NCBI GenBank assembly: GCA_041571435.1
Contig: JBFFUI010000038.1
Location: 1-22,270 of the forward strand
Origin: Sulfurimonadaceae bacterium
Lineage (GTDB): Bacteria > Campylobacterota > Campylobacteria > Campylobacterales > Sulfurimonadaceae
Direction: 5' to 3'
DNA: 22,270 bases
The notes below the pieces were generated by a model. It made no database searches, was not told the DNA's origin, and saw nothing but the letters and a program-made list of their open reading frames with translations. Shown one piece after another: positions 1 to 22,270 of this stretch (position 1 is the first letter of the stretch; each line of letters begins with the position of its first letter). A program made the position numbers and the translations under genes.

Positions 1-309
1 GCGGTGATCACGGTGCGTTACTTCGGCGGCACCAAGCTGGGAACGGGCGGTCTGGTCCGGGCCTATTCGGACGCGACCAACATGGTCATCGAGAAGGCGG
101 AGCTGCTGCCATATGAAAAAGAGGAAGTGCTGAGGGTCTCGTGCGCCTACACGGACATCGGTAAAGTGGGGTACATTCTTGAAAACCTCGGTATCAGGGT
201 CAGCGAAAAAGAGTTTGACACGGTCGGTGAGATCATGCGGTTAGAGGCACCGCAAGAGAAGCTGGATCTGTTTTTGGCCGAAGCAAAGCGGCTGGTACAT
301 GTCGTTTAG
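1..309 (+). CDS. yigZ: YigZ/IMPACT family protein, C-terminal part (5' end outside window)
   Basis: Motif VRYFGGTKLGTGGLVRAY is the YigZ/IMPACT signature; the frame is open from position 1. Confidence 0.9.
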   Translation, partial: AVITVRYFGGTKLGTGGLVRAYSDATNMVIEKAELLPYEKEEVLRVSCAYTDIGKVGYILENLGIRVSEKEFDTVGEIMRLEAPQEKLDLFLAEAKRLVHVV

Positions 310-1193
310 CCTTTTTTGACCAGCAAGCCGCCCAAAACGATCAGACCTATGCCGCAAAACGTCCAGAAATCAGGAAAGAGGTCGCCCAGCATATAGCCGA
401 AGCCGATGGCAAACGGGATGTTCGTGTAGCTGACAACACCGATAATGCCTGCTTTTGAGAGGCTGTAGGCCTTGGTCAAGAGCCACTGCGAGAGTGTCGA
501 TATGATGCCCATCGCCAGGATCAGTGTCCAGACCTTAGAGCTGCTCGGCATCTGAAAATCAACGAAGAGAAATGAAAGTGCTTCCGGGGCATCGATGTAG
601 GGTGCGACAACAAAGAGAAAGAGGGGAAGTACCGCACCTGTCGTCATGAACGAGAGGACGATCACCCTTGCGTCGTAGATATGTTTGATCTTTTTGATCG
701 TGGTGTAGGCCGCCGCGGCAAGAAAACCGCCCAGGATTCCGAGAAAGTGTTCATAACTCAGGCTTAAACCGACCGGCTTGGTGATCAGAAGGATACCGAT
801 AAAACCGGCCGCAAGGGCGATGATCCCTTTTTTGTCAAGGTGCTCCTGCAGCAGAAAAAAAGCCAATACCGAGACAAAGAGCGGCGAGGTCTTGTTCAGT
901 GTGATCGCAACGCCCAGCGGTATGGTCGTGATGGTGTAGAAAAAGAGTATCATCGCGCTGAAACCGAGCAGACCGCGCAGTACAAGCAGGTGAAGCTGAC
1001 CGCCGGGCAGTCTGGTCGGGGTGTGTTTGAGCATCACCAGCAGAAAAAAGACCCCCATCAGGTTTCTGAAAAAGACGATCTCAAGTGCGGAGATATCATC
1101 ACTGAGAATCTTGGCGATAGCGCCGTTGAGTGCCGAGATGAGGGCACTGATCAACATAAAAAGAACCCCTCTGTCAACTCTGCTTAGCATCAC
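306..1193 (-). CDS. DMT (EamA) family transporter
   Basis: 295 aa, about 10 hydrophobic segments in two repeats; EIVFFRN and TSPLFV...LLQE motifs typical of EamA. Confidence 0.9.
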   Translation of the reverse strand: MMLSRVDRGVLFMLISALISALNGAIAKILSDDISALEIVFFRNLMGVFFLLVMLKHTPTRLPGGQLHLLVLRGLLGFSAMILFFYTITTIPLGVAITLNKTSPLFVSVLAFFLLQEHLDKKGIIALAAGFIGILLITKPVGLSLSYEHFLGILGGFLAAAAYTTIKKIKHIYDARVIVLSFMTTGAVLPLFLFVVAPYIDAPEALSFLFVDFQMPSSSKVWTLILAMGIISTLSQWLLTKAYSLSKAGIIGVVSYTNIPFAIGFGYMLGDLFPDFWTFCGIGLIVLGGLLVKKG

Positions 1194-1213
1194 AATCCCA
1201 AAACTTTTTTGAC

Positions 1214-1221
1214 ATTGTAGC
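1214..1221 (-). promoter_or_regulatory. Putative sigma70 -10 box (gcTACAAT) for the DMT gene
   Basis: Matches the gnTAnAAT Campylobacterota consensus about 20 nt upstream of the start. Confidence 0.4.
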
Positions 1222-1234
1222 CAAGGGTACTTAG

Positions 1235-2047
1235 TTAGGGCTGTTGACTCTGTGGTGGTGTCGGGGCTTCGAGCTGCTCTCGTTTACTGCGAAAGACGAT
1301 GTGGCTCAGGACGATCACATTAAAGACAGGTGTGATCAGTGCGGCAAAAGGGATCATTGAGATGATATAGAGTGCCACCGTATTCATGCGGACACTGTTG
1401 CCTTGGACGAACATCATCTGTTTGTACTGTTCCTTGGTCATTGCCGTCGTACCGACATCCAGCAGATAGAACTTGTGAAAGAGGTAGTAAAACGGGAAGT
1501 TGATCGCGACGATGTTGACCAGCGGAATGAAATAGAACGGTATCAATGCAATAAGCAAGATCACCATAATAGCAATATATTTGAGCGAGTGAAAAAGGGT
1601 CGTAAAGACATTACCGTGGCCTTCAAGCAGCAAATCCGGGTAGTGGCGTGCCTGAAGCTCCCGCATGATCGCCGGGGTCAAAAAACCGATCACCAGAATG
1701 GCGGTAAAGATGGCGACGACAAAGATAAACATTCCGCCGACGGTAAAGACAAAGAAACTGACCAGCCACGAGGTCAAGGAGTACTTCATCAGAAACTCCA
1801 TGATCGCACTGCCGCCGCTATAGACGACTGAGGAGTTCTCGGTATGGGTGACACCGTTCTCTTCTGTTGTCTGTGTCGACTCGATCTGAACGAAGCTCTC
1901 CTGGAGTGAGTCCAGTCCTGCATCCGCTGCCGAGAAGAAGAGGGCATAGAGGACGATCGTCGTAAAAAGAAAGGGAGCAAAAGCATAGGTGAGCATCTTC
2001 TTGGTAAAAAAGTCTTGCGCACTAATACGCCATAGGTTTGGGTTCAC
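1235..2047 (-). CDS. EI24/CysZ-like membrane protein
   Basis: 270 aa polytopic protein with GFLTP...HYP and LIPFYFIPLVN motifs as seen in EI24-domain proteins; RBS AAGGAG upstream. Confidence 0.75.
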   Translation of the reverse strand: MNPNLWRISAQDFFTKKMLTYAFAPFLFTTIVLYALFFSAADAGLDSLQESFVQIESTQTTEENGVTHTENSSVVYSGGSAIMEFLMKYSLTSWLVSFFVFTVGGMFIFVVAIFTAILVIGFLTPAIMRELQARHYPDLLLEGHGNVFTTLFHSLKYIAIMVILLIALIPFYFIPLVNIVAINFPFYYLFHKFYLLDVGTTAMTKEQYKQMMFVQGNSVRMNTVALYIISMIPFAALITPVFNVIVLSHIVFRSKREQLEAPTPPQSQQP

Positions 2048-2100
2048 ATGTTCTCCTTGTGTAATGTCTCAATAGTAGCTAAAAAAAGAGAAGGTTTGCG

Positions 2101-2778
2101 TTAAACAATGGGAAAGCACCACCCCTCGCCTTTGGCTTCATCCGCTATTTCAACGGTCTCCCCGTTAAGGATCTTGGCCCCGCCATAGGCGCATAACAGG
2201 GCATCGACAAGGTGTTCGTCCTGTTTTATGGTGAGATTGAAATGTGCCAAAAGCGCATCGGACTCTTTTTTGTAGTTGTCAAAACCAAGAGAGTGTGCGA
2301 TCTGTTTGGGGTAGACCTCATAGATGGGGACTTTACGGCCTTTGATAGTGATGTGGGGAAACTGATAGTGAAAGTGGTGCAGAAGTGCGACAGCCCGGGC
2401 CGTCAGTCTGCCGATACGGTCGCCCGCCGGCGGCATCGGGCGAAGGCCATAGCTCTTGAAGAGGTAATAGTCGGTGTAGCGAAAGAGGTAGGGGTTGATG
2501 ATCTCACCACTCCCTTCCCTTGGCGCAGAGGGGGTACTTGGGTCGACCAGGGGACGCGGCAGGCTCAAGGGCGCATCAATGGCGATAGCGTCCACCTCCA
2601 GACGCTCGAACAGATCAACGATATAGTGTTGGCACGTGCGATGATCTTTATGTCTGGGCTCTTTAAACGCTTCGATGATCTCGATCTTGCCGTCTTTGAC
2701 CTCGGCATAGACATAAGCCGAATTGCCGCTCATGCAACCGCCAAGATCGATGCCCAATATTTTACAGTTCGTTTGCAT
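2101..2778 (-). CDS. DUF429-like predicted nuclease (RNase H-like fold)
   Basis: GIDLG, IAIDAPL, R.TD, EVYP and DALLCA motifs. Confidence 0.75.
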   Translation of the reverse strand: MQTNCKILGIDLGGCMSGNSAYVYAEVKDGKIEIIEAFKEPRHKDHRTCQHYIVDLFERLEVDAIAIDAPLSLPRPLVDPSTPSAPREGSGEIINPYLFRYTDYYLFKSYGLRPMPPAGDRIGRLTARAVALLHHFHYQFPHITIKGRKVPIYEVYPKQIAHSLGFDNYKKESDALLAHFNLTIKQDEHLVDALLCAYGGAKILNGETVEIADEAKGEGWCFPIV

Positions 2779-2822
2779 ACCGCAGTGTATAATAATCGTA
2801 GTAACATGAACAAGGAGATGAG

Positions 2823-3494
2823 ATGAAAAATGTATTTACATCGATGGCTTTGGGAAGTGTTTTGCTCTTTAGTGGGCTCCATGCAGAGGAGGTGACCACA
2901 CCGCAGATAAAACAGGACGGGTTTTATGTGGGTGCCGGTGGCGGTATGAGTTTTAATGCTGTGGTCCTCTCCAAAGGCTATTTTCAAGATGATACAACGA
3001 CCTATAAAAGTGATAACTTAAGTGATACGGACATCGGCTATATTGTGTATGGCGGTTATCAGTTCAACAAGGTTATCGCTGTCGAAGCAGCCTATACGGA
3101 TTATGGCTCCTTCTCGGATACGGTCGCTACAGCCTCCGTACCGGGAAATGAGACGTTTAAGAGTGATCCAGCCTCTTTCTCCCTTTATGCGAATGCCGGT
3201 TATACCTTTGCAAACGGTCTGCGTCCTTTTGGCCAGATCGGGGCGGGATATCTTATGGTGAACGGTTCGCGTACAACCGATGCGATCAACATCGATGACG
3301 GTATGTCGATGCGTTTTGGTCTGGGTTTGGAGTATGCACCGCCAAAACTCGCCGGTTTTGGGTTCAGGATCGCCTATATCGAAGAGCTAACAATGGATTA
3401 TGATTATAAAGCTGATGATAACGGACAGGATACGTCAACAGTGATGATGAACTATAACGGGATGATGTACGTCGGTGCACAATATAAGTTTTGA
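2823..3494 (+). CDS. Outer-membrane beta-barrel protein (OmpA-like transmembrane/porin family)
   Basis: Signal peptide, GFYVGAGGG, YGGYQFN...AVEAAY, C-terminal YVGAQYKF Bam signal; RBS AAGGAG. Confidence 0.85.
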   Translation: MKNVFTSMALGSVLLFSGLHAEEVTTPQIKQDGFYVGAGGGMSFNAVVLSKGYFQDDTTTYKSDNLSDTDIGYIVYGGYQFNKVIAVEAAYTDYGSFSDTVATASVPGNETFKSDPASFSLYANAGYTFANGLRPFGQIGAGYLMVNGSRTTDAINIDDGMSMRFGLGLEYAPPKLAGFGFRIAYIEELTMDYDYKADDNGQDTSTVMMNYNGMMYVGAQYKF

Positions 3495-3763
3495 TGCAGA
3501 GTTATAGGTTTACAGTATCCGGGCGTGTCCAGGGGGTCTATTATCGTGCCAATGTCGCTAAAAATGCGCAAAGAGCAGGGTTCAGCGGTTATGTCAAAAA
3601 CCTGGCAGACGGGCGGGTTGAAGCGGCAGTAAGCTGTCACGAAGAGCAGCTGGGAGACTTTAAAAAGATCCTGAATATCGGCTCACCGGCCAGCAGCGTC
3701 TCTTCGATCGAAGAGACGTTTATAGAGGAATGTTTTAACGGTGAGTTTGAGATCCGTTATTAG
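3494..3763 (+). CDS. acyP: Acylphosphatase
   Basis: VSGRVQGVYYR and GYVKNLADGRVE signatures; the ATG overlaps the upstream TGA. Confidence 0.92.
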   Translation: MQSYRFTVSGRVQGVYYRANVAKNAQRAGFSGYVKNLADGRVEAAVSCHEEQLGDFKKILNIGSPASSVSSIEETFIEECFNGEFEIRY

Positions 3764-3838
3764 CGTTTTATAGAAAACTCTCCGTTTTGATGTTTGTGAT
3801 AGAACAATTCTTTATCACTATTGCCTGATTCTGCAATA

Positions 3839-4909
3839 CTATTCCCACCACATTTCGGTAGCTTTATACTCGAGAAGAGGCACCGCTTCGCCCATCTTCG
3901 GGTGGGAGAGTTCGACCCCTTTGCGCTCGGCCTCCGCCGAGACCCTTTCCAGCGGCTCTTTCCAGGGGTGCATGGCCAGTTTAAAGCTGCCGTTGTGGAT
4001 CGGGAAAAGCCGTGCGCCTTTCAGGTCCAGATGGGCCTGGACAGTCTCTTCGGGCATCATATGAATGCTTCGCCAGCGTTCGTTATAGGCACCTGCTTCC
4101 AAAAATGTCATATCAAAGGGACCGTAACGATCCCCTATCTCCCTGAAACCGTCGAAATAGCCGCTGTCCGCTCCGAAATAGAGGTTGGTATGGGCACTTT
4201 TTATGACCCAGGAAGTCCATAGCGTCTTGTTACGGTCGAAAAATCCCCGCGCAGAAAAGTGCTGTGCCGAAACGGCCGTGATGGTAAGGCCATGGTCTTC
4301 GACACTTTCCCACCAGTCCAGCTCCGTGATCTTGGAAGCGTCAACACCCCAATCGACAAGCTGCGACTTGATCCCCAGTGTCGTGTAGATATGCCCGATC
4401 CTATCTTTGAGCCCTTTGATCGTCGCTTCGTCCAGGTGGTCGTAGTGGTTGTGCGAGATGATAACAATGTCGATATAGGGCATCTCATCAAGAGAGATCG
4501 GCAGCTCATGAAACCGCTTCGGTCCAAGAAAAGAGATTGGTGATATACGTTCGGAAAAAACAGGGTCTGTCAGGACAAAACGGCCGTCCAGCCGAAACAG
4601 CAGGGTGGAGTGCACCAGGCGGATCACGGTGTCCTCCGGCATCTGTAGAAGCGCCTCACGGGTGAGTTTATGCACAGGAACGGTTCCGGTTTTTGGGGTG
4701 GTTCCTTCATTGTCTTTCACAAAAAGCTCCCACATGATGGAGAGCGTATCTGTAAAACCGAGTTTCTCTTCATCCATCTTGCTCTCAAAACGCCCATCCT
4801 TGTAGAACGATGCGCTGAAGCGCGGCTTGAGCTCTTTTTCGGAACACCCGTTCATCATGACTCCCGTGATACATAGTGCCAGAATGGCGATTTTGCTTTG
4901 CGTTTTCAT
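3839..4909 (-). CDS. MBL-fold metallo-hydrolase (RomA/NAPE-PLD-like), probable lipoprotein
   Basis: LTDPVFSER, SHNHYDHLD, QHFSAR, GADSGY and PIHNG motifs; N-terminal signal ending in NG-C. Confidence 0.88.
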   Translation of the reverse strand: MKTQSKIAILALCITGVMMNGCSEKELKPRFSASFYKDGRFESKMDEEKLGFTDTLSIMWELFVKDNEGTTPKTGTVPVHKLTREALLQMPEDTVIRLVHSTLLFRLDGRFVLTDPVFSERISPISFLGPKRFHELPISLDEMPYIDIVIISHNHYDHLDEATIKGLKDRIGHIYTTLGIKSQLVDWGVDASKITELDWWESVEDHGLTITAVSAQHFSARGFFDRNKTLWTSWVIKSAHTNLYFGADSGYFDGFREIGDRYGPFDMTFLEAGAYNERWRSIHMMPEETVQAHLDLKGARLFPIHNGSFKLAMHPWKEPLERVSAEAERKGVELSHPKMGEAVPLLEYKATEMWWE

Positions 4910-4951
4910 GTGACCTTTCAGATCTAGCCGATGAAGACCTAATCTACTTTA

Positions 4952-6181
4952 TTAATTCAGGTGCTGTGCCATCTCTTTTCCGGCGATCATCCCGCTGGCC
5001 CAGGCAAAGTTAAAGTTATAGCCACCGCGGCGTCCGACGATGTCGATGACCTCACCGGCAAAATAGAGACCGTCAACCAGTTTCGACTCCATCGTTTTCT
5101 CATTGATCTCTGCGGTACTGACGCCGCCGCCGCTCACCTCGGCATGTTTGAAGCCGTGGGTATCGATGATCTCAAAGCGCCAATCCTGCAGTTGATGGGC
5201 CAGCTTTTTGATCTGTTTGGTATTGAGTTCCGATGCCGGCATGGTCGGTTCGATCCCGGCACTTTTCAGCAGGTTGGGTACGATCTTGGTGGAGATCATG
5301 CCACATAGGGCACTTTCGAGTGTATGGTCAGGGACGGCTTTGAACAGCTTTTCAAGCTGACTGCTGAGTGTTTGACGATTAAAACGCGGCAGCAGGTTTA
5401 CCCCGACAGCAACATGCTGAAACCCGGCCAGAGCCGATGAGGCTTTCTGACTGACATCCAAAATAGCCAGCCCCGAGATACCGTAACGCGTAAAGAGGAT
5501 GTCCCCCGAGATCTTCTCTTCCGCTTTTCCGTTAAGATAGAGCGTCACCTCGGCAACTGTTTTGACACCGGCCATTTTATGGTGGATCTCCGAATCGATG
5601 TGCAGCTGTACCAGTGAGGGGTAGAGTGATTCGATCGTATGCCCGAATGCTTTGGCAAAGGTGTAGCCGTCACCGGTCGCACCGAGCTGCGGTGCGGCTT
5701 CCGAACCCGTTGCGATGAGGACTTTGTCATAAGCTGTTTTTGCTTGATCCGTCTGCACTGTAAAGTGTTGGCCGTCTTTGGCGATATGGGTGACATTCTG
5801 GTCTGTCAAAATGGTCACACCGGCCGTTTTGACCGCTTCCGAGAAGGCAATAACGACCGATTTAGCTTCATTGGAAAGCGGGTAGCAGCGGCCGTCGTCT
5901 TTGGCATCGAGCAGAAGTCCGATAGTGTGGCAGAACTTTTCAAAAGCGCGATAGGGCATGGCTTCCAGAGCATAGGTCACAAAAGCAGGGTTAGTACCGA
6001 AGTAGTCGCTGACATAAGCTGTCGTGTTGATGATATTACAGCGTCCGTTCCCTGAGGCCAGGATCTTTTTACCAACACTTTTGTTGTGCTCGTAGACAGT
6101 GACATCGGCTCCGGCTTTTGCGGCGGTAAGTGCGGCCATCAGTCCGGCCGCGCCACCGCCGATGATGGCGACTTTATTCAT
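4952..6181 (-). CDS. HI0933/BaiN family NAD(P)/FAD-dependent oxidoreductase
   Basis: IIGGGAAG, GKKILASGNGRCN, GLYFAGEVID and GGYNF motifs. Confidence 0.92.
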   Translation of the reverse strand: MNKVAIIGGGAAGLMAALTAAKAGADVTVYEHNKSVGKKILASGNGRCNIINTTAYVSDYFGTNPAFVTYALEAMPYRAFEKFCHTIGLLLDAKDDGRCYPLSNEAKSVVIAFSEAVKTAGVTILTDQNVTHIAKDGQHFTVQTDQAKTAYDKVLIATGSEAAPQLGATGDGYTFAKAFGHTIESLYPSLVQLHIDSEIHHKMAGVKTVAEVTLYLNGKAEEKISGDILFTRYGISGLAILDVSQKASSALAGFQHVAVGVNLLPRFNRQTLSSQLEKLFKAVPDHTLESALCGMISTKIVPNLLKSAGIEPTMPASELNTKQIKKLAHQLQDWRFEIIDTHGFKHAEVSGGGVSTAEINEKTMESKLVDGLYFAGEVIDIVGRRGGYNFNFAWASGMIAGKEMAQHLN

Positions 6182-6187
6182 AGACGT

Positions 6188-6196
6188 ATTGTAGCA
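6188..6196 (-). promoter_or_regulatory. Extended -10 promoter TGcTACAAT, 6 nt before the ATG (leaderless-type)
   Basis: The minus strand reads TTGCTACAAT-acgtct-ATG. Confidence 0.55.
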
Positions 6197-6306
6197 ACTT
6201 TAGAGACCGGTAATGGTAAGTATGGTCTCAATAAATTGTGAAATTAATGATAAATAACGGAAAAAAAGGTGTATAATTAATTTATATACATCAAAAAGGA
6301 CAAGTA

Positions 6307-6603
6307 ATGACAAAAGAACAAGTTCTCGCAGAAGCACAGAAACAGATCGATTCGTTTAAAAAACAGTTGACGGAACTGAACTTGAAAGAAAAGGTTGAAG
6401 GTCTTAGTGTAGATGCCAAAAAAGTGTACGAAGAGCAGCGCAAGGAACTTGAAACATTGATCGATGAAGCAGAGAAGAAGTTCAAAGAACTTGGCGCAAA
6501 GGCAAGTGACAGTTGGCAAGAGACAAAAGAATTTGTCGAATTAACGCAGAAAGCATTGAAACATTCGTTCAACTACTTTATGTCACATTATAAAAAGAAA
6601 TAA
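6307..6603 (+). CDS. Hypothetical small alpha-helical/coiled-coil protein
   Basis: 98 aa, K/E-rich heptads; RBS AAGGA; TATAAT at 6272-6277. Confidence 0.8.
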   Translation: MTKEQVLAEAQKQIDSFKKQLTELNLKEKVEGLSVDAKKVYEEQRKELETLIDEAEKKFKELGAKASDSWQETKEFVELTQKALKHSFNYFMSHYKKK

Positions 6604-6607
6604 TCGT

Positions 6608-6633
6608 TTTAAAGTGTCGTAAGACACTTTAAA
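6608..6633. terminator. Hairpin between convergent genes, probable bidirectional terminator
   Basis: Perfect 11-bp inverted repeat TTTAAAGTGTC-gtaa-GACACTTTAAA directly after the stop at 6603. Confidence 0.65.
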
Positions 6634-6661
6634 CATTTATTATGAATATGCAGATAAAACT

Positions 6662-7228
6662 TTAGTGATTAAAAAGTTTTTCCATTGCTTTAAAAAAGAG
6701 TTTGAATACCCCGTTATTCTCTATTACCCCGTCTATAAACTCATCGTATGTCTTTCGTTTGGAATCAAGGTAGCCGATCAGGTATTTCTCTGAAGCTTCG
6801 ACTCCAGAGTTCTTCTCGATCTCAAGTAACTCCTCATAGAGTTTTGACATTGTGGCGATAGCCTGCGGTTTTGCAGCTTGACGATAGGCCATATAGCCTG
6901 TAGTGCTGTTGTCCATTGGATTTTTTTTGATCTCAAACTTTGTCGTAACCCAGTAGTATCGCCCGTCTTTCGCCAGGTTCTTTACAACGGCGAAAATATT
7001 TTTCCCCTGTTTCAAACGATCCCACATCAACTTGAATATCACTTTCGGCATATCGGGATGACGGATCATACTGTGAGGCTGTCCGACCATCTCTTCGGCC
7101 GTGTATCCGGAGATCTCATAAAAATAATCATTACCGAACTGTATAACCCCTTTTTCATCTGTACGGCTTAGAATATACTTATATTTGTCCAGTGTGATCT
7201 GTTCGTCAATAGGCGTAGGTCTAGTCAT
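6662..7228 (-). CDS. Stand-alone Aer/CetB-like PAS-domain sensor protein
   Basis: SRTDEKGVI...NDYF.EISGY...GQPHSMIRHPDMP...W...KNLAKDGRYYWV; RBS AGGAG 7 nt before the ATG at 7228. Confidence 0.88.
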   Translation of the reverse strand: MTRPTPIDEQITLDKYKYILSRTDEKGVIQFGNDYFYEISGYTAEEMVGQPHSMIRHPDMPKVIFKLMWDRLKQGKNIFAVVKNLAKDGRYYWVTTKFEIKKNPMDNSTTGYMAYRQAAKPQAIATMSKLYEELLEIEKNSGVEASEKYLIGYLDSKRKTYDEFIDGVIENNGVFKLFFKAMEKLFNH

Positions 7229-7460
7229 CAATGAACTCCTTTTTTGTTCCTAGTTTGTTAATATATTTATTGTTGGCGTATAATAATATAAAAATATAGC
7301 ATTAAGACAGTAAAAGTGTTTATTATTTCATCAATGTTACTTTTTGGCGCTTTAAAGAAATGTATAATCGGCAGTTCCATAAACTGGTAAATAATAAACA
7401 GTTAAGATCAAGAAGAGATGAAATATTGCAGGGTTTAATTTGCTACAGTTATATAGATCG

Positions 7461-7716
7461 GAATCGAGTCTGGTGTCGAAGTTGATATAAGTGAAAAAAA
7501 TGTTTGGATTGTATGTCTGAATAGGAAAAGTAGTGGCGCGGTGGACGACATGGCAAAGAAGGGTGCTGTGAGCACGCTTTTTGGCTCAAGTCATATTAAT
7601 AAAGAGCGCAGAGAAACATTAATAGCGAAGCGAGTTTGACGTCGAAGTTAATGTATGAAAAAAAATTGTTTGGATTGTTTGTTTTAAAAGGGAAAAAGTA
7701 GTGGCGCGGTGGACGA
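7461..7716 (-). repeat. Imperfect ~90-bp direct repeat (7461-7548 vs 7627-7716) that includes the last 15 nt of tRNA-Asp
   Basis: TGGCGCGGTGGACGA occurs at 7534-7548 and 7702-7716; the flanks GTCGAAGTT, TGTTTGGATTGT and AAAAGTAG are shared. Confidence 0.8.
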
Positions 7717-7778
7717 GACTCGAACTCGCGACCCCCTGCGTGACAGGCAGGTATTCTAACCAACTGAACTACCACCGC
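7702..7778 (-). tRNA. tRNA-Asp(GTC)
   Basis: 77-nt cloverleaf GCGGTGG...CCACCGC-G-CCA; anticodon arm CCTGC-CTGTCAC-GCAGG. Confidence 0.97.
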
Positions 7779-7792
7779 GCATGTAATAATAA

Positions 7793-7868
7793 TGGTGGGC
7801 ATTACAAGACTCGAACTTGTGACATCTACCTTGTAAGGGTAGCGCTCTACCAACTGAGCTAAACGCCC
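7793..7868 (-). tRNA. tRNA-Val(TAC)
   Basis: 76-nt cloverleaf; anticodon arm CTACC-CTTACAA-GGTAG; encoded CCA. Confidence 0.97.
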
Positions 7869-7884
7869 ATTTTCAACACCTGAA

Positions 7885-7960
7885 TGGCGACCCCTAAAGG
7901 ATTTGAACCTCTGTTCTTACCATGAAGTGGTAATGTCCTTGGCCACTAGACGAAAGGGTC
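7885..7960 (-). tRNA. tRNA-Glu(TTC), atypical (A32, C33, U38; weak T-stem)
   Basis: GACCCTT...AGGGGTC-G-CCA; U11-A24, U13-G22 and short variable loop typical of Glu; anticodon arm TTACC-ACTTCAT-GGTAA. Confidence 0.88.
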
Positions 7961-7978
7961 AAGATTGAACAATGTAAA

Positions 7979-8054
7979 TGGTGGGCATTACAAGACTCGA
8001 ACTTGTGACATCTACCTTGTAAGGGTAGCGCTCTACCAACTGAGCTAAACGCCC
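7979..8054 (-). tRNA. tRNA-Val(TAC), identical to the copy at 7793
   Basis: Same 76-nt sequence. Confidence 0.97.
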
Positions 8055-8074
8055 ATTTAAAATGGAACTATAAA

Positions 8075-8151
8075 TGGCGCGGTGGACGAGACTCGAACTC
8101 GCGACCCCCTGCGTGACAGGCAGGTATTCTAACCAACTGAACTACCACCGC
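8075..8151 (-). tRNA. tRNA-Asp(GTC), identical to the copy at 7702
   Basis: Same 77-nt sequence. Confidence 0.97.
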
Positions 8152-8162
8152 ACATTTATAAA

Positions 8163-8238
8163 TGGTGTCCCGTGATGGACTCGAACCATCGGCATCCTCA
8201 TTAAAAGTGAGATGCTCTACCAACTGAGCTAACGGGAC
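8163..8238 (-). tRNA. tRNA-Lys(TTT)
   Basis: GTCCCGT...ACGGGAC-A-CCA; anticodon loop CTTTTAA. Confidence 0.97.
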
Positions 8239-8274
8239 TCATAAACTCTAGCGAACTAGTGTTTGTGAGGCGAA

Positions 8275-8303
8275 ATTATAGGCAAAAGATTCTTCGTTGT
8301 CAA
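8275..8303 (-). promoter_or_regulatory. Consensus sigma70 promoter of the tRNA operon
   Basis: TTGACA (8303-8298), 17-nt spacer, TATAAT (8280-8275) on the minus strand. Confidence 0.88.
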
Positions 8304-8313
8304 GAGCTTTTTG

Positions 8314-9405
8314 CTATTTTTGAAAAAAAACTTTTTTATCCCCTAAAACCAGCATTTTAAGAGCGGTTAAAGCACTCTGCTGCTGAATATAGTTTCGGTC
8401 GCCATGGAAGTGATATCTCTTGACTTTTTCATAGGTGTTAGATTTGACGCCGATGACGACAGTGCCGACCGGTTTCTCGTCGCTACCGCCGTCTGGTCCG
8501 GCAACACCGCTGACGGCAAGTGCATAATCTGCTTTAGCGATGCCGAGTGCACCTTCGCACATTTCAGAGACAACCACCTCGCTGACCGCACCGTTGGCAA
8601 CGAGCGTACTGTTCTCTACTGCCAGCCAGTTCTCTTTTAAAATATTGGAGTAGGTGACCAGGGAGCCTTCAAATACTGAAGAGACACCGGCATGAGAGGT
8701 GAAGTAGCAGGCGAGAAGCCCGCCGGTGCAACTCTCTGCCAGCGTGATCTTCTGCTCTGTTGCAAGGATAGCGTCGATGATGTGCTGTACAAGGTCATCG
8801 GCAACAATGATCTTGTCGATATACCGCTCTTTAGCGATCGCCATAAACTTGTCGATAGAGCCGTATGTGTTGCACGCAACTTCGACCTCTACCCACCCGT
8901 CAACGATCTGTGAAAAGGCAGGTACGACGTCAAACTGTCTGGCCAGAGGCTTTAGATGCTCTATAACCTCTTTGATCGATGTCTCGAAAAAGTGCAGTTT
9001 CTGTTTTGCAGAAGGTTCCAAAAGAAGGCGCTGCGGCAGCTCGTGTGACTCCTGTGCCTGTATGACGTTGACAGCTGCGTCTTTAATGTCGAGACGGTAG
9101 CTGTTTTTTGTGAAGTTCTCACACTGTGAAGGTATGAGCATCTGCTCTTTGAGTACAAGCTTGTCATCGGTCACGGTGCAGAGCAGCTTGCCTACCAACG
9201 TAAAGCTTTTCGCACTTGTAACAACATAGATCTTTTCACTGTGAGAAAGTCTGTTCTCGAGTTCGGAAAAGAAATTGCGGTCAGCCTCATCAAAATATTC
9301 GATCGAATTGAGCTTGCCGTCTGCTTCGGTCAGCCTGATGATGTACTCTCTGAAGGGACGGTTCTGGGTGAAAATATTGCCGATAAAGTACAGACGTTTT
9401 TTCAA
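8314..9405 (-). CDS. cinA: CinA family protein with C-terminal PncC (NMN deamidase) domain
   Basis: AESCTGG, VTYSN..K, GAVS and SGVAGPDGGS..KPVGTV motifs; likely TTG start at 9405 with GGAG 6-7 nt upstream and TATACT at 9448-9443. Confidence 0.88.
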   Translation of the reverse strand: MKKRLYFIGNIFTQNRPFREYIIRLTEADGKLNSIEYFDEADRNFFSELENRLSHSEKIYVVTSAKSFTLVGKLLCTVTDDKLVLKEQMLIPSQCENFTKNSYRLDIKDAAVNVIQAQESHELPQRLLLEPSAKQKLHFFETSIKEVIEHLKPLARQFDVVPAFSQIVDGWVEVEVACNTYGSIDKFMAIAKERYIDKIIVADDLVQHIIDAILATEQKITLAESCTGGLLACYFTSHAGVSSVFEGSLVTYSNILKENWLAVENSTLVANGAVSEVVVSEMCEGALGIAKADYALAVSGVAGPDGGSDEKPVGTVVIGVKSNTYEKVKRYHFHGDRNYIQQQSALTALKMLVLGDKKVFFQK

Positions 9406-9455
9406 ATTTCGCTCCAGCGTTGAGATCGCACTATTTATGAGAAGTATAACACAAT

Positions 9456-9610
9456 ACGATGATGTGACAAGCGCGGCCTGTGGCATTGAAGAAACGTTAA
9501 TTGGTCGGTTTCAGCGGTTCACATTCTCCATCGTGATTAAAACCTTGATCGGCCCTTTGCCCCCTGTGAAAGAGGATACGCTGCGGTCGTGCCTTGTTGT
9601 CAGCCCATTT
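9456..9610 (+). ncRNA. ssrS: Probable 6S RNA (rod-shaped structured RNA with central bubble); ends approximate
   Basis: 9466-9484 pairs with 9580-9598 and 9503-9510 pairs with 9547-9554, with several G-U pairs favouring the + strand; unpaired bubble 9485-9502/9555-9579; GCGGTT...TTAAAAC resembles E. coli 6S RNA. Confidence 0.62.
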
Positions 9611-9623
9611 TAAACCCTATAAG

Positions 9624-9631
9624 GATATAAT
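9624..9631 (+). promoter_or_regulatory. -10 box gaTATAAT of the ileS operon
   Basis: Perfect gnTATAAT 33 nt upstream of the ileS ATG. Confidence 0.6.
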
Positions 9632-9664
9632 CCACAAAATATTAAACTGAAAACTGAGGGTTAC

Positions 9665-12424
9665 ATGGATTATAAAGAGACTCTGTTACTGCCTAAAACA
9701 GACTTCCCGATGCGTGGGAATCTTGTTCAAAACGAACCTAAGCGATATAAAGCCTGGGATGAGAACAAGATCTATGAAAAGATGAAGAAAAATCGTAAAG
9801 ATGCTGAGCCTTTCACACTGCATGACGGACCGCCGTATGCAAACGGTCATATCCATATCGGCCACGCCCTCAACAAGGTCCTAAAAGACATCATCATCAA
9901 GTTCAACTACTTCAATCACAAGTCGGTGCGTTTTACACCGGGTTGGGACTGCCATGGTCTGCCGATCGAGCAGCAGGTAGAGAAGAAGCTTGGCGGCAAG
10001 CAGAAGAAAGAGCTTCTCAGCACAGGTGAAGTCCGTAAACTTTGTCGTGAACATGCGGCCAAGTTCGTTGATGTCCAGCGTTCAGAGTTCAAGACCCTCG
10101 GTATTTTGGCAGACTGGGAAAACCCTTACCTCACAATGGACTATAAGTTCGAAGCGAACATCTATCGTACCCTCTGTGATGTCGCCAAGAAAGGGCTGTT
10201 GATCGAGCGTTCTAAACCGGTCTACTGGTCATGGGCTGAACGTACGGCGCTTGCAGAAGCAGAAGTCGAGTATGAAGATAAAGAGTCACACTCTATCTAT
10301 GTCGCGTTCGAACTCAGTGAAGAGTCGAAAGTCCGTATGGGCATTGAAGGAAAAGCGGCTCTGGTTATCTGGACGACGACACCTTGGACATTGCCGGCCA
10401 ATGTCGGTATCTCTCTTAACCCGGACGAGAAGTATGTCCGCACGAGTGACGGTTATATCGTCGCCGAGAAACTCTACAATGAGAACATCGAAAACGGTGT
10501 ATTCTCCGGAGAGGTCGTTCAGACTTTCGATGCTGCCAAATTTGAGAACCTACATGCGATCAACCCTCTAAACGGCCGTTCGTCTCACATTGTTTTAGGT
10601 GAGCACGTCTTGATGGAGAGCGGTACAGGTTGTGTCCATACAGCACCGGGACATGGTGAAGATGACTACCGTGTCGGCCTGAAGTACAATCTTGATGTCA
10701 TTATGCCGGTCGATGAGACGGGCTGCTACGATCAGACGGTCGTTCGCGAAAGACTTTTCCCTAATCCTGAGGAGTTTGTCGGGAAACATATCTTCAAGTC
10801 GAACGAACCGATCCTGGAACTGCTTGGCGATGGGCTTTTGAAAGTCAGCAAGTTTACCCACTCCTATCCGCATTGCTGGCGTTCACATACGCCGCTGATC
10901 TTCCGTGCGACGAAGCAGTGGTTTATCGCAGTTGACCAGAAGCCTGAAGGTGAAGAGCGAACACTTCGTGAGATCGCTCTTGAAGAGGTCGCAAAAACCG
11001 ATTTCTACCCGGAGACCGGCCGTAAACGTCTTAACTCTATGGTCGAGAACCGTCCGGACTGGTGTATCTCCCGTCAACGTGACTGGGGTGTGCCGATCGC
11101 ACTGTTCCGTGTAAAAGCGACCGGTGAAGTGATCCTTGACGAGAAGGTTCTGAATTTTGTAGCGATGATCTTTGAGATGCAGGGTTCTGATGCCTGGTAC
11201 ACGATGGAGATCGCAGAGCTGCTCTATCCGGGTTCAGGATACAAGCCAGAAGAGCTGGAGAAGGTCGATGACATCCTTGACGTCTGGTTTGATTCGGGTT
11301 CAACCTGGAATGCGGTACTTAAGTCACGCAACTACGACGCAGGCCAGTATCCGACCGACCTTTATGTCGAAGGTTCCGACCAGCACCGAGGCTGGTTTCA
11401 GTCGTCACTGTTCTTGAGTGCGGCAGTTCAGTCAAAAGCACCCTACAAAGGTATTTTGACCCACGGCTTTACCGTTGATGCCAAGGGCGAGAAGATGTCC
11501 AAGTCAAAAGGCAACGTCGTCGCTCCGGACAAGGTCGTTCAACAGTATGGTTCAGAGATCCTTCGTTTCTGGGTTGCGATGAGTGACTACCAGACTGACC
11601 TGAAGATCTCTGACGACATTTTGAAGCAGATCGCAGAACAGTACCGTAAACTGCGCAATACCTTCAGATTCCTGTTAGCGAACATCGATGACCTAGAGAC
11701 GATCATGCCGTATAGCGAGATGGGTGAACTTGACCGCTGGATCGTCTCCAAGGCGCAGGTCGTTTTCGACGAGACGCACAAGCAGTTCGGCGAGTACAAT
11801 TTTGTCGGCGGTATGAGTACGCTTAACAACTTTATTGTCAATGAGCTGAGCGGTATCTTTATGGATATCACCAAAGACAGACTCTACTGTGATGCAAAAG
11901 ATGATGCACACCGTCGTGCTTCGCAGAGTGCGATGGCGATGATCACGAAGTCGCTGCTTGGTCTGATAGCACCGATCTTGACCTACACGGCCGATGAGAT
12001 CATTGAGAGTGCACCGGCGGTCATAAAAGGCGATGCCGAAGATATCTTTGACTTCGTCTATACGCCGATCAATGTCGAGTATTCACTGTTTGACGAAGAG
12101 TACATGGTCAAGGCACGCGAAGGTTTCTCGGAAGTGGTCGACGGCCTCAAAAAAGAGAAAAAGATCAAAAGTACGCTGGAACTCATTATCTATGGTGAGT
12201 CAGCAAAAATCAGCGCGCTTCCTGAAGTTGAAGCGGAAGATTGGTTCGTTGTCTCCGGTATTGAAGCAGGGCTGCCTGTTGAAAAAGTGGGTGAGTTCAA
12301 TGTCGAGGGCGATACCTTTGTCATCGGTATGGCAACAGAAGCGAAGTGTCCGCGTTGCTGGAAGTTCCACTCGAAAGACGAAGAGAGCCTGTGTGACCGT
12401 TGTGACAAGGTGATGAATGTTTAA
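9665..12424 (+). CDS. ileS: Isoleucine--tRNA ligase (type 1)
   Basis: LHDGPPYANG.HIGH, GWDCHGLP, WCISRQR and KMSKS motifs; C-terminal CPRC..CDRC zinc site. Confidence 0.98.
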   Translation: MDYKETLLLPKTDFPMRGNLVQNEPKRYKAWDENKIYEKMKKNRKDAEPFTLHDGPPYANGHIHIGHALNKVLKDIIIKFNYFNHKSVRFTPGWDCHGLPIEQQVEKKLGGKQKKELLSTGEVRKLCREHAAKFVDVQRSEFKTLGILADWENPYLTMDYKFEANIYRTLCDVAKKGLLIERSKPVYWSWAERTALAEAEVEYEDKESHSIYVAFELSEESKVRMGIEGKAALVIWTTTPWTLPANVGISLNPDEKYVRTSDGYIVAEKLYNENIENGVFSGEVVQTFDAAKFENLHAINPLNGRSSHIVLGEHVLMESGTGCVHTAPGHGEDDYRVGLKYNLDVIMPVDETGCYDQTVVRERLFPNPEEFVGKHIFKSNEPILELLGDGLLKVSKFTHSYPHCWRSHTPLIFRATKQWFIAVDQKPEGEERTLREIALEEVAKTDFYPETGRKRLNSMVENRPDWCISRQRDWGVPIALFRVKATGEVILDEKVLNFVAMIFEMQGSDAWYTMEIAELLYPGSGYKPEELEKVDDILDVWFDSGSTWNAVLKSRNYDAGQYPTDLYVEGSDQHRGWFQSSLFLSAAVQSKAPYKGILTHGFTVDAKGEKMSKSKGNVVAPDKVVQQYGSEILRFWVAMSDYQTDLKISDDILKQIAEQYRKLRNTFRFLLANIDDLETIMPYSEMGELDRWIVSKAQVVFDETHKQFGEYNFVGGMSTLNNFIVNELSGIFMDITKDRLYCDAKDDAHRRASQSAMAMITKSLLGLIAPILTYTADEIIESAPAVIKGDAEDIFDFVYTPINVEYSLFDEEYMVKAREGFSEVVDGLKKEKKIKSTLELIIYGESAKISALPEVEAEDWFVVSGIEAGLPVEKVGEFNVEGDTFVIGMATEAKCPRCWKFHSKDEESLCDRCDKVMNV

Positions 12425-12425
12425 C

Positions 12426-12536
12426 ATGACAGAGCCGGTGAGCGCCATGACCATCATCGTGACGATCGTAATTATCGTCGCCGTCTCTCTGCTCGGCATC
12501 TATGCAGTAAAAAAAGCAAAAAAGGATAATGTTTGA
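12426..12536 (+). CDS. 36-aa single-pass membrane protein (not in ORF track)
   Basis: [36 protein letters not shown]; starts 1 nt after the ileS stop, and its TGA overlaps the gatA TTG. Confidence 0.8.
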
Positions 12537-13870
12537 TTACACTTAAAGAAGCCCTTAGCCTCTCGAAAGAGGAGCTAGCCACTTTTAAAGACGATCTCAA
12601 AAAACAGATCGAAGCAAGGCCTGAGATCAATGCCTATGTTGATATCAACAATGTCGGTGACGGTGTGCCGATCGCGATCAAAGATAACATCCAGGTCAAA
12701 GAGTGGTCCGTGACGTCAGGTTCGAAGATCCTGCAAGGCTACATCGCACCGTACAATGCGACGGTGATCAACAAGCTGACAGAGGCGGGTCTTTCACCGT
12801 TTGGACGTACCAATATGGATGAGTTCGCAATGGGCTCGACAACAGAGAGCTCATGCTACGGTATCACACAAAACCCGCATAACCCGAACTGCGTACCCGG
12901 TGGTTCTTCAGGCGGATCTGCAGCCGCAGTCGGTGCAGGACTTGCTATTGCGGCACTGGGTTCCGATACCGGCGGATCGATCCGCCAGCCGGCCGCTTTT
13001 TGCGGGATCGTCGGGATGAAGCCGACCTATGGCCGTGTCAGCCGTTACGGTCTGGGAGCCTACGCGAGCTCGCTTGATCAGATCGGACCGATGACACAGA
13101 ATGTTGAAGATGCGGCAATTCTTTATGACATTATCAGCGGACACGATGAGAAAGACTCGACAAGCTATGCAAGCAATGACAAGGTCGCTGACAAGCTTGA
13201 CCCGTCTCGCAAACTGACGATCGCCATTATCCCGGACCATGTCAAAGATGCCAGTGACGATATCAAAAAAGGGTATGAAAAAGCGATCGAGGCACTCAAA
13301 GCCGCCGGTCATACTATTGTCGAAAAGAGCCTGATGGACGGTAAGTTCGATATCTCTGCTTACTACATTACGGCAACCGCTGAGGCCACGACGAACCTCG
13401 CACGCTATGACGGTATCCGTTACGGAAACCGTAAAGAGGGTGAAAACCTTAACGACCTTTTTGTCAAGACCCGTTCGGAAGGTTTTGGCGACGAAGTCAA
13501 ACGTCGTATTCTTCTGGGTAACTTTGTTCTTTCTAGCGGGTATTATGATGCCTACTATGTCAAAGCACAAAAGGTACGTCACCTGATCAAAGAGGAGTAT
13601 GCAAAACTCTTTGCCGAAGTCGACCTTATCTTAAGCCCTGTAGCGCCGCGTACGGCCTACGAAGTCGGTGCTTTGGAAGATCCGCTCGAGATGTATTTGA
13701 GTGATATCTATACCATCTCAGTCAACCTTGCCGGATTGCCTGCAATTTCATTGCCGGTAGACAAAGCAGAGAACGGCATGCCGGTCGGTCTGCAACTGAT
13801 CGCCAACGCATATGAGGAGCAGACACTGTTTGACGGTGCCCTCTCATTAGAAAAACAATTAAATTCATAA
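12533..13870 (+). CDS. gatA: Asp/Glu-tRNA(Asn/Gln) amidotransferase subunit A
   Basis: Amidase signature GGSSGGS...[22 protein letters not shown] and RYDGIRYG. Confidence 0.97.
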
Positions 13871-15331
<1,461 letters not shown>

Positions 15332-15456
15332 ACAGGGTAAACCCTTTACACTGAACCCGGGTAACAGGCTATTATAGGTTTGTGCCCAAAGTCGAAATTC
15401 TAAGCTTGGAAACGTCATACGACAGCTGGCGGTGACATAGTTAGCGATGGATATAA

Positions 15457-15963
15457 ATGAAAAAAAAGTCTGACAATCTAACATCCACTGTCAAGTATGC
15501 CGGCTTTTGGATCCGCTTTTTGGCGACTTGGATCGACACGGCAGTATTGATCTTGCCGATCGCTCTTCTTATCTATCTTGTCAGCGACGGCAACTGGCTC
15601 AATTTCTCGGACGTTTCGAAAAGTATGACCTTCGCCCGTAACGGTGACGTGCTTGCATCACTCCAGAACCTGCCCAAAGCCAGTATGAAATGGGAATCAC
15701 TGTTCGAACTGGCGATCGCCGGTGTTACCATTTTCTTCTGGAAAAAGTGGGCCGGAGCGACCCCGGGCAAGAAATTGGTGGGGATTCATGTGGTTGACCT
15801 TAAAACATACCAAGAGATTAACAACAAACAAGCGATTATTCGTTATATTGGTTATATTATTTCTACCATCCCCTTGGCTGCCGGCTTTTTAATGGTTGGC
15901 TTTAGAAAAGACAGGCGTGCGCTACATGATTTGTTAGCAGGCACAGCTGTTATATATAGATAA
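15457..15963 (+). CDS. RDD family membrane protein
   Basis: YAGFWIRFLATWID, ATPGK and RALHDLLAGT motifs. Confidence 0.9.
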   Translation: MKKKSDNLTSTVKYAGFWIRFLATWIDTAVLILPIALLIYLVSDGNWLNFSDVSKSMTFARNGDVLASLQNLPKASMKWESLFELAIAGVTIFFWKKWAGATPGKKLVGIHVVDLKTYQEINNKQAIIRYIGYIISTIPLAAGFLMVGFRKDRRALHDLLAGTAVIYR

Positions 15964-15977
15964 CACAAAGGACAAAA

Positions 15978-17243
15978 ATGCATTTTCAAACAGAAGCACT
16001 ACACGCAGGCTACGAGAAAGATTCTCAGTCAACAATGGCTGTACCGATTTATATGAGTACAGCGTATGAGTTTCGTGATGTTGAACATGCAGCCAACCTC
16101 TTTGCACTGAAAGAGCTTGGCAATATCTATACCCGTCTTAACAATCCGACGACCGATGTCTTTGAAAAACGTTTTGCCCAGCTTGAAGGGGGAGAAGCGG
16201 GGCTTGCGACATCCAGCGGTATGTCAGCGATCTTCTATGCGATCGCCAATGCTGCCGAAGCGGGCGATAACATCGTCTGTGCTTCACAGCTTTACGGCGG
16301 ATCGCTGACACTGTTCTCACACACACTGAAGCGTTTCGGGATCGAAGCGCGTTATTTTGACGTGCAGAACCCGCAAACGGCCGAAGCGCTTATCGACGAC
16401 AAGACCAAAGTGATCTTTTTTGAAAGCCTAACCAACCCGAGTATCGATGTCGCTAACATTGCAGCGATCACGGCCATTGCCAACAAACACAAGGTTCTGA
16501 CGGTCGTTGACAACACGGTTGCGACACCGGCACTCTGCCGTCCGCTGGAACACGGGGTCGATGTCGTTGTACACTCTGCCAGTAAATATACGACCGGTCA
16601 GGGGCTTGCCATCGGCGGGATCATGGTCGAGCGTAAAGGCTTGGTCGATAAGCTCAAAGGTAACCTGCGCTACGCACACTTTAACGAGCCGGATACCTCG
16701 TATCATGGACTGGTCTATGTTGATGTCCCGCTTCCTGTCTACACCCTGCGTGCACGTCTGTCACTCTTGCGTGATATCGGGGCCGTCAGTTCACCGTTTA
16801 ACTCATGGCTCTTTATTCAGGGCTTGGAAACACTTTCACTTCGTATGAAAGAACATTCACACAATGCCCTGATGTTGGCAGAGTTCCTGGAAGGTCATCC
16901 TAAAGTTGCCGTAGTCAACTATCCGGGCCTGAAATCAAACCCGAACTATGAAAATGCGCAGCGTTATTTTGATAAGGGGCAGGCGAGCGGGCTCTTAAGC
17001 TTTGTCGTCAGTGATTATGACCAAGCAAAAGCGATCGTCGATGCGACCAAGCTTTTTTCACTCGTGGTGAACATCGGTGATTCGAAATCGATCATCACGC
17101 ACCCGGCATCGACAACACACCAACAGCTTTCAGAAGATGAGCTCGTTGCCTGCGGCGTGCCTGCGGGGCTGATCCGTATCAGTGCAGGCCTTGAGAATGT
17201 TGCCGATCTTATAGCAGACCTTTCACAGGCGTTAGAGGCGTAA
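15978..17243 (+). CDS. metY: O-acetylhomoserine aminocarboxypropyltransferase (sulfhydrylase)
   Basis: GNIYTRLNNPT, SSGMSA, VDNT, HSASKY (PLP lysine) and NIGDSKS..THPASTTH motifs. Confidence 0.93.
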   Translation: MHFQTEALHAGYEKDSQSTMAVPIYMSTAYEFRDVEHAANLFALKELGNIYTRLNNPTTDVFEKRFAQLEGGEAGLATSSGMSAIFYAIANAAEAGDNIVCASQLYGGSLTLFSHTLKRFGIEARYFDVQNPQTAEALIDDKTKVIFFESLTNPSIDVANIAAITAIANKHKVLTVVDNTVATPALCRPLEHGVDVVVHSASKYTTGQGLAIGGIMVERKGLVDKLKGNLRYAHFNEPDTSYHGLVYVDVPLPVYTLRARLSLLRDIGAVSSPFNSWLFIQGLETLSLRMKEHSHNALMLAEFLEGHPKVAVVNYPGLKSNPNYENAQRYFDKGQASGLLSFVVSDYDQAKAIVDATKLFSLVVNIGDSKSIITHPASTTHQQLSEDELVACGVPAGLIRISAGLENVADLIADLSQALEA

Positions 17244-17245
17244 CC

Positions 17246-18373
17246 ATCGAAGCAAGAAAAAGCAGAGAGCTCTTAAACCTAGAGACCCATAGTGAACACT
17301 TTACTAATCCTCTGTACCTGGAGAGCGGGCGTATCCTGGAACCGTACGACATCGTCTATGAGACCTACGGCAAGATGAACGAAGAGAAGTCGAACATCAT
17401 CGTCGTGTGCCATGCGCTGACCGGTTCGCACCATGCCGCCGGCTACTACGAAGGCGAGCACAAACCGGGCTGGTGGGACGGCCTGATCGGTCCGGGCAAA
17501 GCCATCGATACCGACGAGTATTTCGTCATCTGCACCAATGTCATCGGCAGCTGTTTCGGCTCGACCGGACCGATGTCGACGATGTACCCGCACCTTGAAG
17601 CCTACCGCTACAAGTTCCCTGTCGTCACGATCAAAGACATGGTCAAAGCGCAGCGTATTTTGTTCGACCGTTTGGGCATCCACCATGTCCATGCCATTGT
17701 AGGCGGGTCGATGGGCGGTATGCAGGCGCTGCAGTTCGCCGTACATTTTCCGAAGTTCGCGACCAAGATCATCACCATGGCCGCGACCCATGCGACCCAG
17801 CCGTGGGCGATCGCGTTTAACAAGGTCGCGCAGGAGTCGATCCTGAACGATCCCGACTTTAAAAACGGTTACTACGACCCCGAAGACATTCACGAAAACG
17901 GTCTGAGCGGCATGGCGGTCGGGCGTATGGCAGGGCACATCAGCTTTTTGTCGCCCCACTCGATGGAACAGAAGTTCGGGCGTGAATACAAACGCACGGA
18001 CGGGCTGTATGAGCTTTTCGGCAAGTTTCAGGTGGAGTCGTACCTGGAGTACAACGGCTACAACTTTACCAAATGGTTCGACCCGCTTGCCTATCTCTAC
18101 ATCACCAAAGCGATCAACATCTACGATCTTTCGCGCGGCTTTGACTCTCTGGAAGAGGCCCTGGAGAAGATCCAGTCAGAGACCTATCTGATAGGCTTTA
18201 AAGACGACATGCTCTTTAAGAGCGATGAGATGAAGACCATCGCCGACGGACTGGCGGGACGGGCCGATCTGAAAAGCGACTACCTGGAAGTGGACAGCGA
18301 CTACGGGCACGACGCCTTTTTGGTGGAGCTCGACAAATTTGAAGATTATGTAAGAAAGGCGTTGCATGAGTGA
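17246..18373 (+). CDS. metX: Homoserine O-acetyltransferase; true start is upstream of the ATG at 17375 (candidate ATC at 17246)
   Basis: LESG...YETYG (upstream of the first ATG), CHALTGSHH, GWWD, GGSMGGMQ and YGHDAFL motifs. Confidence 0.9.
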   Translation: MEARKSRELLNLETHSEHFTNPLYLESGRILEPYDIVYETYGKMNEEKSNIIVVCHALTGSHHAAGYYEGEHKPGWWDGLIGPGKAIDTDEYFVICTNVIGSCFGSTGPMSTMYPHLEAYRYKFPVVTIKDMVKAQRILFDRLGIHHVHAIVGGSMGGMQALQFAVHFPKFATKIITMAATHATQPWAIAFNKVAQESILNDPDFKNGYYDPEDIHENGLSGMAVGRMAGHISFLSPHSMEQKFGREYKRTDGLYELFGKFQVESYLEYNGYNFTKWFDPLAYLYITKAINIYDLSRGFDSLEEALEKIQSETYLIGFKDDMLFKSDEMKTIADGLAGRADLKSDYLEVDSDYGHDAFLVELDKFEDYVRKALHE

Positions 18374-18563
18374 GAAGAGAGCAGAAGATTTTGAAGTCAG
18401 ACTGGAGAAAGCGAAGGTGATCCTGGAGAAGCTGATGAACCCGGAGATCACCCTCAGTGACAGTGTCAAGGCGTATGAAGAGGGGATGAAAGAGCTTCAG
18501 GAAGCACAGAAGATGCTTGAGAACGCCCAGCTTCAGATAGAACAGATCCGTACACAGCAGTAG
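18366..18563 (+). CDS. xseB: Exodeoxyribonuclease VII small subunit
   Basis: FEVRLE...ILEKL...ITLSDSVKAYEEG...LENAQLQI pattern. Confidence 0.88.
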   Translation: MSEKRAEDFEVRLEKAKVILEKLMNPEITLSDSVKAYEEGMKELQEAQKMLENAQLQIEQIRTQQ

Positions 18564-18577
18564 GAAAAGAGGGGCCA

Positions 18578-19369
18578 ATGAAAGTCGCGGTACTCCAACT
18601 TCAATCCATTGGCATGAGTTCGACCAAACTGTACCATTTTGTGCGCATCGCCCATAAAAAAGGGGTGAAACTCCTTCTTCTGGGCGAGTACATGCTCAAC
18701 TCCTTTTTTAAAGAGCTCGAGACGACCCCCGTCGCGATGATCCGGGAGCAGAGCGAGCATCAGCTCACGGTGTTGAAAGAGATGGCCCAGAAACACAGTA
18801 TGGTCATTGTCGCCCCGATCATCCTTGTGCGGAAAAAAGAGCCCTACAAGGTGATCGCCAAGATCTCGCCAAGCTCCATAAGCTATTACCACCAGCAATT
18901 CCTTATCAACTACAGCCACTGGAACGAAGAGAAGTATTTCGCCAACCCGATAGAGGGTGTCCGAGCCCCGTTGAGTTTTACGTTTGAGGGGGTGAAGTTT
19001 ATGGTCATGGGCGGGTTTGAACTCCATTTCGATGACCTCTGGTACTACGCTTCGATGAAAAACATCGACTGTGTGCTGCTGCCGACCATCTCGACCTTTG
19101 AGTCGCACGAACGCTGGAAAGAGATCATCAAAACGCGCGCCTTTACCCACAACTGCTACATCCTCCGTGCCAACCGCATCGGCGACTACAAAGAAGATGA
19201 CTACACCTGGCACTTCTACGGCGACTCCGTCCTTGCCAACCCGTACGGCGAGATCGAAGAGCACCTCGGCGACAGTGAAGAGCTGATGATCGCGGAGATC
19301 GACCATAAAAAGGTGATCGAAGCGCGGCGCAGCTGGGGCTTTAAAGAGGCGATCAACAAGCGGTTGTAG
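18578..19369 (+). CDS. Carbon-nitrogen hydrolase family protein (catalytic Lys/Cys apparently replaced)
   Basis: MKVAVLQ, LLGEY, TRAFTHNCYILRANRIG and FYGDSVLANPYG motifs. Confidence 0.88.
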   Translation: MKVAVLQLQSIGMSSTKLYHFVRIAHKKGVKLLLLGEYMLNSFFKELETTPVAMIREQSEHQLTVLKEMAQKHSMVIVAPIILVRKKEPYKVIAKISPSSISYYHQQFLINYSHWNEEKYFANPIEGVRAPLSFTFEGVKFMVMGGFELHFDDLWYYASMKNIDCVLLPTISTFESHERWKEIIKTRAFTHNCYILRANRIGDYKEDDYTWHFYGDSVLANPYGEIEEHLGDSEELMIAEIDHKKVIEARRSWGFKEAINKRL

Positions 19370-19382
19370 GCTGTTTATACGG

Positions 19383-19440
19383 TTTTAACGCCGAGCTAAA
19401 GCGACCGCTGGAGCGGTGCAGTTTGAGCGTTTTGTTATGC
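19383..19440 (-). repeat. attC site 1 (58 bp, classical 59-base-element type)
   Basis: GCATAAC-AAAAC-GCTCAAAC-TGCACCGCTCCAGCGGTCG-CTTTAGC-TCGGC-GTTAAAA, directly after the stop codon. Confidence 0.88.
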
Positions 19441-19983
19441 TTATACTTCATCATCAAGCTTCATATTGTTGAGAATGACCTCGCCATATCTCCATGCATC
19501 ATCCCAATCCTCTGGTTTAGCCTCAAATATTATTAGGAATAAAGTGTCTTTCTTGTCATTTGCTATCAATATGTAATGTAATATTTTCACTTTATCCTGC
19601 ACTCGCACACCATAACCTTTAAATGGTCCTGCCTCAACAAGCCAAGGTTTAACTATTACCTTGTTTTTTTCTTTCTGAGCGGCGAGAGTTATAAATTTGT
19701 GAGCATATAGTGATGCGGCGTCTCCAGTTTTAGCTGATATTCCTTTGATAACATTTACTGTAAGCCCCGTTTGGAATACGCCATTTTTATCAATATCCTC
19801 CTTAGTTATGAAAACTGCATATGTATTACCTTTGTTTTCTCTTTTTACAAACCAATCTTTAGGGGATAAAAAATCTGACTCTCCAGGCCCAGATGACGAC
19901 CATAAAAAGTCATTAGATAATTCTTCTGAGTATGTGCTCATACTAAATAGTAGAGTTAAAATAAATGTAATTGCTATCTTCAT
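19441..19983 (-). CDS. Cassette ORF: secreted hypothetical protein, possibly Mog1/PsbP-like fold
   Basis: Signal peptide; F..P.DW near the N-terminus and a C-terminal strand-helix (LIIFEA...W...GEVILNNMKL); RBS AAGGAG just after GTTATGC. Confidence 0.75.
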   Translation of the reverse strand: MKIAITFILTLLFSMSTYSEELSNDFLWSSSGPGESDFLSPKDWFVKRENKGNTYAVFITKEDIDKNGVFQTGLTVNVIKGISAKTGDAASLYAHKFITLAAQKEKNKVIVKPWLVEAGPFKGYGVRVQDKVKILHYILIANDKKDTLFLIIFEAKPEDWDDAWRYGEVILNNMKLDDEV

Positions 19984-19993
19984 ATGAATCTCC

Positions 19994-20578
19994 TTATTGC
20001 ATAACGTTTAAAATGATTGGTTCCTTTGTGTTGTTATGCTTTTGCACTTTAATTTTCGCAGATTCATAAGATTCAAGCATCTTTTTGAACATTGGTACCA
20101 CATATTCGTAATTGGCTTTTGAGAATGCGCTTACGACGATGACGACAACATGGCTGTCCTCTTGAATATAGGCGATTGATTCATATGGCTGCTGTCTGGA
20201 ACTAGGGTTTATAAACTCTTTTACGGCGATTGAATTTCCTGCTTTTGATTTGAAATACTCTGTCTTGGAAACTGTAAGCTTGGGTGCTTCATCTTTGAAT
20301 CTTTTAACATCTTCTTCGATTGCAGAATTAACGGTTTTGTTTTTAAATACTGTCGAATAAATTACGGCAGGTGCATCATTGAAATTAAAACCGTTTGGAA
20401 TTAGAAAAAATATTGTTCCAAAACGCTTTGAAGTATCGGGATCATTATTAAATTCATTCGGCATATTTACCCAGTAAGAACTATCTTCAAAATAGCCGAG
20501 GATTGATTTCTCATTTTCTTGCGCTTGCGTAAATGTACATGCGAACACTATTGTCAATAATATGATGACTTTTTTCAT
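19994..20578 (-). CDS. Cassette ORF: secreted hypothetical protein, possibly Mog1/PsbP-like; reads through attC2
   Basis: MKKVIILL...AQ signal peptide, ATG at 20578 with RBS AAGGAAG; C-terminal VVIVVSA...Y....PMFKKMLESY. Confidence 0.75.
   Translation of the reverse strand: MKKVIILLTIVFACTFTQAQENEKSILGYFEDSSYWVNMPNEFNNDPDTSKRFGTIFFLIPNGFNFNDAPAVIYSTVFKNKTVNSAIEEDVKRFKDEAPKLTVSKTEYFKSKAGNSIAVKEFINPSSRQQPYESIAYIQEDSHVVVIVVSAFSKANYEYVVPMFKKMLESYESAKIKVQKHNNTKEPIILNVMQ
19999..20039 (-). repeat. attC site 2 (41 bp, internally deleted)
   Basis: GCATAACAACACAAAGGAACCAAT-CATTTTAAACGTTATGC; both ends align with attC3, and 28 central nt are missing. Confidence 0.72.
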
Positions 20579-20592
20579 CGATCTTCCTTTAA

Positions 20593-20661
20593 GCATAACG
20601 TTTGAAATGAGCCAATAAATTTCCAGCAGGGTAATTTATTGGCTCCACTGATTTGTTATGC
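20593..20661 (-). repeat. attC site 3 (69 bp)
   Basis: GCATAAC-AAATC-AGTGGAGCCAATAAATT...AATTTATTGGCTCATT-TCAAAC-GTTATGC. Confidence 0.9.
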
Positions 20662-20667
20662 AAGTTG

Positions 20668-21042
20668 TTAAATGCAAAATATTTTTTCTACCCATTCGTC
20701 TTTCTCAAATGGACCGTGAATTGATTTGAAACAACCTTTGCTTTCATGAATATCTCTTTTCAAATCTGTAGCAACCCAATCTACAGTACAAATTACTTTG
20801 TTTGTTTCTAAAATTACACCTTTTATTATTCCTATATGGTAAATTTTAATCCCTGATTGACCTTGACCTTTCATTCTTTTGATTGCTATTCTATCACCTA
20901 TTTTTATTTTTGATGCTCTGGCATATTGATCTGGTTGGTCTCCCTTTTCCCAGCCAAGCATCCAATATCCTTCCTCAACAAATTTTTTATCTTGATGTTC
21001 AACTCCACCCCAAGATGCTCCAACAACCCAATAATTTATCAT
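20668..21042 (-). CDS. Cassette ORF: Trp-rich hypothetical protein, possibly PUA/EVE-like domain
   Basis: YWVVGA.W...FVEEGYW.LGW...IKIGDRIAIK...IGII...VDW pattern; RBS GGGAG. Confidence 0.7.
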   Translation of the reverse strand: MINYWVVGASWGGVEHQDKKFVEEGYWMLGWEKGDQPDQYARASKIKIGDRIAIKRMKGQGQSGIKIYHIGIIKGVILETNKVICTVDWVATDLKRDIHESKGCFKSIHGPFEKDEWVEKIFCI

Positions 21043-21074
21043 TTGTGTCTCCCTAAATATAGATTCATAAGTTG

Positions 21075-21260
21075 TTAAACTTTTTTAATTTCAACTACAT
21101 CAACTTCTTTATTTTTATATGTTGAATTACTGTTTTTGAATTTATTAATGGCTAGTTGCATAGCTGTTGTTTCGTTCTCTGCATCGACTGTGATACTTTG
21201 AGAATTGTGTTTGTATTTATCAGGATCGCCATATTTTATTTTCACTCGATAATTTGCCAT
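21075..21260 (-). CDS. Cassette ORF: 61-aa hypothetical protein
   Basis: MANYRVKIKY...ITVDAENETTAMQLAINKFK; ATG at 21260 with RBS AAGGA just after GTTATGC. Confidence 0.7.
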   Translation of the reverse strand: MANYRVKIKYGDPDKYKHNSQSITVDAENETTAMQLAINKFKNSNSTYKNKEVDVVEIKKV

Positions 21261-21274
21261 TTTATTTTCCTTGT

Positions 21275-21346
21275 GCATAACGTTTAAAATGAGCAATCAA
21301 AAAGCCGCCCGCGGGTTTTTGATTGGTCTCCTCTGATTTGTTAGAT
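21275..21346 (-). repeat. attC site 4 (72 bp)
   Basis: ATCTAAC-AAATC-AGAGGAGACCAATCAAAAA...TTTTTGATTGCTCATT-TTAAAC-GTTATGC. Confidence 0.9.
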
Positions 21347-21369
21347 GTGAATAGAATTATCATACAATC

Positions 21370-22270
21370 TCATGCATTCAAAAGCTTATGTATGGTTATC
21401 TCAAAAGATACAAAGACAACGGCAAGAATCGCCAAAAGAGTGTTCTCTTTAAAGCGTGGAGCTTTATTCAATTGGAGTTTTAAAAAACTCGCTTCTCTAT
21501 TCAAAATATAGATAAACCAGATAGGGATACTGAAGGCAACTAAACTTTGAGGCTGTAAGCTAAAAGATATTGTATTACGTACAATGATTATTGCATAATT
21601 GACAATTGCAAAATATACCAAGAACAGCATAATCCAACGCATCCATTTGTTACGCAATAGCAGTCCGGCTCCAACAATCATACTCATAAGAACTACTAGT
21701 ATTCGAAGATAGGGATTTCCCATAACCGAGGAAGGAAAAAGCAATTGTACATAAATGGCACCGAAAGAGTGACTGTTGATTATGAAATATGGGAAGATAC
21801 AAATCATAAATAGGCTGACAAACCAGAGAAGATCAATAGTATTGCTGTTTGTTGACGTCTCCATTTGAGAAACATTCGTGTCTTCGAAAGTCTTCTTGCG
21901 ATTGGTATAGAGCTTATAAGCACCGTACAGTAATCCAAGAGGAAGGGAAATGACAGGCATAATAACAAACAAAGCCCAAAAGCCAAACAATTGACCGGTA
22001 GCGCCTCCCATTATCGGGTAAAGGGTTATATTTATAAATGTTACAACAGCGAGCAGCAGGACACTCATGGCAATAATATATAATTTATTTTTAAGTTTGA
22101 AGAACTCAATTAGCCATGAAAAAATAAGTGCATAGAGAGGAAATAGTAAACTGAATCCAAGGTAATTGTTATAAAAACTACCCCCGGGTAAAAATATGTT
22201 TTGAACGATAAGACCTATCGAAGCGAGAACTATAAGTTCCAAAGAGAGAGAACGAATCAGAGAACGGATA
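21370..22270 (-). CDS. Cassette ORF: polytopic membrane hypothetical protein (5' end outside window)
   Basis: About 9 hydrophobic segments; the frame stays open from 22242 to the window edge. Confidence 0.75.
   Translation of the reverse strand, partial: IRSLIRSLSLELIVLASIGLIVQNIFLPGGSFYNNYLGFSLLFPLYALIFSWLIEFFKLKNKLYIIAMSVLLLAVVTFINITLYPIMGGATGQLFGFWALFVIMPVISLPLGLLYGAYKLYTNRKKTFEDTNVSQMETSTNSNTIDLLWFVSLFMICIFPYFIINSHSFGAIYVQLLFPSSVMGNPYLRILVVLMSMIVGAGLLLRNKWMRWIMLFLVYFAIVNYAIIIVRNTISFSLQPQSLVAFSIPIWFIYILNREASFLKLQLNKAPRFKENTLLAILAVVFVSFEITIHKLLNA

What the first reader, a model, noticed from the sequence alone, without database searches (positions are those of the whole stretch)
7885..7960. 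Atypical tRNA-Glu(UUC) with C33 and a weak T-stem: candidate non-ribosomal tRNA
Seen: the anticodon loop is A32-C33-UUC-A37-U38, so the near-invariant U33 is C, and A32-U38 can pair to leave a 5-nt loop. The T-stem is A49-U65, G50-U64, A51-U63. Glu identity features (U11-A24, U13-G22, no nt 47, UUC) and CCA are intact, and it sits in an operon with a consensus promoter. Known: U33 makes the anticodon U-turn; pairs 49-65, 50-64 and 51-63 tune EF-Tu affinity; elongator tRNA-Glu normally has a tight-binding T-stem; staphylococcal non-proteinogenic tRNA-Gly carry weak pairs here; Glu-tRNA is the substrate of HemA; many Campylobacterota have two GluRS. Inference: this may be a chargeable tRNA diverted from translation, for example to tetrapyrrole synthesis or a tRNA-dependent glutamyl transfer.
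Basis: partly seen in the sequence, partly recalled or inferred. Interest (0 to 1): 0.72.

Follow-up and report, generated by a model that had tools for sequence, protein, structure and literature searches.

The report
Conserved off-ribosome-looking glutamate tRNA
This is a real, well-conserved second glutamate tRNA whose anticodon loop and elongation-factor-binding stem have moved away from what protein synthesis normally needs; it belongs to a tRNA lineage already known in Helicobacter to bind the elongation factor poorly, so it probably delivers glutamate to something other than the ribosome.

Summary
Window 7885-7960 (-) is a 76-nt tRNA-Glu(UUC) with loop A32-C33-UUC-A37-U38 and T-stem A49-U65/G50-U64/A51-U63, fourth gene of a Lys-Asp-Val-Glu-Val-Asp operon behind a 12/12 sigma-70 consensus promoter. 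It is no error or pseudogene: the loop ACUUCAU is kept across the family (Sulfurimonadaceae by record titles), with compensatory stem changes. The genome also has a canonical tRNA-Glu(UUC) (U33, A73, tight T-stem), usually two copies in relatives.

C33 alone does not mean "non-ribosomal": a complete Dehalococcoidia chromosome has a C33 tRNA-Glu(UUC) as its only UUC glutamate tRNA. The telling feature is the T-stem: published increments give -8.1 kcal/mol against a class mean of -10.4. The same paper (2011) lists this value for Sulfurimonas denitrificans and measured weak binding for the Helicobacter pylori counterpart, function unknown.

New here: across Campylobacterales, wherever the G73 lineage coexists with an A73 tRNA-Glu, it has weak T-stems and odd loops (C33, C37, U37); where alone, it is canonical.

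Best reading (0.5): a chargeable Glu-tRNA kept away from EF-Tu, most plausibly for glutamyl-tRNA reductase. No biochemistry was possible.

The parts
7885..7960 (-). tRNA-Glu(UUC), G73 lineage, 76 nt, CCA encoded: the finding
   Evidence: ARAGORN; Rfam RF00005 48.1 bits; cloverleaf kept in 27 distinct family sequences, 99.5% of cells paired, 4 pairs with compensatory change, 0 of 500 shuffles as high
7922..7928 (-). anticodon loop A32 C33 U34 U35 C36 A37 U38; C33 is base 7927 (G on the + strand)
   Evidence: read; loop kept in relatives; contigs of three RNA libraries covering 7927 show no other letter (contigs only)
7908..7912 (-). T-stem 5' strand, positions 49-53 (A G A G G)
   Evidence: read; pairs A49-U65, G50-U64, A51-U63 give calculated -8.1 kcal/mol
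7896..7900 (-). T-stem 3' strand, positions 61-65 (C C U U U)
   Evidence: as above
8163..8238 (-). tRNA-Lys(UUU), first gene of the operon; the only tRNA-Lys found in this assembly
8075..8151 (-). tRNA-Asp(GUC), copy 1
7979..8054 (-). tRNA-Val(UAC), copy 1
   Evidence: 100% repeat of 7791-7872
7793..7868 (-). tRNA-Val(UAC), copy 2
7702..7778 (-). tRNA-Asp(GUC), copy 2, last gene of the operon
8275..8303 (-). sigma-70-type promoter TTGACA-17 nt-TATAAT, 12 of 12 matches
   Evidence: a consensus match, not a mapped start site
7563..7575 (-). weak terminator-like hairpin downstream of the operon
   Evidence: 5 pairs, poor T tail; 2 such sites found against 0.9 expected

Best explanation
The gene encodes a functional, expressed and chargeable tRNA-Glu(UUC) of the 'G73 lineage' of Campylobacterales. 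In families where this lineage is the only tRNA-Glu it is the ordinary elongator. In the window's family a second lineage (A73, U33, tight T-stem, usually two copies) has taken over decoding. The G73 copy has been remodelled so that Glu-tRNA made from it largely escapes EF-Tu (G50-U64 and A51-U63), and its anticodon loop no longer has to fit the ribosome (C33, A32-U38). It keeps what GluRS needs: the UUC anticodon, the U11-A24 / U13-G22 / A46 / no-47 core and the acceptor stem. The result is a pool of Glu-tRNA protected from translation. Its most plausible consumer is glutamyl-tRNA reductase (C5 route to haem and sirohaem), the only Glu-tRNA-using enzyme other than the ribosome that I found in this genome.

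Shown: sequence features, conservation, co-occurrence with the A73 lineage, and the calculated EF-Tu penalty.
Published for the Helicobacter counterpart: weak EF-Tu binding.
Inferred: orthology of function, exclusion from translation, and the GluTR destination.
For: (1) Selection, not decay. The loop ACUUCAU is kept in 20 of 21, 20 of 21 and 15 of 15 family genomes in which the gene was read. The anticodon stem meanwhile changes by compensatory pairs: 27 distinct sequences, 99.5% paired, 4 pairs changed on both sides, 0 of 500 shuffles as high.

(2) It shares one operon and a 12/12 consensus promoter with the only tRNA-Lys and both tRNA-Asp genes of the assembly, so it should be made in quantity.

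(3) A canonical partner exists. The A73 tRNA-Glu(UUC), loop UUUUCAU, is found in 22 of 24 family genomes plus the own genome. It has two copies against one G73 copy in the closed genomes G003, G016 and G024.

(4) EF-Tu. With the increments of Schrader and Uhlenbeck 2011 (PMC3239215 Table 2), the window tRNA calculates to -8.1 kcal/mol and its A73 partner to -10.6; the class mean in the paper's Table 4 is -10.4. The paper's Table 4 lists exactly -8.1 for 'Thiomicrospira denitrificans' tRNA-Glu(UUC). For the H. pylori tRNA-Glu(UUC) it gives -8.0 calculated and -8.6 and -8.4 measured. Both are filed under 'another gene copy present' as candidates for a role outside translation.

(5) Order-wide pattern. 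Where the G73 lineage was found without an A73 partner it is canonical (loop CUUUCAC, -10.6). Where the A73 lineage is present, the G73 lineage calculates to -8.0 to -9.5, or has a U-U mismatch at 50-64. Its loops there break decoding rules in different ways: C33 (families f1 and f25, some of f26, one genome of f10), C37 (most of f10, f6, genome G001) and U37 (some of f26). The anticodon stays UUC in these families.

(6) One GluTR gene is present.

(7) Precedent for dividing tRNA-Glu species between haem and protein synthesis in Acidithiobacillus ferrooxidans (PMC4284751, passages).
Against: No experiment on this tRNA exists, and none could be run.

C33 is compatible with translation. In a closed Dehalococcoidia chromosome, 47 Rfam tRNA hits gave 46 ARAGORN tRNAs, and the single tRNA-Glu(UUC) has C33. 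Also, 24 of 25 C33 tRNA-Glu from other phyla have tight T-stems.

The EF-Tu figure is calculated. T-stems with G50-U64 are the ones the source paper found non-additive; the H. pylori tRNA measured 0.4-0.6 kcal/mol tighter than calculated.

The model was not checked against this family's EF-Tu residue by residue. tuf is not in this assembly. A same-genus EF-Tu is very like E. coli's (668 bits), but the three contact residues were not read.

The families that carry both lineages may form one clade, so the co-occurrence may rest on few independent events.

Family f25 has both lineages and GluTR, and families with only the canonical G73 tRNA must also feed GluTR. The phylogenetic profile therefore does not single out GluTR.

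Which H. pylori species (Glu1 or Glu2) is the weak binder is my inference from G73/A73, the printed -8.0, and an unnamed 1.6-Mb genome whose two tRNA-Glu are 60/76 identical.
Confidence: 0.5

Rival explanations
1. It is still an elongator: a minor, tuned isodecoder that reads GAA/GAG on the ribosome with lower EF-Tu affinity and altered loop geometry. It might serve particular conditions or adjust decoding speed or accuracy, with no role outside translation.
For: C33 tRNA-Glu(UUC) must translate in Dehalococcoidia. It sits in a housekeeping tRNA operon. The anticodon, cloverleaf and CCA are intact. EF-Tu is abundant in cells, so a 2 kcal/mol penalty need not abolish delivery (general knowledge). 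The T-stem calculation is least reliable for G50-U64 stems.
Against: The weak T-stem and the loop anomalies appear together, and only where a canonical A73 tRNA-Glu is present. In sister families the same lineage carries a pyrimidine at 37, which is hard to reconcile with efficient decoding. The H. pylori counterpart was measured as a weak EF-Tu binder.
Confidence: 0.3
2. It is a redundant copy drifting under relaxed selection, on its way to being a pseudogene; C33 and the weak pairs are tolerated damage without function.
For: Redundancy with one or two canonical copies. The lineage shows many different loop anomalies across families. The Rfam score is lower than its neighbours'. No match was found in 4 of 24 family genomes, though these are fragmented assemblies.
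Against: Within the family the seven loop bases, the D-arm and the acceptor stem are invariant or nearly so, while stems change by compensatory pairs. The gene keeps its place in the operon in every locus read. A drifting copy would be expected to lose pairing, the anticodon or CCA.
Confidence: 0.1
3. C33 protects this tRNA-Glu from an anticodon nuclease (toxin or defence system) that needs U33, so it is a spare that keeps GAA/GAG decoding alive under attack.
For: C33 tRNA-Glu also turns up in accessory tRNA arrays: a Pseudomonas megaplasmid (L053) and a Met-Glu-Thr array in Ramlibacter (L081). Anticodon-loop changes as nuclease evasion are described for phage tRNAs (recalled, not looked up).
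Against: A spare for translation should bind EF-Tu well, and this one is predicted not to. For the one tRNA-Glu nuclease I read about, yeast gamma-toxin, U33C did not change cleavage (PMC2275089, passages). No such nuclease was sought or found here.
Confidence: 0.05
4. C33 is edited or modified after transcription so that the mature tRNA has a U-like base at 33 and is canonical.
For: None direct. C-to-U editing of tRNA anticodon loops exists in trypanosomatids at position 32 (search listing only).
Against: Contigs from three RNA libraries of three studies that cover base 7927 show no other letter. This is weak evidence: contigs drop rare variants and RNA libraries can hold DNA. Editing would not explain the weak T-stem.
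Confidence: 0.03

Closest known systems
Helicobacter pylori weak-EF-Tu-binding tRNA-Glu(UUC) (Schrader and Uhlenbeck 2011, PMC3239215, passages read; it cites Cathopoulis et al. 2008, which is not held)
   Same: Same order and the same two-lineage set-up: G73 and A73 species, both charged by GluRS1 in H. pylori (PMC2777447). Both have G50-U64 and A51-U63 in the T-stem. The calculated values are nearly equal (-8.0 and -8.1), and another canonical copy is present. In an unnamed 1.6-Mb genome of family f26 the two species sit in one Lys-Glu-Val-Asp-Glu operon.
   Different: The f26 tRNA keeps a canonical loop (CUUUCAC, U33, A37) in the genomes of that genus; the window tRNA adds C33 and A32-U38. 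EF-Tu binding was measured for H. pylori and not for this tRNA. Its function is stated as unknown in the paper.
'Glu UUC Thiomicrospira denitrificans' outlier in Table 4 of the same paper
   Same: Thiomicrospira denitrificans is Sulfurimonas denitrificans, family Sulfurimonadaceae. The printed -8.1 equals what the window's T-stem gives, so this is in all likelihood the same gene in a relative.
   Different: The paper scored three T-stem pairs only. In the passages I read it does not mention position 33, the loop, or conservation across the family.
Staphylococcal non-proteinogenic tRNA-Gly for the peptidoglycan bridge
   Same: A second isoacceptor with a weak EF-Tu T-stem beside a normal copy, listed in the same Table 4.
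   Different: There the consumer (Fem transferases) is known; here none is shown. The amino acid and phylum differ.
Acidithiobacillus ferrooxidans tRNA-Glu set (Levican et al. 2005, as summarised in PMC4284751)
   Same: Two GluRS and several tRNA-Glu species that are not equivalent for GluTR and translation.
   Different: The specialised species there is the one GluTR rejects (translation only): the mirror image of what is proposed here.
C33 in eukaryotic initiator tRNA-Met
   Same: A natural C at position 33 (Grosjean and Westhof 2016, PMC5041475, name it with Candida G33 as the exceptional cases).
   Different: That is an initiator, eukaryotic and P-site bound. The present case is a bacterial elongator-type tRNA-Glu.

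Membership tests
tRNA (Rfam RF00005) | Score at or above the gathering cut-off of 29 bits with a full-length cloverleaf | tested here: met
   48.1 bits, model positions 1-71; ARAGORN call
tRNA (Rfam RF00005) | Near-invariant U33 | tested here: not met
   C at 33; this lowers the score but does not remove membership
tRNA-Glu (identity set known for E. coli GluRS; the set is recalled, and partly restated in PMC2777447) | UUC anticodon, A37, U11-A24, U13-G22 with A46, no nucleotide 47, G1-C72 | tested here: met
   All read in the sequence and invariant in 27 distinct family sequences apart from A37 in one. Pair 2-71 is A-U here; I recall U-A in E. coli.
tRNA-Glu | Charged with glutamate by the organism's GluRS1 | not testable with these tools
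   Two GluRS genes are present; no charging data.
Weak-EF-Tu-binding 'outlier' tRNAs with a normal second copy (Schrader and Uhlenbeck 2011) | Calculated binding more than 1.3 kcal/mol weaker than the class mean, from pairs 49-65, 50-64, 51-63 | tested here: met
   -8.1 against a mean of -10.4
Weak-EF-Tu-binding 'outlier' tRNAs with a normal second copy | Another gene copy of the same anticodon with a normal T-stem | tested here: met
   G000:C6:16243-16317, A49-U65 G50-C64 G51-C63, -10.6
Weak-EF-Tu-binding 'outlier' tRNAs with a normal second copy | Measured weak binding to EF-Tu | not testable with these tools
   Measured only for the H. pylori tRNA
Non-proteinogenic (non-ribosomal) aminoacyl-tRNA donors, Staphylococcus tRNA-Gly type | A known enzyme that takes the aminoacyl group from this tRNA species in preference to the elongator | not tested
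   GluTR is present but its preference is unknown. A LanB-type domain was not found, with an uninformative control.
Non-proteinogenic aminoacyl-tRNA donors | Exclusion from ribosomal decoding | not testable with these tools
   Indirect only: the loop anomalies of the lineage

The most novel reading that the evidence does not exclude
Campylobacterales that carry two tRNA-Glu lineages have split the job completely. The A73 species translates. The G73 species is a dedicated, EF-Tu-evading glutamate carrier for tetrapyrrole synthesis (or another still unknown Glu-tRNA consumer), whose anticodon loop is maintained only for GluRS recognition. That is why C33, C37 or U37 can be fixed in different families. 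This would be the first natural tRNA given over wholly to haem synthesis, and it would explain the H. pylori tRNA-Glu whose function has stood as unknown since at least 2011.
Probability: 0.3. Interest if true: 0.8.

Novelty: new variant of a known kind. Interest (0 to 1): 0.55.

Why it matters
Glu-tRNA is shared between protein synthesis and the first step of haem synthesis, and how cells divide it is poorly understood. A weak-EF-Tu tRNA-Glu has been known in H. pylori, and was listed for Sulfurimonas, since 2011 without a function.

The comparison made here adds an evolutionary argument. Only where a canonical partner exists does this lineage lose both EF-Tu-friendly pairs and decoding-friendly loop bases, while keeping what the synthetase needs. 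That makes the question directly testable in culturable Sulfurimonas or in H. pylori.

Separately, C33 elongator tRNA-Glu in Dehalococcoidia and other phyla shows that U33 is less universal in bacterial elongator tRNAs than reviews state. This matters for tRNA gene finders and for models of the anticodon U-turn.

Tried and rejected
1. Sequencing error or strain-specific pseudogene: rejected by conservation.

2. 'Only tRNA-Glu in the genome': rejected.

3. Read evidence. The look-up of sequencing runs gave only Logan contigs. Laid on 7869-7978, contigs of three RNA libraries cover the tRNA with C33 unchanged. Contigs cannot show transcription, ends, level or rare editing, so this is neither proof of expression nor proof against editing.

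4. GluTR phylogenetic profile. Family f25 seemed at first to lack the G73 lineage (0 of 6 by the pattern). BLAST then found it with a longer D-loop in 5 of 5, and GluTR is present in 5 of 5, so the profile is uninformative.

5. LanB-type glutamylation domain PF04738 in the own genome: no hit, but the control rang in none of 14 genomes, so nothing follows.

6. EF-Tu contact residues (T350, E390, Q341 in Thermus numbering). EF-Tu domain 3 was not found in the own assembly. A same-genus EF-Tu was fetched, but I did not obtain an alignment to a Thermus chain, so the residues were not read.

7. Which H. pylori tRNA-Glu is the weak binder. Cathopoulis 2008 (PMC2897013) is not held. Superscripts are lost in the text of PMC3239215. 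The supplement of PMC2777447 with the tRNA sequences is a PDF that cannot be read here. It may settle the assignment that I could only infer.

8. My first type-2 pattern was too narrow: it missed the A73 species of family f26, whose loop is CUUUCAC. 'No A73 lineage' in the other families therefore means not found with that pattern, not absent.

9. Literature on bacterial C33. Searches (C33, U33, tRNAGlu, anticodon loop, U-turn, tRNA genes, bacteria) brought no paper describing C33 in a bacterial elongator tRNA-Glu among the listed hits. Subscription journals are mostly not held.

11. The whole-tRNA minimum-energy fold is not a cloverleaf for this tRNA or for the two comparators. That is usual for unmodified tRNA predictions and is not used as evidence.

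Full report
WHAT IS THERE

ARAGORN finds six tRNA genes on the minus strand of the window: Lys(UUU) 8238-8163, Asp(GUC) 8151-8075, Val(UAC) 8054-7979, Glu(UUC) 7960-7885, Val(UAC) 7868-7793 and Asp(GUC) 7778-7702. Rfam's tRNA model matches all six. The Glu gene scores 48.1 bits against 68.4-73.7 for the others.

- loop A32-C33-U34-U35-C36-A37-U38;
- T-stem A49-U65, G50-U64, A51-U63, G52-C62, G53-C61;
- U11-A24, U13-G22, A46, no nucleotide 47;
- G73 and an encoded CCA.

A perfect TTGACA-17-TATAAT promoter precedes tRNA-Lys. In silico the anticodon arm prefers an A32-U38 pair and a five-base loop (unmodified RNA, prediction only).

Flanking genes are CinA-like (8314-9486, -), IleRS (9665-12424, +), a GatA-like amidase (12533-13870, +), IMPDH and a PAS protein. 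None points to a special use of the tRNA.

IS IT REAL AND CONSERVED?

The window's genome (66 contigs, 39 tRNAs by ARAGORN) has a second tRNA-Glu(UUC) at C6:16243-16317. It is 75 nt, with loop UUUUCAU and A73. I call the window gene the G73 lineage and the other the A73 lineage.

BLAST of the window tRNA against 40 relatives found it in 20 of 24 genomes of the same family, and more distantly in most other families of the order. In the 21 family loci, own genome included, the operon is kept. The loop is ACUUCAU in 20; the exception is G001, with AUUUCCU.

A second, evenly drawn family sample gave 21 loci with the gene, 20 with ACUUCAU and one (G047) with UUUUCAU. An order-wide pattern search found the C33 form in 14 of 14 family genomes plus the own.

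Of those 80:
- 53 are this tRNA in records titled Sulfurimonas, Sulfuricurvum, Sulfurimonadaceae or (older naming) Helicobacteraceae;
- one is an Arcobacteraceae record;
- 25 are C33 tRNA-Glu from other phyla;
- one was not confirmed as a tRNA.

Twenty-seven distinct family sequences keep the cloverleaf: 99.5% of cells are paired, four pairs change on both sides, and 0 of 500 shuffles reach this. So C33 is a fixed, selected state of a functional gene.

DOES C33 MEAN 'NOT FOR THE RIBOSOME'?

No. Five Dehalococcoidia genomes that carry a C33 tRNA-Glu(UUC) (loop CCUUCAA) showed by BLAST only that gene and a tRNA-Glu(CUC).

For one closed 1.9-Mb chromosome I fetched all 47 Rfam tRNA hits. ARAGORN names 46 tRNAs, covering all 20 amino acids, every anticodon in a single copy except three CAU genes. 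The only tRNA-Glu(UUC) has C33, and it is the only tRNA there without U33. GAA codons must be read by it.

Of the 25 C33 tRNA-Glu from other phyla, 24 have T-stems calculated at -10.1 to -10.8 kcal/mol, which is normal for the class. The exception, a Smithella record, has the window's own A-U/G-U/A-U stem.

THE T-STEM IS THE INFORMATIVE PART, AND IT IS ALREADY IN PRINT

Schrader and Uhlenbeck 2011 (PMC3239215; passages and tables read) give additive increments for pairs 49-65, 50-64 and 51-63. With them the window tRNA calculates to -8.1 kcal/mol and its A73 partner to -10.6; the paper's mean for Glu(UUC) is -10.4.

Their Table 4 lists 'Glu UUC Thiomicrospira denitrificans' at -8.1. It also lists 'Glu UUC Helicobacter pylori' at -8.0 calculated, and -8.6 and -8.4 measured. 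Both stand under 'another gene copy present' as candidates for functions outside translation. For H. pylori the function is stated to be unknown. Thiomicrospira denitrificans is Sulfurimonas denitrificans.

Caveat: stems with G50-U64 were the non-additive ones in that work, so the true value may be some tenths tighter.

THE ORDER-WIDE PICTURE (NEW HERE)

In 201 genomes of 26 families of the order:
- a G73-type pattern matched 170 genomes;
- a narrow A73-type pattern matched 64, in families f1, f4, f6, f7, f9, f10, f16 (2 of 14) and f25.

BLAST added family f26, whose A73 species has another loop.

Where no A73 species was found (f2, f3, f5, f11, f14, f15, f17, f19, f22, f24), the G73 tRNA is canonical: loop CUUUCAC, with A-U/G-C/G-C or A-U/C-G/G-C at 49-51.

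Where both lineages exist, the G73 tRNA is aberrant:
- f1: C33 and -8.1;
- f25: loop UCUUCAA (C33) in 4 of 5 genomes;
- f10: AUUUCCU (C37) in most, ACUUCAU in one;
- f6: UUUUCCG;
- f9: GUUUCAU and -8.0;
- f4 and f7: A51-U63 or U51-A63;
- f26: -8.0, with loops CUUUCAC, CUUUCUA or CCUUCUA.

The A73 species are uniformly U33/A37 and -10.1 to -10.8.

In f26 (1.6-Mb genomes) both species lie in one Lys-Glu-Val-Asp-Glu operon and are 60/76 identical. [quoted passage not shown] I therefore infer that the published weak binder is the G73 species and that the window gene is its relative.

These families may be one clade, so the number of independent events is unknown.

WHAT IT PROBABLY DOES

The lineage keeps the anticodon and the D-arm/variable-region core that GluRS uses. 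It loses features that serve EF-Tu and the ribosome, and it stays in a strongly promoted operon.

That is what one expects of a glutamate carrier that must be charged but not consumed by translation. The genome has two GluRS (a GluRS1-like protein and a divergent paralogue) and one GluTR. GluTR is the obvious consumer, and A. ferrooxidans offers a precedent for non-equivalent tRNA-Glu species.

I put 0.5 on 'kept away from translation for another use', and about 0.3 on the stronger claim that it is dedicated to GluTR. The main rival (0.3) is a minor but genuine elongator.

LIMITS

- No biochemistry.
- Read data were contigs only.
- EF-Tu contact residues were not checked.
- Family names were inferred from record titles.
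- The key 2008 paper and one supplement could not be read.

Noticed in passing
G000:C1:93248-93323 (own genome, outside the window); loci L228-L233, L247: A second tRNA with C33 in the same genome: tRNA-Val(GAC), loop UCGACAA. It is 90% identical over positions 7-76 to the window's tRNA-Val(UAC). The same C33 loop occurs in 6 genomes of at least 4 genera of the family; one further genome (L247) has U33 (UUGACAU).
   Followed up: partly
L045/L182 and regions L202-L227 (G041), L183-L186; also L035, L036, L044, L051, L061-L098: tRNA-Glu(UUC) with C33 (loop CCUUCAA) and a normal T-stem in Dehalococcoidia, Chloroflexia, Pelolinea, Pirellulales, an Actinomycetes MAG, a Betaproteobacteria MAG and Polyangiales. 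In one closed Dehalococcoidia chromosome it is the only tRNA-Glu(UUC). U33 is thus not universal in bacterial elongator tRNAs.
   Followed up: partly
L031:3001-3075 and L259:1495-2793 (G000:C6:16243-16317 and 17184-18482): The canonical A73 tRNA-Glu lies about 870 nt upstream of, and on the same strand as, the divergent GluRS paralogue (433 aa; 240 bits to PDB 6b1p_A against 577 bits for the other GluRS). tblastn with this paralogue matched 7 of the 30 A73 loci examined.
   Followed up: partly
matched strings (families f10, f6, f26); L010 (G001): A pyrimidine at position 37 (C37 or U37) in the G73-lineage tRNA-Glu of several families. The loops ACUUCAU and AUUUCCU occur as alternatives in both family f1 and family f10, as if either C33 or C37 were acceptable but not U33 with A37 beside A32-U38.
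   Followed up: no
L088 (record titled Smithella sp.): A C33 tRNA-Glu(UUC), loop CCUUCAG, with exactly the window's weak T-stem (A-U, G-U, A-U; -8.1). It is the only one of 25 non-Campylobacterota C33 tRNAs with a weak stem.
   Followed up: no
L022 (G035, family f12) and f12 rows: Both tRNA-Glu genes seen in this family's Lys-Asp-Val-Glu clusters carry CUC anticodons, several with U at 37. No UUC species was seen, so how GAA is read there is open.
   Followed up: no
window 7461-7529 and 7627-7695; about 7533-7550: The 69 nt downstream of the last tRNA-Asp are repeated at 78% identity 166 nt further on, followed by a fragment that resembles the 3' end of tRNA-Asp. This is probably the scar of a lost or partial Asp-Val duplication unit.
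   Followed up: no
own genome G000: No EF-Tu domain 3 (PF03143) was found in the assembly although it is rated 100% complete. tuf probably lies in an assembly gap next to contig ends that start with tRNA genes (C22, C30).
   Followed up: no
L053 (Pseudomonas serbica plasmid record), L081 (Ramlibacter): C33 tRNA-Glu(UUC) genes (loops UCUUCAC and CCUUCAC) inside accessory tRNA arrays on a megaplasmid and in a Met-Glu-Thr cluster.
   Followed up: no
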